DNA of 64,000 nucleotides from positions 64,001-128,000 of the forward strand of contig CAVRAY010000001.1 of assembly GCA_963719225.1 (NCBI GenBank). The letters are read 5' to 3'. This document shows positions 1-64,000 of this stretch, one piece after another. The notes beneath the pieces were generated by a model. The model had not been told where the DNA came from, searched no databases, and saw only the letters and a program-made list of their open reading frames with translations. The first letter of the stretch is position 1, and the number at the start of each line of letters is the position of its first letter. The position numbers and the translations under genes were made by a program. This stretch comes from Thermoanaerobaculia bacterium. GTDB lineage: Bacteria > Acidobacteriota > Thermoanaerobaculia > UBA5066.

Positions 1-1179
1 CAGCTCGGCCTCGAGCGCGTTGACGAGCTCCTTGCGGTGCTCCTCCTCCTCCATGTCGATGAAGTCCACGACGAGGAGGCCGCCGAGGTCTCGCAGCCGG
101 ATCTGCCGGACGATCTCCTGCACCGCCTCGAGGTTCGTCTTCACGACCGTGTCCTCGAGGCGCTTCTTGCCGACGAACTTGCCCGTGTTCACGTCGATCG
201 CGACGAGCGCTTCGGTCTGGTTGATGACGATGTAGCCGCCGGACTTCAGCCAGACCTTGGACTTGAGCGCGTTCTCGATCTCGGCCTCGACGCCGTACTC
301 CTCGAAGAGCGGCGCGGACTTGCGGAAGAGCTTGACCTTCGAGACGAGCACCGGCTGCACCTGGTCGAGGAACTCGACGATGCGCTGGTACTCCTCGTCG
401 TCGTCCACCCAGAGCGTCGCGAAGTCCGAGCCGAAGACGTCCCGTGCGGCGCGGAGCGTGAGGTCGAGGTCGCGGTGGAGAAGCGTCGGCGCCCCCGCGC
501 GCTCGCCTTTCTTGCGGATCTGCTCCCAGAGCTTCGTGAGGTAGCGGCGGTCGGCCGCGAACTCCTCCGGCGCGCGCCCTTCGCCCGCCGTGCGCACGAT
601 GTACCCGCCGGGACCCTTCTTGAGGTTCGTGAGGATCTCCTTGAGGCGGTTCCTCTCGTCCTCGTTCTCGATGCGCCGCGAGACGCCGACGTGGTCGATC
701 GTGGGCATGTAGACGAGCGTGCGCCCCGGGAGCGTGACGTGCGTCGTGACGCGCACGCCCTTGTGCGCGATCTGGTCCTTCGTGACCTGCACGACGAGCT
801 CCTGACCTTCCCTCAGGAGCTCGTCGATCGACGGGAGAATCGGCTTCGGCGGCACGTCGCCTTCCGCTCCGGGCACGATCTCGGCCGGCAGCGGAAGCGC
901 CTCGAACGTCGCCGCGGCGCCCCCGCTCCCGAAGGCGTCGAAATCGTCCACCTCCTCGCCGACGTCGGCCACGTAGAGAAAGGCGTCCTTCTCGAGCCCG
1001 ATGTCGACGAACGCCGACTGCATCCCCGGCAGGACGCGCGTCACGCGCCCTTTGTAGATGTTCCCGACCGTGCCGCGCTGCCTCCGGCGCTCGATCTGCA
1101 CCTCGGCCACGCGCCCTTCCTCGAGGACGGCGATGCGCGTCTCGCGGTCGGACGAGGAGACGAGAAGCTCTTTCGGCAC
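1..1179 (-). CDS. rng: Rne/Rng family ribonuclease (RNase G), 3' end runs off window
   Basis: Hand translation from GTG at 1179: VPKELLVSSSDRETRIAVLEEGRVAEVQIER..GNIYKGRVTRVLPGMQSAFVDIG; later GGYIVINQTEALVAIDVNTG; follows rodA as in the canonical mre-mrd-rng operon. Confidence 0.93.
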   Translation of the reverse strand, partial: MPKELLVSSSDRETRIAVLEEGRVAEVQIERRRQRGTVGNIYKGRVTRVLPGMQSAFVDIGLEKDAFLYVADVGEEVDDFDAFGSGGAAATFEALPLPAEIVPGAEGDVPPKPILPSIDELLREGQELVVQVTKDQIAHKGVRVTTHVTLPGRTLVYMPTIDHVGVSRRIENEDERNRLKEILTNLKKGPGGYIVRTAGEGRAPEEFAADRRYLTKLWEQIRKKGERAGAPTLLHRDLDLTLRAARDVFGSDFATLWVDDDEEYQRIVEFLDQVQPVLVSKVKLFRKSAPLFEEYGVEAEIENALKSKVWLKSGGYIVINQTEALVAIDVNTGKFVGKKRLEDTVVKTNLEAVQEIVRQIRLRDLGGLLVVDFIDMEEEEHRKELVNALEAEL

Positions 1180-1215
1180 GCGGCGAGTCTAACCTCCGCG
1201 GCCAGCAGTCCCGGC

Positions 1216-2313
1216 TCACACGTTGACGTAGCGCCTGTAGGCGACGGAGAGCATGAGCCCCACCATGCACCACGTCGCGACGAGCGAGGACCCTCCGTAC
1301 GAGACGAACGGCAGCGTGATGCCGGTCGTGGGCAAAACGCCGACGTTCATCCCGACGTTCACGAGCGCCTGGGCCGTGATGTTGAGGATGAGGAGGAGGA
1401 CGAGCATCGCTCCCCCGCGGTCCCGTGCATCGCGTGCGAGCGCGAGCGCCCGCGCGACGAGAAATCCGTAGAGCGCGAGGAAGACCGCGACGCCGGCGAA
1501 CCCCCACTCCTCGGCGAGCGCCGCGAAGACGAAGTCCGTGTGTCGCACGGGAAGGAAGCCGAGCCGGCTCTGCGTGCCCTGCTTCCAGCCCTTGCCGAAG
1601 ATGCCGCCGGAACCGATCGCGATCCGGGCCTGCCGCACCTGGTAGCCGGCGCCGCGCGCCGCGAGGTTCGGGTCGAGAAACGTGCGGATCCGGTCCTTCT
1701 GGTAATCCTTCAGGAGGAACCACGAGCCTCCGATCGCGAGCGAACCCCCGATGATGAGGGTGGCCCACCAGCGCCCGGGGATGCCGCCGAAGAAGAGAGC
1801 CGCGGCGAGGAAAGGCAGATACGTGAGCGCAACGCCGAGGTCGGGCTGAAGGAGGACGAGGACCGTCGGCACGGCGATGGCCGCGGCGATGGCGGCGATC
1901 GAGCGCGTCCTGAGGAGCGCGCGGTCGTCGTTCTCGAGGATCCACGCGAGGAGAAGCGCGATCGAGATGCGCGCGAACTCCGAAGGCTGGATCTGGAAGC
2001 CGCCCATCTTGATCCAGGATTTCGCCCCGGCAATCCGCTTTCCGAGGATCGGGAGCAGAAGGAGCACGAAGAGCGTAAACCCGTAGAGGCCGGGCGAGTA
2101 CTGCAGGAGGATGCGGTAGTCGATCGCGAGGAAGATGCCCGCGGCGATGAGGCCGAGGAGCGTGAAGAGCATCTGCTTGCCGGCGAGGTCCGCGCGCGGA
2201 GTTCCGGCGGTCGTCGAAACGACCATCGCGATCCCGATCGCCGTGAGAGCGAGCGCGAGAAAGAGGATGCGCAGGTCGATCCGCCGAGGAAGGATCTCGG
2301 CGAGCCGGGACAT
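1216..2313 (-). CDS. rodA: Rod shape-determining SEDS protein RodA
   Basis: IQPSEF, LLQPDLG, GYQVRQARIAIGSGG, HTDFVFA, LPFVSYGGSS motifs; downstream of PBP2. Confidence 0.95.
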   Translation of the reverse strand: MSRLAEILPRRIDLRILFLALALTAIGIAMVVSTTAGTPRADLAGKQMLFTLLGLIAAGIFLAIDYRILLQYSPGLYGFTLFVLLLLPILGKRIAGAKSWIKMGGFQIQPSEFARISIALLLAWILENDDRALLRTRSIAAIAAAIAVPTVLVLLQPDLGVALTYLPFLAAALFFGGIPGRWWATLIIGGSLAIGGSWFLLKDYQKDRIRTFLDPNLAARGAGYQVRQARIAIGSGGIFGKGWKQGTQSRLGFLPVRHTDFVFAALAEEWGFAGVAVFLALYGFLVARALALARDARDRGGAMLVLLLILNITAQALVNVGMNVGVLPTTGITLPFVSYGGSSLVATWCMVGLMLSVAYRRYVNV

Positions 2314-2316
2314 CGC

Positions 2317-4212
2317 TCAGTTCACCCGGGCGCGCGCGGAACCCACGGGGCGCGCGGCGAGAGCCGCGAGGAGCTCGGGTGTCCCTCCCCGGCTCTTGGC
2401 GACCCAGTACTCCGCGAGGCGCGCCGCGAGAGGCGCGGCGGCCGACGCTCCGTGCTCGCCGTGCTCCACGAAGACGACGACGACGATCTTCGGGTCGTCC
2501 TTCGGGGCGAAGCTCGCGAACCAGCCGTGATCGCGCAGCTCCTCCGGCAGGAGATGGCCTTTCTTCGCTTCCTTCTGTCCGACCACCTGCACGGATCCGG
2601 TCTTGCCGCACAGGTCGAGGCCCGGGACGCGCGAGGCGTACGCCGTTCCGCCGGGCATGTTCACGACGCGCCAGAGGCCTTCGACGATCGTCTCGTGAGC
2701 GCCGGGCGGATAGGGGATGGATTCCTTGGACTCGGGGCGGTAGACGAAGCGCTCGCCGGAGTGCACGTTCTCGCCGATGTGGAAGAGATGCGGAGTCGGG
2801 AGAGCGCCGTCCGCATTCGCGATACCGGACATGGCGCGCGCGATCTGCATCGCCGTCACGAGGACGGGCCCCTGGCCGATCGCCACGGAGATCGTCTCGC
2901 CGAGATACCAGGGGTGCTTGCGCGCCGCGAGGCTCCAGGCCGGCGATGGAACGATGCCGCTCTTCTCGTTGGAGAGATCGATGCCGGTCGGCCGCCCGAA
3001 CCCGAAGCGCCCCGCCGACTCGGCGATCGCGTCGATCCCGAGCCGCTTGCCCATCGTGTAGAAGTACGTATCGCACGAGACCTGGAGGGCCGTCGTGAGG
3101 TCCACGGACCCGTGACGGCCGTGACACCGGAAGAAGCGCCCGTAGAACGTGGCGCCGCCCGGGCAGAAGACCCTTTCGTGGGGATCGATGCCGTGCGTGA
3201 GGATCGCGTAGGCCATGTAGGGCTTCCAGATGGACCCCGGCGAGTACACGTTCTGGAGCGGGCGGTTGTTGAGCGGGTGGTCCGGGTCCGCCACGATGTC
3301 TTCCCACTCCGGGCGGCTCACGCGCTTCGTGAAGAAGTTCGGGTCGTACGCAGGAGCGGACAACAGCGCGAGGATCTCGCCCGTCTTCGGGTCGAGCGCC
3401 ACGGCCGAGCCGACCCTGTCGGCGAAATAGTCCTCGGCGATCTTCTGGAGCGAGAGGTCGATCGTCAGGTGCAGCGTGTTTCCGGGCGACGGCGACTCTT
3501 CTCCGATTTTTCCGACTTCGCGGCCGAACGAATCGATGACGTAGCTGCGCCAGCCCGAGAGACCGGAGAGAAGGTCCTGGTACGTCGCCTCGACGCCCTG
3601 CTGGCCGATGGCCTCGCCGGGACGAGGAGGGTTCGTGTCGAGAGGCCGCGCCTTCGCCCGCGCGAGCACCTGCTCCGCCGTGGCTTCGCCGAGATGGCCC
3701 AGGAGATGAGCCGCGGCCGTGCCCTGCGTGTAAACACGGCGCTCCGTCTTCTGGACGACGAGCTCCGGATGCTCGAGCGACCGCGCCTGCACGGCTCCCA
3801 CCTCGGAGATCGTGAGGTTTTCCTGGAGCACGACGGGCACGAAGTCGTAGTACGAGCGGTCGCGCTCGACCCGCCGCTTCAGGTCGTCGAACGGCCGGTT
3901 GAAGAGCTCGGCCACGAAGCGAAGGGAGGCGTCGAGATCCTTCGTCTCGCGGCGGTAGAGCAGGAGCGTGAAAGACGGCTCGTTCTCGGCGAGAACGGTG
4001 CCGTTGCGGTCGAGGATGAAGCCCCGGGGCGCCGTGACGGGCACGCGGCGCAGGCGGTTGTTCTCGGCCTGGCGCTCGTAGGCCTCGCCCCGGAGGATCT
4101 GGTGGACCCAGTACACCCCCGCCAGGAGGCCGATGAGGATCCACGTCCCGCGTGCGACGAGGTCGATGCGCGAAAGCACGGGGCGGCGGTCTTCGCGGGC
4201 GCTGGCAGGCAT
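2317..4212 (-). CDS. mrdA: Penicillin-binding protein 2
   Basis: APRGFILDRNG, SxxK (GSIWK), SCD, KTG motifs; ATG at 4212 overlaps mreD stop. Confidence 0.93.
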   Translation of the reverse strand: MPASAREDRRPVLSRIDLVARGTWILIGLLAGVYWVHQILRGEAYERQAENNRLRRVPVTAPRGFILDRNGTVLAENEPSFTLLLYRRETKDLDASLRFVAELFNRPFDDLKRRVERDRSYYDFVPVVLQENLTISEVGAVQARSLEHPELVVQKTERRVYTQGTAAAHLLGHLGEATAEQVLARAKARPLDTNPPRPGEAIGQQGVEATYQDLLSGLSGWRSYVIDSFGREVGKIGEESPSPGNTLHLTIDLSLQKIAEDYFADRVGSAVALDPKTGEILALLSAPAYDPNFFTKRVSRPEWEDIVADPDHPLNNRPLQNVYSPGSIWKPYMAYAILTHGIDPHERVFCPGGATFYGRFFRCHGRHGSVDLTTALQVSCDTYFYTMGKRLGIDAIAESAGRFGFGRPTGIDLSNEKSGIVPSPAWSLAARKHPWYLGETISVAIGQGPVLVTAMQIARAMSGIANADGALPTPHLFHIGENVHSGERFVYRPESKESIPYPPGAHETIVEGLWRVVNMPGGTAYASRVPGLDLCGKTGSVQVVGQKEAKKGHLLPEELRDHGWFASFAPKDDPKIVVVVFVEHGEHGASAAAPLAARLAEYWVAKSRGGTPELLAALAARPVGSARARVN

Positions 4213-4727
4213 CAGTTCAGTCTCACACGTCGGCGCGCCTGGCGCCGCTCTTTCCAGGGTACCCGGGACGCCGCGTAGAGAAGGCCGCCGAGCACTCCCG
4301 TCGTCAGGGCGCGGGCGGTGAGGGGCCACGGGGCGGGCGGAAGGAAATCGCCCGTGAGCACCCAGATCAGGAACGTGAGCGTCGCCGCCTCGACGAGGAC
4401 GGCGCCCGAGAGGAGGCCGCCGACGGCCAGGGGCTTCTCGACGACCGTTCGCGCGCCCACCGTGGCCAGGAGGTATCCGATCAGGATCTTGGAGAACGCG
4501 TGGAGCCCGAGAAGCCGGCTGGGCCCGAAGAGGCCGTCCTGGAGAAGGCCTGCCGGAAGAGCGGCCAGCATCGCGGGCACGGCAGCCCCGCCTCGCGCCA
4601 TGTCCGCGACGACGAGCAGGAAGAAGTCCGGAGGCGCCGGCATGTGGAGCGCGCCGAGCGCGAGCGTCGCGAGAACCGCGAGAGAAAGCCCGACCGCGAC
4701 GCGAAGCGCCTTCATCTCGCCCGCCAC
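4212..4727 (-). CDS. mreD: Rod shape-determining protein MreD
   Basis: Hydrophobic 171 aa protein with AGLLQD motif between mreC and mrdA. Confidence 0.8.
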   Translation of the reverse strand: MAGEMKALRVAVGLSLAVLATLALGALHMPAPPDFFLLVVADMARGGAAVPAMLAALPAGLLQDGLFGPSRLLGLHAFSKILIGYLLATVGARTVVEKPLAVGGLLSGAVLVEAATLTFLIWVLTGDFLPPAPWPLTARALTTGVLGGLLYAASRVPWKERRQARRRVRLN

Positions 4728-4731
4728 ACGC

Positions 4732-5601
4732 TCAGCGGCGTTCCAGCACGGAAGGGCCCGACGTGACGTCGGACTTCATCACGGGAGGCAGGACGAACAC
4801 GAGAGACTCTCCGTGGGGATCCGCGGCCGCGACGACCTGGATGTCCCAGAACAGCGTCTTGTTGCGGTGGACCGACGCGATACGGCCGACCGGGAGGCCG
4901 CCGGGGTAGACGCCGTCCGTGCCCGAGGAGATGAGCGTGTCGTTCGGCTCGACGGGCTCGATCGTCGGCACGTACTCCACCGACACGCTTCCTTTTCCGT
5001 CGCCTTTCGCAACGGCCATGCGTCCGCTGCGTGTCCCGTGCGTCAGAAGCACGCCCACGGCGGCCGTGTTGTCGGAGAGAAGCTGCACGCGCGCCGTCTT
5101 GGGGCCGAGGGCAATGACGCGGCCGAGCAGCCCGCCCCGCGCGACCACGACGCCGTCGAGCCGGAGGCCGTCGGCCGCGCCACGGTCCAGGAGCGCCGTG
5201 TGGAAGGGTCCGCTCGACTCCACGGCGATGAGCCGCGCCGGAATCGTCCCGGCCGGGGGTGAAGGCTGAGCGCCGAAAAGCTCGAGGAGGCGCCCCTTGT
5301 CGTCTTCGGCATCGCGCAGGCGAAGGAGCTCTCCACGGAGTCGGGCGACCTCGTCGGTCAACGCACGATTCTCGACGCGGAGCGCGCGCCGTGACATCGC
5401 CCAGGTCCCGATCTCGTGGATGCCCGACCGCACGGACGTGACGAGATCGACGAAGGGGGAGACGGCCGTGAGGAGCCAGCCCTCGCCGACGGTGCGCCCG
5501 CCGGGCCGGCGTACCTGGAGCGACAGCGTGACGAGGCAGACCGACAGGAGCACCGCGAGGAAGATTTCCGGGCGGCGTTCGGTGAGGGTCGGGCCGGCCA
5601 C
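4732..5601 (-). CDS. mreC: Rod shape-determining protein MreC
   Basis: N-terminal TM plus coiled coil, GLLGRV, SGTDGVYPGGLPVG; follows mreB. Confidence 0.92.
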   Translation of the reverse strand: MAGPTLTERRPEIFLAVLLSVCLVTLSLQVRRPGGRTVGEGWLLTAVSPFVDLVTSVRSGIHEIGTWAMSRRALRVENRALTDEVARLRGELLRLRDAEDDKGRLLELFGAQPSPPAGTIPARLIAVESSGPFHTALLDRGAADGLRLDGVVVARGGLLGRVIALGPKTARVQLLSDNTAAVGVLLTHGTRSGRMAVAKGDGKGSVSVEYVPTIEPVEPNDTLISSGTDGVYPGGLPVGRIASVHRNKTLFWDIQVVAAADPHGESLVFVLPPVMKSDVTSGPSVLERR

Positions 5602-5606
5602 GGGCG

Positions 5607-6674
<1,068 letters not shown>

Positions 6675-6687
6675 CTATGGTCAGTTG

Positions 6688-8121
6688 CTAATTGAGGAGC
6701 ACCGATTCCTTTTTGACCGTCTCGCCGCCGGCCGTGCGCGCCTTGATGACGATCTTCTGCAGGCCGTCGCCGCTCATGGAAATGACCTTCCGGAAGGTTC
6801 CGTCCCCGCCCACGTCCGCGATCTCGCCGTTGACGGTGACGGTGGCGCCGGGAGCCGTGCGGCCGACGAGCACGACGGACGAGCCGACGACGTTCGGTCT
6901 CTGCGTGATGACGAGGTCGGGGGGAAGCGTGTCCGTCCTCTCCCGGGAAACGTCGCCGGAGGAGACCTTGAAGCGGCGGGACGCCGACCAATCCGAGAGT
7001 GCCGGCGGGTTCCCTTTGCGCATGGAACGCACGTGCCAGAAGTACGAGCCCGGCTGGATCTGGGAGATGTCGATGAGGACCTCGGCCTTGGTGCGCTCGT
7101 TCGCGCCGATGTCGAGGATCGAGTCCTTGACGAAGAATCGGCTGCGCGCGATCTCGATCTCGTAGGTCGACGCGTCCTTGATCGACGACCAGCGCAGGCG
7201 CAGGGGATCGCGCTTCTTGAAGTCGATCTCGAGGTTGTCCTCGGGCGCATTGAGTGACGGCGCTTCGGGGAGGGTCGTCTTCGGCCCGATGCCGCCGTCC
7301 TTCGACGCGGCGGCGCGCTCGCGGGGTCCGAGCACCTCGGAACGCCCCGTCTTGTCGGTGAGGGTCGTCGAACCGGCGAAGCTGCTCACGTTCGTCCGCT
7401 GCGAGTCGGTGTCCATGCCCACGCTCGCGTTCGTGCCGATGTGCGCAAGGGCGGCGTCCGTCGACACCGAGGCCTTGTTCTTGTCTCCCGTGTTGACGTC
7501 CGTGGTCCCGACGACGAGCTTCACGTTCGCTCCGGAGGAGCCTCCCGCGCCGTGGACCTCGAAGAGCGTCTCGGGCCGGATCCGGTACATCGTTCCGTCG
7601 TTCCAGAGCACCTCGGCCGTGCCGTTCGGGCCGGTCTTGATGAAGTCGCCTTCGGCGACCCCGGTGTTGGGCTTGAGGCTCTCCCACGTGTTGCGGTTCG
7701 CTTTCTGGATCTTGACGTCGCCCGCGGTGTCGACGACGTTCGCATTGCTCTTCAGGCCGGCGCCCGCGACGATCTTCAACGCGCGGGACTTGACCTCGAG
7801 GGCCGTCCGCGCGGCCTTCTCGTTCGAGCCCGCCGCGAGGTCCTTCCGCGCCTCGCCGAGCATCTCCTCCGCCGAGGCGATCTCCTTGGCGAGGAGCGAC
7901 GCGTCCTTCTGCTGCCGCGCGCGGACGAGCGCGTCGTCCGCCTCGGCGATCGCCTGCTTGGCGCGGATGGCGGTTTCGTCGCGTTTCAGGAAATAGAAGA
8001 CCCCGCCCGCGATCCCCGCGGCGAGGACCACGATGCCGACCAGTATCCGAACGAGCGTCTGGGTCGAGACGTAATACCACTCGAGCTGGGATTCCAGGTT
8101 GCTCGAAGACTTCTTGGGCAT
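6688..8121 (-). CDS. Membrane-anchored FecR-domain protein with Ig/FN3-like C-terminal domains
   Basis: N-terminal [22 protein letters not shown] (FecR-like), YFWHVRS (FN3-like), [13 protein letters not shown] (Ig-like). Confidence 0.65.
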
Positions 8122-8305
8122 AACGCTCGTTTCTGGAAACCCTTACAGCAAACCTTCTTATAGCATGCCGGACCTCCGGCATGCCCTCCGGGGTGCAGCC
8201 TTTCCGTACGAACTTTACCGCCGTTTGCCTCTGGGGTATCGTCTTCGGTTCTTTCGGACCCCGTGGCGCGCGAGCGCCCCGGACGCGTCCCACTTCGGAG
8301 AAAAG

Positions 8306-10252
8306 ATGCTCAAGGCGCTGCGCGAGAATTTCAAACACCTCCAATGGATCCTCTGGGCGGTCATCGCCGTCTTCGTGATCTTCGTTTTCGCCGATTGGGG
8401 CATGGGCTCCCAGCGCGGCGGTGCGGGCGACACCTCGCTCGCGGCGAAGGCCGGCGACATCCGGATCACGACCGCCGATTTTCAGAGGGAATATGCCTTC
8501 GCCGAGGATCGCTACCGTCAGGCGTACGGGAAGAACTTCACTCCTGAGCTCGCGCGCGCGATGAACCTGCCCGAGCAGGTCCTCAACTCCCTGATCGACC
8601 GCCGGCTGTTCCGCGACGAAGCCGAGCGGCTGCACCTGAAGGTGACGGACGACGAGCTCACACAGCACATCCTCGGGATCAAGGATCCCCAGAGCGGCCG
8701 GGCGCTCTTCGTGAAGGACGGCTCCTTCGTCGGCGACGCGGCGTACCGCCGGATCCTCGCGGCGAATCACCTCGCGCCGCAGAGTTTCGAAGACGGGCAG
8801 CGCGAGCAGATCCTGCTCGAGAAGCTGAACCGTTTCCTGACGGAATCCATCGTCGTGTCCGACGACGAGGTGAAGGCCGAGTTCGAGAAGAAGAACGTCA
8901 AGGCGAAGGTCGCCTGGGCGCTCCTGCCCGTCGTCACGACCGCGCAGGCGCCCGTCACCGACTCGGAGGCCGAGGCGTACTTCAAGACGAACCCGACCCC
9001 GTACCTCCAGCCCGAAAAGCGCAGGGCGAAGTACCTCCTCGTCGAGACGGCGAAGATCAAGCCCTCGATCCAGGTGTCGGACGCCGACGTCGCCGCCAAC
9101 TACTCCTCGGCCGCGGAGAGCTTCCGCAAGGGCGAGGAAGTGCACGCGCGCCACATCCTGTACAAGGTCGAAGGCGCGAACGATGCCGCCCAGAAGGCGA
9201 AGGCGGAGGCCGCCGTGCGCAAGCTCAAGGGCGGCGCGGACTTCGCGACGCTCGCGCAAGCCGAATCGGACGACCCGGGCTCGAAGGCGAACGGCGGGGA
9301 CCTCGGCTCGTTCCCGAGGGGCCGGATGGTGAAAGAGTTCGAAGACGCGGCCTTCGCTGCGAAGGAGAAGGAAATCGTCGGGCCCGTCAAGAGCTCGTTC
9401 GGATACCACGTCATCCAGGTCCTCGAGAAGACGGGCGAGCGCGTCCAGCCGCTCTTCGAGGTCTCGGCGGGCATCCGCGCGCGTCTGCAGGAGGACCGCG
9501 CGCGCGACGAGGCCAAGCGCCTTGCCGCGGGCCTCGCGGAAAAGGTCGCGAAGATGAACAAGCCCTCCGACGACGACCTGCGCAAGCTCGCCGGGGGCGG
9601 TGTGACGTTCAACGAGACAGAGCTCCTCGCGCGGACGGACGCGCCCCAGGGCATCGGGTTCAACCCTCAATTCAGCGAGAAGCTGTTTTCTCTCAAGGAA
9701 GGAGAGACCTCCGCGACTCCCGTCTCCACCTCGCGCGGCGAAGCGATCGTCAAGCTCGTCGAGATCAAGAAGCCCGGCCTTCCGGCGTTCGCCGAGGTCA
9801 AGGCGCGCGTCCTCGCCGACATCCAGAGGAAGAGGCAGGACGAGGCGACGCTCGCGTCGCTGAGGCAGGCGATGGCGGGGGGCGCGACGCTCGAGGGCGT
9901 CGCCAAGAAGCTGAACCTGAAGATCGAAGCTCCCGAGGCGTTCGGGAAGGGCGGTCCGATCCCCGGCCTCGGCTCGCCGAAAGCGGTTCTCGACGCCGTG
10001 TTCGCCGCGAAGCCGGGCGAGCTGAAAGGCCCCATCGCCGTGGCCGAGCGCGGAGCCGTCGTCGTGCGCGTCGACAGCGTGACGCCGTTCGAGCAGGCGG
10101 CCTTCGAGAAGGAGAAGGACGCGTTGAAGGAGAGCCTGCGCGGGCAGAAGTCAAACCGACTGATCCAGGCGCTCGTCCAGAAGAAGCGCTCCGACCTGAA
10201 GATCGAGTTCAATCGGGAGCTCCTCTCGAAGATGGGCGGCTCGAAGGCCTAG
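8306..10252 (+). CDS. ppiD: SurA N-terminal domain / PpiD-type peptidyl-prolyl isomerase
   Basis: MLKALRE.. N-terminal TM, parvulin motifs [19 protein letters not shown]. Confidence 0.85.
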
Positions 10253-10266
10253 GGACGACGGCCCCG

Positions 10267-10860
10267 GTGATCGCCCGCCTCTCCGGGACCGTCCTCGATC
10301 TGCGAACCGACCGGCTCGTCCTCGACGTCAACGGCGTCGGCTACGACCTCGCGATTCCGCTCGGCACGTTCTCCGCGCTCCCGCCCGTCGGCGAGAAGGC
10401 CGTCCTCCACGTCCACATGCACGTGCGCGAGGACGCGCTCTCGCTCTTCGGCTTCGCGACGGCGCAGGAGAAATACGTCTTCGAGCGCCTCATCTCGGTG
10501 TCGGGAATCGGGCCGAGGGTCGCGCTCACGGTGCTGTCCGGCCTGCCGCTGCCGGACCTCGTCCGCGCGATCGCGACGCAGAACGCGCGCGTCCTCGCGA
10601 CGATCCCGGGAGTCGGCAAGAAGCTGGCCGAACGGCTCGGACTCGAGCTGAAGGAGAAGCTCGCGGGCTTCGGCGAGGGCGCGGGGCTCGCGGCCGCGGG
10701 CGGAAAGGCCTCGGCCGTCGAGGACGCGATCGGCGCCCTCGAGAACCTCGGCTACAAGCTCGCGCAGGCCGAGCAGGCCGTGGAGAGGGCCGTCAAGGAC
10801 GTCGGGATCGACGACCTCAACAAGATTCTCCAGGCGGCGCTGAAGTCGCTCGCGCGGTAG
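10267..10860 (+). CDS. ruvA: Holliday junction branch migration protein RuvA
   Basis: [34 protein letters not shown]. Confidence 0.96.
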
Positions 10861-10973
10861 GGCGCTCGTCGGCCCGGTACGCCCCGCTCCTTCGCGCGCG
10901 AACTCGCTTCGCTCAGACAGCGCGTCGCGTGCGTCGCGGAGCACCCGCCGTCCTCTCGCGCCATAATCCGCCA

Positions 10974-11993
10974 GTGGACGAACGCATTCTCTCGGGCGTG
11001 CTCCAGACGGCCGAGGCGGACCCCGAGGTTACGCTCCGCCCGCGCGCGCTCCAGGAGTTCGTCGGGCAGCCGAAGCTGAAGGAGACGCTCGGCGTCTTCC
11101 TGCAGGCCGCGCGGCAGCGGCAGGAGCCGCTGGACCACGTCCTCCTCTGCGGCCCCCCGGGCCTCGGGAAGACGACGCTCGCGCACATCATCGCCCGCGA
11201 GATGGGCGCGCAGATCCGCGTCACGTCCGGCCCGGTTCTCGAGAAGGCGGGCGACCTCGCCGCGATTCTCACGAACCTGGCGCCGGGCGACGTCCTGTTC
11301 GTGGACGAGATCCACCGCATGCCGCCCGCGGTCGAGGAGATCCTGTACCCGGCGATGGAGGACGGGAAGCTCGACCTCGTCATCGGCACCGGCCCGGGGG
11401 CGCGCACGGTCGAGCTGAGGCTTCCGCCGTTCACGCTCGTGGGCGCGACGACGCGGGCCGGGCTCCTCTCCCAGCCCTTCACCGCGCGCTTCGGCATCAC
11501 GCACCGCCTCGACTTCTACGACGCCGAGGCGCTCGCGACCATCGTGACGCGCTCGGCCGACATCCTCTCCTGCCCGGTCGAGGCCGCGGGCGCCCGCGAG
11601 ATCGCCCGGCGCAGCCGCGGCACGCCGCGCATCGCGAACCGGCTCCTGCGCCGCGTGCGCGACTACGCCGAGGTCGCCGGGGAAAGCGCGATCACCGAGC
11701 GCGCGGCCGAAGTCGCGCTCGACAAGCTCGAGGTCGACCAGCACGGCCTCGACGAGATCGACCGCCGGATCCTCACGCTCGTCATCGAGCGGTTTTCCGG
11801 CGGGCCCGTCGGCCTCTCGGCGCTCGCGCACTCGCTCGGCGAGGACAAGGGCACGCTCGAGGATCTGTACGAGCCGTTCCTCCTCCAGTCCGGATTCCTG
11901 CAGCGCACGCCGAAGGGGCGCGTGGCTTCCGCCCTCGCGTATCGCCACCTCGGGCTGAAGCCCATGGCGGGCCCGGGCACGCTCTTTGGCTGA
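10974..11993 (+). CDS. ruvB: Holliday junction DNA helicase RuvB
   Basis: [33 protein letters not shown]. Confidence 0.97.
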
Positions 11994-12900
11994 GAGCGGC
12001 CCGCGGCGGGGCCTCCTCGTCTACAACCCGGTGGCCGGCGGCGCGGGCCGGGGTCCGGACATGGACGGAGTCGTCGCGCGCGCGGCCCAGAGAGGGCTCG
12101 AGCTCCTTCCCCTGCCGACCGAGCGCCCGCGCCACGCGACCGAGCTCGTGGCCGCGCGACTCGGGGAAGAGCTCGATCTCGTGGCCGTCGCGGGAGGCGA
12201 CGGGACCGTCGGTGAGGTCGCGGAAGCCCTGCTCGGCACCGACGTGCCGATCGCGATCCTTCCGACGGGCACGGCGAACGTCGTCGCGCGGGAGTACGGC
12301 ATCGGCCGCACCGTGTCAGAAGGCGAGCGCGCGCTGACGTCCTCGCGCGCCGAGCCCATCACGGTCTGGCGCGCGGCGGGCCGGACGTGCCTCATCAGCG
12401 CGGGCGTGGGGTTCGACGCGCGCGTCATGAAGAACATCGTGCCGGTTCTCAAGCGCCTCTTCGGCCGCACCGGCATCGGCTGGACCGCCACGATGGAATG
12501 GCTGAAGTACGAGTTCCCGCCGATCGAGGTGACCGGCGTGGACGCCGAAGGCGCGTCCTTCTCGGTGGAGGCGACGTTCGTCCTCGCCGCGAACACACGC
12601 CGCTATGGAGGCGACCCGATCCTGTCGCCATTTGCGGATCCGTCGGACGACCTCCTCGACCTCGTCCTGTTCGGGTCCCGCTCGAGATGGACGCTCATGC
12701 GCTGGTACGGCCGCCTCTCGCGCGGCAAGGCCGCACACCTCTCGCTCGAGGGCTGTTCGCGCCGCGGGGTGAGGAGCTTCACCGCGCGCTCCCGGGCGGG
12801 CTACGAGCTCGACGTGCAGGTCGACGGCGACGCGGTCACGACGACGCCGTTCGCGATGGGTCCGGCTGCGGGCCGCGTCAAGATCGTCGTCCCCGAGTGA
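11986..12900 (+). CDS. Diacylglycerol/lipid kinase family protein
   Basis: [24 protein letters not shown] motifs. Confidence 0.88.
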
Positions 12901-12928
12901 GCGGCTAAGATCCCAGGCAGGAGGACCC

Positions 12929-13150
12929 ATGCGACGGATCGCTCTCGTCCTCATCGTGCTCGGCATCCTGGGATTTCTCGTCGCGTCCAGCCAGCGCAGC
13001 GGCTACGAGAGCGTGGAGGGCCGGATGAAGGCCACGTTCTCGAAAGAGGAGCGCGGCAAGCGCGACATGGCCGCGACGGGCCGCTGGGTCGCGCTCGCGA
13101 TCGCGGCCATCGGCGTCGCTCTGTTCTTCGTGCCGGAACGGAAGCGCTGA
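12929..13150 (+). CDS. Small two-TM hypothetical membrane protein
   Basis: AGGAGG SD, two hydrophobic segments, 73 aa. Confidence 0.6.
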   Translation: MRRIALVLIVLGILGFLVASSQRSGYESVEGRMKATFSKEERGKRDMAATGRWVALAIAAIGVALFFVPERKR

Positions 13151-13180
13151 TCCGTTTCCGGAATCGGGAGGAGGCGTGCG

Positions 13181-13732
13181 ATGGCGAAATGGTTCTTCGA
13201 GCCCGGCCACACGGCGGCGGAGTTCCGTGCCCGGCACATGATGGTCACCTGGGTGCGAGGACACTTCAAGAGCGTGCACGGCATGCTCGAGTTCGACCCC
13301 GGGAATCCGAAGGCGTCCTCCCTGAAGGTGGAGATCGACGCCCGCGGAATCTGGACGGGGGAGCCGGACCGTGACGCCCACTTGAAGAGCGCGGACTTCC
13401 TGGACGTCGAAAACCACCCCACGATCACGTTTTCGGGAAGCGAGGTCGAGCTCGTCGGCGACCACGACGCTTTCGTGACGGGAAATCTCACGATCCGGGG
13501 GAAGACGAAGAGGACGACGCTGAAGGTCCTTTATCTGGGCCAGTGGTCGACTCCCTGGTGGGAGGACGGCGTCGACAAGGGCCCGAAGCTGCGGGCCGGC
13601 TTCCTCGCGACGACGACCATCAACCGGCACGACTTCGGCGTGAGCTGGAACTCCTCCCTCGATCGCGGCGGCCTCGTCGTCGGGAACGAGGTCGAGATCA
13701 CCCTCGACGCCGAAGCGATCCGGGAAGCCTGA
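13181..13732 (+). CDS. YceI family protein
   Basis: HMMVTWVRGHF, RDAHLKSADFLD, GNLTIRG, INRHDFG. Confidence 0.92.
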   Translation: MAKWFFEPGHTAAEFRARHMMVTWVRGHFKSVHGMLEFDPGNPKASSLKVEIDARGIWTGEPDRDAHLKSADFLDVENHPTITFSGSEVELVGDHDAFVTGNLTIRGKTKRTTLKVLYLGQWSTPWWEDGVDKGPKLRAGFLATTTINRHDFGVSWNSSLDRGGLVVGNEVEITLDAEAIREA

Positions 13733-13735
13733 CCC

Positions 13736-14899
13736 TTACTTCCTCGCCGCGTCCTGGATGATCCTCGCGACCTCCGGGTGGTTTTCGCGATTCGCGATCT
13801 CGAGGAGCTCCGCCTTGTCCTTCTTCACGTCGGCCCCGGCCGCGATGAGGATCTTGACGACGTCGACGTAACCGCGGAGGACGGCGACGGTCAGGGCCGT
13901 GCTGCCGGCCGAGTCGCGCGCGTTCACCTTCGCCTTCCCTTTCAGGAGGATCTTCACGTTCTCGAGGTTCCCCTGCTCCGCGGCCGCCGAGAGCGGGGTG
14001 ACGCCGTAGGTGTTCGGCGTGTTCACGTCGGCGCCGGCGGCGACGAGGGCCCGGAGGAGCTCGGGATCCTTTCGCGAGGCGGCGTCCATCACGAGAGTCT
14101 GGTCGTAAGGGCCCTTGAGGTTGACGTTCGCGCCGCCGGCGATGAGGACCTTCGCCATCTCGGCGTTTCCCCGGTCCACGGCATCCTTGAGCGGGGGAGT
14201 GGAGCGGGGCGAGGCGTCGGGCAGCATGCCCGCTTTCAGGTAGAGCGCCACGGCGGCCGTATCGTTCGCCATGACCTTCCTGAAGAAGGTCTCCTTGTCG
14301 AACGGCAGGTCCTGCGCCCGAAGCTCGATGCGAGCGCGTTCAGCCGGCGTCGCGTTCGCGGGGATCTCCTCCGCAACCTTCTGAGGCGGACGATAGATCG
14401 GCGCGTCGAACTCCACCGAGTAGCGGAAGGAATAGCCGCTGTCCCGGAAGGCGAGGCGGCCGGCGAAGGAGACCTCGGCTGTCTGCTTGGGGGTGAACGT
14501 TCCGACGTCCGCCACGGAGAGGTCCGCCGGCAGGCCCTTCACGAAGAAAGTCGACTTCTTCAGCTTCCTCTGGGCGTCGAAGTCCACGATGACGGCCTGG
14601 AATTCGCCGGCCGTTGCGGCCGCGGTGAGCTTGCGGGCGCTCGCGAGGACTTCGGGAGAGATGGCGGAACCGTCCGTGAGAACGACTCGGATCTCCTCCG
14701 CCTTCTTGCCTTTCGGCGTCTGGGCGATGACGTAGGCCCTCGTGAGCTTCGTGACGTCACGGGCCTGGACGGCCTCGCCCTTGGCCGTCCCGCCGTCTTC
14801 GGGTCTCTTCGGACCCGCCGCGCGATCCTGGTCCACCGAGGCGCAGGCGGAGATGAAGAGGGCGGAAAGGAGGCAGAGAAGGAGAGCGGGTGTTTTCAT
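13736..14899 (-). CDS. Ankyrin-repeat lipoprotein
   Basis: Lipobox ISAC; repeats LIAGGANVN, GVTPLSAAA, GSTALTVAV. Confidence 0.85.
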   Translation of the reverse strand: MKTPALLLCLLSALFISACASVDQDRAAGPKRPEDGGTAKGEAVQARDVTKLTRAYVIAQTPKGKKAEEIRVVLTDGSAISPEVLASARKLTAAATAGEFQAVIVDFDAQRKLKKSTFFVKGLPADLSVADVGTFTPKQTAEVSFAGRLAFRDSGYSFRYSVEFDAPIYRPPQKVAEEIPANATPAERARIELRAQDLPFDKETFFRKVMANDTAAVALYLKAGMLPDASPRSTPPLKDAVDRGNAEMAKVLIAGGANVNLKGPYDQTLVMDAASRKDPELLRALVAAGADVNTPNTYGVTPLSAAAEQGNLENVKILLKGKAKVNARDSAGSTALTVAVLRGYVDVVKILIAAGADVKKDKAELLEIANRENHPEVARIIQDAARK

Positions 14900-14905
14900 G
14901 AGCTC

Positions 14906-16507
14906 CTAGTTCTTTCGGTAGTGGCAACCCCGCGAGACCGGATTCTTGAAGGCCGCCGTCGCGATGAGATGCGCCGCGCGCACGCCATGGAAGAGGTCGA
15001 CGATCTCCTTCGAGATCCGCGTCACCTGGTAGAAGCGCAGGATGCGCTTCTCGAGATCGCGCAGGTCGGCCACGGCGCGCGCGAGCCGCGCCGTCGTCCG
15101 CACGATGCCTACGTAGTTCCACATCGTGTTGCGGATCGTCGCCCAGTCCTGCTGCAGGAGAGCCGGGTCCTCGTTCTGCGCTTCGCCGGGCGATTGCCAG
15201 TCCGGAATCGCGCGGAAGACGTCCGCCCCGTTGACGCCGCCTTTCTTGAGTCCGCGCGCGATGGACGACCCCGCCGCCTCGCCCCAGACGAGGCCTTCGA
15301 GAAGAGAAGTCGACGCGAGGCGGTTCGCCCCGTGGACGCCCGTGCACGACGCCTCGCCAACGGCGTAGAGGCGCCGGATGGTGGTCCGCCCTTCGAGGTC
15401 GGCGAGGACTCCTCCGCAGTGGTAGTGCGCCGCGGGCACGACGGGGATCGGCTCGGTCGCGATGTCGATGCCGAATTTCTCGCACGTCTTCGCGATCGTC
15501 GGGAAGCGCTCCACGATGCTCTGACCCTGGTGGATGCGGTAGTGGTGCGCGAGGTCGAGATAGACGCAGGGCTCGGCGCGTATCGTCATCTCCTCGACGA
15601 TCGCGCGCGTCACGACGTCGCGGGGCGCGAGGTCCTTGAGCTTCGGGGCGTACCGCCGCATGAAGGGCTCGCCCGCCCGGTTCACGAGCACGGCGCCTTC
15701 GCCGCGGAGGGCTTCGGAGATGAGGAAGCCTTCCGCTTCGGGGTGATAGAGCGTCGTCGGATGGAACTGGACGTACTCGAGGTTCAGCGTGGCCGCGCCC
15801 GCCCGCTCGGCCATCGCGAGGCCGCCGCCGATCGCGTGGCGCGTGTTCGTCGTGTGAAGGAAGAGCCGCCCGACTCCTCCCGTCGCGAGGACGGTGAAGT
15901 CCGCGAGGACCGTGTGGACCTTGCCCCTCCCGTCGAGCACGTAGGCGCCGAGGCAGGGATCCTGGAGGGCATATCGCTGGGCGACGTCCCGTGAGTGATG
16001 GCGCGCCGTGATGAGGTCGATCGCGGTCGCTTCCGTGAGCAGGGTGACGCGCTTTTCCGAAGCCAGCCGTGCGAGGAGGGCCGTCTCGATCGCCCGACCC
16101 GTCGCGTCGGCCGAGTGGACGATGCGCGCCACCGAGTGCGCGCCCTCGCGCGTGAAGTCCAGGTCGCCGTGCGTCGTAAGGGAGAAAGGCACGCCGACGG
16201 TATCGAGGAGGATCTCCTTCACGACCACGGGGCCACGCCGCGCGAGAGACGCGACGGCCTCCGGCTGGCAGAGGCCCGCCCCGGCACCGAGGATGTCCTT
16301 GACGAGGGAACGCGGCGAATCCTTCTTGCCGAAATAGATGATGCCGCCCTGCGCCCATGCCGTGTTGCAGTCTTCGGGTTTCTTCGCCTTCGTGAGGACG
16401 ACGACGTCGATGCCGCGCCGCGCGAGGGTGAGCGCGGCCGTCAGGCCCGCGATGCCCGTGCCGAGGACGAGGACGGGCGTGTGGACGCGCGAAGGGAAAG
16501 ATCTCAT
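14906..16507 (-). CDS. nadB: L-aspartate oxidase
   Basis: GTGIAG, WAQGGI, REGAHS, QFHPT, AHYHCGG, GVHGANRLASTSLLEG, SRGCHY; ATGA overlap with nadC. Confidence 0.95.
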   Translation of the reverse strand: MRSFPSRVHTPVLVLGTGIAGLTAALTLARRGIDVVVLTKAKKPEDCNTAWAQGGIIYFGKKDSPRSLVKDILGAGAGLCQPEAVASLARRGPVVVKEILLDTVGVPFSLTTHGDLDFTREGAHSVARIVHSADATGRAIETALLARLASEKRVTLLTEATAIDLITARHHSRDVAQRYALQDPCLGAYVLDGRGKVHTVLADFTVLATGGVGRLFLHTTNTRHAIGGGLAMAERAGAATLNLEYVQFHPTTLYHPEAEGFLISEALRGEGAVLVNRAGEPFMRRYAPKLKDLAPRDVVTRAIVEEMTIRAEPCVYLDLAHHYRIHQGQSIVERFPTIAKTCEKFGIDIATEPIPVVPAAHYHCGGVLADLEGRTTIRRLYAVGEASCTGVHGANRLASTSLLEGLVWGEAAGSSIARGLKKGGVNGADVFRAIPDWQSPGEAQNEDPALLQQDWATIRNTMWNYVGIVRTTARLARAVADLRDLEKRILRFYQVTRISKEIVDLFHGVRAAHLIATAAFKNPVSRGCHYRKN

Positions 16508-17484
16508 TTTTTGTTTTTCGGAATTCGAATCTTTTTTTTCGGAATCCTGAGAAGGCGCGTGAGGGGCTTGCGCGCGAGGTGCGCCTTGAGCCGCGGCTGG
16601 GGAAGGCTCGCGACGACCTCGAGAGCGATGTCGATCGACCTTGCGGAGTGCGTCAGCGCGCCGGCCGAGACGAAATCGACTCCGGCCTCCGCCGCGGCGC
16701 GGGCCGTCTCGGGCGTCATGCGGCCCGAGGCCTCGATGGTGACGGCGCGCCCCGTCGCCTCGTTGAAGAGATGGACGTCCTCCGCGGCCTTTCGGATCGC
16801 GGCCGTCGTCATGTTGTCCAGGAGCACCCGCTCGGCGCCCGCGTCGAGCGCCTGATGAACCTCGTCGAGCGTCCGCGCCTCCGACTCGAGGAGGAGGCCG
16901 TGAAGGCGCCGATTCAGATCGCGAAAGTCTCCGGCGCGCCGTGTCGCCTCCCACGTCGAGCCGGCGCCGTCCGCGTGGTTGTCCTTGACGAGGAAGCCGC
17001 CCGAGAGCCCGGGCCTGTGGTTCGTCCCACCGCCGCAGCGCACGGCGTAGCGCTCGAAAACGCGGAGAGACGGGGTCGTCTTCCGCGTATCGAGAAGCAC
17101 CGCCTTCGTGCCCTCGAGCGCGTCGGCGTACGCGCGGGTCAGGGTCGCGATGCCAGTGAGCCGCTGAACGAGGTTGAGGGCCGTGCGCTCGGCCGCGAGC
17201 ACGGTGATCGCGGGTCCCTCGATCTCGGCGAGGACCGCACCGGGCCCGACGGTGTCGCCGTCCGCGACGCGGAGCGCCACCCGCGCGGGCGGCGAGAGGA
17301 ACGCGAAGAGCCGCGGCAGGAAGGCGGCTCCCGAAACGACGGCGCGCTCGCGGCAGACCATCTTCGCGGCGACGCGCGCCGCCGGCCCGAAGACGGCGAG
17401 CGACGTGACGTCCTCGCCTTCCTCCGCGAAGGCGCGCGTGAGGAGGTCATCCAGGGCCTGCGTCAGTTCACGGGACGGCGTCAC
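16504..17484 (-). CDS. nadC: Quinolinate phosphoribosyltransferase
   Basis: ERTALN, DTRKT, GGGTNHR, KDNH, LLDNM, EASG, GALTHS. Confidence 0.95.
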   Translation of the reverse strand: MTPSRELTQALDDLLTRAFAEEGEDVTSLAVFGPAARVAAKMVCRERAVVSGAAFLPRLFAFLSPPARVALRVADGDTVGPGAVLAEIEGPAITVLAAERTALNLVQRLTGIATLTRAYADALEGTKAVLLDTRKTTPSLRVFERYAVRCGGGTNHRPGLSGGFLVKDNHADGAGSTWEATRRAGDFRDLNRRLHGLLLESEARTLDEVHQALDAGAERVLLDNMTTAAIRKAAEDVHLFNEATGRAVTIEASGRMTPETARAAAEAGVDFVSAGALTHSARSIDIALEVVASLPQPRLKAHLARKPLTRLLRIPKKKIRIPKNKK

Positions 17485-17497
17485 TCGCTCTCGGATT

Positions 17498-19213
17498 CTA
17501 GGGGAGTCCCGTTGCGGGGCTCTCGCCCTTCTCGACGATCATGAGAGAGAGGACGCCGTTCTTCGTGTCGTAAATTCGGACGGATGCCGACGTCGCGCGG
17601 GCAAGGGCGTTTCTTTCGAGGTGAGCGAGGTCGGACGAGCCGCCCCGACGCAGCAGAAGCGATTGAACGCTCGTCCCTCCCGTGGTTCTGAAGAAGCTCA
17701 TCTGGCAAAGCTCGTAACGACTTTCGAGGTGCTCGAGGCGCCCGGGTGTCTCCTTGAGCGACTCCAGTCCGGGCGTGCCGTAAACCAACGCCCAGCGGAA
17801 GCCGAGCCGATCCTCGCCGCGACGCATCTCGTCGAGAGCGGGAAAGAGCGCGCAGTCACGATCGGCGTTGTAACAGATGCCGGCCGCTTGATGGGGGCCG
17901 ATGACGAAGAGCCGGTCGTCGGGCTCGCTGTGGCTCTTCAGGTAGTCGGCGGCCACGTCGAGGCCGAAGAAGATCGTGTCCCAATGCCGGTTCGTTTCGT
18001 GGACCACTCCCGGCACGAGCGCACCCAGGACGATCAGGGGGGCAAGGGCGGCGGGGAGCCCTCGAATGCGGCTCGCGAGCAGGTCGCCCGCCCCCACGAG
18101 AGTCGCGGCGGAACCGAGGCAAACGAGCGGGAGGAAAGGAAACTGGTAGTAGCTGTGCCCTCTCAGATAGTCCGAGAGGAGCATCGCGTACGGAATCGTG
18201 GAAAGAAGAGAGCCGAGCACGAAGAGGCGCAGTCGTCCGGCATCCTTCGAAAACGCCAGAACGAGAAGGCCGACGGCGAAGAGCACGACGACGCCGATGC
18301 TGTGGTTCAGCTTCGCGAAGTGGAGAAGCGTCGCCCCCCAGCGTGCCCAGTAGGCGGGTGTGAAGATCTCGAAGGGGTGCACGCGGGGAAGCGTGCCCGC
18401 GAGGAGGTCCTCCCGCTCCTTCAGGAAGGGCGCGAAGAGCATCCAGGTGGCGAGGGGAAGAAATCCCAGGGCCATCCAGCGCCAGGTGGACCACGTGCGC
18501 GCAAGGGTCCGGCGGTCGTCCCGCCCGAGAGCGACGAGGAAGAGCGGAATCGACGCGATCAGGAACGTGTACTTGAACAGGCCGGCGATGCCGAAGAAGA
18601 GGCCGAAAAGGAACGCGTCGCGCGGACGGCCGGCGTCCAGGAGCCGCAGCCAGCAAATCGACGCGAGCAGCGTGAAGAAGAGCGCCGGCGATTCGGGCTG
18701 GATGTTGCGTCCGAAAAAGACGTGCTCGGGCAGGATCGCGAGGAGAAAGACGGAAACCAGCGCGAAGAGCGTTCCTCCGGACAGCCGGCGCGCGAGGAAG
18801 AAGAAGGCGAAGAGGGCGGCGCACGAGAAGAGGACGATCGGTGCCCGCGCTTGCCAGAAGCCCTCACCGAAGACCTTCCAGGACGACAGAATCATCCAGG
18901 GAACGACAGGGAGCTGGGGATACTCCTCGGGCAGGTCTCCCCGAAGTCGGGCCTTCGGAAACGTGCCGTCGCCTTCTTCGAGGCCGGAGAGGTGAACGCG
19001 TCTCTTCAGGTAGTCGCCGCTTCGCGTCATGAAGCGCGCCTCGCTCAGGTACTCGTTCTCCTTCATGTTGTGCATGCCGATGCTCGGAAAGTCGAGGTGG
19101 TACACGCGGAGCTTCAGGCCGAGAAGGGCGATCACCGCGACGGCGACGAATGGAAGTCTCCGCCGCCAGGACGGGCGGATCGACTCCTCGATCGGACGGG
19201 CGAGGGTCTCCAT
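17498..19213 (-). CDS. GT-C fold (ArnT/PMT-like) membrane glycosyltransferase
   Basis: Multi-TM protein; KENEYLSEA loop after first TM, ARAPIVLF, GLFKY. Confidence 0.7.
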   Translation of the reverse strand: METLARPIEESIRPSWRRRLPFVAVAVIALLGLKLRVYHLDFPSIGMHNMKENEYLSEARFMTRSGDYLKRRVHLSGLEEGDGTFPKARLRGDLPEEYPQLPVVPWMILSSWKVFGEGFWQARAPIVLFSCAALFAFFFLARRLSGGTLFALVSVFLLAILPEHVFFGRNIQPESPALFFTLLASICWLRLLDAGRPRDAFLFGLFFGIAGLFKYTFLIASIPLFLVALGRDDRRTLARTWSTWRWMALGFLPLATWMLFAPFLKEREDLLAGTLPRVHPFEIFTPAYWARWGATLLHFAKLNHSIGVVVLFAVGLLVLAFSKDAGRLRLFVLGSLLSTIPYAMLLSDYLRGHSYYQFPFLPLVCLGSAATLVGAGDLLASRIRGLPAALAPLIVLGALVPGVVHETNRHWDTIFFGLDVAADYLKSHSEPDDRLFVIGPHQAAGICYNADRDCALFPALDEMRRGEDRLGFRWALVYGTPGLESLKETPGRLEHLESRYELCQMSFFRTTGGTSVQSLLLRRGGSSDLAHLERNALARATSASVRIYDTKNGVLSLMIVEKGESPATGLP

Positions 19214-19371
19214 GGGACGTCCGCATGATGGTGGGACCCGGTCCGAGGGACAAGGGCGACGACCCCGGGAAGACGCGGGGGCGCTGTTTCCAGGATCGTT
19301 TGAGCGGTCGATTCCTCCCCGTTCAGGAGCATAATTCGATGTTTGCGTCGCCGTCTCTTCAGGAGGAACCC

Positions 19372-21600
19372 TTGAAAATCCGTCTCAACCTCGTCCTCTC
19401 TCTCTGCCTGTCGTCCGCCGCCGCCTGCGCGGACGAGGGCATGTGGATGCCTCAGCAGATTCCGCAGCTCAAGGAGCGCCTCGTGGCGATGGGCTTCCGG
19501 GGCGACCCGCAGGCTTTCGCCGATCTCACGGGCCAGCCGATGGGCGCGATCGTGTCCCTCGGAGGCTGCAGCGCGTCCTTCGTCTCGCCGGACGGCCTCA
19601 TCGTCACGAACCACCATTGCGTGCAGGGCGCGCTCCAGTTCAATTCCACGCCGCAGAAAAACCTCATGGTGGACGGCTTTCTCGCCGCCGCGCGGGAACA
19701 GGAGCTGACGGCCGGCCCCGGCTCGCGGGTCTACGTCACGACCTCCGTCGTGGACGTCACCAGGGAGATCGTCGGGAAGATCGATCCGAAGCTCGGCGAT
19801 CGCGCCCGGCACGACGTCATCGAGAGGCGCATCAAGGAGCGCACGGCCGCTTGTGAGAAGGACGGCGCGCGCTGCCGCGTCGCGTCGTTCTTCGACGGCT
19901 TCAAGTATTTCGAGCTCGCTCAGATGGAGATCCGGGACGTGAGGCTCGTCTACGCTCCTGCCGAGGGCATCGGGAACTTCGGCGGCGAGGCCGACAACTG
20001 GCAATGGCCGCGCCACACGGGCGACTGGTCCTTTTACCGCGCCTACGTCTCTCCCGCGGGCAAGGCCGTGCCGTACGCGAAAGAGAACGTCCCTTTCAAG
20101 CCGAAGCACTGGCTCAAGGTATCGCCGGAAGGCGCCGGTCCCGGCGACCTCGTCTTCGTTGCCGGATATCCGGGGCGCACGCTGCGCTTCGCCACGTACG
20201 CGCAGACCCGGGAGCTCTACGAGTGGACGTTTCCGCGCACCGTCCGCCGGAACACCGAGCTGATCGCACTTCTCGAAGAGGCCGGACGGAAGAGCAAGGA
20301 GACGGAGATCCGCGTCGCGACGCGGAAGCGCGGACTCGCCAACACGCTCACGAACCGCAAGGGCGTCGTGGAAGGCTTCAAGAGAGGCAATCTCCTGGCC
20401 GAGAAGGAAAGGTTGGAGAAGGACCTCGCGGCGTGGATCGCCGCAAACCCGCAGCGCCAGAAGAAGTACGGCGACGTTCTGCCCGCGATGAACGCGATCC
20501 AGGCCGAGAAGGAAAAGACGCGGGACCGCGACATGGCTCTCTACGACCTGATCGGTACGGGCGGGCCGATGATGGGCGGCGGCAGCTCGCTCCTTCCATC
20601 GGCGCACACGCTCTACGTGCTCTCCCTCGAGCGCCCGAAGAAAGATCTGGACCGTGAGGCCGAGTACCAGGAGCGCAACTGGAGCCGAATTCGCGAAGCG
20701 CAGGAACGCCTGCAGCGCTCGTACGACCCGGTCGCGGACCGCACGCTCCTCCGGTACGTCCTCGTCGACGCATCGAAGCTCCCCGCGGATCAGCGCATCG
20801 AGGCGCTCGACAAGCAAGCCGGATTCGCCGTCGGGATGTCCGAGGCGGAGGCCGGAAAGAAGGCCGACGCCCTTTGCGAAAAGCTCTACGCGGGCACGAA
20901 GCTGGGAGACAAGGCGACCCGCCTCGCGCTGTCGGACAAGTCCACCGCCGAGCTCCTCGCGACGAAGGATCCGATGATTTCCCTCGCGGCCGTGCTCGAT
21001 CCCCTCTGGCGGACGAACCGCGAGCGCGCGAAAGCGCGGGAGGGCGCGTACGGGCATCTCGGCGCGCGCTACGCCGAAGCGCTGCTCGAAAAGAGCGGCG
21101 GCCTCACGGCGCCGGACGCGAACGGGACGCTGCGCGTGACGTACGGCCGGATCCTCGGCGTTCCGGCGCGCGACGGGCTGGTCTACGCGCCGCAGACCAC
21201 GCTCCAAGGCATCGTCGAGAAGGCGACGGGGTCCGGCGAGTTCAACGCGCCGAAGAAAGAGCTCGACGCCATCGCCGCGCAGAAGGCGGGGAAAAAGACT
21301 CCCTATGCGGATCCGAAGCTCGGGAGCGTGCCGGTGAATTTCCTGTCGACCGTCGACACGACGGGAGGGAACTCGGGCTCGGCCACGCTGAACGCCAAGG
21401 GAGAGCTGTGCGGGCTCCTTTTCGACGGGACGTTCGACACGGTCGCGTCCGACTATCTCTACGACACGGAGAAGACCCGATCCATCCATGTCGACAGCCG
21501 ATACATGCTCTGGACGATGTCCGATGTGGACGGCGCGACGAACCTCCTCCGTGAGCTCGGCGAGGCGCCGAGTCTCGACGTCCAGAGGCCGGGAAACTGA
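19372..21600 (+). CDS. S46 family dipeptidyl peptidase (DPP7/DAP BII-like), copy 1
   Basis: ADEGMWMP, TNHHC, DNWQWPRHTGDW, TGGNSGS, FDG; AGGAGG SD before TTG. Confidence 0.93.
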   Translation: MKIRLNLVLSLCLSSAAACADEGMWMPQQIPQLKERLVAMGFRGDPQAFADLTGQPMGAIVSLGGCSASFVSPDGLIVTNHHCVQGALQFNSTPQKNLMVDGFLAAAREQELTAGPGSRVYVTTSVVDVTREIVGKIDPKLGDRARHDVIERRIKERTAACEKDGARCRVASFFDGFKYFELAQMEIRDVRLVYAPAEGIGNFGGEADNWQWPRHTGDWSFYRAYVSPAGKAVPYAKENVPFKPKHWLKVSPEGAGPGDLVFVAGYPGRTLRFATYAQTRELYEWTFPRTVRRNTELIALLEEAGRKSKETEIRVATRKRGLANTLTNRKGVVEGFKRGNLLAEKERLEKDLAAWIAANPQRQKKYGDVLPAMNAIQAEKEKTRDRDMALYDLIGTGGPMMGGGSSLLPSAHTLYVLSLERPKKDLDREAEYQERNWSRIREAQERLQRSYDPVADRTLLRYVLVDASKLPADQRIEALDKQAGFAVGMSEAEAGKKADALCEKLYAGTKLGDKATRLALSDKSTAELLATKDPMISLAAVLDPLWRTNRERAKAREGAYGHLGARYAEALLEKSGGLTAPDANGTLRVTYGRILGVPARDGLVYAPQTTLQGIVEKATGSGEFNAPKKELDAIAAQKAGKKTPYADPKLGSVPVNFLSTVDTTGGNSGSATLNAKGELCGLLFDGTFDTVASDYLYDTEKTRSIHVDSRYMLWTMSDVDGATNLLRELGEAPSLDVQRPGN

Positions 21601-21602
21601 CG

Positions 21603-23780
21603 ATGAAGGTCCGGATCACGCCCTTCCTCGTCCTCGTCCTTCTCTGCGGTGCCGCGCGCGCCGACGAGGGGAAGTGGATGCCGCAGCAGATCCCGCAGCT
21701 CAAGGAGCGCCTCGTGGCGATGGGCTTCCAGGGCGACCCGCAGGCTTTCGCCGATCTCACGGGCCAGCCGATGGGGGCCGTGGTGTTCCTCGGGAACTGC
21801 AGCGCCTCCTTCGTGTCGCCCGATGCCCTCATCGTCACGAACAACCACTGTGTCCAGGGCGCCCTCCAGTTCAACGCGACGCCGGAAAGGAACCTGATGG
21901 AGGACGGCTTCCTCGCGACGACGCGGGACCAGGAGCTCACCGCGGGTCCCGGCTCGCGCGTCTACGTGACGACGTCCGTGAAGGACGTGACGGAGGAGAT
22001 CACCGGCAGGATCGACCCCAAGCTCGGCGACCGCGCGCGATACGACGTCATCGAGAGGCGCGTCAAGGAGCGCACGGCCGCCTGCGAAAAGGACGGCCTG
22101 CGCTGTCGCGTCGCGTCCTTCTTCGAAGGCCTGAAGTACTTCGAGCTCGCGCAGCTGGAGATCCAGGACGTGCGGCTCGTGTACGCGCCGCCGAAGGGCG
22201 TCGGAAACTTCGGGGGCGAAACGGACAACTGGCGCTGGCCGCGCCACACCGGCGACTGGTCGTTCTATCGCGCGTACGTCTCGCCCGCCGGCAAGGCCGT
22301 GCCTTACGCGAAGGAGAACGTCCCCTTCAAGCCGAAGCACTGGCTCAAGGTCTCGCCCGAGGGCGCGGGCCCCGGCGACCTCGTCTTCGTGGCGGGATAC
22401 CCGGGCGCGACGGCCCGCTTCGCCACGTTCGCCGAGACGAAGCAAATCGTGGAATGGTCGTATCCACGGGTCGTGAGGCGGAATCGCGAGCTCATTGCCC
22501 TTCTCGACGAGGTTGGGAAGACGAGCAAGGAGACCGAGATCCGGGTCGCGACGAGGAAGCGCGGACTTCACAACACGCTCACGAACCGCGAAGGCGTTCT
22601 CGAGGGATTCCAGAGGGGCGGCCTCCTCGCGAAGAAGGAGTCGCTCGAGAAGGAGCTCGCGGCGTGGATCGCCGCGGAACCGGCGCGCCGGGAAAAGTAC
22701 GGCGACGTCCTTCCGGGATTGAATGCGCTTCGGGCGGAGGAGGCGAAGACCCGCGAGCGTGACGTCACGCTCGCCGCCCTCCTCGACAACGGCAGCGTGC
22801 TCCTGCCGGCGGCCCATACGCTCTACGAGCTGTCGCTCGAGCGGCCGAAGAAGGACCTCGACCGCGAGCCCGAGTACCAGGAGCGCAACTGGAGCCGCAT
22901 CCGCCAGGCGCAGGACCGCTTGCAGCGCTCGTACGACCCGGCCGCGGACCGCGCCCTCCTCAAGTACCTCCTCGTCGAGGCGTCGAAGCTGCCTGCCGAC
23001 CAGCGCCTGGAAGCGCTGGACAGGGAAGTCGCCGTCGCGGGGGGGATCGACCGTCTTTGCGACCGACTCTTCAAGGACACGAAGCTCGGTGACAAGGCGA
23101 CCCGGCTCGCGCTCCTCGACAAGACCACGGCCGAGCTCCTCGCGACGAAGGACCCGATGATCGCGCTCGCGGCGGCTCTGGAGCCGGCGTTTCAGGCCAG
23201 GCGCAACAGCATGAAGGTCCGCGGGGGGACTCTCTCGCGGCTCGGCGCGCGCCACGCCGAGGCCATCCTCGAGAAGAGCGGCGGTCTCGCCGCGCCCGAC
23301 GCGAATGCCACGCTTCGCGTGACGTACGGGCGCGTCCTCGGCGTCTCACCCCGCGACGGGCTCGTCTATCTCCCGCAGACGACTCTCGCGGGTGTCGCCG
23401 ACAAAGCGACCGGCACGGGCGACTTCGCCGCTCCGAAGAAGGAGCTCGACGCGATCGCCGCGCGAAAAGCCGGGAAGAGGACTCCGTACGCCGACGCGAA
23501 GCTCGGCGACGTGCCGGTGAACTTCCTCTCGACCGTCGACATCACGGGCGGCAACTCGGGGTCCGCCACGCTCAACGGGAAGGGCGAGCTGTGCGGCCTC
23601 GTCTTCGACGGCACGTACGACACGGTTTCCTCGGATCTCATCTTCGACACGGAGAAGACGCGCGCCATTCACGTCGACAGCCGGTACATGCTCTGGGCGA
23701 TGTCCGAGGTCGACGGCGCGACGAATCTCCTGAAAGAGATGGGCGAAGCCCCGAGTCTGGACGTCCACACGGCCCGCTGA
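21603..23780 (+). CDS. S46 family dipeptidyl peptidase, copy 2
   Basis: ADEGKWMP, TNNHC, PRHTGDW, DITGGNSGS, FDG; tandem paralog of the preceding gene. Confidence 0.93.
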   Translation: MKVRITPFLVLVLLCGAARADEGKWMPQQIPQLKERLVAMGFQGDPQAFADLTGQPMGAVVFLGNCSASFVSPDALIVTNNHCVQGALQFNATPERNLMEDGFLATTRDQELTAGPGSRVYVTTSVKDVTEEITGRIDPKLGDRARYDVIERRVKERTAACEKDGLRCRVASFFEGLKYFELAQLEIQDVRLVYAPPKGVGNFGGETDNWRWPRHTGDWSFYRAYVSPAGKAVPYAKENVPFKPKHWLKVSPEGAGPGDLVFVAGYPGATARFATFAETKQIVEWSYPRVVRRNRELIALLDEVGKTSKETEIRVATRKRGLHNTLTNREGVLEGFQRGGLLAKKESLEKELAAWIAAEPARREKYGDVLPGLNALRAEEAKTRERDVTLAALLDNGSVLLPAAHTLYELSLERPKKDLDREPEYQERNWSRIRQAQDRLQRSYDPAADRALLKYLLVEASKLPADQRLEALDREVAVAGGIDRLCDRLFKDTKLGDKATRLALLDKTTAELLATKDPMIALAAALEPAFQARRNSMKVRGGTLSRLGARHAEAILEKSGGLAAPDANATLRVTYGRVLGVSPRDGLVYLPQTTLAGVADKATGTGDFAAPKKELDAIAARKAGKRTPYADAKLGDVPVNFLSTVDITGGNSGSATLNGKGELCGLVFDGTYDTVSSDLIFDTEKTRAIHVDSRYMLWAMSEVDGATNLLKEMGEAPSLDVHTAR

Positions 23781-23893
23781 GGACGCCAGCCGGTCTGCCG
23801 CGAGGACCTCGGCGTTTCCAACGCCGTGGCCCAGATGGTCAGCTCCGCAAGATGGTCCTCGAGAGCAACCTCACGCGAGGCCGACTTTTCTTC

Positions 23894-23909
23894 CGGCACG
23901 GCGGATGCT
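23894..23909 (+). promoter_or_regulatory. sigma54 (-24/-12) promoter
   Basis: CGGCACGGCGGATGCT = GG-N10-GC with GGCACG core, upstream of GGAGG SD and ATG 23934. Confidence 0.6.
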
Positions 23910-23933
23910 TCACCTCGGCGTGGAGGTGACGGG

Positions 23934-24083
23934 ATGATCCGGAAGCTGAAATCAGGCGGTTACCGGCTTTACTCGCGCAAGAAGAACCCTAAAACGGGCC
24001 GGCGGAGGAATCTGGGCACGTTTTCGACGCTCGCCGCTGCAAAAAAGCACGAGCGCGCCGTCCAGTTCTTCAAGCGCGCCTGA
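23934..24083 (+). CDS. Small highly basic hypothetical protein (49 aa)
   Basis: GGAGG SD; MIRKLKSGGYRLYSRKKNPKTGRRRNLGTFSTLAAAKKHERAVQFFKRA. Confidence 0.75.
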   Translation: MIRKLKSGGYRLYSRKKNPKTGRRRNLGTFSTLAAAKKHERAVQFFKRA

Positions 24084-24138
24084 TCCCCGCGGCGCGGGGA
24101 AGGGGGGAACGCCGGCCTCGTCGCGCGGGATCCCGTTC

Positions 24139-24167
24139 ATCTTGGCGAGCCAAGATATGACTATAAT
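24139..24167 (+). promoter_or_regulatory. TA operator palindrome and -10 box
   Basis: Perfect IR ATCTTGGC-GA-GCCAAGAT (24139-24156) and TATAAT (24162-24167) 6 nt before the antitoxin ATG. Confidence 0.7.
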
Positions 24168-24173
24168 GGCGCA

Positions 24174-24464
24174 ATGAAGAACGCCACTATTTCCAAGTTG
24201 CGGGATTCGCTCTCGGAGTACCTCGCTCGGGTGCGCCGAGGGGAGACGGTCATCGTCTTCGACCGAGACACGCCGATTGCCCGCATCGAGCCGATCGGGG
24301 CGGCCGCCGCGTTGCCCGAGTGGCTCCGCGAAGCGGAACGGCGCGGCATCGTTCGCCCCCCGCGCTTGCGACGTCCGGCGCGGATCCCACTTCCGCCACC
24401 GAAGCAAGCCAGGCCGGCCCGGGTTCTCGACGCCCTCCTCGAGGAAAGGCGCAGCGGTCGATGA
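24174..24464 (+). CDS. Phd/YefM family antitoxin
   Basis: ISKLRDSLSEYLARVRRGETVIVFDRDTPIARIEP; ATGA overlap with toxin. Confidence 0.88.
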   Translation: MKNATISKLRDSLSEYLARVRRGETVIVFDRDTPIARIEPIGAAAALPEWLREAERRGIVRPPRLRRPARIPLPPPKQARPARVLDALLEERRSGR

Positions 24465-24883
24465 AATTCTGGGACTCTTCGGCGATCGTGCCTCTTGTCG
24501 TGAGCGACGCTGCCACGCCGGGGGTGTCCGCCCTCTTTCGGCAGGACCCGGGACAGATCGTCTGGTGCCTGACCGAGGTCGAAGTTCACTCCGCGCTGGC
24601 GCGCCGCGACCGAGAGGGCAGCCTCGAAAAGGGACCGGGCGCCACGGCGCGAGAATCGCTCGTCGAGCTCGCCCGGAGCTGGGAGGAAGTCGTCGTTCTC
24701 GACGCCGTTCGTTCCCGTGCGATCCGTCTCTTGAGAGCCCATCCGCTGCGCGCGGCCGACGCGCTGCAGCTCGCCGCGGCACTCGTCGTATCGGAAGAAA
24801 GGCCGGAAAGCCTTCCCTTCGTCTCCCTGGACGATCGCCTGAGCGATGCCGCCCGCAAGGAAGGCTTCCCTGTCCTTCCCTAG
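24461..24883 (+). CDS. vapC: VapC-type PIN domain toxin
   Basis: MKFWDSSA, TEVE, LRAADALQLAAA, SLDDRL acidic PIN motifs. Confidence 0.88.
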   Translation: MKFWDSSAIVPLVVSDAATPGVSALFRQDPGQIVWCLTEVEVHSALARRDREGSLEKGPGATARESLVELARSWEEVVVLDAVRSRAIRLLRAHPLRAADALQLAAALVVSEERPESLPFVSLDDRLSDAARKEGFPVLP

Positions 24884-25994
24884 CGCCCCACCGGCACCCG
24901 GGGCGCGTCCGCTTCAGTCGACGGGCGCCAAGCTTTCCTTCTTGGCTCTGTTGCTCGTTCTGGAAGGTTGCGAACGAGGATCTGGAGCCGCGGACCGGTC
25001 CCTGAAGCAGCCTGGAGAGCAGGGTGCCGATGGCTGGGAGGAGATCCAAATAGGGACGGACGCGGTCTTCAACGGCCTCCACTTCGTGGACGCGGAGGTC
25101 GGGTGGATCGTGGGCGGAAGCCCGTTCGTCTCCGGCGGCATCGTGGGTCGGACGGAGGACGGCGGGAGGACGTGGAGGTACCACACGGGGGTGGCGGGGA
25201 TCCGGCGCTCCTCCTACTCGGTGAACGCGATACACGCCTTCGACCGGGAGCGGGCCTGCGCCGCGGCCGACGACGGGATCCTCCTTACGTCCGACGGCGG
25301 CGAGACCTGGCGCTCGGCCCGCCACGGCACGGGAAACAGAACTCACCTCTTCGGCATGGACTTTCTCGACGACCGTGAAGGTTGGGCGGCGGGACTCGGC
25401 GGCGTGTGGCATACGACCGACGCCGGCGAGAGCTGGAGCGCTCTCGGCGAGGAATCTGCGGGCTCGGGCGGAAGCGTGGGAGGACGCGCCCTTCACTTCG
25501 TCGACTCGCGGAACGGCTGGCTCGCGGGGCAGCACGCGAACTTCTGGCGCACGCGGGACGGAGGCGAGACCTGGGCGCGCGTCCCTCTTCCCCAGCCGGA
25601 GAAAGCGCCCGAGCACCCGCCGTTCCTCTTCGGAATGACTTGGGTAAACGCCTCCGAGGGCTGGGTCGTGGGGGAGTTCGGGACGATCCTCCACACGTCG
25701 GACGGCGGGGACTCGTGGACGCTTCAGAACGCCGGCACGCGCGAGGCCTTCCTGACGGCCGTGCAGTTCGTGAGCCGCTCGGGCTGGATCGTGGGCTTCG
25801 TGCCCGACAAGGCCCGGTCGATCGTGTGGCACTCCGCCGACGCGGGAGTCACCTGGTCCGAGGAGCGGCGGCTGGAGGGGGAAGAGCTGCGCACTCTCCA
25901 GATGCTCGACGCGGACACGGGCTGGACGGTGGGCGATCGCGTGAGGACGGAGCCGCAGCGGATGCTCCGGCGCACGCGGCGTCCCGACCGATAG
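24846..25994 (+). CDS. YCF48/BNR-repeat beta-propeller lipoprotein (true start uncertain, probably downstream of 24883)
   Basis: Repeated TxDGGxTW Asp-box motifs; LEGC lipobox-like. Confidence 0.8.
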   Translation: MPPARKASLSFPSAPPAPGARPLQSTGAKLSFLALLLVLEGCERGSGAADRSLKQPGEQGADGWEEIQIGTDAVFNGLHFVDAEVGWIVGGSPFVSGGIVGRTEDGGRTWRYHTGVAGIRRSSYSVNAIHAFDRERACAAADDGILLTSDGGETWRSARHGTGNRTHLFGMDFLDDREGWAAGLGGVWHTTDAGESWSALGEESAGSGGSVGGRALHFVDSRNGWLAGQHANFWRTRDGGETWARVPLPQPEKAPEHPPFLFGMTWVNASEGWVVGEFGTILHTSDGGDSWTLQNAGTREAFLTAVQFVSRSGWIVGFVPDKARSIVWHSADAGVTWSEERRLEGEELRTLQMLDADTGWTVGDRVRTEPQRMLRRTRRPDR

Positions 25995-25998
25995 GGGC

Positions 25999-27684
25999 CT
26001 ATTCCGAAAAGCGGATCGAGCGGACCAGCGCGTCGAGGGGCCCCTTCGTCTCCTCGACGGTGCCCTGCACGGATCCCGCCGCGAGGAGCCTCCCCGCGTT
26101 CACGAAGAGGATCGTGCGCTTGTGAAACACGTGGCTCAGGGGATCCCACGTGTCGACCGCGAGCGCTTCCTTCGAGCCGATCTTCATCCGTGTCCGTCCG
26201 GCGATTTCCCGGCGTCGCGCCTCGTGGTCGAAGAGGCGCAGGGCGCGCTGGACGACGGCCTCGTCTTCGATCCCGCTCCCAGCCGCGACTTCGCCTCCGT
26301 CGACGAAGAGGAGTCTCGCTTCGCCGTGCCGGAGCTCCTGGCGTTCCCCGTAATCGATGCGCTCCCAGCCGCGGGGGATGCGCACGGTCACGCGGTGCTC
26401 TCCGACCCGGAGCTGGGTCGTGTCGCCGCCGGCCGGCTCTGCGCGGGGAGTCTCCTCGATCGTCATTCGGGAGGCATCGTCGCCCGCGGCCGGGAAGGTC
26501 ACGGAGGCGACGAGGTTCTCGAGGACGGGGAGGTCCGCCCCGCGTCCGAGAAAAGTGAACACGAACGCGTGGCCGCCGGCGACAGTGAAGAACTCGCGAC
26601 CGCGGTGCTGCATGGACCGCTCGCGAAGCGTGTAGTCCGTCTGGAAGGCCGGAAGCCCCGCGACGACCGTGCGCACCGGCTCTCGGACCGTCACCGAGTC
26701 CGCGGAACGGAATTGCTCGCGCGTCAGACGGAAGCGCGGGAGGACCTCCTCGGCGTCGTTCGGGGCCGTTTCCAGCGCCGCCTCGGCCACGACGATGCGG
26801 CTCGGAGGGACCGCGTAGCGCGTAAACGAAACGCCTTTCCGGCCGCCTTCCGCATGACGCTCGCGCGTCCAGCTCCCCCTGGGGGGCGAAAAGGCGATCG
26901 GCTGGCTCCCCCACCGGAAAGTCTCGCTCGGTTCGGGGGCCGACGTCTCGGAAACGCCTGTCGCAGGCGGCGGCGCGTGTGTGCGGCTTTTCGAAAAGAA
27001 GAACGCACCGCCGGCGATCAGGATGGCCGCCCCCGCGCCGGCGAAAAGGAAATTGAGCGGGTCGGCGGCCCCCGTCTGTCGATCTCCCGGCACGGTCACG
27101 TAGTCGCGGATGCTCGGATGCCGGAGAAGGCTCATGGCGAGAATCAACGGAATGGACTGGATCGCGAGGCCGATGCCGGCAGCCGCCCGGAGAAGGGCGA
27201 TTGCGTTCCCGGCGTCCTGGTCGGTCTGCTCGAGGCCGGAGGCCGGAGCGGCCGCGATCGCGACGGACCGCGTGGCGTGGAAAACGGACAGGCCGATGGC
27301 GAGGAGGCCGACGAAAACGAGCAGTGCGCGGGACCAGGGCTTTCGGCGCAGCAGAGAGACGGCGCCGACGACGCCGAGCGCCGCAACGAGAAGGAGAGGG
27401 CCCGCGAGGTTTCGCTCCAGCGCCGTGCGCTTCTCGCGTTGCGCGAGGAGCTGTCGCATTTCGTCGGTGACGAGATCGGGAGCCGCCGCCGCCACGCGCG
27501 CCGTCGTGTCCGTGTCGCTGAGCCGGGAAGACGCGGCCGCATTTCCGAGAACGAAGAGCGCGCGCAGGCCGGCGAAGCCGGAAAGGAGCAGCCAGAGGAC
27601 GACCAGGACGGTCACGAGAATCGGGCGGGGGTCGGCACGGGCCGGGCGCGACGTCGCCGGTCTCGCCTCGCCCGTCGTTTCCAT
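25999..27684 (-). CDS. Hypothetical membrane protein (TM N-terminus, two soluble C-terminal domains)
   Basis: Long ORF with high-GC codon bias; ~5 TM segments followed by PsbP-like-looking domains. Confidence 0.6.
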   Translation of the reverse strand: METTGEARPATSRPARADPRPILVTVLVVLWLLLSGFAGLRALFVLGNAAASSRLSDTDTTARVAAAAPDLVTDEMRQLLAQREKRTALERNLAGPLLLVAALGVVGAVSLLRRKPWSRALLVFVGLLAIGLSVFHATRSVAIAAAPASGLEQTDQDAGNAIALLRAAAGIGLAIQSIPLILAMSLLRHPSIRDYVTVPGDRQTGAADPLNFLFAGAGAAILIAGGAFFFSKSRTHAPPPATGVSETSAPEPSETFRWGSQPIAFSPPRGSWTRERHAEGGRKGVSFTRYAVPPSRIVVAEAALETAPNDAEEVLPRFRLTREQFRSADSVTVREPVRTVVAGLPAFQTDYTLRERSMQHRGREFFTVAGGHAFVFTFLGRGADLPVLENLVASVTFPAAGDDASRMTIEETPRAEPAGGDTTQLRVGEHRVTVRIPRGWERIDYGERQELRHGEARLLFVDGGEVAAGSGIEDEAVVQRALRLFDHEARRREIAGRTRMKIGSKEALAVDTWDPLSHVFHKRTILFVNAGRLLAAGSVQGTVEETKGPLDALVRSIRFSE

Positions 27685-27772
27685 GAAACTCAAGTTATCA
27701 GACCTGTGCCTCTCGCCGGCGAAACGGCGTTACTGTCCGCCTATTTTCGGCGGCCGCGAAGCGGCTTGCCGA

Positions 27773-28867
27773 CTAGCGGGTGATCGAGGCGAAGAGGACG
27801 AGAAGGAGCACGGCAGCAACGATCGCGAGTCCGATCTTGACCCACGACCATGGCGCGCTGCCGGCCGTCTTCCCGGTGACGCCGTTCACGAGGAAGCGGT
27901 AGGGCTTGCCCGCGTACTGGTAAGCCGCGATCCAGACGGGTAAGAGCCCGTTCTTGTACGCGAGGCCCGACCACGCCGTACGGACCTGCAGATTGCGGAA
28001 TCGGTCCCCGGGCACTTCGTTTCCGCCGGCGGCGTAAAGCTCCTGTGTCATGCGCTGCTGCGCGGATAAGAGCGCCTCTTTCGGCCCGACCGCGTACTCC
28101 TCGGCGAGGAAGCCCGAGAGGTACGACGGCTCGTACGGGATGAGCCCGCCCGTCGGGAACGGCTCGACCGCGCGCGCGAGGTCGGGAGGCAGACCCCGCG
28201 AGGCCGCGACGGGCACGTCGTCGAAGAAGTGCTCGAGCACGCCCTCGGCCGGTTCCCACCGCGTGCGCGTTTCCTGGCGCGTCACCCACTTGCCGTTCTC
28301 CTCGACCTGAACCGAGACCTGGTAGTCGTAACCTGCCTCCGCCGTCCACGCCGAATGCGTCGCGGCGTCGAACGTCCAGAACGGGACGTAGACGCCTTTC
28401 AGCTCGGACAACGCGGATTTCTGCGAGAGATCGTCCGGCCGGAACCACAAGCCCGTGAGCCATTGGCGGAACTTTCCGGCTGCGCCGTCCCGGTCCACCT
28501 GAAACGGGAGTAGACCTTCGGGCCGCACCATCGCCTCGTTCGCCGGCGCCTCGACGACCGAAGGCGCGCCGCAGAAAGCGCAGCGTGACGCCGCAATCCC
28601 CGAATCGAACGTCGTCGTCGCGCCGCAGCCCCGGCACGTGACGGCCTTGCGCGCCAGACCCCAGCCGAGGTCCGACGCACCCTTGAGCGCGTCTTCGATC
28701 GGTCGCTCGATCACCTCGCCCGGCGCTTTCGGAAGGTCCTCCTTCGCGCCACAGTACGGGCACGTGAGTGCCGCCGCACCGGGGCTCCACACCACGTCCG
28801 CCCCGCACGCGGCGCATGGAAATTTCCGGAGCTTCGCCGGAGCGGCCGGCGCCGCGCCTAATTCCAT
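27773..28867 (-). CDS. Double zinc-ribbon membrane protein (YdjG-like)
   Basis: CAACG, CPYCG, CRGCG, CAFCG; YVPFWTFD; LLPVW; VNGVTG; C-terminal TM. Confidence 0.8.
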   Translation of the reverse strand: MELGAAPAAPAKLRKFPCAACGADVVWSPGAAALTCPYCGAKEDLPKAPGEVIERPIEDALKGASDLGWGLARKAVTCRGCGATTTFDSGIAASRCAFCGAPSVVEAPANEAMVRPEGLLPFQVDRDGAAGKFRQWLTGLWFRPDDLSQKSALSELKGVYVPFWTFDAATHSAWTAEAGYDYQVSVQVEENGKWVTRQETRTRWEPAEGVLEHFFDDVPVAASRGLPPDLARAVEPFPTGGLIPYEPSYLSGFLAEEYAVGPKEALLSAQQRMTQELYAAGGNEVPGDRFRNLQVRTAWSGLAYKNGLLPVWIAAYQYAGKPYRFLVNGVTGKTAGSAPWSWVKIGLAIVAAVLLLVLFASITR

Positions 28868-28880
28868 TTCGGATTACACG

Positions 28881-30029
28881 TCAGCGCGCGGGCGGAGGCG
28901 GCGGCGCCGTGGGCGGAGGCGGAGCCGACGAGCCGGAGAACTCCTCGAACGTCGAGAGCGGCGCCCATCCGGCGGCGCCGGGCTTCCACGCGAGGGTTGC
29001 GGGAGCGACCTGGCCGGCGGCCACCATGCCCTTCAAAGCATCGTCCGTGTACGGGCCGTAGGTCTTGCCGTCGATCGTGACCGACCAGCGCGGTGCGGCG
29101 AAGCCCAGCCCCGCGGGAGGCGGCGGAGCGCCCGGCGCGGGCGGAGGTCCTCCCATGCCGCTGGCCAGAGCGCCGCCCATCATCCCGCCCATTGCGATGC
29201 CCGCGCCGATCCCGACGCCGGCGCCGGCGGCGCCGCCCGGGTTCGCGGCCGCGATCTTCATCGCGTCCGCGGCCTGGAGCTGCGTGTACTGGCCCATCCG
29301 GTCGCCGAGGACGCCCAGCTTCGTGCGCTGGTCGATCGCGGCCTCGACCTCTTCGGGCAGCGAGACGTTCTCGATGAAGAACTTCGAGAGCTCGAGGCCG
29401 TACGCGGCGAACTCGGGCCCGAGAATCTGCCGGGCCTGCGCGGAGAGCTCGTCGTACTTGGACGCGATGTCGAGAGCGGAGACCTTCGCCTCTGCGATCG
29501 CGTCGGAGAGGCGCGAGAGAATCGTCGAACGCAGCTGCCCCGTGATCTCGTCGGTCGTCGTGAGGCCCTGCGTTCCGACGATCGTCGCGAAGAACGCCTT
29601 GGGATCGGAGATCTTCATCGCGTACGTGCCGAACGCGCGCAGGCGGATCATCCCGAACTCGGCGTCGCGCATCATCACGGGGTTCGTCGTGCCCCACTTC
29701 AGGTCCGTGAAGAAACGCATGTTGAAGAAGTAGACCTCGGCCTTGAACGGCGACTGGAAGCCGTACTTCCACCCCCGCAGCGTCGTGAGGATCGGGAGGT
29801 TCTGCGTCGTGAGCTGGAAGCGGCCCGGCCCGAAGAGATCGGCCGCCTTTCCCTCGTTGATGAAGAGCGCGGCCTGGTTCTCGCGGACCGTGAGCTGCGC
29901 GTTCATCTTGATTTCCTGGTTGTAGACCGGGAACCGGTAGACGAGCGAGTCGTTCGTGTCGTCGAGCCACTGGAGGATCTCGATGAACTGCGAGCCCATC
30001 TGCTGTTTGATGTTGTCGAGCAGGCCCAT
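28881..30029 (-). CDS. SPFH domain protein (YdjI-like) with C-terminal GYF_2 domain
   Basis: LTVRENQAA, SPFKAEVYF, KWGT, LRAFG; WSVTIDGKTYGPY..LAWKPG..GW (GYF_2). Confidence 0.85.
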   Translation of the reverse strand: MGLLDNIKQQMGSQFIEILQWLDDTNDSLVYRFPVYNQEIKMNAQLTVRENQAALFINEGKAADLFGPGRFQLTTQNLPILTTLRGWKYGFQSPFKAEVYFFNMRFFTDLKWGTTNPVMMRDAEFGMIRLRAFGTYAMKISDPKAFFATIVGTQGLTTTDEITGQLRSTILSRLSDAIAEAKVSALDIASKYDELSAQARQILGPEFAAYGLELSKFFIENVSLPEEVEAAIDQRTKLGVLGDRMGQYTQLQAADAMKIAAANPGGAAGAGVGIGAGIAMGGMMGGALASGMGGPPPAPGAPPPPAGLGFAAPRWSVTIDGKTYGPYTDDALKGMVAAGQVAPATLAWKPGAAGWAPLSTFEEFSGSSAPPPPTAPPPPPAR

Positions 30030-30066
30030 GGACGAACCTCCTTGGAGTGAAAGCGGCTGATCCAGT

Positions 30067-30333
30067 CTATCCAATGATACGGATCCGGAGGGGTACGGGT
30101 TCAAGCCTCATCCGGAAGGACTTACGGGATTCCCAGCGGTGAAACGGGGCGTCCACGTCCGTGCCCGTGTTCGCGACCATCTCGATCTTCCCGATCTGGA
30201 ACGTCGTGCCGCCCGCGTAAAGCGGACGGGAGGCCTCACGGCTGAGGTGGTCTTTGACGACCGGGCCGGGCAGGCCCTTGTACGTGACCATGCCCGCCTC
30301 GACCGTGTGGCTGAGGTCGAGAAGGCTCGCCAT
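30067..30333 (-). pseudogene. Truncated cyclase/kynurenine formamidase family gene
   Basis: DLSHTV..YKGLPGP..NTGTDVDAPFHR, then homology stops after ~67 aa. Confidence 0.7.
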
Positions 30334-31639
30334 GGCGCGAGGATACCGGCTGCGCGGGACGCGGGGCCGGGCGGCCCTGACGTGACGCCATCGCAGCTTC
30401 GTGCTGACCCCTTCTTTCCGCTTTCTCCTTCGCCCTCTTCCGCTCCTCGGCCTTGCGCGCGCGGATCGCGGCGATGCGCTCCTGGATCGGAACCTCGAAG
30501 CGCTCCGTGGGGCGCGTCGCGTAATCGAACTCCGGCACCGTGACGCGCGGCAGGCGCTTGCCGATCGCGCGCTCGATCTGGCGGAGGTCCGCCTCTTCGT
30601 CCGGCGCGACGAACGTGAAGGCGTCGCCCTTCAGCTCCGCGCGCGCCGTGCGGCCCACGCGGTGGATGTAGTCCTCGGGGACGTGCGGGACGTCGAAGTT
30701 CACGACGTGCGAGAGGGCCTCGACGTCGATGCCTCGCGCCGCGATGTCCGTCGCGACGAGGACCTTGAACTTCCCGTCCTTGAACCCCGCGAGCGCCGCG
30801 GTCCGCTGAGCCTGGCTGCGGTTGCCGTGGATACGCTCGCAGTGCACGCCCTGGCGCGTGAGCTGGTCCGCGAGGCGGTTCGCGCGGTGCTTCGTGCGCG
30901 TGAAGGCGAGAACGCTCTTGAAGTCTCCGCGCTTGAGCAGCGAGAGGAGAAGCGCGAACTTGAGGTCCTGCGGGACCGGGTAGACCGCCTGGGTGATCCC
31001 GACCGCGGGCAGGGCCTGCCGCTCGATGTTCACCAGGACCGGGTCCTTGAGCATCTCCTTGGAGAGCTGGGCGATCGGGGGCGGAATCGTCGCCGAGAAG
31101 AAGAGCGTCTGGCGATTCTGGGGAAGGTGCCTGAGGACGCGGCGGATGTCGGGCAGAAAGCCCATGTCGAGCATCCGGTCCGCCTCGTCGAGGACGAGGA
31201 TCTCGAGGCCGGCCAGCTTCGCGTAGCCGAAGCGGAAGTGGTCGAGGAGACGCCCGGGCGTCGCGACGATGACGTCGACGCCGCTCCGGAACGCGTGCTC
31301 CTGGGGTCCCATTCCGACGCCGCCGAAGACGGCCGCGCCGGACATCGCCGTGTGGACGGCGAGCTCCTTGAGATGTTCGTCGATCTGCGCCGCGAGCTCG
31401 CGCGTGGGGGTCAGGATCAACGCGCGCGTCGTGCCGCGCGGCTTGCCCATGAGGCGATGGAGGATCGGGAGGACGAACGCGGCCGTCTTGCCGCTGCCCG
31501 TCATCGCGCAGGCGAGGAGATCACGCCCCGCCATCACGGGAGGAATGGAGTCTCCCTGGATGGGAGTCGGGCGTGTGAAGCCCATCTCCTTGACGCCGCG
31601 CAGGAGGTCGGGGTGAAGACCGAACGAGGAAAAGGCCAT
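30236..31639 (-). CDS. DEAD-box RNA helicase (RhlE-like)
   Basis: PTPIQ, TGSGKT, PTRELA, TPGR, DEAD, SAT, HRVGRTAR. Confidence 0.95.
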   Translation of the reverse strand: MAFSSFGLHPDLLRGVKEMGFTRPTPIQGDSIPPVMAGRDLLACAMTGSGKTAAFVLPILHRLMGKPRGTTRALILTPTRELAAQIDEHLKELAVHTAMSGAAVFGGVGMGPQEHAFRSGVDVIVATPGRLLDHFRFGYAKLAGLEILVLDEADRMLDMGFLPDIRRVLRHLPQNRQTLFFSATIPPPIAQLSKEMLKDPVLVNIERQALPAVGITQAVYPVPQDLKFALLLSLLKRGDFKSVLAFTRTKHRANRLADQLTRQGVHCERIHGNRSQAQRTAALAGFKDGKFKVLVATDIAARGIDVEALSHVVNFDVPHVPEDYIHRVGRTARAELKGDAFTFVAPDEEADLRQIERAIGKRLPRVTVPEFDYATRPTERFEVPIQERIAAIRARKAEERKRAKEKAERRGQHEAAMASRQGRPAPRPAQPVSSRHGEPSRPQPHGRGGHGHVQGPARPGRQRPPQP

Positions 31640-31738
31640 CTGAGGGGGGTTCGCTTTCGTTGCCGGGGCGCGTCGGGCGCGCCGCTCCGGCCGGCGTCAG
31701 AGTCTCATGGATCGGGGATTTCGGCAAATGCGCGCGGC

Positions 31739-33181
31739 TCAGCGCGTCCCGGGCGAGGCAGCTTTCGTCTCGACGACCTCCACGAGCGGGCTCGACAGGA
31801 GCCTCCGCGCATGACCGAGACGCGAGGCGATCGCGGCGGACGCGCGCGATCCGTGAGGCAGGACGAAGAGAGTGGGCGCGCCCGGAGCCGAAAGAACCGC
31901 GTCGGCTTCGGCCGCGAGCGTCGCGTTCGGGATCTCCTTCTCGTGGTACCAGCCCGGATGCGCCGCGACCGCGGAGGGAAAGAGGATCACGCGGCCCGGC
32001 GCGCCGGCGCGTTGGAGCCGATAGTCCAGCTCGGGTCCCCAGGAAGCCGCGGCCAGGATGAGCCGCCCCGCCCGGGCGGGCGCCTCGAGAAGTCGGGCGA
32101 GGAGAGCGCCGGGCGACGGCTCGAGGGTACGCGGAAGCCAGAGCACGAGGAGCGCCGTCGCGAGCGTCCCGACGGCCGCGGGAACGAAGGGGGGCGCGGC
32201 CGCGAAAAGAAGCACGACGAGCGGCAGGAAGACGAGCGCGGTGCGCTCCGGCAGAACGAGGGCTCCCGTCCAGAGCTCGGCGAGGCCGAGCAGGGCGAGG
32301 GAAACGCCGAGGACCCGTGCCACGGGGGCGAGAACGCCGCGCCACTCGCGCGCGACGAGCGCGACGACGAAGATCGCGCCCAGGACCCCGAGGGCCAGCA
32401 TGGCGGGCCCGCCCGCCGGCGCGCCGAACGCGAGATTCGCGGGGAAGTCGCGGAGCGCGCTCGCGAATCCCGTTTCCGTCGACCATGCCATCGAAGCGTG
32501 GGGCTGCACGAGGGCGATGGGCGCCCACGTCACCGCGAGCGCGGCGGCGGCGAGACCGGAGAGGACGAGGGCGCGGCGCGAGACGGGACGGGCATCGAAC
32601 GCGAGGAGCGCGAGAGCCGCCACGGGAAAGACCGCGAGGTAATGGCTGAGGACGGCTCCCGCCGCGGCGAGCGTCAGCCCCAGGGCAGTCCCGAGGCGCG
32701 GCGTTTCCCGGAGCGCGAGCGCGCGCTCGAAAGCGAGAAACGCGAGAAGAGAGGCGAGCACATAGGCGCGCCCCTCGGCCGCGTATGCGACCGCGAGCGG
32801 GAAGACGGAGTAGAGCGCCGCGGCGGGAAGGCCGATCTCCGCTCGCCCGAGCCGTCTGGCAACGGCGAAGAAGAGGGGAAGGTGGAGAAGGGATGCGGCG
32901 AGGGAGAGGATGCGGACCAGGACGTCCGGGAACCCCGGGGCCGCAAACGGCGCAAGGAGGACGTACGCGAGGATGTAGTGGAGCGGAGGCCCCGAATCCA
33001 CGCGCAAGGCGGCGAGGATCTCCGGAGCGCTCATGCGTGCGACCGTCAGTGTGAAGATCTCGTCCGCCCAGAGAGGCCGGACGGCGAGCGCAAAGCCGCG
33101 GGAGACGACGCCGGTCCCGATCGCCGCCCACGCGAGGGCACGCATGAGGTTCGGACGCGTGCGAGCGATCGCGATCGTCAC
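31739..33181 (-). CDS. GT-C fold membrane glycosyltransferase
   Basis: LWADE, DSGPPLHY, EGRAY, SHY motifs; multi-TM. Confidence 0.75.
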   Translation of the reverse strand: MTIAIARTRPNLMRALAWAAIGTGVVSRGFALAVRPLWADEIFTLTVARMSAPEILAALRVDSGPPLHYILAYVLLAPFAAPGFPDVLVRILSLAASLLHLPLFFAVARRLGRAEIGLPAAALYSVFPLAVAYAAEGRAYVLASLLAFLAFERALALRETPRLGTALGLTLAAAGAVLSHYLAVFPVAALALLAFDARPVSRRALVLSGLAAAALAVTWAPIALVQPHASMAWSTETGFASALRDFPANLAFGAPAGGPAMLALGVLGAIFVVALVAREWRGVLAPVARVLGVSLALLGLAELWTGALVLPERTALVFLPLVVLLFAAAPPFVPAAVGTLATALLVLWLPRTLEPSPGALLARLLEAPARAGRLILAAASWGPELDYRLQRAGAPGRVILFPSAVAAHPGWYHEKEIPNATLAAEADAVLSAPGAPTLFVLPHGSRASAAIASRLGHARRLLSSPLVEVVETKAASPGTR

Positions 33182-33292
33182 CCGCGCGTCTTCAGGGCCT
33201 TGCGGTCTCGCGTCTTCATGGGCTCTCCTCGTCCCGGACTTGCTGGGAAAAGACTAGCACCCGGGAGCGTGTATAACGTCCCGCTCAGGTCG

Positions 33293-34693
33293 GTGAAATT
33301 GGAAGTATCGATTCTCGATCGTCTCTCGCGACACCGGCTGCTCGCGGGCGCGCCGCCCGAGCAGATCGAATGGCTCGCCGCCCGCGGTCAGCTCGTTCAT
33401 CTGGACCCGGGCATCGAGCTCGCACCGAAGGGCACAACGGTGCCCGGCCTGTACATCGTCCTTTCCGGCCACATGTCGATCCACCTCGACCGGGGCGCCG
33501 GACCGCAAAAGCTCATGGAGTGGCGGGGCGGCGACGTGACGGGTTTCCTGCCGTACTCGCGCCTCGACAAATCGCCGGGCGGCGTGAAGGCCGAGGAGCC
33601 GACCGAGCTCTGGATGATCCCGCGCGAGGAGATCCCCGCGCTGATTCGCGAGTGCTACGAGCTCACCGCGATCTTCGTGCATGTGATGCTCGATCGGGCT
33701 CGCCAATTCACGTCGAGCGACCTTCAGATCGAAAAGATGTCCTCCCTCGGAAAGCTCGCGGCGGGGCTCGCGCACGAGCTGAACAACCCCGCGTCGGCGG
33801 TCGCGCGGAGCGCCCAGGGGCTCAGGGAGCGATTGTCCGAGGTGGAACGGGCGTCCCGTGCGCTCGGCGCAGCACGCTTGTCCGAGGCTCAGCAGGCCGC
33901 CGTCGACAAGTCACGGAATCTCTGCCTCGCCGCGTCCGGTGCGACGGTCGGACGCTCGCCCATCGAGCGCGCGGACCGCGAAGACGTCATCGCGGCCTGG
34001 CTCGAGCGCCACGGGGCCGACGATGCCGCCGCCGAGGCGCTGGCGGAGTCCGCGATCAGTCTCGACGCTCTCGATCGGCTCGCGGAAGAGCTTCAGGGCG
34101 ACGCGTTGAAGGTGGCCGTCGCGTGGCTCGTGGCCGGCTGTACGACGCAACAGCTGGCCTCGGAGATCGAGACGGCCGCGTCCCGGATCCACAACCTCGT
34201 CGCGGCGGTGAAGGGCTTCACGTACATGGACCAGGCGACCATGCCCAAGCCGGTGGACGTCGGCCGAGGGCTGGCCGACACGCTCGCGGTGCTCGCCGGA
34301 AAGGCCCGCGGAAAGTCGGTGAGCGTGAACCTCGACGTCGAGGCCGATCTTCCGCTCGTCCCGGGGTTCGGCGGCGAGCTCAACCAGGTATGGGTGAACC
34401 TCGTCGACAACGCGCTGGACGCGGCGAAGAGCCGCGTCACCGTTGCGGCGGGCCGCCAGGGCTCTTCCGTCGTCGTGCGCGTCGTCGACGACGGACATGG
34501 ATTCCCCCCGGAGATTCGCGAGCGCATCTTCGATCCTTTCTTCACGACGAAGCCGGTCGGGCAGGGCACCGGCCTCGGCCTCGACATCGCGCGGCGCCTC
34601 GTCGTCCGGCACCACGGAGAGATCGAGGTCGACTCCCGCCCCTCTCACACCGAGTTCCGCGTGACGCTTCCCATCGACGCAGGAAAAGGCTGA
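33293..34693 (+). CDS. Cytoplasmic sensor histidine kinase with cNMP-binding domain
   Basis: GLYIVLSG (CAP-like), H-box LAHELNNP, N-box LNQVWVNLVDNA, DDGHG, FDPFFTTK, GTGLGL. Confidence 0.9.
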   Translation: MKLEVSILDRLSRHRLLAGAPPEQIEWLAARGQLVHLDPGIELAPKGTTVPGLYIVLSGHMSIHLDRGAGPQKLMEWRGGDVTGFLPYSRLDKSPGGVKAEEPTELWMIPREEIPALIRECYELTAIFVHVMLDRARQFTSSDLQIEKMSSLGKLAAGLAHELNNPASAVARSAQGLRERLSEVERASRALGAARLSEAQQAAVDKSRNLCLAASGATVGRSPIERADREDVIAAWLERHGADDAAAEALAESAISLDALDRLAEELQGDALKVAVAWLVAGCTTQQLASEIETAASRIHNLVAAVKGFTYMDQATMPKPVDVGRGLADTLAVLAGKARGKSVSVNLDVEADLPLVPGFGGELNQVWVNLVDNALDAAKSRVTVAAGRQGSSVVVRVVDDGHGFPPEIRERIFDPFFTTKPVGQGTGLGLDIARRLVVRHHGEIEVDSRPSHTEFRVTLPIDAGKG

Positions 34694-34695
34694 CG

Positions 34696-36354
34696 ATGGC
34701 CAAGCCGGTGATCCTGACCGTCGATGACGATCCCGAGGTGCTTCGCGCGATCGAGCGCGACCTTCGCGGCCACTACCGGAGCGACTACCGCATCCTCAAG
34801 GCCGTCTCGGGCCGCGAGGCGCTCGAGGCCGCCCGGCAGCTCAAGGAGCGAGGAACGCCGGTCGCCCTCTTCCTCGTGGACCAGCGGATGCCCGAGATGA
34901 CCGGCACGGAGCTGCTGCGCGAAGTGCTGAAGCTCTACCCGGACTCGCGCAGGGTCCTGCTCACCGCCTATGCCGACACTCAGGCCGCGATCACGGGAAT
35001 CAACGACGTCGGGCTGGACCACTACCTGCTGAAGCCCTGGGATCCCCCGGATCAGCGCCTCTACCCGGTTCTCGACGACCTGTTGTCCGACTGGACGGCG
35101 CACGTGCGCCTCCCGTACGACGGGATCCGGATCGCGGGCGCCCAGTCGTCGCCGCGCAGCTACGCGGTGAAGGAATTCCTGTCCAGCAATCAGGTTCCCT
35201 ATCAGTGGATCGACGTCGACGAGGATCCGCCGACGCGGCAGCTGATCCGTTCTGTCGGCGACCCGACGAAGCTGCCGGTCGTTTTCTTCCCGGACGGCAG
35301 CCATCTCGTCGCCCCGACGAACCGCGCCCTGGCCGAGAAGATCGGCATGCAGACGCGGGCAAGCCTGCCCTTCTACGACCTCGTGATCGTCGGCGGCGGT
35401 CCGGCAGGGCTGGCCGCCGCGGTCTACGGCGCCTCGGAGGGACTGCGCACTCTGCTCGTCGAGCACAACGCGCCCGGCGGCCAGGCCGGCACCAGCTCGC
35501 AGATCGAGAACTACCTCGGGTTCCCGTCCGGCGTCAGCGGAGCCGACCTCGCGCGCCGCGCCCTCACGCAGGCGCGCCGCTTCGGCACCGAGGTGCTCGT
35601 TGAGGAGGTCGTGGCTCTGCGCCGCGAGGATCCCTATCGCATCATTCGGCTCGCGGACGGCACGGACGTCTCGTGCTACGCGGTCGTCCTCGCCACGGGA
35701 GTCTCCGTCCGGACTCTCGAGGTTCCCGGGATCGAGCCTCTCCTCGGCATCGGCGTCTACTACGGCGCCGCGATGACCGAGGCCGCGACCTACCGCGACA
35801 AGGACGTTTGCGTCCTCGGGGCCGGGAACTCGGCGGCGCAGGGCGCTCTCTTTTTCTCTCGCTACGCGCGTCACGTCACCCTGCTCGTCCGCGGAAAATC
35901 CCTCGGCCAGTCGATGTCGCAATACCTGGTCGACCGGATCGGGGCGGCTCAGAACATCGAGGTCCTGACGAGGGTCGAGGTCGCCTCGGTCTGCGGCACG
36001 GGCCGGCTCGAGAAGGTGTTCCTCCGCGGCGTAGACGACGCGATGGAGCGGGAGCTTGCCGCTTCCGCGATGTTCATCTTCATCGGCGCGAAGCCCCGGA
36101 CCGAAATGGTCTCCGGCCTCCTCGAGCTCGACGAGAAGGGTTTCGTCCTCACGGGCCCGGATCTGCCCCGCACGGAAGGCCGGGTTCCCCGCGGCTGGAC
36201 GCTCGAGCGAGACCCGTATCTCTTCGAGACGAGCGTCCCCGGCATCTTCGCGGCCGGCGACGTGCGAGCGAGCTCGGGCAAGCGCGTCGCGGCGGCCGTC
36301 GGCGAGGGTTCCGGCACGGTCAGCATAGTCCACCGCTACCTCGAGACCGTTTGA
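34696..36354 (+). CDS. Response regulator receiver fused to thioredoxin-reductase-like flavoprotein
   Basis: VDDD, LVDQRMP, KPW; GGGPAG, IENYLGFP, GAGNSA, FAAGDVR. Confidence 0.9.
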   Translation: MAKPVILTVDDDPEVLRAIERDLRGHYRSDYRILKAVSGREALEAARQLKERGTPVALFLVDQRMPEMTGTELLREVLKLYPDSRRVLLTAYADTQAAITGINDVGLDHYLLKPWDPPDQRLYPVLDDLLSDWTAHVRLPYDGIRIAGAQSSPRSYAVKEFLSSNQVPYQWIDVDEDPPTRQLIRSVGDPTKLPVVFFPDGSHLVAPTNRALAEKIGMQTRASLPFYDLVIVGGGPAGLAAAVYGASEGLRTLLVEHNAPGGQAGTSSQIENYLGFPSGVSGADLARRALTQARRFGTEVLVEEVVALRREDPYRIIRLADGTDVSCYAVVLATGVSVRTLEVPGIEPLLGIGVYYGAAMTEAATYRDKDVCVLGAGNSAAQGALFFSRYARHVTLLVRGKSLGQSMSQYLVDRIGAAQNIEVLTRVEVASVCGTGRLEKVFLRGVDDAMERELAASAMFIFIGAKPRTEMVSGLLELDEKGFVLTGPDLPRTEGRVPRGWTLERDPYLFETSVPGIFAAGDVRASSGKRVAAAVGEGSGTVSIVHRYLETV

Positions 36355-36378
36355 TCCGCCCGCAACCCGGAGAAACGC

Positions 36379-38259
36379 TCACTGAAAATATGCGTTGACG
36401 TCGAGCACGAAATGGGTCGTCCCGACGGGCTGGTCGCAATGCACGACGATCTCGCCCGTCGGACCGAGCGCCACGATCGCGTTGTTCGCCCGTGTCTGCC
36501 CCGCCCCGTAATTGAGGCTCGACGCGAGAGGCCGAACCGTCCCACCGGAGTAGAGGGTCAGATACCCCGCCCCCGAGGGCTGGGTGGCGGTCACGTTGAC
36601 CGAAATCGCCTTCGCCCCGGACGGCAGCCCGCACTGACCGCCGACCGCGAACACGCGGTCCTGGCCCGCGCCGAGCGCGGGCCCGCCCAGCGGTCCGTTC
36701 GGGTTGCGCGTGTCCACCAGCCGACACGGGGTCAGCGTGAACAGGTTCGCGGCGGCGGTCGTGTAACCGAGGCCCCACACGTAGCTGTTGACATCGAAGT
36801 AACTCGCGACATTCGACGGGGTGACGACCGTTCCGTTGATACGGACGTTATCGAGGATGACGCGGTGGAAGCCGTTGTAAAGGTCCCAGCCCTTGATCTC
36901 ACTCAGATACTTTTGCGTTCCGGCCAGACTAATGTTCTTGAAGACCAGGTTGTAGCTGTTCCCCAATGGGGGATCGGGTGCGGGATTTCCGGGCCAGGGA
37001 TAAACCCTATTCGTCAGTTGGGCCAAGGGCACGTCGATATTCCCCTCAATGCGAATATTCTGATAGGTCTGATTGGCATATCCTTTCGTGCTGTCGCTGT
37101 TATCCACCCAGATCTGAAAGGCCGCTGGCGTCAAAGGTGACCCATAGGGCACCCACTCATCACCGTTGTAGCTCCGAACGTCGATATTATCGACAAGTGC
37201 GGTGTAGGGGCTCTTCAGCGCGTCCGTATTCCCGAAGAATCCTCCCAGGAACACCGCATTGCCGGTACTGGCGCCAAAGGAATTTCTGATCGTCACGTTG
37301 TACTGCGTCCTTCCCGCCCATGTCGGATGGAATACATTGTCGCCCACAAAGGCAAATGCCTGATCCACATTGTCAACGTTCGGAAAACCGTCTGTCTGAA
37401 AATACCAAGGCGACAATAACTTTACATTGGTGGCGTCCTTGGCGCCGCCCGAGATATTGTAGATTGGGGAGTCCACGATCGTAATCCCTTGCACGGTCGC
37501 GCGATGCGTGGCGTAATCTCCCTTTATCATCGCATAGTTGATGCCGTCGTTGAACGATAGCGCTTGAATTGTCTCCGCTATCCACAGATCCCCCGAAAGG
37601 ACGCCCGGGCCCATGATTTGAACGTTGTCCGCGGCGGAGACATCGATATTGCCCCGGACCCAGGCACCTCCATCCAAATAGATCACGTCATTCGCTTTGG
37701 CGTAATAGTGGTTGCCTGTGGCAGGAGAGATGTCGACGATACCGGGCCCAAAATAGGTCGCGCCGGCGGGAGGAGCGGGCTTGGGAGGGTCGGCAAAAAT
37801 GAATAGCGGATTGGCATCATCGCCGTTGATGGTCACCCAAGCCTTGGCGTTTGGATCGAGTGTGAGGATCGCCCGGCCGTTACTCAAGCGGACGGGAATG
37901 TGTTTGCTTTTGGGACTGACGTCCACAAGGGTAATGGAGCCTTCTATTCTGGTGACGCGGACGTCTAACGGCCGGGTCGTGCCGAAGGTCGAGAAGCTCA
38001 CGCTGGGGGAAGTGCCACGGTGCCAGTGGGTGAAACTCTTGCGGCTGTACTGGTACACATAGGAAGGAAGCCAGGCAGAGCCGTCGAACACCTCGACCCC
38101 GTAGAGGCTGGATCGGTAGGTATCAACGCCGGGCCCGGGGTACACCTCGATTCCCGTGGAGGAAATCGTTTCCGCGCGGATCTCTCCGGGAAAGCACGCG
38201 ACGACGGATAACGTGAGCGCGATGGAAGCGACGCAGCGCGCCGCGATCCGTGACGGCAC
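36379..38259 (-). CDS. Secreted beta-helix glycoside hydrolase (GH28/GH49-like) with C-terminal TPCRxxDTR domain
   Basis: PLFIFADP, YFGPG, IYLDGGAWVRG, GPGVLSG, QTDG; C-terminal TPCRLVDTR..DVNAYFQ; start uncertain. Confidence 0.7.
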   Translation of the reverse strand: MPSRIAARCVASIALTLSVVACFPGEIRAETISSTGIEVYPGPGVDTYRSSLYGVEVFDGSAWLPSYVYQYSRKSFTHWHRGTSPSVSFSTFGTTRPLDVRVTRIEGSITLVDVSPKSKHIPVRLSNGRAILTLDPNAKAWVTINGDDANPLFIFADPPKPAPPAGATYFGPGIVDISPATGNHYYAKANDVIYLDGGAWVRGNIDVSAADNVQIMGPGVLSGDLWIAETIQALSFNDGINYAMIKGDYATHRATVQGITIVDSPIYNISGGAKDATNVKLLSPWYFQTDGFPNVDNVDQAFAFVGDNVFHPTWAGRTQYNVTIRNSFGASTGNAVFLGGFFGNTDALKSPYTALVDNIDVRSYNGDEWVPYGSPLTPAAFQIWVDNSDSTKGYANQTYQNIRIEGNIDVPLAQLTNRVYPWPGNPAPDPPLGNSYNLVFKNISLAGTQKYLSEIKGWDLYNGFHRVILDNVRINGTVVTPSNVASYFDVNSYVWGLGYTTAAANLFTLTPCRLVDTRNPNGPLGGPALGAGQDRVFAVGGQCGLPSGAKAISVNVTATQPSGAGYLTLYSGGTVRPLASSLNYGAGQTRANNAIVALGPTGEIVVHCDQPVGTTHFVLDVNAYFQ

Positions 38260-38430
38260 TTCCACACCCAGCCCATCAAGGTGGTCGTCTCCCACGGGAG
38301 CTACCTCGAATAGGTGTGTAGGCGGCGAGGGCGACCTAACCTCCTGTTGAGAAAACAGGACCCGCCGCGACCGTCTGACGACCTTCGATAGACTGCGCGT
38401 TCGCCGAGGAACGCCGCTCCGGGAGGATCG

Positions 38431-40428
38431 ATGGACGTCCCCGAATCGAAGTCTCTGCCCGAGAACGCCTATCAGACGCTGGCGCCCGGCGAGGTCTACG
38501 CCCCGGTCGTGTCCGCTCAGGAGGCGCCTCCCGAGTCGACGTTTCGATCCGTCGCATGGGGGCTCTTCTTCTGCGTGGTCTTCACGGCCGCGTCGGCGTA
38601 CTCCGGACTGAAGGTCGGGCAGGTGATGGAGGCGGCGATCCCGATCTCGATCCTCGCGATCGGCCTCGCGCGCCTCTACACGCGGCGCTCGCATCTCCTG
38701 GAGAACGTGATCATCACGACGATCGGCGGCGTCGCCGGCGGCATCGTCGCGGGCGCGATCTTCACGCTTCCCGCGCTCTATACCCTCAAGCTTCACCCGC
38801 ATCCCGTCCAGACGATCTTCATCTGCCTCGCGGGCGGATGTCTCGGGATTCTCTTCATCATCCCGCTGCGCCGCTACTTCGTGAAGGAGATGCACGGGGA
38901 ATTCCCGTTTCCCGAGGCGACCGCGATCACCGAAGTCCTCGTCACCGGCGAGAAGGGCGGCGCGCAGGCGAAGCTCCTCATCCAGGCGACGGTCATCTCG
39001 GGGATCTACGACTTCTTCGTGACGACGTTCAACGTGTGGAAGGAATACGTCGATTTCCAGTTCATTCCCGTCATGAAAGACGCCGCCGAAAAGGCGAAGG
39101 TGATCGTGAAGTTCGACGCGGTCGCCTTCATCCTCGGCCTCGGCTACGTCATGGGGCTGCGCGCGTCGATGATCCTCTGTGCGGGAGGCGTCCTCGCGAA
39201 CTTCGTCCTCGTGCCGCTCGTCTGGATGATCGGCCGCCACCTTCCGGACGCCGTCTACCCCGCCCTCAAGCCCATCGGCCAGATGACGGCCGAGCAGATC
39301 TACCGCGGCTACGTCCGGTACGTCGGCGTCGGGGCGATCGCGACGGCGGGCATCTTCGGCATCCTGAAGTCGCTGAAGATCGTCGCCGGCTCCTTCGGCA
39401 TCGCGGCGAAGGCGTTCCGGAGCGGGGCCGGCGCCTCCTCCGAGCGGACGGACCAAGACATCTCCCTGATCGCGATCCTCCTCGGCACGATTTTGTCCGC
39501 GGTCGCCGTCGGCGCCTTCTTCGGGACGCTCGGTTCGACGCTCACCGCCGTCCTGATCGCTCTCGCCCTCGCGCTCGCGTTCTCGTTCTTCTTCGCGTCC
39601 GTCGCCGCGAACGCGATCGCGACGATCGCGCGCAACCCGGTCTCGGGGATGACGATGCTCACGATCATCATTTCGTCGGTCATCCTCCTGAAGTTCGGCG
39701 TCTCCGGGACGACGGGGATGTTTTTCGTCATGGCGCTCGCCGGGATGGTCTGCACGGCGCTCTCGGTCTCCGGCCAGATGATCACGGACCTCAAGACCGG
39801 CTACTGGCTGGGCTCGACGCCGGCCGCCCAGGAGAGGGTGAAGTTCTGGGGAGTCCTCGCGTCATCGATCGCCGTGGGCATCACGATCTTTCTCCTCGCC
39901 AAGGTCTATCAGTTCGGGGAAGTCGCGCCGGGCGACACGCGCGAGGTCCTCGCGGCGCCGCAGGCGTCGATCATGAAGGTGCTCGTCGAGACCTTCATGA
40001 ACCGGCAGCCCATCGCTTGGTTCCTCTTCGGGACGGGTGCGGCGATCGCGGTCAGCATGGAGATGCTGAGGATCCCCGCGCTCATCTTCGCGCTCGGGAT
40101 GTACCTTCCGCTGGAGTTGAACTCGCCCGCGCTCGTGGGGGGGATGATCTCGCACTTCGTCCTGAGGAAATCCGAACGGGCCGGGGGAGCTGCCGGTCGC
40201 ACGATGCGCGAGCGGGCGATCGTCATCGCTTCGGGCCTCATGGCCGGAGGCGCCCTCGGCGGCGTCTTCGGCGCCGCGCTGCGACTCTTCTCGTGGTACC
40301 GGGAGGACCTCGTGAAGACGCCCTTCTACGGAAACGAGGCCGTCTCGCAGGGCGTGTCGATCGTGTTCTTCGTCGGCCTCTGCCTCTATCTCTGGATCGA
40401 TTCGACCCGCAGGGTCGGGGAGAAATGA
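38431..40428 (+). CDS. OPT family oligopeptide transporter
   Basis: YSGLKVG, ENVI, GAIFTLPA, FPEATA, NPVSGMT, DLKTGY, ASGLMAG. Confidence 0.92.
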   Translation: MDVPESKSLPENAYQTLAPGEVYAPVVSAQEAPPESTFRSVAWGLFFCVVFTAASAYSGLKVGQVMEAAIPISILAIGLARLYTRRSHLLENVIITTIGGVAGGIVAGAIFTLPALYTLKLHPHPVQTIFICLAGGCLGILFIIPLRRYFVKEMHGEFPFPEATAITEVLVTGEKGGAQAKLLIQATVISGIYDFFVTTFNVWKEYVDFQFIPVMKDAAEKAKVIVKFDAVAFILGLGYVMGLRASMILCAGGVLANFVLVPLVWMIGRHLPDAVYPALKPIGQMTAEQIYRGYVRYVGVGAIATAGIFGILKSLKIVAGSFGIAAKAFRSGAGASSERTDQDISLIAILLGTILSAVAVGAFFGTLGSTLTAVLIALALALAFSFFFASVAANAIATIARNPVSGMTMLTIIISSVILLKFGVSGTTGMFFVMALAGMVCTALSVSGQMITDLKTGYWLGSTPAAQERVKFWGVLASSIAVGITIFLLAKVYQFGEVAPGDTREVLAAPQASIMKVLVETFMNRQPIAWFLFGTGAAIAVSMEMLRIPALIFALGMYLPLELNSPALVGGMISHFVLRKSERAGGAAGRTMRERAIVIASGLMAGGALGGVFGAALRLFSWYREDLVKTPFYGNEAVSQGVSIVFFVGLCLYLWIDSTRRVGEK

Positions 40429-41792
40429 ACATGTCCTTGAACGCACGCGACGCCGCGACTGCCGAGGCCCTCATCGGAATCGACACACTCTGGGGCGGCG
40501 ACGTCATGAACCCGTCCGGAACCGGCCGTTTCATCGCGGATTGCTGGTTCTCGGACGAGCCGCTTCCGCTTGCCTACACACACCCGTCGGCCGCAGCCGT
40601 GCGCGCTTCTGGTGGCGTCTCGGCGAAGGCTCCCGACGTCGCCGCGATCGAAACCTACCTCTCCGCCGTCGACGTCGGCGGCGCGATCGCGCGCGTCCTC
40701 GCGGAAGCGCGGCGCGTCGGCGGCCTCCGCGGCGATTACCTCGAAGGCCTCGGCCTCTGCTGCGAGGTCATGTGGAACCTCGCGCTGGAGATCCTCGGCA
40801 AGGGGCCGGAGGTCCCGTACGAGACGTGCGTGATGACGATCACCGGCTCTCTGCCGGAGCCTTCCCGCCCCGACGAGAAGCGCCGCCGCGTGGCCGAGCT
40901 CCTGAAGGCCGCCGGGCACGCGTCGAACGGCTCGGACTCTCTCCTCGCCTCGGTGGATGCATGGCGCCGGGAGCGGCTCGTGCCGGGCAAGTCGATTCCG
41001 GCTCTCGGCGACGCCTTCATCGCGAAGTACGACGCGCTCGCCGTGCAAAACCTCGTTCCGCACCTGCCGCGGGAGCTCGCGCGGGTTCCGCGGGCGAACG
41101 TGAAGTTCCTCGCGATCGAGAACGCCTGGTTCTCCGGGTCAATGAACTACCTCGGCCACGCGCGCCGGAAGGACGGCTCGCCGGAATACGAGGCGACGTA
41201 CGAGCTGAACGCCGCGCTCCAGATCTCGGTCCCGGAGTTCCAGCAGCTCGTGAGCCACGAAGTCGTGCCCGGCCACGTGACCACGTTCGCGTACCTGCAG
41301 GACCTCTTCTTCCGCGGCCTCGCCGCGTTCGAAGCGTCGGTCCTCACGATGTGTACGCGCGCGGCCGTCCTCTTCGAGGGCATCGCGAACAACGGAATCC
41401 TGATCGCGCACGGCGTCACCGAGGTCGACGAACTTCCGGACCCGGATCTCCAGATCGGCGTGCTCCTCGCGCTGTTGCAGGACGACGCGAAGAACCACTC
41501 CTCGTACCTCACCTGGAAAGAGAAGCTCTCCAAGGCGGATGTCGCCGCGACACTCCGGAAGGACTTCCTCGTTTCTTCGGAGCGGGCCGACAAGCTTTCC
41601 GGCGCCTGGGGCCGCCACCCGCTTCTCGGCCGGATGTATCTCCCGGCGTACCGGGCCGGGACGGAGCTCGTCGCGCGCCTGAGACGAAGCCACCCGCCCG
41701 AGACGATCCTCCCCGCGCTCTACGGCGCGAAGGGGCTCGTCGACGCGTTCACGCTCCCGCGCGTTCTGGAGGAGGCGCCGGTCTCCCGCTAG
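40425..41792 (+). CDS. Hypothetical protein with DUF885-like zincin motif
   Basis: SHEVVPGH..LFEGIAN..AYRAG; ATGA-coupled to OPT. Confidence 0.65.
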   Translation: MNMSLNARDAATAEALIGIDTLWGGDVMNPSGTGRFIADCWFSDEPLPLAYTHPSAAAVRASGGVSAKAPDVAAIETYLSAVDVGGAIARVLAEARRVGGLRGDYLEGLGLCCEVMWNLALEILGKGPEVPYETCVMTITGSLPEPSRPDEKRRRVAELLKAAGHASNGSDSLLASVDAWRRERLVPGKSIPALGDAFIAKYDALAVQNLVPHLPRELARVPRANVKFLAIENAWFSGSMNYLGHARRKDGSPEYEATYELNAALQISVPEFQQLVSHEVVPGHVTTFAYLQDLFFRGLAAFEASVLTMCTRAAVLFEGIANNGILIAHGVTEVDELPDPDLQIGVLLALLQDDAKNHSSYLTWKEKLSKADVAATLRKDFLVSSERADKLSGAWGRHPLLGRMYLPAYRAGTELVARLRRSHPPETILPALYGAKGLVDAFTLPRVLEEAPVSR

Positions 41793-41809
41793 GACCCTAT
41801 GATCGAGGG

Positions 41810-43711
41810 ATCAGCGCTTTAGATCCCGCCAGCCATTCACCGCTCGAGCCTCCCGCGAGGCCCGGACGCGGCGCACGCGCTGCGATTCCCCTTCTCCTCC
41901 TCCTTCTCGCCGTCCTCGGCGTTCAGGGGACGTTGGTCACGCAGGGTACGGGACAGCTTCTCGTCGGGGAGGCGCGCGGGGTGTCGTTCGATTCCCTGGC
42001 GAAGAACCTCATCCACCTCGACGCATCGGTCGATCCCCGCGCCATCGCCTGGGAGGGCTACACCGTCCGGGGGAAGACCTACATCTATTTCGGGGCCTTT
42101 CCGGCGCTGCTCAGAATCCTGCCCCTCCGGCTCTTCCCGTCGACCTACGGCCGCTGGTCGCGAATCTCGGTCCTCCTGGGGATCTTCCTCTCGACTCTGG
42201 GGCTCGTGCGCATCGCCCGCCGCTCCCTGGCAGCGAACGCCGGCCTCTCCGACCTTGCCCGATCGCTTCTCCTTCTCGGGGCGGTGGCGGGCTGGGGCCT
42301 GGGCACTCCCGCGACATTCGTCGCATCGTCCGCGATCATCTACCACGAGGCCATGGCCTGGGGGCTGTGCGGGGGGATCTGGGGCGCCTCGTTCGCGCTC
42401 GACCTCGCGCGGAACACCGACCATCCCCTTCGTTCGCTCGCGGGCCTGTCGGCCTCTTTCGGCGTCGCGCTTCTGTCGCGCGTGACGTTCGCGCTTCCCC
42501 TCGGCATGGCAGGCCTGATCCTCGGGGGCACGCTCCTCCTCCGGGCTCTTCATCGTCCGCGGTCCGTTCGGCTTCGCGCCGCTGCTGCGGTCGTCGCGGC
42601 ATCCCTCCCCGCTCTTGCAGCCCTTGCTTTCCAGCTCTGGTACAACGTGAAGCGCTTCGGATCGGTCTGGAACGCGATCGACACCGCGGCCACCTTTTTC
42701 CATCCCGAGCGCTTCGGAGGATTCGTGAACCTCCGGCGCGTACCGACGGTTCTCCGGGCTTACCTCGGAGATTCGGGGATCGTCTCCGTGATCCCTCCCG
42801 TCTTCGAGCCGGAAACGGTCCGATACCCGGATCCGACAATCTTCTACGGTTGGAGGGACCAGACCTTCACCCTCCTTCTCGGCTCGCCGTGGCTGGTCAT
42901 GGCGGCGGCGGCGGGCGCGGTTCTGCTGGCCCGAGGCAAGGGTCGAACCGAAGGGGTTTTGGCCGGAGCCTTCGCCGCGCAGGCGCTCTTCATCTGTTCC
43001 TTCGGCTTCGTGACACAGCGCTACGCGTCGGAGCTCCTGCCGCTCTTCGCCGTCCTCCTCGCCGCTCTTCTCTCCCGGGTTCGCTGGCCGAGCGGGTCCT
43101 CGGGACGCTCTTTCGCGGCAGGAGGCGGGTTGCTCCTGGCGTTCTCCACGGCCGCCACGCTGGGAAGCACGCTTTCGTGGAATCTCCTCTACAACGGCGA
43201 CGCCCCCCCGGAGTATCGCGCGCGACTTGCCCGGCTCCTCTCGGCACCGCCGTACCTGTCGTCCGTCGCGGGCAGGGAAGTGGCGCTGGCGGATGTCCGC
43301 GGAGCACCGCTTCCGCCGTCGTTCGGTCCGCCACGTCCCGACCGGACGTGGCGCGGGGCGCCGATCTCGATACGGGGCTGGCCGTTCGCGCGGGGAATCA
43401 CGTTTCACGCCAACTCGGCGGCCGCCTTCGAGGTCCCCGACGGGGCCGCGGAGTTCCGCGCCGTGGCCGGCCTTCCCGACGACATCAACCGATATTGGGC
43501 GACGGCCGTCGTTCTCGAGGTCCGTGACGGGCACGATCGCCTCTTGTGGCGGAGCGGCGTTCTCCGGAATGCCGCGCGACCGATTCCTGTGCACGTCCCG
43601 CTCTCGGGTGAGCGGCTCCTGATCCTCGCCGTCTCGCGCGAGCGGGGCGAGGTCCAGCGCGACGATGTCGCGACCTGGGCGGGCGCCGCGTTCGTCGTGC
43701 CGCCGAATTGA
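41810..43711 (+). CDS. Multi-TM GT-C-like membrane protein with C-terminal NPCBM/NEW2 domain (start uncertain)
   Basis: YIYFGAFPALL, IYHE, QRY; C-terminal PISIRG..FARGITFHA..FRAVAGL..LWRSG..W. Confidence 0.7.
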   Translation: MSALDPASHSPLEPPARPGRGARAAIPLLLLLLAVLGVQGTLVTQGTGQLLVGEARGVSFDSLAKNLIHLDASVDPRAIAWEGYTVRGKTYIYFGAFPALLRILPLRLFPSTYGRWSRISVLLGIFLSTLGLVRIARRSLAANAGLSDLARSLLLLGAVAGWGLGTPATFVASSAIIYHEAMAWGLCGGIWGASFALDLARNTDHPLRSLAGLSASFGVALLSRVTFALPLGMAGLILGGTLLLRALHRPRSVRLRAAAAVVAASLPALAALAFQLWYNVKRFGSVWNAIDTAATFFHPERFGGFVNLRRVPTVLRAYLGDSGIVSVIPPVFEPETVRYPDPTIFYGWRDQTFTLLLGSPWLVMAAAAGAVLLARGKGRTEGVLAGAFAAQALFICSFGFVTQRYASELLPLFAVLLAALLSRVRWPSGSSGRSFAAGGGLLLAFSTAATLGSTLSWNLLYNGDAPPEYRARLARLLSAPPYLSSVAGREVALADVRGAPLPPSFGPPRPDRTWRGAPISIRGWPFARGITFHANSAAAFEVPDGAAEFRAVAGLPDDINRYWATAVVLEVRDGHDRLLWRSGVLRNAARPIPVHVPLSGERLLILAVSRERGEVQRDDVATWAGAAFVVPPN

Positions 43712-43744
43712 CGCGAAAGGGCTGGACGACGGGCGATTTCTCCC

Positions 43745-43776
43745 AAAAACGGGTCAGCCCGTGAGAGCCAACCCGT
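43745..43776 (-). terminator. Intrinsic terminator downstream of displaced tRNA 3' end
   Basis: Minus strand ACGGGTTGGCTC-TCAC-GGGCTGACCCGT followed by TTTT. Confidence 0.7.
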
Positions 43777-43785
43777 CGATTCTTA

Positions 43786-43831
43786 TGGTTGCGGGGGGTG
43801 GATTTGAACCACCGACCTTTGGGTTATGAGC
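43786..43831 (-). repeat. Displaced 3' half of tRNA-fMet (att site)
   Basis: 46 nt matching tRNA positions 52165-52210 except 6 compensatory T-stem changes; ends in CCA. Confidence 0.9.
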
Positions 43832-43869
43832 ATCTATATCAAGTTGAATCCAATGCGATCGAAGCCAGG

Positions 43870-44571
43870 TCAGAGTAGCCCGAACACTCCCCGCAGCGTC
43901 TCGTAGATCCCGACCATGATGAAGACGATGCCCGTGGCCGGGCGCGCCCAGCGCTCGAAGCGCGCCGCGGCACGAAAGGCGTCGCCGATGCGCGCGGCGC
44001 CGAACGCGACGGCCACGGCGAGCAGCGCGACCGGCACTCCGGTCGCCACGCCGTAGACGCCCGGGAGCACAAGCACCGACCGGTGTTTCGCTGCGAGCGG
44101 CACGAGCATCCCGAAGAAGATCGCAGCCGACACCGGACAGAACGAGAGCGCGAAGACCCCGCCCAAGACGAGCGCGCCCCAGGCGCCGCCCCGCTTCACC
44201 CGCTCCTCGGAGAGCGTCGGCCCGCGCCCGGGGAGCTTCAGGTCGATGAGGCCGGTGAGGACCATCCCCACCACGATGAGGAGCGGGCCGAGGAGCTTGA
44301 AGAACGTCCCCTGGAGGAACGCGGAGATGCCGAGGAGCTGCTCCACGGCGAAGACGGCGACCGCCGCGAGCGCCACGTACGCCGCGCTTCGCCCGAACGC
44401 GTAGAGGAGGCCCGCCGTGAGCGTCCTCCGCGGCGAGCTCCCCTCGCGGCTCACAAAGGCCACCGCCACGATGTTCGTGGCGAGCGGGCAAGGGCTCACG
44501 GCGGTCAGGAGTCCCAGCCACGCGGCGGTGCCGACCGCGAGGAGCATCCCCGCCGCGGGATCAGGAGGCAT
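43870..44571 (-). CDS. arsG: ArsG-like / CcdA-DsbD-like membrane protein
   Basis: AVSPCPLATN and SFCPVS cysteine motifs, ~6 TM; ars operon context. Confidence 0.72.
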   Translation of the reverse strand: MPPDPAAGMLLAVGTAAWLGLLTAVSPCPLATNIVAVAFVSREGSSPRRTLTAGLLYAFGRSAAYVALAAVAVFAVEQLLGISAFLQGTFFKLLGPLLIVVGMVLTGLIDLKLPGRGPTLSEERVKRGGAWGALVLGGVFALSFCPVSAAIFFGMLVPLAAKHRSVLVLPGVYGVATGVPVALLAVAVAFGAARIGDAFRAAARFERWARPATGIVFIMVGIYETLRGVFGLL

Positions 44572-45043
44572 CGAGGAGGTCGCACACGGTCCCGCGGACG
44601 TACGTCATGTAGGGATCGTGGCTGCCGACGAGGTCCCAGATCTTCTCGAGGTTCACCCACCGGCCGGGCTTTCCGTCCCGCTCGTCGGCCACGACGAGCG
44701 ACTTCGTGACGAGCTTGTAGTCCTCGACGAAGTGCTTGTTCTCGGCACGGTCCACGTTGACGAGTCGGAAGACCACCGTTCCGGCAGCGATCTCCTTCGC
44801 GAAGCCCTGCTCGATGGCCTCGCGCGAGAGGGCCTCGAGCTTCTTGCAGGTGGGGCAGCGCACGTCGCCATGGAAGTACGTCACGACGACGCGGTGCGCC
44901 GGAACCGCCTTCTGCGCGGAGGGGGGCGCCTGGGGCGTGTTGGCAGAGCCCGAAGCGCCAGCACGCGACTGAATGCCGAGCGCGACGAGTGACGCGAGGG
45001 CGAACCCGCCGAGCGCGAGGGTGAGAACCGGCTTCGCGCGCAT
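44561..45043 (-). CDS. arsF: ArsF-like exported thioredoxin-fold protein
   Basis: Signal/TM then YFHGDVRCPTC; between trx and arsG-like. Confidence 0.7.
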   Translation of the reverse strand: MRAKPVLTLALGGFALASLVALGIQSRAGASGSANTPQAPPSAQKAVPAHRVVVTYFHGDVRCPTCKKLEALSREAIEQGFAKEIAAGTVVFRLVNVDRAENKHFVEDYKLVTKSLVVADERDGKPGRWVNLEKIWDLVGSHDPYMTYVRGTVCDLLDAS

Positions 45044-45051
45044 CGCTTCGC

Positions 45052-45300
45052 CTATCTCGCGACGAGTAGCTGGCGGAGCTCTTCGGCCTTCGGGATCCGG
45101 CCGGAGACGACGATCTTCCCGTCGATGACCACGCCGGGCGTCGCCATCAGGCCGATCGCCATCATCCGTTCGATCGACTCGTCCTTGACGACCTCGGCGT
45201 CGATCTTCTCCTCCTCGACGACGTGCTGCACCACGCGGAACGTCTCCTTGCAGCGCGCGCAGCCGGGGCCGAGGACCTCGATTCGTTTGCGATCCATCAT
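45052..45300 (-). CDS. Small redox-active disulfide protein (thioredoxin family)
   Basis: IEVLGPGCARC, MATPGVVIDG, SGRIP. Confidence 0.88.
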   Translation of the reverse strand: MMDRKRIEVLGPGCARCKETFRVVQHVVEEEKIDAEVVKDESIERMMAIGLMATPGVVIDGKIVVSGRIPKAEELRQLLVAR

Positions 45301-45344
45301 GTTCTTTCTCCTGAGAAAGGGTGCGTACGTCCGTTTCGGGCCGC

Positions 45345-46403
45345 TCACAGCACCGCGTTGAACAGGTAGCCCACCACGAGGATCCCGGCCGCGACCACGC
45401 CGACGAACGTCGCGATCAGGACGGGGCGGAGGACCTTCCGAAGGATGATCATCTCGGGCAGCGACAGGGCGATGACCGACATCATGAAAGCGAGGACGGT
45501 CCCGAGCGCGGCGCCCTTTCCGAGAAGCGCCTGGACGATCGGGATGATCCCCGCGGCGTTGGAGTACATCGGGACGCCGAGAAGCACGGCGAGCGGCACG
45601 CCCCACCAGACTCCCTTCCCCATGAACGAGGCCATGAAGTTCGTGGGAACGTATCCGTGGATCCCGGCGCCGACCGCGATACCCACGACCACGTAGGGCC
45701 ACACCTTCCCCACGATGTCTCCCACCGCGATGCGTCCCTCGGCGAGGCGATCCTGCCACCGCTTCGGCCCGTCACTCGCTCCGGGTCCCGCCGGGATCTG
45801 CCAGACCCAGGGCTCCACGTGGCGCTCGAGCTTCAGGCGTCCGATCGTCCAGCCGGCGACGATGGCGATCGCGAGCCCGGTGCCCAGGTAGAGCGCCGCC
45901 ACCTTCCAGCCGAAGAGCCCGAAGAGGAGGACGAGCGCGACCTCGTTGACCATCGGCGCCGAGATCAGGAAGGAGAAGGTGACGCCGAGCGGCACCCCCG
46001 CGGTGACGAAGCCGATGAAGAGCGGCACCGCCGAGCAGGAGCAGAAGGGCGTCGCGATGCCGAGGAGCGCGGCGAGGACGTTCCCCGTGGCTTCGCGTCG
46101 CCCCGCGAGGAGCTCGCGGGCGCGCCCGGGTGTGACCCAGCTCCGGAGAACCCCGACCGCGAAGACGACGCCGGTGAGAAGAAGGAGGACCTTCGGGGCC
46201 TCGAAGACGAAGAACTCTACTGCCGCGGCCAGGTGGCTTCCCGGGGCGAGGCGGAGGAGCCGGTAGGTGAAGACGGAGGAGATGCGAGAGAGCTGGGTGT
46301 AGAGGAGGACGGCGGAGCCGAGGGAAACGGCCGCGAAGAGCCAGCCTCTCCATGCCCAGACGCGAGCGGGGGAGGGTGCTTCGGCCGCGATGCTTGTGCT
46401 CAC
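45345..46403 (-). CDS. arsP: ArsP (DUF318) permease
   Basis: TPFCSCSAVP, SAPMVNE, GVPMYSN, ALSLPE. Confidence 0.88.
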   Translation of the reverse strand: MSTSIAAEAPSPARVWAWRGWLFAAVSLGSAVLLYTQLSRISSVFTYRLLRLAPGSHLAAAVEFFVFEAPKVLLLLTGVVFAVGVLRSWVTPGRARELLAGRREATGNVLAALLGIATPFCSCSAVPLFIGFVTAGVPLGVTFSFLISAPMVNEVALVLLFGLFGWKVAALYLGTGLAIAIVAGWTIGRLKLERHVEPWVWQIPAGPGASDGPKRWQDRLAEGRIAVGDIVGKVWPYVVVGIAVGAGIHGYVPTNFMASFMGKGVWWGVPLAVLLGVPMYSNAAGIIPIVQALLGKGAALGTVLAFMMSVIALSLPEMIILRKVLRPVLIATFVGVVAAGILVVGYLFNAVL

Positions 46404-46849
46404 CGCGGGCTCCCGGCCGGCTCACGGATCTCGTCCGCTTTTGCTGCCGCCGATGCGAGGCGCGGGCGCGAGAGGCGGCCGAGGTCGAGGCCCACTCCGC
46501 AGAGCTCTTCCACCGGCACCCGGCGCAGCTCCTTCACGAGGACGGCATCGGCGTGCGCATCGCGGTCTCCCTCGAGCGCCGGCCAGATCGGCTCGAAGAC
46601 GCCCTGCTCCACAGCGGCTACGGAGAGCCGGTACTCGACCCAACGTCCTTCCTTCCGTTCGGCGACGAGGCCCGCCTTCCGCAGCTCGGAGAGGTGCTCG
46701 GAGACCGTGGAGGCGGCGAGCTTGACGACGACTGTCATCTGGCAGACGCAGAGCGGGCCGCCGCGGAGCATCGCCAGGAGCCGAAGGCGAACCGGGTGGC
46801 CGATCGCCTTGTGGATCTGGACGAGGCGGGCGAGGGGCTGTGTCGTCAT
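46400..46849 (-). CDS. arsR: ArsR/SmtB family repressor
   Basis: KAIGHPVRLRLL, LCVCQM (alpha3 As site), STVSEHL, EGRWVEYRL. Confidence 0.9.
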   Translation of the reverse strand: MTTQPLARLVQIHKAIGHPVRLRLLAMLRGGPLCVCQMTVVVKLAASTVSEHLSELRKAGLVAERKEGRWVEYRLSVAAVEQGVFEPIWPALEGDRDAHADAVLVKELRRVPVEELCGVGLDLGRLSRPRLASAAAKADEIREPAGSPR

Positions 46850-46867
46850 TTCGTTATCTTCCGAAAT
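46848..46867. promoter_or_regulatory. Putative ArsR operator
   Basis: IR ATTTCG-N8-CGAAAT overlapping the arsR start codon, adjacent to TATGCT -10-like box on minus strand. Confidence 0.6.
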
Positions 46868-46985
46868 AGCATATCACTCTCCCGACCCTCCCGCAACCGA
46901 CGACAGCTCGTGCCGCGCCCGCGCTGCTAACGCTAAACTCGCCGGTGCTGGGTCAAGACGGATCGAGCTCCGTGCCTCAAGGCCC

Positions 46986-47011
46986 GAACCTGCGACCTCT
47001 GGGTTATTAGC
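46986..47011 (-). repeat. Degenerate internal tRNA-fMet fragment (att remnant)
   Basis: GAACCTGCGACCTCTGGGTTATTAGC matches tRNA 52185-52210 at 23/26, ending at the same anticodon-loop position as the 43786 copy. Confidence 0.75.
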
Positions 47012-47038
47012 TGACTCAGGATGAGGGTGCCATGCCCC

Positions 47039-48352
<1,314 letters not shown>

Positions 48353-49416
48353 TCAGTTCTTCGTGGCGCCCGGCCGCATCGCGAGAAGCGTCGTGGCACC
48401 GAGCGCCTGCAGGGCGCCGGCGGCGAAGAAGCCGACGGCGATGTGAGCGGGGAAGAGCGACCAGAGGCCGCCGACGAGTGCGCTGGAGACGAAATCGCCG
48501 ACACCGTTCGTCGCCGCCAGGACGCCCATCCCGGTCCCCTTCACGGGTGGCGCGGCGACGAGCGATGGGATGGAGACGAAGGCACCGGCCCGGATGAAAT
48601 AGAAGGGCGTCAGCAGCCCGAAGGTCAGGGTCCGCAGCCGCCGGATCAGGACGTGGTCCTTGCCGACTGTTCCCGCCAGCACCATGCCGATGACATAGGC
48701 CGGGAGCACGGCCTCGCTCCCTGCCCACGACGCGAGCGCGCCGAGCCCGAACAGGCAGAAGAGGAGGAACTTCGCCTCGAGCTCCGAGGCCGGCCGCCGT
48801 AGCTTGCGGAAGAAGCGCGGCGTGAGCCAGGGCAACACAAAGACGAGGCGAACGAGATCCCCGCAAAAACGAGGGTGCGGACGGTAAACGGCGCGAAAAT
48901 CAGCCCCAGCGCGAGCACGGTGCCAAGGTCGTTGATGAAGCAGGCCGCGAGCAGGGTCTTGCCGTAATTGGTGCGGTTGAGCCCGAACTCCAGCATCACC
49001 GCATAGACGACGGCGACCGAGGTCGTCGAGAGCGCGACGCCGGCCAGCCAACTCGGCGCTACGGCCCAGCCCAGCAGCCAGTGCGCGGCCGCGCAGCACC
49101 CAGAAACGGAGCGGTGAGAAGACCGGCAGAGGCCGAGGCGGCGGCCTCTTTCCACTTCGCGCGGAACACCTCCGGGATCGAGTTCGGCGCCGGCGAGAAA
49201 GGTGAGGACGATCGCGCCCGCGCCGGCAAGGAACATGACCCAGGCTGCCTGCGTCCCGAGCGACCGCGCCGCCGATCGCCGCGCCGATGGCAAGCTGGGC
49301 GACCGTCCCTACGACGATCTCCGACAGCGCCGCGGCGATGCGTAGCCAGATCGAAATCAGAGTGGCCAGAGCGCCAGGCCCAGCCAGAGCGCCGCGAGGG
49401 ACCAGACTTCGGTCAC
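48353..49416 (-). pseudogene. Frameshifted cation:proton antiporter fused to an MFS-like C-terminal remnant
   Basis: Fragments in different frames: MTEVWSLAALWLG, FLAGAELDP, ALSTTSVAVVY, FINDLGT, TPFYFIRAG; tail GTGMGVLAATNGVGDFVSSALVGGLW is MFS-like. Confidence 0.8.
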
Positions 49417-50140
49417 GGCTTCGGCGGCGCGGGTTCCGGCACCGTGTGCGCGACGTACTTCACGACGGTCACGTCCGAGATCGCGATGAGACATCCCTCG
49501 GTGACGACCGAGTCGAGCGCGGCGAGGAGGGCTTGATCTTCTCCTCCTCGTCGATGACGGTGATCATGATCGGGTCGTCGCTCGAGAGCGTGAGCGCGTG
49601 ATCCTTGTGGAGCCTCTTGTGCGCGCCGTAGCCGAGGATTCCCTTGTAGACGGTGGCGCCCGCGATGTCGAGCTGCCGCGCCCGTTTGACGATCGTCTGG
49701 TAGAGCGGCTCGCCCTCCCACTTGTCGTTCTCTCCGATGTGGATCCTCCGCATCTTCGCTTTCCCGACGAGCCGCACGAGGTCCTCCTTCTCGCTCGGCG
49801 CCGCGGCCTCCTGCCCGGTGCCGAGCTTCACAATGTGGGTGTCCTGGTCTCCACGAGCCCCTTCTCGACGATGTCGTAGACGTCCGCGAGCACACGGTCG
49901 ATCGCCTCGGGGGGTCGACGACGTCGATCCGGACGGGGGCGGCATCGCGCCGTCCATCTGGTCGACCCTCTGGATCGTGCCGCGTCCGGTGAAGCCCGCG
50001 AGTGCACGCGACACGGTCGCGCCCGCGAGCCTTCGGTGGCGGAAGAGGACGAGGAGCGCGTTGTAGACGCCCTGCCCTTGCCACCGGTCGGCCTCGTTCA
50101 CCGTGATGATCAGCTTCTTCGCGGGACCGGGGTGGAGCAT
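49413..50140 (-). pseudogene. Frameshifted tandem DUF190 (PII-like) protein
   Basis: Two domains with GATVSRALAGF and GATVYKGILGYG; reading frame switches near 49930, 49850 and 49530. Confidence 0.8.
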
Positions 50141-50162
50141 GGCGCCTCCTTCCGTCCTCATC

Positions 50163-51905
50163 TCATCGCGTCTGCGTTGTGAGCGCCTCGGCGCGCGCGC
50201 GGAGGGCGTTCAGACGCGCGACCTCGGACCCTACGCTCTCGGCTCCGGCCGCCTGCTTCGCGCGGCCGCGCTCGAGCGCGGCCGCCGCCGACCGGAGCGC
50301 GCCCGAGAGCCTCCCGCGGATCTCGGCCTCGAGCTTGCGTCGGCTCTCGCGCACGCGATCGATCAGGTCGTTCTGCACGCGGCTGGCGTTCGAGGAGAGC
50401 AGCCGTTCGAGCACCGCATAGGCATCGGTCTTCGTTGATCTTCGGACGTGGGCGATCGGTAGGAGGCGATCGAAAAGCCACGCCATCGGTGGCGGTGCCG
50501 TGACGGCCATCAGCTCGGTGAAGTAGAGGTGCGACCGCTCCCGGAGTCCCGCTTCGCTTCCGAAGGGCGGCGGCAACGCGGCTTCACCGAGCTCCCCCGA
50601 ACGAATGAACCGGGCGAGGAAGTCGTTCGCGAGAACGAGAAACCGATCGGCGAGCAGGCGATACGAGGTCTCCGCCGCGCGTTGCCCCTCTCCGAGCCAT
50701 GCGTCCAGACGGCGTCGCGCGATGCCGCGGGAAACCTCGCGTAATGCGCTACGGATCCGGCGTCCCACGTCAACGTCGCGGGCGTTCGCGTGAAGCTCCG
50801 CCACGGCCGCAGGAAGGGCCTCGGCGAGGAACCGGTCGCGCTCTTCCTGCACGCGTCGCGCGAACCGGTCGACCTCGGCCTGGAGGAGATAGCCCAGGTC
50901 CGTCATGGCCCTCTCCGCCTCGGCCAGCGACGAGCCCAGCTCCGCGAGGCGCCGCTCCGACTCCTCCACCGGTCGCAGGAGCGCCCCACGTTGCTCGTCG
51001 ACCTCCGCCACGATTCGCGTGGAGAGCCGCGCCGATTCCCGCAATTCGGCCTCGCGCACGAGCTCCGCGCCCGACTCGTGAGCGAGCCGCCCGAGTACCG
51101 CGCGAAGAGCCGGCCAGTCGCGCTCCGGACCTGTCGCACCGAGCACCTCGCTGGCGCTGACGCGAAAGAGGCGCGATATGGGCCTGGCGAGCCTTCTTGC
51201 GAGCACTCCCTCCGTGAAGCGAGCCGCCTCTTCGGTCTCCGCCTCGCTCATCCGATCGGCCTTGTTCAGGACGAAGATCAGCTCCTTCACCTGGCGGGCG
51301 ACGTCGGCGACGAGGGCGAGCTCCTCGCCCGAGATCGGCGGATCCGACCCGAGGACGACGAGAGCCGCGTCGATGTGCGGCACGAACTTCTTCGTGGCTT
51401 CCGTGTTCCCTTCGAAGACCGAGCCGAGGCCGGGCGTGTCGACGAGGCACATCCCCGAGGACAGGAGAGGGCTCGGCTCGAAGACTTCCGCGGCCACGAC
51501 GCCCATGGCGTTCTCGGGGTTGTGCTGCTCGGAGACGTAGGCGACAAGGTCGCTCGCCTCGATCTCCTGCGAGCGGCCGTCCACGAATCGGATCCGGACG
51601 GCCTCTCGCACTCCGTGGCGCACGACCGTGACGACGGACGTGATCGGCGTGACCCCCGCGGGGAGCACCGGCCGCCCGAGGAGCGCGTTGACGAGCGTCG
51701 ACTTGCCTCGCTTGAACTGGCCGACGAAGGCGACGTTGAAGAGCCCCTCGGAGACCCGTTCGGCCGCCTGCCGAGCCTCGCGCGCGACGTCGTCGGCCTC
51801 CAGCTCGTCGGCCAAGCCGGCAAGCGCGGCGAGCGGCGACGCCTCGGACAAATCGGAACCGTCCCGGCCGGGTCGCGCTTCGCTGTGCAGGGGCTCGGTG
51901 TCCAA
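50163..51905 (-). CDS. Bacterial dynamin-like GTPase
   Basis: G1 GQFKRGKS, G2 VTPIT, G3 DTPG, G4 NKAD, helical C-terminus; AGGAGG SD before TTG. Confidence 0.88.
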   Translation of the reverse strand: MDTEPLHSEARPGRDGSDLSEASPLAALAGLADELEADDVAREARQAAERVSEGLFNVAFVGQFKRGKSTLVNALLGRPVLPAGVTPITSVVTVVRHGVREAVRIRFVDGRSQEIEASDLVAYVSEQHNPENAMGVVAAEVFEPSPLLSSGMCLVDTPGLGSVFEGNTEATKKFVPHIDAALVVLGSDPPISGEELALVADVARQVKELIFVLNKADRMSEAETEEAARFTEGVLARRLARPISRLFRVSASEVLGATGPERDWPALRAVLGRLAHESGAELVREAELRESARLSTRIVAEVDEQRGALLRPVEESERRLAELGSSLAEAERAMTDLGYLLQAEVDRFARRVQEERDRFLAEALPAAVAELHANARDVDVGRRIRSALREVSRGIARRRLDAWLGEGQRAAETSYRLLADRFLVLANDFLARFIRSGELGEAALPPPFGSEAGLRERSHLYFTELMAVTAPPPMAWLFDRLLPIAHVRRSTKTDAYAVLERLLSSNASRVQNDLIDRVRESRRKLEAEIRGRLSGALRSAAAALERGRAKQAAGAESVGSEVARLNALRARAEALTTQTR

Positions 51906-51925
51906 CGGAGACCTCCTACCTTACT

Positions 51926-51974
51926 GGTAGGAGTCATCAGCCCCGGAGGGCAGTTCCGGCGGACTCCATCGCCC
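51926..51974 (-). ncRNA. Fluoride (crcB-motif) riboswitch
   Basis: GGCGATGGAGTCCGCC-GGAACT-GCCCTCCGGGGC-TGATGACTCCTAC: P1, P2 and GGAGTC/GACTCC pseudoknot match the fluoride aptamer consensus. Confidence 0.92.
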
Positions 51975-51984
51975 TACTGGGCTT

Positions 51985-51993
51985 AGGTTAGCA
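51985..51993 (-). promoter_or_regulatory. Extended -10 promoter for riboswitch operon
   Basis: TGcTAACCT ~10 nt upstream of aptamer 5' end. Confidence 0.5.
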
Positions 51994-52122
51994 CCGGGCG
52001 TGCGGGTTATTCCGCCGACTCCGTCGGGAGGCGAGCAGGATCAAAGCCCTTCCGAGGGGGACAAGGGAGATCAGACCTTAACGCCGACCTTAATTTCGCA
52101 ATTCTGACGACCCAGAAACAAG

Positions 52123-52154
52123 AAGGGCGCCGGTCGTAACTGACTGGCGCCCTT
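52123..52154 (-). terminator. Terminator after tRNA-fMet
   Basis: Plus strand AAGGGCGCCGGTC-GTAACT-GACTGGCGCCCTT hairpin, followed by a T-rich tract on minus strand. Confidence 0.7.
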
Positions 52155-52164
52155 TGAGTTGTTA

Positions 52165-52241
<77 letters not shown>

Positions 52242-52321
52242 ACAGGAAGGGGGACCATAGCGGGACGGTCCCCTCGAGTCAAGCCGGCACGCTCGCTGTA
52301 ACCTCCGGCGGCGGAGGCACC

Positions 52322-52783
52322 ATGGCTCTCTTCTCGTCCACGTCCCTGACGCCCGGCATGGCCGCGCCCGATTTCACACTCCCCGACCAGCACGGAAAGG
52401 AGGTGTGCCTCGCGGACTTTCGCGGGAAACGCGTCGTCCTCTACTTCTTTCCGAAGGCCGACACCACGGGTTGAACGATCGAGGCGAAGGCCTTCCGGGA
52501 CGAAGGCCCGAAGTTCCCGAAGGACGTGGCGGTCGTGGGCGTGTCGAAGGATTCCGTCGAGGCGCAGGAGAGCTTCGCGAAGAAGAACGCGCTGAAGTTC
52601 CCGCTTCTCGCGGATTCCAAGGGTGAGGTGATCCGCCGCTACGGCGTGGACCTCGCCTTCGGCATCGCGAAGAGGAAGACGTTCCTCATCGACTCGAAAG
52701 GAAAGATCGCGAAGATCTACGAATCGGTCTCGCCGAAGACTCACGCGGCCGAGGTGGCCGAGGCGCTGAAGGACGTCGGCTGA
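52322..52783 (+). CDS. bcp: BCP/PrxQ peroxiredoxin, probable selenoprotein (in-frame UGA 52472-52474)
   Basis: APDFTLPDQ..VVLYFFPKADTTG-UGA-TIEA..VVGVSKD..FPLLAD..RKTFLID continuous in one frame. Confidence 0.85.
52489..52508 (+). promoter_or_regulatory. Putative bacterial SECIS element
   Basis: GGCCTTC-CGGGAC-GAAGGCC hairpin; loop begins 21 nt after UGA with G at loop position 2. Confidence 0.65.
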
Positions 52784-52812
52784 AGGGGCGCCTTCCCCCG
52801 GTTGAGCGTTTC

Positions 52813-52828
52813 TGGCACGTCCCATGCT
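52813..52828 (+). promoter_or_regulatory. sigma54 promoter
   Basis: TGGCACGTCCCATGCT (GG-N10-GC) upstream of BON gene. Confidence 0.65.
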
Positions 52829-52886
52829 CCTTCGTTCGACGGGTCGGCAGGCCGAGGGCCTGCAAGTGATCTCGAGGAGGAAAAGC

Positions 52887-53456
52887 ATGAAATACGTTCT
52901 GAGGTGTGTACGATTTGCGGTTCTGGCGGCCGTCGTGACCGCGCTTCCGGCTTTCGTGGCGCTGGGCGACGAGACGAGCTCCGACGGTGCGCTGAAGCAC
53001 GCGTTGACGCACGTGAAAATCCGCGCCGCTCTGGTCGAGAAGCTGGGTGGCGACGGCCTTCACATCGACATCGACCTCGCCGGGAGCAAGGCGACTCTTC
53101 GCGGCGAAGTGGAGAAGAAATCGAGTCGGGATCTCGCGAAGGAAGTCGCTCTGTCGGTTTCGGGCGTCACGGAAGTCGATAGCCAGCTCCGGGTGAACCC
53201 GGGGCACCGGAGGAGCACTGGCAAGGCCGTCGAGGCAGATATCAAGGACACGGCGCTGGAGATCAAGGTGAAGCACGAGCTCCTCACCGAGATCGGCAAG
53301 AACGCGCTGAAAATCGAGGTGGAGGCGAGCGATGGCGTCGTGAGCCTTCGGGGGACCGTGCCGAGCTCCGAGGTCGAGAAGCTCGCGGTGCAGAAGGCCG
53401 AGCATGCGGGCGGCGTGAAGAAGGTCATCAACCTACTCAAGAAGAGTTCGGGATAG
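52887..53456 (+). CDS. Dual BON domain (OsmY-like) periplasmic protein
   Basis: Signal peptide; ATLRGEV..VSGVTEVDSQL; GVVSLRGTV..GVKKVINLL. Confidence 0.88.
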   Translation: MKYVLRCVRFAVLAAVVTALPAFVALGDETSSDGALKHALTHVKIRAALVEKLGGDGLHIDIDLAGSKATLRGEVEKKSSRDLAKEVALSVSGVTEVDSQLRVNPGHRRSTGKAVEADIKDTALEIKVKHELLTEIGKNALKIEVEASDGVVSLRGTVPSSEVEKLAVQKAEHAGGVKKVINLLKKSSG

Positions 53457-53478
53457 AGAAAGTCCTTCGCCAGAGAGC

Positions 53479-53895
53479 TCAGCCCACGATACGGAAGCCC
53501 GCTGCGGCGAAGTGAGAATCAAACGTGAAGGCGACGCGGATTCGCGCCTTCGACATGAGCACGAAACTCGTCGCGTCCACGGCCGATAACTTGTGAAGAT
53601 CTCGTCTCTGGAAATAGCGGAAGGCTCTCGTTAGGTCTTCTTCTAAGCACTCGAGAACTCTGAGACGTGGCATCTCGCCCACCGCGTCCTTCCAGGCGAG
53701 CGCAACGTCCCGGGTGGCGTTGCGGTCGAGGAAGGTGAAAGTCTCGAGAACGACGGGTACCGACGTGTGGAGACGGGCGCCGGAGCCCTGGATCTCCTCC
53801 CACGCCTCGACGGCACGGTCGTGAAGCGGATCTCGCGAGAGCGCCAGAGCGATCCAGGCACCGGTGTCGACGAAGACGCCTTCGCCGGACCGCAT
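53479..53895 (-). CDS. vapC: VapC-type PIN domain toxin
   Basis: VFVDTGAWIAL, VVLET, LSAVDATSF, FTFDSHF. Confidence 0.88.
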   Translation of the reverse strand: MRSGEGVFVDTGAWIALALSRDPLHDRAVEAWEEIQGSGARLHTSVPVVLETFTFLDRNATRDVALAWKDAVGEMPRLRVLECLEEDLTRAFRYFQRRDLHKLSAVDATSFVLMSKARIRVAFTFDSHFAAAGFRIVG

Positions 53896-54104
53896 CAGGA
53901 CTCGTCGTAGATGGAATCGTGCTCGGTCGAGGTGCGTCGCGGAACCCCGTTCCAGATGGAGACGGGGCCGCGGGGCGCGGGACGAAGCCATGTCTGGCGG
54001 ACGGCTTCGCGAACGAGATGCGCGACGCTCTTCCGCGACCTCTTCGCGGCCCGATGCAGGGCCGAGAGCTCTTCTTTGCGAAGGTAGACCTGCGTCTTCA
54101 CCAT
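53895..54104 (-). CDS. CopG/RHH family antitoxin
   Basis: KTQVYL..SVAHLVREAV..STEHDSIY; overlaps toxin start. Confidence 0.82.
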   Translation of the reverse strand: MVKTQVYLRKEELSALHRAAKRSRKSVAHLVREAVRQTWLRPAPRGPVSIWNGVPRRTSTEHDSIYDES

Positions 54105-54108
54105 GGAG

Positions 54109-54135
54109 GTGTCATTATTCAGTAGAGAGTGACAC
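54109..54135. promoter_or_regulatory. Putative RHH antitoxin operator
   Basis: IR GTGTCA-N15-TGACAC immediately upstream of antitoxin ATG. Confidence 0.5.
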
Positions 54136-54229
54136 ATATCAAGCGAGCCGCCCGAAGTTCGGTGGGGCAGGCTGCTCCGACGTTCGTCCGAAATCTTCGC
54201 GATTTCCGATCGTCAAGGAAGAGACGAAC

Positions 54230-54430
54230 GACTCGAGCGGAGGTTGCTTCCGCTCGCTGCATCGGGGCAACGTGGTCGGGGAGACGACCGCGGGCTCGAC
54301 CGGCCAGCCGCTTCTCGTGCCGCTTCCAGGCGGAGGCTCGGTGAGAATCTGCTCCGAGCGGGACACTCTTGGTGACGGAACGGAATGGGTCGGGAAAGGT
54401 CTCGTTCCCGACGTCGAGGTCCATCCGCTG
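54230..54430 (+). pseudogene. S41 peptidase C-terminal remnant
   Basis: VVGETTAGSTGQP..LPGGG..GKGLVPDVEV without the N-terminal part. Confidence 0.65.
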
Positions 54431-54492
54431 GCCGAGACGTGCGCACGTCGCGCGACCGGGTCCTCGAGAGGGTGCGCGAGGTCCTCACATCC

Positions 54493-54536
54493 CGACAATA
54501 ATGTTTCCTCCATCTCAAAAGTCTACCTTTTTGTAG
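54493..54536. promoter_or_regulatory. Paired ACA-N4-TGT sites (putative enhancer) upstream of amtB
   Basis: CGACAATAATGTTT and CTACCTTTTTGTAG, 30 bp apart. Confidence 0.55.
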
Positions 54537-54625
54537 CTCAGGAGACCGGCCATGCTGCTCGGTCGGCGAACGTCTAGCCCCGCGCCTGGAACCACTTCCG
54601 CTCCTGCCGGGGGAAAAGCACGCGG

Positions 54626-54641
54626 CGGCACGCACCGTGCG
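54626..54641 (+). promoter_or_regulatory. sigma54 promoter of amtB
   Basis: CGGCACGCACCGTGCG (GG-N10-GC), followed by GGAGG SD and ATG 54669. Confidence 0.65.
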
Positions 54642-54668
54642 AAAGGCGGCCCAACGGAGGGTGACTGT

Positions 54669-56264
54669 ATGACGAAAAAGAGGCTGATCTATTTTCTCGC
54701 TCTGTCGGGACTCGTCCTCGTGTCGTGGGCGGTTCTCGCGGATGCGACCGGCGACAAGACGGGCGGAATCGCGAACGTCCCCGCTCAGGTCCCTGGCAAG
54801 CCGACGCTCGAAGAGATCGGTGCGGCCGTCGGCCAGACGCGCGTTTCTCTGAATTTCGTCTGGACGCTCGTCGCCGGCTTCCTCGTCATGTTCATGCAGG
54901 CGGGCTTCGCGCTCGCGGAGACCGGCTTCACACGGGCGCGGAACGCTGCCCACACGATGATGATGAACTTCATGGTCTACGCCCTCGGGATCCTGGGGTT
55001 CTGGGTGTGCGGGTTCGCGCTGCAGATGGGCGGATCCGGAGCGCCGATGGGAGCCGCCCTGAGCGTTCCGGAGACGATGACGAAGCTCATCGGGCCATCC
55101 ATCGGCGGAAACGTGTGGGGACTCTTCGGCGGCACGGGGTTCTTCCTCTCGGGCGTGTCCTACGACGTCTCCGCGTTCGCCATCTTTCTCTTCCAGATGG
55201 TCTTCATGGACACCGCGCTGACGATCCCGACCGGCTCGATGGCCGAGCGGTGGAAGCTCTCGTCCTTCGTCGTCTACGGGATCGTCGTGTCGGCCGTGGT
55301 CTACCCCCTCTTCGCCTGCTGGGCCTGGGGCGGCGGCTGGCTGTCCACGCTCGGAAAGTACGTGGGCCTGGGGCACGGGTACGTCGACTTCGCGGGGTCC
55401 GGCGTCGTGCATTTGACCGGCGGCGTGATGGCGCTGGTCGGCGCGGTCGTCCTCGGTCCGCGCATCGGCAAGTACGTGAAAGGAGAGGCGCAGGCGATTC
55501 CGGGCCACAACCTCCCGATGGCCGTCCTCGGATGCTTCATCCTGGCCTTCGGCTGGTTCGGCTTCAACGCGGGCTCGACGCTCGCGGGGACCGACCTGAG
55601 AATCTCCATCGTCGCGGTGAACACGATGCTCGCCTCGGCGTCGGGGGCGCTCGTCGCGTTTCTCTACACGTGGAGGAAGTTCGGCCGGCCCGACCTTTCG
55701 ATGGCCGTCAACGGCATGCTCGCGGGCCTCGTGGCGATCACGGCACCCTGCGCCTTCGTGAACGCGCCAATTGCGGTTCTCATCGGCGCGGTGTCCGGCG
55801 TCCTCGTGGTCGCGGCCGCGCTCTTCATCGAGAACAGGTTGAAGATCGACGACCCGGTGGGCGCGATCGCCGTCCACGGAGTCAACGGCGCGTGGGGCCT
55901 CGTCGCGCTGGGCCTCTTCGCGGACGGGACCTACGGCGGCGGCCTGAACGGCGGCCCGGCGGCCGGCGTCGCGGGCCTTTTCTACGGAGATCCGAAACAG
56001 CTCGTGGCGCAGGTCGTCGGAATCGGCGCGAACCTTCTCTGGGTGGGTGGCTCGAGCTTCGCCCTCTTCAAGATCCTCGACCTGACGCTCGGCATGCGCG
56101 TGAGGCCGGAGCAGGAGATGCAGGGCCTGGACTTCAACGAAGTTTCGGCGCCCGCTTATCCCGGCGAAGGCTCGCCCGTCCATTTCCCCGTCTTCGCGAG
56201 CGTGCCCGCGAAGGTCACGTCTCCGCTGCTCGTGGCGCAGACCTCGCCGGCCGGCGGCAAGTGA
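54669..56264 (+). CDS. amtB: Ammonium transporter
   Basis: FMQAGF, AER, DFAGSGVVH, GWFGFNAGS, NGMLAGLVAITA, DDPVGAIAVHG. Confidence 0.96.
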   Translation: MTKKRLIYFLALSGLVLVSWAVLADATGDKTGGIANVPAQVPGKPTLEEIGAAVGQTRVSLNFVWTLVAGFLVMFMQAGFALAETGFTRARNAAHTMMMNFMVYALGILGFWVCGFALQMGGSGAPMGAALSVPETMTKLIGPSIGGNVWGLFGGTGFFLSGVSYDVSAFAIFLFQMVFMDTALTIPTGSMAERWKLSSFVVYGIVVSAVVYPLFACWAWGGGWLSTLGKYVGLGHGYVDFAGSGVVHLTGGVMALVGAVVLGPRIGKYVKGEAQAIPGHNLPMAVLGCFILAFGWFGFNAGSTLAGTDLRISIVAVNTMLASASGALVAFLYTWRKFGRPDLSMAVNGMLAGLVAITAPCAFVNAPIAVLIGAVSGVLVVAAALFIENRLKIDDPVGAIAVHGVNGAWGLVALGLFADGTYGGGLNGGPAAGVAGLFYGDPKQLVAQVVGIGANLLWVGGSSFALFKILDLTLGMRVRPEQEMQGLDFNEVSAPAYPGEGSPVHFPVFASVPAKVTSPLLVAQTSPAGGK

Positions 56265-56279
56265 GAGGAGCGACGATCC

Positions 56280-56645
56280 ATGAAAATGATCACCGCGATC
56301 ATCCGCCCGGAAAAGCTGGACGACGTGAAGGCCGCCCTCTTTGCGGCCGAGGTCGAGGGACTCACGATCACGCGGGTCTCGGGCCACGGAGGAGAGAAGA
56401 CGGTCCTCGAGAGCTACCGCGGGCACCCGCTCGTCTACGAGTTCCACGACAAGGTCCGGCTCGACATCGGCGTCTCGGAGCCGTTCGTCGACGTGACCAT
56501 CGAGGCGATCGTCAACGCGGGCAAGACCGGCCAGGTCGGTGACGGAAAAATCTTCGTCATGCCCGTCGAGAGGGTCGTGAGGATCAGGACGGGCGAGCTG
56601 GACCGGGACGCGGTCACGCCCGTCCAGATGCTCCAGAAGAAGTAG
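56280..56645 (+). CDS. glnK: P-II family nitrogen regulator
   Basis: AIIRPEKL, YRG, TGQVGDGKIF, RIRTGE; adjacent to amtB. Confidence 0.93.
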   Translation: MKMITAIIRPEKLDDVKAALFAAEVEGLTITRVSGHGGEKTVLESYRGHPLVYEFHDKVRLDIGVSEPFVDVTIEAIVNAGKTGQVGDGKIFVMPVERVVRIRTGELDRDAVTPVQMLQKK

Positions 56646-56723
56646 CCGCGCCCACTCGAATATACGAGAAACGAGGCAGGGCTTCTCCTCGCGAGGAGCC
56701 CTCCGTGAAAGGAGTTCCCTTCG

Positions 56724-57899
56724 ATGACCCGACTTCGCCGGGCCCGCCCTCTGTGTTGCTTCCGCCTCGACACGCTCGCGTTCGCCGTGACGGCGGCGCT
56801 CCTGGCCGCGCGACCGGCGCCCGGCCAGCCGGCCGCAACACCGGCACCCTCGTCCGCCCCTGCGCCGTCCGCCATCAAGCCCTGGTACGAGGAGATCGCC
56901 GTCAACGGCCTCGTCTCCGCGAGCTACTCCTACAACTTCAATCGTCCGGACTCCGGGACGAACCAGCTTCGGGTCTTCGACTTCGACGACAACACGTTCA
57001 AGGTCGATGTCGCCGAGATCGTCCTCCAGAAAGCCGTCGGGAAACCGGGCGAGGCGGGGTTTCGCGTCGACCTGGCGGCCGGCTCGTCGATCCCGCGCGT
57101 CTCGTCCTCGTTCGGCCTCCTTCAGGGGCAGGACGTCGACCTCCAGCAGGCGTTCGTGAGCTGGATCGCGCCGCTCGGAAGCGGCCTCCGACTCGACGCG
57201 GGTAAATTCGTCACGCACCTCGGGTACGAGGTGATCGAGGGATACGACGGCGCCAACGACAACGCGAGCCGCTCTTTTCTCTTCGGCTTCGCGATCCCGT
57301 TCGCACACACCGGTCTGAAGGCGTCCTATACGTTCAGCGACCAGCTCGCCGGAATGTTCGAGATCTGCAACGGCTGGGACGTCGCGCGGGACAACAACAC
57401 CTCGAAGAGCGTCGGCCTGCAGCTCACCTGGACGCCGACGAAGGCCGTGACGATCTACGGAAACTTCATGACGGGTCCCGAACGGGCGAACGTCAACTCC
57501 GATCCCCGGAGCATCTTCAACGTCGTGGCTCAATGGAAGATCACCGACCTGACCGTCTTCGCGCTCGACGCCGTCTATGGCAGCGAGAAAAAGGCGGTGA
57601 CGCCGGGCGAGACCGCGTCGTGGTCCGGAATCGCCGGTTACGCGCGTCTCGGCGTCAGCGGCGTCTTTGCGGTCTGCCTCAGGGCCGAGTTCTTCAACGA
57701 CGCGGACGGAGCGCGGACGGGCACGCCGCAGAAGGTCAAGGAAATCACCGTCACCCCCGAGTTCAAGGTGTCGTCCCACCTGACCTTCCGGGGAGATCTG
57801 CGCGTCGACTGGTCCGACGCCGACGTTTTCGGAAAGACCGACGGCGCCTTCAAGGGCAGCCAGCCGACGGTCCTCCTGAACGGCATCTACGCGTTCTAA
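56724..57899 (+). CDS. Outer-membrane beta-barrel porin
   Basis: Signal peptide, YSYNFNRP, GKFVTHLGYE, PFAHTG, NGWD, terminal YAF. Confidence 0.8.
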   Translation: MTRLRRARPLCCFRLDTLAFAVTAALLAARPAPGQPAATPAPSSAPAPSAIKPWYEEIAVNGLVSASYSYNFNRPDSGTNQLRVFDFDDNTFKVDVAEIVLQKAVGKPGEAGFRVDLAAGSSIPRVSSSFGLLQGQDVDLQQAFVSWIAPLGSGLRLDAGKFVTHLGYEVIEGYDGANDNASRSFLFGFAIPFAHTGLKASYTFSDQLAGMFEICNGWDVARDNNTSKSVGLQLTWTPTKAVTIYGNFMTGPERANVNSDPRSIFNVVAQWKITDLTVFALDAVYGSEKKAVTPGETASWSGIAGYARLGVSGVFAVCLRAEFFNDADGARTGTPQKVKEITVTPEFKVSSHLTFRGDLRVDWSDADVFGKTDGAFKGSQPTVLLNGIYAF

Positions 57900-57929
57900 T
57901 GGGACGGAGAAGTCCGCTTCAGACGAGCT

Positions 57930-57974
57930 CGACATTTTTGTTTAAAGGAGCCTTCGGTTCCGACATTCCTGTAG
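57930..57974. promoter_or_regulatory. Second pair of ACA-N4-TGT sites upstream of regulator gene
   Basis: CGACATTTTTGTTT and CGACATTCCTGTAG, 31 bp apart. Confidence 0.55.
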
Positions 57975-57984
57975 GATCCCCGGA

Positions 57985-59541
57985 ATGCCGAGGAGCCGTC
58001 CCGATCCGCCCGGAAATCTGCGCGAGCTCCCGGCCCTCCTGGAGCTCTCGCAGATGCTCGGATCCGCGCGGGGCTTCCGTGCCGCGCTGGACGGTGCTCT
58101 CGCCATTCTGCGCGAGAGCTACGGGGGAAGCGTCGTCACCGCCGCGCTCGTCGACGAGGCGACCGGCGAGCTGAAGCTCGAAGCCTCCGCGGGACTTCCC
58201 GCCGGACGGCGGCACCTGCCGAAGCTCCGCCCGGGCGAGGGGGTGACGGGCCGCGTCGTGGCGAGCGGAAAGGCGATCGTCGTTCCGCAGGTGACGCGCG
58301 AGCCGCTTCTCAGGATGCCTAACGAGGTTCTTCCCGCCTCGGCCGCAGCACGGCGCGAGCTGAGCTTCGTGTCCGTTCCCCTCGTCGTGGAAGGCTGGAC
58401 GGTCGGCGCGCTGGGGCTCGCGCTGCCCTACGAACCGGAACGCGACTTCGCGCGGACCACGTCGTTTCTCAAGGTCGTGTCCTCGCTTCTCGGACAGGCG
58501 ATGCACGTGGATCGGCTCATCGAAGGGGAGCGCGAACACCTTCTCGACGAGAACCTCAAGCTCAAGCGCGAGCTGAAAGGCCGATACGACCTCAAGAACA
58601 TCGTCGGCCACAGCCGCCCGATGGAGGAGCTCTACGAGCAGGTCGTCCAGGCGGCCCCGCGCGATACGACCGTCCTCATCCGCGGCGAGTCGGGAAGCGG
58701 CAAGGAGCTCGTCGCGCACGCTCTCCACTACAACTCCCCGCGCGCGGGCAAACCGTTCGTGAGGGTCAGCTGTGCCGCTCTTCCGGAAAGCCTGATCGAG
58801 TCGGAACTGTTCGGCTACGAGCCGGGCGCCTTCACGGACGCGCGGATCCAGAAGAAAGGGCGCTTCGAGCTCGCCGACAAGGGGACGCTCTTCCTGGACG
58901 AGGTGGGAGACCTTTCCGCCGCGACGCAGGTGAAGCTCCTGCGCGTCCTGCAGGAGCGGGAGTTCGAGAGGCTCGGCGGCACGCATCCGGTTTCCGTCGA
59001 CATCCGCCTCGTGGCTGCGACGAACCGCGACCTCGAAGCCGCGATGTCCAAGGGAAAATTCCGCGAGGACCTCTTCTACCGCCTCAACGTGTTCACGATC
59101 TTCCTGCCGCCCCTGCGCGACCGGCGCCCGGACATCCCGCTTCTCGCGGACCACTTCGTCGAGAAGTACGCGACACGGCACCGCAAGGACGTGAGGCGCA
59201 TCTCGACGCCGGCGATCGACGTCCTCATGAGCTATCACTGGCCGGGGAACGTCCGTGAGCTGGAGAACTGCATCGAGCGGGCCGTCCTCGTGTGTGACGG
59301 CGGCGTCCTCCACGCCCATCACCTCCCCCCGACGCTGCAGACCGCCGAGGTTTCCGGAACGCTCCCGCGCCAGTCGCTCGGGGCGGCGGTCGAGGCGTAC
59401 GAGAAGGACCTGCTCCTCGACAGCCTGAAGATCGCGCGCGGAAACCGGGCGAAGGCGGCGCGCCTTCTGCAGACGACCGAGCGCATCTTCGGCTACCGCC
59501 TCAAGCGGTACGGGATCGAGGCGGACCGCTTCCGGCCCTGA
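57985..59541 (+). CDS. NifA-like GAF-AAA+-Fis sigma54 activator
   Basis: GAF (GEGVTGRV), GESGSGKE, ESELFG, GAFTDA, FLDEVG, WPGNVRELEN, GNRAKAARLL. Confidence 0.92.
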   Translation: MPRSRPDPPGNLRELPALLELSQMLGSARGFRAALDGALAILRESYGGSVVTAALVDEATGELKLEASAGLPAGRRHLPKLRPGEGVTGRVVASGKAIVVPQVTREPLLRMPNEVLPASAAARRELSFVSVPLVVEGWTVGALGLALPYEPERDFARTTSFLKVVSSLLGQAMHVDRLIEGEREHLLDENLKLKRELKGRYDLKNIVGHSRPMEELYEQVVQAAPRDTTVLIRGESGSGKELVAHALHYNSPRAGKPFVRVSCAALPESLIESELFGYEPGAFTDARIQKKGRFELADKGTLFLDEVGDLSAATQVKLLRVLQEREFERLGGTHPVSVDIRLVAATNRDLEAAMSKGKFREDLFYRLNVFTIFLPPLRDRRPDIPLLADHFVEKYATRHRKDVRRISTPAIDVLMSYHWPGNVRELENCIERAVLVCDGGVLHAHHLPPTLQTAEVSGTLPRQSLGAAVEAYEKDLLLDSLKIARGNRAKAARLLQTTERIFGYRLKRYGIEADRFRP

Positions 59542-59547
59542 GAGTTC

Positions 59548-61215
59548 CTACGCGAGCTTCTGGTAGAAGTCGTTTCCCTTGTCGTCCACGAGGATGAACG
59601 CGGGGAAGTCGACGACGTCGATCGCCCACACCGCTTCCATTCCGAGCTCCGGAAACTCCACGACTTCCACCTTCTTGATGTTCTCGTCGGCCAGGAGCGC
59701 GGCCGGGCCGCCCGGCGAGCCGAGGTAGAAGCCGCCGTGCTTCTTGCACGCCTCGGTCACCTTCGGGCTGCGGTTGCCCTTCGCGATCATGACCATCGAG
59801 CCGCCCTTCGACTGGAAGAGATCGACGTACGAGTCCATGCGGCCGGCGGTCGTCGGCCCGAAGGAGCCCGACGCCTTCCCCTTCGGTTTCTTCGCGGGGC
59901 CGGCGTAATAGACCGGATGGTCCTTGAAGTACTGCGGCAGATCGGCGCCGGAGTCGAGGCGCTCCTTGAGCTTCGCGTGCGCGATATCGCGCGCGACGAC
60001 GAGCCTCCCCGTGAGAGCGAGCGGCGTCGAGACGGGATGCTTCGAGAGCTCGGCGAGGATCTCCGGCATCGGCTTGTTCAGGTCGACCCTCACGAGGCCC
60101 GCGTGCTCCTTTGCTTCCGTGCGAACGGGAAGGAGCGCTTCGGGGTGGCGCTCGAGCTCCTCGAGCCAGAGGCCGTTCTCGTCGATCTTCGCGAGAACGT
60201 TGCGGTCGGCCGAGCACGAGACGCCCATACCCACGGGGCAGGATGCGCCGTGCCGCGGCAGTCGGATGACCCGGATGTCGTGCGCGAAGTACTTGCCGCC
60301 GAACTGCGCCCCGAAGCCGAGCTTCTGCGCCTTCTCGAGCAGCCTTTTCTCCAGCCCCGGGTCGCGGAACGCGCGGCCGGAGGCATCGCCCGTCGTCGGC
60401 AGCGAGTCGTAATACCCGGTGGATGCGAGCTTCACCGTCTTCATGCAGGCTTCCGCCGACGTACCGCCGACGACGATCGCGATGTGGTACGGAGGGCACG
60501 CCGCCGTGCCGAGGCTCTTCATCTTCTCGACGAGGAACGCTTCGAGGCTGGCGGGGTTCAAGAGCGCCTTCGTCTCCTGGAAGAGCGCGCTCTTGTTCGC
60601 CGAGCCGCCGCCCTTCGCGACGAAGAGGAGCTTGTATTCCATGCCCGGCGTCGCGAAGATGTCGATCTGCGCGGGCAGGTTGTTGCCCGTGTTGACCTCG
60701 TCGTACATCGTGAGCGCGGCCGTCTGCGAATAGCGGAGGTTCTCCTCGGTGTAGGTCTTCCAGATGCCTTTCGAGATGAGGGCGGCGTCGTCCGCTCCCG
60801 TCCAGACCTGCTGGCCCTTCCAGCCCACGACCGTCGCCGTGCCCGTGTCCTGGCAGAACGGCAGCTCGAACTTCGCCGAGACCGCCGCGTTGCGCAGCAG
60901 CGTCGTCGCCATGAAGCGGTCGTTCGGAGAGGCCTCGGGGTCCTTCAGGATGGACGCGACCTGCTGCTGGTGCTTCGGCCGCAGAAGGAACGACACGTCG
61001 CGCATCGCTTCGTACGCGAGGAGCGAGAGCGCGCTCGGGTCCACGACGAGGACCGGCTTGCCGCCGAACCTGCCCTTCTTGACGAATTTCTTCGAGACGA
61101 GCCGGTACGACGTCGTGTCCTCACCCCTCTGGAAGGGCTTCGAATAGGCGAAGTCGCTCTTCGCGGATGCCTTCTTCGGACTTTGTTTCTTCGCGAGCTG
61201 CTTCTTCGCCGGCAT
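59548..61215 (-). CDS. fumA: Class I (Fe-S) fumarate hydratase
   Basis: [36 protein letters not shown]. Confidence 0.95.
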
Positions 61216-61318
61216 GGGAGTTTCCTCCATTGAGGAAATTACCCGACGCCGGGCGCGCCGACTCTGATGCGGATGAACCATCGGCGCTCCAGCGGTTGGC
61301 AAATCTTCAAGGCGAAAT

Positions 61319-61334
61319 GGGCACGGCATGTGCT
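61319..61334 (+). promoter_or_regulatory. sigma54 promoter
   Basis: GGGCACGGCATGTGCT (GG-N10-GC) upstream of GGAGG SD and ATG 61356. Confidence 0.55.
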
Positions 61335-61355
61335 GCCTTCTTCGTGGAGGGCGAA

Positions 61356-61799
61356 ATGTCTACAACCACCATCGAAAACAAGATCGCCGAAAAGGAGCTG
61401 CTGGACCTCGAGAATCGCTACTGGCGCGCGATCAAGGAAAAGGACGTGGATGCGGCGCTCAGGCTCACGGAATTCCCGTGCCTCGTCGCCGGCGCGTCGG
61501 GCGTCGGGCTCATCGACAGAGAGAAGTACGTGAAAATGATGACGGGCGCCAAATACACGCTTCACGACTTCGAGGTGAAGAAAGCGGAAGTGAAGCTTTT
61601 CTCGGACGACGTCGCGGGCGTGGCGTACGAGGTCCACGAGGATCTGACCGTGGACGACAAGAAGGTGAGCATGGACGCGACCGACACGTCCGTCTGGGTG
61701 CGGCGGAACGGCCGCTGGCTCTGCGCGATGCACACGGAATCGCTCAAGGGCGATCCCTACGGGCGGGACCGGAAGCAAGCGGCGCCCGCGACGACCTAG
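61356..61799 (+). CDS. NTF2-like (DUF4440) protein
   Basis: [14 protein letters not shown]; [20 protein letters not shown]. Confidence 0.8.
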
Positions 61800-61892
61800 G
61801 CCAGCGTTTCGGACGCGCGTCGGGAAAAAGGGTCGCGAAGAACCAGCACGTCACGGGAACCACTGGTACTGCCACTGCGTAAAGTGGAGTAG

Positions 61893-62963
61893 ATGCGTGG
61901 AGGTCCTGCGCTCGCCCTTTCCGCCGCTCTCGCCGTGCTTGGCCCTTCCGCCGTTGCGGGGGAGCCGGCGGCTGACTCTGAGCGAATCCAGCTCGAGGTC
62001 GACACGAGCGAGGCGGAAGCTGTCCTCGCGGCCGTGAGCGCGACGACGAAGGCCGGTGGGCCCGCCTGGGAGAGGATATTTTCCAGCACACCGTACCAGC
62101 GCCTGAAGAAACGCGAGGCGTCGCTCCACCGGGAGTTCACCGACGACGACTTCAAGAAGTTCGTCCTTTCCGGCGATCTGGCCCGGCGGGCGCCGGAGCT
62201 GCGGCGCACGTTGGACGCCTGGGCCAGGGAGGACCTCGTGGCGGCGGCCCGACGCGTCCTTCCCTATCTTCCGGATGAAGCGGTCATCGACGCCCGCGTG
62301 TATCTCATGATCAAGCCGCAGAAGAACAGCTTCGTCTTCGAGGTCTCGACCGACCCGGCGATCTTTCTCTACCTCGACCCTGAAGTGACGCCGGCGAAGT
62401 TCGCGAACACGGTCGCGCACGAGCTGCACCACATCGGCTACTCGAGCGTGAAGCCCGCGAAGAGCGGCCTGGAGAATCTTTCGCCCGCTGCCCGCACGGC
62501 CGTGGAATGGATGGGCGCGTTCGGCGAAGGCTTCGCGATGCTCGCGGCCGCCGGGTCGCCCGACGTGCATCCTCACGCCGTGAGCCCGAAGAAGGAACGG
62601 GCCCGCTGGGATCGCGACATGGCGAATTTCGACAGGGACCTGAAGAGCCTCGAGACTTTCTTCCTCGACGTCATCGACGGCCGGCTGAAGGCCGAGGCCG
62701 AGATCAACGAGCGGGGACTCTTGTTCTTCGGGACCCAGGGTCCCTGGTACACAGTGGGCTACCGGATGGCGGTCCTCGTCGAGAAGAGCGAGGGCCGCAG
62801 GAAGCTGATTGCATGCATGTCCGATCCGCGCCGGCTCCTGGCCACGTACAACCGGGTCGCGGCGGAGCTGAACAAGAAGGGCAACCCGCCGCTCGCGCTC
62901 TGGTCGGGCGAGCTTCTCACCCGGATCGGAGCCGTGGTCGTTTCCGGAAAGGCATCTCCCTGA
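61893..62963 (+). CDS. Secreted putative Zn-dependent protease (DUF5700-like)
   Basis: Signal peptide, AHELHH, GEGFAM, WYTVGY. Confidence 0.72.
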   Translation: MRGGPALALSAALAVLGPSAVAGEPAADSERIQLEVDTSEAEAVLAAVSATTKAGGPAWERIFSSTPYQRLKKREASLHREFTDDDFKKFVLSGDLARRAPELRRTLDAWAREDLVAAARRVLPYLPDEAVIDARVYLMIKPQKNSFVFEVSTDPAIFLYLDPEVTPAKFANTVAHELHHIGYSSVKPAKSGLENLSPAARTAVEWMGAFGEGFAMLAAAGSPDVHPHAVSPKKERARWDRDMANFDRDLKSLETFFLDVIDGRLKAEAEINERGLLFFGTQGPWYTVGYRMAVLVEKSEGRRKLIACMSDPRRLLATYNRVAAELNKKGNPPLALWSGELLTRIGAVVVSGKASP

Positions 62964-62979
62964 CTCTCGGTCCTCGCCG

Positions 62980-64000
62980 TCACCGCTCTTCGCGCGGGAA
63001 GTCCACCGGCTGCTCGACGGCCCAGGCGATCGCCCTGGGGATGGCGTCGGCGGCGAGGCCTTTCCAGTAGACGACCCAGTCCGGCACCCGGACGAGGCCG
63101 TCGCAGAGCTTCACGTACCACTCGCTGATCGGATTCGTCCGCCGCGCGCGCCAGAACACGACGGGCGTGTCGGCGGCGAGCGCCTCCCAGAGGTCGCGGG
63201 CGATGCCTTCCCCCTGCGCCTCGGGTGAGACCGCGAACTTCGTGAGGTACGGGCCGAGCGGCGTATGAACGAGGATCGCGCAGCCCCGGTAGTTTTCCTC
63301 GAGGTAGACACGCCACGGTTCCCTCGCGAAGAAAGCCTCGCTCGCGGCGCGCCCGAAGCTCGACGTCAGGAGTTCGCGCAGGCGCGCCATGTCCACGCCG
63401 TCCCAGCCTTGCCGGCGGACGATGCGGGCTCCGCGCCGGAGGAGCGTGCCGGCCCCTTTGACCGTGAAGAGCTCGCGAAGAACGTTGAGAGGCGACGTGA
63501 TCGCGACCGTGAAGGGCAAGGGCGCCGCCGCCTCGCAGAACCGCCGCGCGTGCTCGAGGATGAGCGCCTCCTTGTGCGAGATCTCGCGGCTCGCGGTGAG
63601 CGCGGGGACATCGGTCGTCAGGTTCACGAGCGGGACGAGGACCCCGCCCTGGCGCAGGCCGCCGGGGCGGTGGAGGAAGAGGAGCTTCCTCGTCTGGAGC
63701 TCGCGGAGCAGGACGCCGAGCCGCGTGAGCCGGTCGCCGGGCTGCTCGCCCGCGGACGGCTCGAAGACGATGACCGGCACCCGCCCGGCCGCGGCGGCGG
63801 CCACGAGGCGCGCGGCGAGCCCGGGCGTTGCCGCCGGCAGCTCTTCGAGGCCCACGCCCTCCGCCTCGAGGTGGCGGGCGAGGACGCGGGCGTGCCCCGC
63901 CGCGTCGCCGGGCTGGAAGATCCCGAGGACGACGGTCGGGAAGAGGTCGAGGGCGGCGAGGAACCGGAGGTCCTGGACGACCGCGTCGGCCGCGCCGGCC
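62980..64000 (-). CDS. Acetylglutamate kinase-like / DUF619 NAT-domain protein (5' end off window)
   Basis: ELFTVKGAGTL, YLTKFAV, QGEG, FWRAR..NPISEWY. Confidence 0.75.
   Translation of the reverse strand, partial: AGAADAVVQDLRFLAALDLFPTVVLGIFQPGDAAGHARVLARHLEAEGVGLEELPAATPGLAARLVAAAAAGRVPVIVFEPSAGEQPGDRLTRLGVLLRELQTRKLLFLHRPGGLRQGGVLVPLVNLTTDVPALTASREISHKEALILEHARRFCEAAAPLPFTVAITSPLNVLRELFTVKGAGTLLRRGARIVRRQGWDGVDMARLRELLTSSFGRAASEAFFAREPWRVYLEENYRGCAILVHTPLGPYLTKFAVSPEAQGEGIARDLWEALAADTPVVFWRARRTNPISEWYVKLCDGLVRVPDWVVYWKGLAADAIPRAIAWAVEQPVDFPREER

Follow-up and report, generated by a model that had tools for sequence, protein, structure and literature searches.

The peroxiredoxins (Prx) of COG1225 (Bcp) and PF00578 that carry the motif TxxU are listed among the prokaryotic selenoprotein families in the available portions of two reports (PMC9312934; PMC13188914). 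An earlier survey counts, in the text accessible, 12 selenocysteine-containing (Sec) Prx members and five Cys-to-Sec events (PMC1794560). The Sec-Prx of this type (TxxU, COG1225) are an already known and experimentally anchored selenoprotein family. Bacteria insert Sec by a pathway that acts through SelB and a SECIS element, as outlined in excerpts of PMC9312934 and PMC1794560. The model of the bacterial SECIS, as far as the available text gives it, has a loop of 3–9 nt, a stem of 4–16 bp, a G in the first two loop positions, a distance of 16–37 nt from the UGA and an MFE of at most -7.5 kcal/mol (PMC13188914). Among the PrxQ peroxiredoxins, about a third of the members are described as lacking a resolving Cys, in which case an external thiol performs the resolution (PMC4749874, accessible part).

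The gene considered here lies in a window of 64,000 nucleotides, the whole stretch of DNA analysed, from a genome of the Thermoanaerobaculia. It is best explained as an intact BCP/PrxQ-type gene in which the catalytic UGA is very likely decoded as Sec by means of a hairpin 21 nt downstream. From the sequence, its product is predicted to be a one-selenol peroxidase without a resolving Cys. That the gene is a real selenoprotein gene is held with high confidence. No paper on the gene or its lineage was found in titles and abstract openings, among which few subscription journals were covered.

The predicted read-through gene and its relatives

Translation of a single frame gives 153 residues with only one internal stop, a TGA in the context FFPKADTTG*TIEA, and a terminal TGA at 52781–83 (Table 1). 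The initial annotation had described a complete 153-aa BCP in which TGA falls exactly at the peroxidatic Cys (PKADTTG-[TGA]-T) and had stated that the gene was split by the ORF caller. The translation bears out the former, and the latter agrees with the mechanical ORF list, which yields two pieces (52205–52474 and 52526–52783). A GGAGG-type motif is also found 5' of the equivalent ATG in the full-length orthologs of the genus for which upstream sequence was shown. In an alignment of 71 sequences, the internal TGA coincides with the invariant peroxidatic Cys of the homologs; T48, position 51 and Arg118 are invariant, and P44 is kept in at least 90%. The position of Arg118 is that of the conserved catalytic arginine of peroxiredoxins.

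The read-through protein reaches 130.7 bits against Pfam AhpC-TSA (PF00578; cut-off 26), and its closest solved relatives by sequence are BCP/PrxQ proteins (3drn, E 4.6e-23). A structure model computed with Cys substituted for Sec (pLDDT 91.8) gives TM values of 0.83–0.89 to BCP/PrxQ and AhpE structures in the top ten, the AhpE structures being nearly as good by fold. The protein stays under every NCBIfam cut-off, the best profile being PRK09437 (bcp equivalog; 114.8 vs 140), and it is therefore filed under the BCP/PrxQ subfamily and not as the bcp equivalog. The nearest named records derive from Thermoanaerobaculia or Acidobacteria/Acidobacteriota MAGs, with 76–94% identity over the C-terminal part. 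The databases store the gene mostly as inactive C-terminal fragments (85–101 aa; 32 of the 120 best matches), an annotation that the read-through frame corrects.

Table 1. Positions of the features discussed, in window coordinates unless a genome contig is named.
Feature	Position	Strand	Basis
BCP/PrxQ peroxiredoxin CDS, 153 aa via one UGA	52322..52783	+	translation; Pfam AhpC-TSA
Shine-Dalgarno-like GGAGG, 6 nt 5' of ATG	52311..52315	+	sequence
Cys29, private to window copy (1/21 genus copies)	52406..52408	+	alignment
Active-site motif P44-x3-T48-x2-U51	52451..52474	+	71-sequence alignment
In-frame TGA at peroxidatic Cys position, predicted Sec51	52472..52474	+	conserved codon in relatives
Codon 56 (Lys), alpha-2 resolving Cys position in Cys orthologs	52487..52489	+	ortholog alignment
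SECIS-type hairpin, 7-bp stem, 6-nt loop (52496–52501)	52489..52508	+	folding, comparison
Arg118, conserved catalytic arginine position of peroxiredoxins	52673..52675	+	invariant in 71-sequence alignment
Divergent tRNA-Met gene, marks locus	52165..52241	-	found at Sec and Cys ortholog loci
Six likely selenoprotein genes (L139–L143, L145)	G000 C1:251373, C1:208487, C2:437698, C1:446129, C1:2923112, C1:2228558	+, -, -, -, -, +	in-frame TGA at Cys-type site

The family was searched in 63 genomes with a threshold of E<=1e-40, and 35 genomes matched at 36 places: 29 with one TGA, six with a Cys form, and one (G012) with a deletion spanning the region around the UGA. The TGA places belong to 21 genomes of the window's genus g1 (one with two copies) and to seven of the eight genomes of the sister genus g11. 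The six stop-free places, from five other genera, show TGC or TGT and a second Cys five residues downstream. These genomes are kin, and the copy counts overstate independence. Seven of 28 congeners gave no match at this threshold, and two of them (G009 and G015) hold partial or broken pieces, the copy of G009 having a frameshift and a TAA. The copy of G007 has a 5' frameshift, in an assembly that is 53% complete and whose selA is also broken; this copy and the deleted one of G012 were excluded from the codon and tree analyses. Codon 51 is TGA in all 28 copies of g1 and g11, as well as in G007, so that the conservation of the UGA in relatives, on which the initial annotation had made its claim depend, is confirmed. 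The Cys/UGA homolog pairs that it had proposed to look for exist too: the six orthologs from other genera, at 64–70% identity within the same family, all have TGC or TGT at this codon. The TGA-form copies (28 genomes, two genera) share 67–90% protein identity with frames intact on both sides, and the 18 full-length genus copies all measure 462 nt and keep the frame either side of the TGA.

Active site and predicted resolution of the selenenic acid

The resolving Cys of helix alpha-2/alpha-3, typical of the atypical 2-Cys PrxQ proteins, is absent from the window protein, which has Lys56 and no conserved Cys anywhere. Position 56 is Cys in 6/6 Cys orthologs, Cys (4/7) or Arg (3/7) in the Sec copies of g11, and Lys (6) or Gln (15) in the 21 copies of g1, 20 of which are devoid of any cysteine. 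Of the 37 full-length proteins that match best in the database, 35 have the CxxxxC arrangement, the exceptions being P0003 and P0007. The statement in the initial annotation that there is no obvious resolving Cys left Cys29 unmentioned. It still holds, since this residue is private to the window copy; the contigs of relatives, among the matches listed, read C at 52406, which gives an Arg codon. In the predicted model Cys29 is placed on beta strand E27–29, separate from the active-site motif; it is not a plausible resolving residue. A second Sec-BCP clade was noticed in the sister families f2 and f3 (L057, L160, L169–L181), with the motif U-T-x-E-G-C/R and a different hairpin. Cys56 is kept there in 10 of 12 copies, which speaks against Sec and the loss of the resolving Cys being generally connected.

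With the motif PxxxTxxU and the Arg intact, Prx chemistry suggests that the Sec51 selenolate, held by Pro44, Thr48 and Arg118, would attack ROOH and be converted to a selenenic acid. Lacking Cys56, the protein would have this acid resolved by an external thiol. The weakest step is the nature of the reductant. The best guess, with roughly even chances, would be either bacillithiol or a protein of the thioredoxin fold that TrxR keeps reduced. This guess is based on the presence in the genome of a bshC-like gene (243.9, under the cut-off of 265.8) and of trxB, located beside an AhpC-type gene, together with the lack of a gshB match for glutathione synthetase in the genome. A PrxQ of C. glutamicum that lacks the resolving Cys is reported, in the part of the paper available, not to be recycled by thioredoxin (PMC5811025), which slightly favours a small thiol such as bacillithiol and speaks against thioredoxin as the direct reductant. 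One Grx-like match is found inside a response-regulator/TrxR-like ORF. At about 34700–36354 (+) of the window, an ORF combines response-regulator-like and thioredoxin-reductase-like domains, the receiver domain having been recognized by reading.

A selenoprotein at this locus could also serve mainly for something other than peroxide scavenging, either as a redox sensor or relay, or as an enzyme that resolves via Cys29. The missing resolving Cys would suit a sensor or relay, as would the three Cys peroxiredoxins with second cysteines that the genome keeps. Also in favour of this explanation, an adjacent conserved partner gene was not found when two neighbours from the window were followed over 33 loci (the BON-domain gene at 1/33 and the dynamin-like gene at 2/33, the window's included). 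Against this explanation, the catalytic residues are intact, the proportion of PrxQ members without a resolving Cys cited above (PMC4749874) makes such a lack unexceptional, and Cys29 is missing from 20 of the 21 genus copies. A main role other than peroxide reduction is thus considered unlikely.

Decoding of the UGA codon

The initial annotation had named selA, selB, selC and selD as the genes to be looked for, and the genome turned out to contain all four: selA (E 1e-108), the tRNA-Sec gene selC (59.9 bits, Rfam cut-off 47, UCA anticodon), selB (295.9 bits, cut-off 242) and selD (335 bits). The selD gene itself carries an in-frame TGA, and one in-frame TGA is also found in fdhA (formate dehydrogenase alpha subunit). 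Among the congeners, selA was found in 23/24; in G022 (96% complete, about 480 contigs) neither selA nor the ortholog was found. No Cys form linked to a selA-less genome was found, and G123 carries both the Cys form and selA. By the established bacterial pathway, SelD would make selenophosphate, SelA would convert Ser-tRNA(Sec), and SelB would bind the hairpin loop and bring Sec-tRNA to the UGA. If selenium were lacking, the ribosome would be expected to stop and release a 50-aa fragment.

Reading of the UGA as Cys or Trp, through an alternative code or through a UCA-anticodon tRNA other than tRNA-Sec, is very improbable. Unusual UGA-reading tRNAs do exist in the literature, judging from the accessible part of PMC5389517, and among the database proteins P0007 has Trp at this position while P0003 has Cys followed by Sec-type downstream sequence. 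However, UGA terminates 1015 of the 1501 long coding-like ORFs of the genome and is therefore its main stop codon, which speaks against a general reassignment. The sole UCA-anticodon tRNA found is the tRNA-Sec, above the Rfam cut-off, and SelA, SelB and SelD are all present. The Trp of P0007 would be most simply explained as a code-4 gene call. P0003, a Gln56-type protein, has Cys at position 51, lacks a resolving Cys and closely resembles the deleted copy of G012; it is possibly a Sec-to-Cys revertant, or an error.

Decoding as Sec is also suggested for other genes of this genome. Genes resembling Thioredoxin_7 (UxxC), a Trx-like protein without family match (UxxC), PrdB/GrdB, a rhodanese (near NF041203), a Prx-like protein (UxxC) and OsmC are likely unannotated selenoprotein genes. 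Together with selD, fdhA and the BCP gene, they bring the selenoprotein candidates of the genome to at least nine. Two of the eight candidates considered, L144 and L146, were rejected, as Pfam and NCBIfam gave no read-through support for them. The hairpins of the other likely selenoprotein genes are comparable: the loop starts with CG in the genes for the OsmC-like and Trx-like proteins, and selD, fdhA and the PrdB-like gene have GUC triloops. Gene calls appear to understate the selenoproteome of this lineage of Acidobacteriota, as in this genome at least eight UGA genes besides the BCP gene look like selenoproteins. Two tmRNA genes are also present in the genome (C2:222382–222743 and C2:609793–610153). 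Their tag peptides differ slightly, and a tRNA-Pro(TGG) copy follows or lies near each; the pair may have arisen by duplication or stem from the 6% contamination.

The hairpin downstream of the UGA has a perfect stem (GGCCUUC/GAAGGCC) and the loop CGGGAC, which starts after 21 nt and has G at position 2, the perfect 7-bp stem, the distance and the G being as the initial annotation had described them. That annotation had also ascribed bacterial SECIS geometry to it, and the published constraints available (PMC13188914) accommodate the loop of 6 nt, the stem of 7 bp, the G at position 2, the distance of 21 nt and the folding energy of -12.1 kcal/mol. It is important to note that the hairpin alone is weak evidence, since similar structures follow about 4% of random TGA triplets. 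A simple scan of the six frames of the genome found a consensus-type hairpin of at most -10 kcal/mol at 3912 of 92133 TGA triplets (the window hairpin scoring -11.1 in it), and 131 of these 92133 triplets matched a stricter loop pattern. Fold z-scores against shuffled sequences (0.27, 0.39, 0.11 and -0.77) did not single out the hairpin region, and in three of 19 genus copies the first 60 nt have another structure than the hairpin as their fold of lowest energy.

The significance of the hairpin derives from its conservation. The seven pairs are kept in 21/21 genus copies and the six core pairs in 7/7 copies of g11, while the hairpin is absent from 6/6 Cys orthologs. Five of the seven hairpin codons use a single codon in the 18 full-length genus copies, compared with 12 of 66 other invariant residues, and Glu61 is GAA in 18/18 copies, compared with 16 of 120 other Glu codons. 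Arg59 is CGT or CGG, so that variation within the hairpin is confined in these 18 copies to the third loop base, G or U, in agreement with the consensus G[G|U] given for the SECIS loop in the text available (PMC13188914). No compensatory changes were found in the 28 copies, because the six core stem pairs never vary. Selection of the Cys56 loss for the seventh stem pair was considered and rejected: the Arg forms of g11 keep a pyrimidine there and still have six core pairs. The Gly codon before the UGA (52469–52471) is GGT in 18/18 genus copies, GGC dominating elsewhere; GGG is found in two g11 copies and GGT in two Cys orthologs.

In contigs of relatives from four public soil-metagenome runs, no alternative letter is seen at the UGA; five of the contigs bridge the codon. 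The TGC or TGT that the initial annotation had thought reads might reveal was not encountered in this material, which consists of contigs of close relatives, not raw reads of the source organism. A dead gene, or an assembly error, in which a Cys codon was mutated or misread to TGA would take a single base change from TGC or TGT, three congeners (G012, G009 and G007) do carry broken copies, and other Prx genes of the genome could cover the function, but this extremely improbable explanation is already largely refuted by the occurrence of this TGA, between intact frames and at the identities given above, in 28 genomes from two genera, by the five bridging contigs and by the retention of the hairpin only in TGA forms.

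History of the locus and comparison with known systems

The tRNA-Met gene is found at 24 of the 33 ortholog loci examined, including 4/4 Cys-form loci, and this shared locus makes the Cys and Sec forms positional orthologs. In the unconstrained tree, all 28 Sec copies group in a single clade (support 0.963) that is nested among the Cys orthologs. However, the likelihood is higher when the 17 Cys orthologs are constrained to be monophyletic (-9656.6 vs -9665.7 unconstrained), and the AU test does not reject a tree in which the Sec copies join the second Sec-BCP clade (p-AU 0.245 with 2000 replicates and 0.12 with 10000). These constrained trees prove neither the nesting nor an independent origin. 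A change from Cys to Sec is the simpler reading, although the gene tree does not prove this direction; it would agree with the Cys found in most outgroups and with the five such Prx events counted in the accessible part of PMC1794560.

A graded series is seen at the tRNA-Met-linked locus: CxxxxC, UxxxxC, and U without a second Cys. Between g70, a Cys form, and g11, the main differences in the hairpin lie in codon 57 (Ser/Ala) and codon 61 (Arg/Glu). A tentative scenario, possible yet doubtful, is the stepwise birth of a selenoprotein at one locus. A CxxxxC PrxQ would have gained the UGA, built a SECIS within its coding sequence through S57A and R61E, and then repeatedly lost the resolving Cys (to Lys, Gln or Arg), which Sec would make dispensable, the outcome being a cysteine-free one-selenol peroxiredoxin. 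If this were true, the natural series would make the question of what Sec buys an enzyme directly testable. In any case, the natural Cys, Sec plus resolving-Cys and Sec-only variants, at 64–90% identity, offer a handy panel for the effects of Sec on the peroxiredoxin cycle.

The surroundings of the gene show some further features. A 52-bp copy of the 3' part of the tRNA-Met gene (86.5% identical) lies at window positions 43780–43831, about 8.3 kb from the tRNA gene, and suggests that an element integrated at the tRNA gene. The ORFs of this putative element resemble, from reading of their translations, an ArsR regulator, a permease, redox proteins, an enolase and a dynamin-like protein, the last of which is 99% identical in G007. 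On the other side, positions 52786–54624 contain a double-BON-domain gene and a small pair whose translations resemble a PIN-type toxin-antitoxin module. No match to this segment was found at the same place in the close relative G007, and it may be a recent insertion.

Several known systems resemble the read-through protein. The Sec-associated peroxiredoxin models PrxU (NF040737) and Prx-SUH (NF045827) describe the same fold with Sec, but the NCBIfam scores of the window protein (54.2 vs a cut-off of 270 and 26.8 vs 298, respectively) are so far under the cut-offs that it is a member of neither. The Prx-like thiol:disulfide oxidoreductase selenoproteins (UxxC/UxxU), one of which is encoded by the genome itself at C1:2923112 (UxxC), share PF00578 and the UGA with it; their Sec is in UxxC, whereas here it is in TxxU. 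The BCP/PrxQ proteins (Bcp1, PDB 3drn; 5enu; BcpB, 5epf; and the PrxQ of Xanthomonas) are alike in sequence and fold, with about 150 aa and no C-terminal extension, while the window protein has Sec in place of the peroxidatic Cys and Lys in place of the usual alpha-2 resolving Cys of CxxxxC. The Sec-Prx of the TxxU type share the domain and the PxxxTxxU motif with it, and in them too the UGA occupies the peroxidatic position and a standard SECIS lies downstream. All of the defining features of this family that were examined are present in the window gene; the window copy differs from them by its lineage, the Thermoanaerobaculia, and by having no conserved second cysteine.

Follow-up and report, generated by a model that had tools for sequence, protein, structure and literature searches.

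A DVU1949-type sigma54 activator and paired palindromes predicted to switch ammonium uptake in an acidobacterial genome

Within the 64,000-nucleotide stretch of DNA analysed here (the window), an amtB-glnK-porin operon is followed by the gene of a DVU1949-type one-component activator, which very probably drives the sigma54 promoter of the operon through an upstream pair of palindromes. Judged from sequence, the locus is a new example of a known, computationally predicted nitrogen switch, because both the kind of regulator and its site were already predicted in Desulfovibrio in 2015. The genes and the sites at amtB and at the activator gene are established (Table 1), as are the spacing and conservation of the sites, their position with respect to -24/-12 elements, and their co-occurrence with the protein. 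In the mechanism that we propose, an activator dimer would bind each ACA-W4-TGT palindrome, and the upstream pair, with its sites three helical turns apart, would open the amtB-glnK-porin promoter under ammonium scarcity. As expected from how sigma54 activators work, the two dimers on one DNA face would form the AAA+ ring and touch sigma54 at a distance of about 100 bp. Further, the activator gene could gain expression from transcripts that start at the amtB promoter and read through, as no terminator is called between porin and activator; the enteric glnA-ntrBC operon is a precedent for raising an activator in this way.

Table 1. Features of the ammonium-uptake locus (positions in the window)
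Feature	Position	Strand	Remarks
Predicted upstream activator site 1, amtB pair	54493..54506	.	CGACA-ATAA-TGTTT; 20.0 bits, top single site genome-wide; kept in relatives
Predicted upstream activator site 2, amtB pair	54523..54536	.	CTACC-TTTT-TGTAG; 14.4 bits; 30 bp from site 1; kept in relatives
Predicted sigma54 -24/-12 promoter of amtB	54625..54641	+	GG 54627-28, GC 54639-40; from sequence and conservation; predicted start near 54652
amtB-type ammonium transporter	54669..56264	+	531 aa; PF00909; TIGR00836 391.5 bits (cut-off 343.3)
PII (GlnK), Thermus type	56280..56645	+	PF00543; Leu at position 51, Gly38, Glu39
GC-rich stem-loop in glnK/porin spacer, without U tail	56678..56702	+	RNA fold of 91-nt spacer
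Outer-membrane beta-barrel porin (BBP2)	56724..57899	+	PF07642 E 1e-79; start codon uncertain
Candidate operator site 1 before activator gene	57930..57943	.	CGACA-TTTT-TGTTT; 19.0 bits
Candidate operator site 2 before activator gene	57961..57974	.	CGACA-TTCC-TGTAG; 16.1 bits; 31 bp from site 1
GAF-AAA+-Fis sigma54 activator, DVU1949 type	57985..59541	+	518 aa; loop GAFTDA; Pfam GAF_2, Sigma54_activat, HTH_8; nifA model 474.4 bits

The transporter has both pore histidines in the alignment, and a GGAGG ribosome site precedes its ATG. The spacer between glnK and porin folds with a z-score of -2.35 (equal stability in 6/200 shuffles), and no terminator is called at its stem-loop. Among 80 activator loci, amt is found in 25, PII in 26, and a BBP2 porin next to the activator in 13; amt-PII and glnD are the commonest neighbours and targets. 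The genome encodes rpoN, and its predicted regulon comprises the amtB operon and the activator gene only.

The two-site motif that the preliminary description placed before both amtB and the activator gene lies at the positions it gave, and the pattern is found nowhere else in the 4.75-Mb genome. Its spacings of 30 and 31 bp also stand. One correction concerns the second amtB site, which has ACC in place of ACA and is therefore imperfect. With a matrix of 82 sites from loci L004-L080, from which the window and its three closest relatives are excluded, the window pairs rank first and second genome-wide (35.1 and 34.4 bits), followed by a pair of 21.3 bits. The genome-wide scan, for which glnA had been named as a candidate, singles out the two window pairs and finds no pair at glnA or at the second PII-amt operon of this genome. 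Across 80 homologue loci, whose counts include kin and are non-independent, the strict ACA-N4-TGT pattern occurs 208 times, compared to 35-101 times for each of the other spacer lengths between 0 and 15, and 45/55 site pairs within 120 bp are spaced 29-31 bp. ACA-N4-TGT is favoured as the unit because its 4-bp centre is constant, unlike the inter-site distance (29 to 32 bp here, larger in Desulfovibrio); TGT-N20-ACA as the unit is rejected on the same observation. As anticipated, the motif is conserved at orthologous loci, with pair and spacing kept around Acidobacteriota homologues.

The sigma54 promoter read before amtB likewise holds: its -24/-12 element is conserved in relatives together with the pair and its spacing, and the spacers vary. 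The promoter is alignable in six of seven relatives, and locus L141 carries its own element at another distance. Measured from the GG, the centres of the amtB sites are 127.5 and 97.5 bp upstream, in agreement with the proposed ~90-130 bp, and pairs in relatives are often located 65-118 bp above a sigma54 promoter. A sigma54-like element follows 32/63 pairs before nitrogen genes, compared to 59/3000 random windows, and none of the 54 pairs just before an activator gene; some of these loci had also served to train the matrix, so that the counts are partly circular. A good element within 135 bp is absent for 31/63 nitrogen-gene pairs; although some of these are distal second pairs, the Vicinamibacteria-type loci include several amt and porin genes without any such element. 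Pair-to-promoter distances are weakly phased (R 0.36-0.39, periods 10-12).

The activator carries the features of a sigma54 enhancer-binding protein, namely a PF00158 match (E 1e-70), a C-terminal HTH_8, and a GAFTDA loop, which is listed as a functional variant (PMC4641369). In its predicted structure, a long helix joins GAF to AAA+, and a fold search returns general sigma54 AAA+ domains only. It is not NtrC: a GAF domain replaces the receiver domain, and TIGR01818 scores 320 bits against a cut-off of 558.6. In the tree, the protein groups with DVU1949-type proteins (SH-aLRT 96%, 25/41 rows), with NifA and the pDV nif activator outside; the tree comes from a quick, non-bootstrapped search, and DVU1949 is represented by stand-ins recognised by iorA-iorB operon context, GAFTGA loop, and HTH. 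One such operon-context protein of the same group, P0319, is 44.6% identical to the window protein. An AAA+-only tree leaves the deep nodes open.

For the Desulfovibrionales, Kazakov et al. 2015 (PMC4641369) computationally predicted a DVU1949 regulon, which, in the accessible text, comprises the ammonium transporter operon DVU1231-33 (amt-PII), the glutamine synthetase gene glnA, and the regulator's own operon. Contrary to the preliminary description, the palindrome is therefore not new, as the same ACA-W4-TGT core is given there for DVU1949 and DVUA0143 (PMC4641369). The window system thus resembles that of DVU1949 in its one-component sigma54 activator, its site core, the amt and glutamine synthetase targets, and an own-operon site; palindromes above sigma54 promoters are predicted for amt here and for glnA only in relatives, and a site at the activator's own unit also occurs in the Desulfovibrio-type locus L168. 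Compared by inspection with the published Desulfovibrio sites, the flanks are C/G here and mostly T/A there, and the spacing is a tight 29-31 bp here, whereas many of the sites listed there stand alone or are spaced by 30-53 bp. Moreover, nine operons listed for Desulfovibrio contrast with two transcription units here, and the gene follows iorAB there and amtB-glnK-porin here. The D. vulgaris amt is additionally linked to DVU3220 and a PII uridylyltransferase (PMC3333781), whereas GlnD is not found here. The closest published match to the window sites is the predicted CKACA-W4-TGTMG of DVUA0143, the pDV nif activator (PMC4641369), and a site of this kind lies upstream of nifH on pDV. In contrast to the window protein, DVUA0143 has a canonical NifA-type HTH, falls outside the tree group, and serves nif genes, and its listed sites are often 13-23 bp apart (PMC4641369).

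Pair and protein also occur together in a sample of 201 genomes spread evenly over the phylum. The activator is present in 38 genomes (scores at least 569 bits; next protein 459), and 19 of these hold the strict pair compared to 10/163 genomes without the activator, while a reversed control pattern occurs in 6/201. The strict pattern misses 19/38 activator genomes, this genome among them, and six strict-pair matches in genome G073 resemble hairpin repeats rather than sites. In relatives, the genes behind pairs encode Amt, PII, GlnD, glutamine synthetases of types I and III, amino-acid permeases, and porins, and further a nitrate-type MFS carrier, a molybdo-reductase, and a urea-type binding protein. 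Consistent with the earlier proposal, a non-nif GAF-AAA+-Fis activator accompanies the pair, sigma54 promoters of nitrogen assimilation, and own-gene sites in the genomes of relatives. That it substitutes for NtrBC fits many relatives, which have glnA, glnD, nitrate, and urea targets and no NtrC (no protein exceeds the NtrC cut-off in any of the 201 genomes, seven candidates scored per genome), but fits this genome only in part, as its glnA and second PII-amt operon are without a pair.

Two other readings of the DNA side have to be weighed. The sites may be real but bound by another sigma54 activator or by a response regulator whose palindrome is similar, which we consider improbable. The genome encodes >20 other AAA+ activators, an EMSA with the D. 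vulgaris response regulator DVU3220 gave a shift of the amt promoter (PMC3333781), and the wording ACA-N4-TGT appears in the literature on two-component systems of the Cop, Gra, and Bce types. In addition, genome G135 (320 contigs) shows strong pairs upstream of non-nitrogen genes, and none of its 43 candidates, all of them scored, is the activator. Against this, the pair not only tracks the activator protein across genomes but flanks the activator gene itself, upstream in 42/72 and downstream in 22/77 loci, compared to 0/1440 shuffles and 1-3/72 for other spacings, counts again partly circular because of matrix training; several Myxococcota members have no pair near the activator. Moreover, the recognition helix is nearly invariant among homologues that share the motif. 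It is far less probable still that the protein is a true or leftover NifA and the palindromes arose by chance, even though it shares the GAF-AAA+-Fis layout with proteobacterial NifA, is 36-40% identical to four annotated NifA proteins, may likewise receive PII input via GAF, and has nifA as its top NCBIfam match. JGI also labels many homologues 'Nif-specific regulatory protein', and locus L152 of a Myxococcota-sample genome, a distant member of the group, adjoins nifHDK. However, the score lies below the NifA cut-off (TIGR01817, 474.4 against 528.85 bits), the protein is separate from NifA in the tree, and its HTH and recognition helix are unlike those of the four NifA proteins. NifA binds TGT-N10-ACA, which is absent from both upstream regions and not enriched among homologue loci, in contrast to the ACA-N4-TGT motif far above chance. 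PF00148 has no match in this genome (97% complete), the NifH family is represented by short fragments only, and nitrogenase is absent from 37/37 other Acidobacteriota with the activator. The activator is thus not NifA, an identity refuted for this genome barring nif genes in the unassembled 3%, and the earlier view of a non-nif, NifA-like protein with no nif genes nearby extends to the whole genome.

The DVU1949-type activator likely represses its own gene through the second pair, which covers the start region without a sigma54 promoter. Only 10 bp separate the end of site 2 from the ATG, and the site shares bases with a TAGGAT hexamer (57972-57977, 7 nt before the ATG), as in loci L001-L003, L008, and L012, and the upstream gene is co-directional in the window. 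We regard it as rather unlikely that this pair instead acts as a spare enhancer or serves a sigma70-type promoter as a positive site. In this direction points that site 2 coincides with a -10-like hexamer at 11/40 activator genes compared to 5/22; sigma70 -10 overlap with leaderless start is thus not enriched, and the repression geometry is not general. Further, where activator and target are divergent (L025, L058, L095), one pair may serve the other gene. RNA structure behind the activator-proximal sites is rejected, as the fold is no better than shuffles (z -0.36).

As the signal, the co-encoded PII would act on the GAF domain in response to ATP and 2-oxoglutarate. This is the least certain part of the model, and we favour it only tentatively over a small ligand. 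In the alignment, Leu51 replaces Tyr51, and the closest solved chains are 23eo and 1ufl (E about 1e-45; other PII 1e-29), the latter of which we take to be Thermus GlnK. The genome has no glnD match, PF08335 has none in two same-genus genomes, and the PII is accordingly not of the uridylylatable GlnB/GlnK kind (Tyr51 plus GlnD). Signalling here would consequently work without uridylylation whichever the signal is. PII control has a precedent in Azospirillum NifA, where PII-GAF binding depends on ATP and 2-oxoglutarate in the accessible text (PMC3854208), and amt-PII and glnD are the commonest companions of the activator. It is nevertheless quite conceivable that GAF reads a small molecule directly (glutamine, 2-oxoglutarate, or other) and that PII only gates AmtB, which would leave the DNA-side model unchanged. 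The closest solved GAF is that of Aquifex aeolicus Nlh1 (E 1e-13), for which a review, as far as its text is available, describes activation by an unknown ligand in the pocket and a probable role in nitrogen assimilation (PMC9866876). Moreover, the activator adjoins two quite different PII types across loci, and 54/80 loci have no PII within the DNA fetched. A complex prediction with two GAF domains, a PII trimer, and ATP scored 0.00 and weighs neither way.

NtrB/NtrC act at glnK-amtB and glnA-ntrBC. Like NtrC and Geobacter GnfL/GnfM, the DVU1949-type system combines a tandem enhancer ~100 bp above a sigma54 amt-PII/glnA promoter with likely repression at overlapping sites, whereas it has neither receiver domain nor kinase. 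GnfM as an equivalent is rejected for its receiver domain and its motif, since the sites given for it, TGC-N11-GCA, are unrelated to ACA-N4-TGT (PMC2995071, available text). By GAF structure and review description, Nlh1 and Nlh2 of A. aeolicus (PDB 4g3k, 4g3w, 4g3v) are also comparable: they are sigma54 activators under GAF control and are ascribed a probable role in nitrogen assimilation rather than fixation (PMC9866876, accessible part).

Acidobacteriota are among the most abundant soil bacteria. The literature searched, which leaves subscription journals mostly uncovered, holds no experimental test of a DVU1949-type regulator and did not cover ammonium-uptake control in Acidobacteriota. The idea and the motif are already in print as predictions; the locus brings together a single protein, four sites, and a single promoter within 5 kb and so makes the Desulfovibrio prediction of 2015 directly testable. 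Possibly, though we lean against it as a whole, the activator group may rank with NtrBC, GlnR/TnrA, and NtcA as a fourth major kind of bacterial master regulator for nitrogen, the main one in many Acidobacteriota, reduced here to a two-protein circuit in which a non-uridylylatable PII would directly switch the GAF activator that drives PII, transporter, porin, and itself, without kinase or GlnD.

Proteins of the activator group are widely labelled NifA in databases, and the metagenome label 'Nif-specific regulatory protein' would often mark ammonium scavenging, not nitrogen fixation.

The amtB region consists of four genes, all in the same direction, in a window (C1:64001-128000) of a 4.75-Mb host genome (two contigs, 68% GC, 97% complete), which also encodes RpoN. 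Its last gene specifies a GAF-AAA+-Fis sigma54 activator. As located in the preliminary description, four ACA-N4-TGT palindromes are present, two ahead of amtB and two ahead of the activator gene, with intra-pair distances of 30 and 31 bp. Together they form a regulatory module that is real and strongly conserved; the earlier interpretation is right in outline, and the compact locus, of a type spread through Acidobacteriota, is readily testable. Among the best 80 of 520 homologues, the nearest homologous loci belong to Thermoanaerobaculia, phylum Acidobacteriota. Both the sigma54 element and the palindromes are kept in relatives, with varying spacers. Divergent from amtB, a gene for a PIN-domain protein and the small ORF upstream of it (53479-54137, minus strand) likely constitute a VapBC-type pair, where the sole sigma70-like promoter called in the region is located (54142-54114).

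Features of the amtB region (window coordinates)
Feature	Position	Detail
Palindrome pair upstream of amtB	54493-54506 and 54523-54536	
Sigma54 element upstream of amtB	GG 54627, GC 54639-40	97.5 and 127.5 bp downstream of the two palindrome centres
Ammonium transporter	54669-56264	
PII	56280-56645	
BBP2 beta-barrel porin	56724-57899	
Palindrome pair upstream of activator	57930-57943 and 57961-57974	
GAF-AAA+-Fis activator	57985-59541	

In the 80 homologue loci (52-95% protein identity, best 80 of 520, 1.03 Mb in total), ACA-N4-TGT occurs 208 times, compared with 35-101 occurrences for each other spacer in the range 0-15. Of the 55 site pairs lying within 120 bp of each other, 45 are separated by 29-31 bp. 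The consensus reads (C)(G/T)ACA-WWWW-TGT(C/A)(G). With a matrix whose training set excluded the window together with the three relatives closest to it, the window pairs score 35.1 and 34.4 bits genome-wide and the next-ranked pair 21.3 bits; the originally described two-site pattern is likewise restricted to these two places. The motif is conserved in orthologous loci, on which the preliminary description had made its reading depend.

Co-occurrence with the activator was assessed in 201 evenly sampled Acidobacteriota genomes, scoring seven candidates per genome against the activator profile. Thirty-eight genomes reach at least 569 bits and the remainder at most 459. A strict pair pattern, which the window's own genome does not meet, is found in 19 of these 38 genomes versus 10 of the 163 others, related genomes not being independent; the reversed control pattern matches 6/201. 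Of the ten activator-free genomes with a strict pair, five were examined through six fetched matches, and five of these matches score low with the full matrix. The six strict-pattern matches of one genome, G073, resemble hairpin repeats; dispersed repeats of this kind in G073, G171, and G030 happen to hold two ACA-N4-TGT palindromes 29-31 bp apart. The sixth fetched match, from G135, represents strong pairs before non-nitrogen genes, despite which the activator was not found in this genome. At this locus (L110, G135 C1:56800-61900), one triple and one double array of strong sites lie near parA/parB and a beta-helix gene.

At 42/72 loci a pair is found in the 300 bp preceding the activator gene, and at 22/77 directly downstream of it, counts that are partly circular because the matrix derives from some of those loci; controls give 0/1440 for shuffles and 1-3/72 for four other spacings. 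The recognition helix is nearly invariant among homologues. Further, the activator group extends to a Myxococcaceae-centred sample (18/121 at E 1e-145 or better), in which pairs are less frequent than in Acidobacteriota. A distant member (L152, G294 C542:10000-24000) is divergent from nifHDK; thus, the group may include nif activators.

The activator itself scores below the NifA cut-off and far below NtrC. The NifA label is misleading. No NifA box is present in either upstream region. The preliminary description noted no nif genes nearby; no nitrogenase component was found in the 97% complete genome, nor in the 37 other Acidobacteriota carrying the activator. No protein exceeds the NtrC cut-off among 25 matches in the window genome or, with seven candidates scored per genome, in any of the 201 Acidobacteriota. 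The module is predicted to work as NtrC does at glnK-amtB; its activator is neither NifA nor NtrC.

A closer counterpart is DVU1949 of Desulfovibrio vulgaris, a one-component activator for which Kazakov et al (2015; PMC4641369) list nine predicted target operons; they include its own, that of the ammonium transporter (DVU1231-33), and glutamine synthetase (DVU1258). Its predicted sites have an ACA-W4-TGT core with T/A flanks, so that the palindrome, earlier presented as new, was predicted in 2015. Those predicted for DVUA0143, the nif activator on plasmid pDV, read CKACA-W4-TGTMG and nearly equal the motif originally described here; both site sets were assigned by comparison only. In the DNA-binding-domain table of Additional file 2, row "DVU1949" is identical to the pDV activator's HTH (L085:1977-3524), and row "DVU0569" nearly matches P0319, a DVU1949-context protein; the first three labels of the table seem shifted. 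The genes for P0319 relatives follow a hypothetical gene, iorA, and iorB, and the proteins carry a GAFTGA loop (L168 checked by HMM, nine further loci by inspection); this is the context and loop that the paper gives for DVU1949. In a quick full-length tree, P0319-type, Acidobacteriota, and Myxococcota-sample proteins fall into a single group (25 rows, 96% SH-aLRT), with NifA and the pDV activator outside. By sequence, we assign the activator to the DVU1949 type, the predicted orthology running through stand-ins with DVU1949-like context and loop. No experimental test of DVU1949 was found in the literature searched. At the D. vulgaris nifH promoter (L090:15711-16535, pDV), ACA-W4-TGT sites lie 18 bp apart, despite which the HTH of the pDV activator is of canonical NifA type; one may speculate that DVU1949 rather than DVUA0143 binds there.

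The signal could reach the activator either through PII acting on the GAF domain, as demonstrated by PII-GAF binding for Azospirillum NifA (PMC3854208), or through a ligand bound by GAF, as proposed for Aquifex Nlh1 (review PMC9866876). The GAF domain is closest to Nlh1 and next to NifA, and a modelled long helix linking GAF to AAA+ (residues 155-201) resembles the Nlh1 signalling helix described in that review. The window PII carries Leu at position 51, Gly38, and Glu39. Both host PIIs (the second at G000 C1:543722-544080) are of the type lacking Tyr51, which is kept in PII proteins adjoining glnD in relatives. GlnD has no match in the window genome, nor PF08335 in two same-genus genomes. Given Leu51 and no detected GlnD, established PII biochemistry implies that PII could exert control here only through ATP, ADP, and 2-oxoglutarate, with no part for uridylylation.

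In relatives, pairs precede amt, PII, and glnD genes, as well as those for glutamine synthetases I and III, for a nitrate-use-type MFS carrier and molybdopterin reductase, for a urea-type binding protein, and for amino-acid permeases and porins of three kinds. A few stand ahead of genes without evident nitrogen role (GAF-phosphorylase, TonB receptor, HemD). The GAF-domain carbohydrate phosphorylase gene at L058:1429-4122, which a strong pair precedes together with a sigma54-like element, is a possible link to carbon storage. By a hand-made score, sigma54-like elements follow 65-118 bp after 32/63 pairs ahead of nitrogen genes, compared with 59/3000 background windows and 0/54 pairs situated no more than 100 bp from the activator start. 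The layout with the element is a predicted enhancer, and that at the activator start, lacking it, is most simply a predicted operator. Vicinamibacteria-type loci (L064, L066, L067, L071, L103, L104) have pairs before amt or porin genes without a good sigma54 element and may follow a different promoter logic.

In the window genome, the regulon is minimal and thus self-contained, as originally proposed: glnA has a single weak palindrome, unpaired and scoring 11.5 bits, and neither motif nor sigma54 consensus is present in the 500 bp upstream of the second PII-amt operon (G000 C1:543722-545349). The suggested replacement of NtrBC fits the relatives better, with their glnA, glnD, nitrate, and urea targets, than this minimal regulon. 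A glutamine-synthetase-family gene (L082, G000 C1:146760-147764) is broken across three frames, reflecting either sequencing error or a pseudogene. Outside the window, a T/G-rich low-complexity stretch at G000 C1 ~57900-61100, set in the 68% GC genome, is perhaps an assembly artefact.
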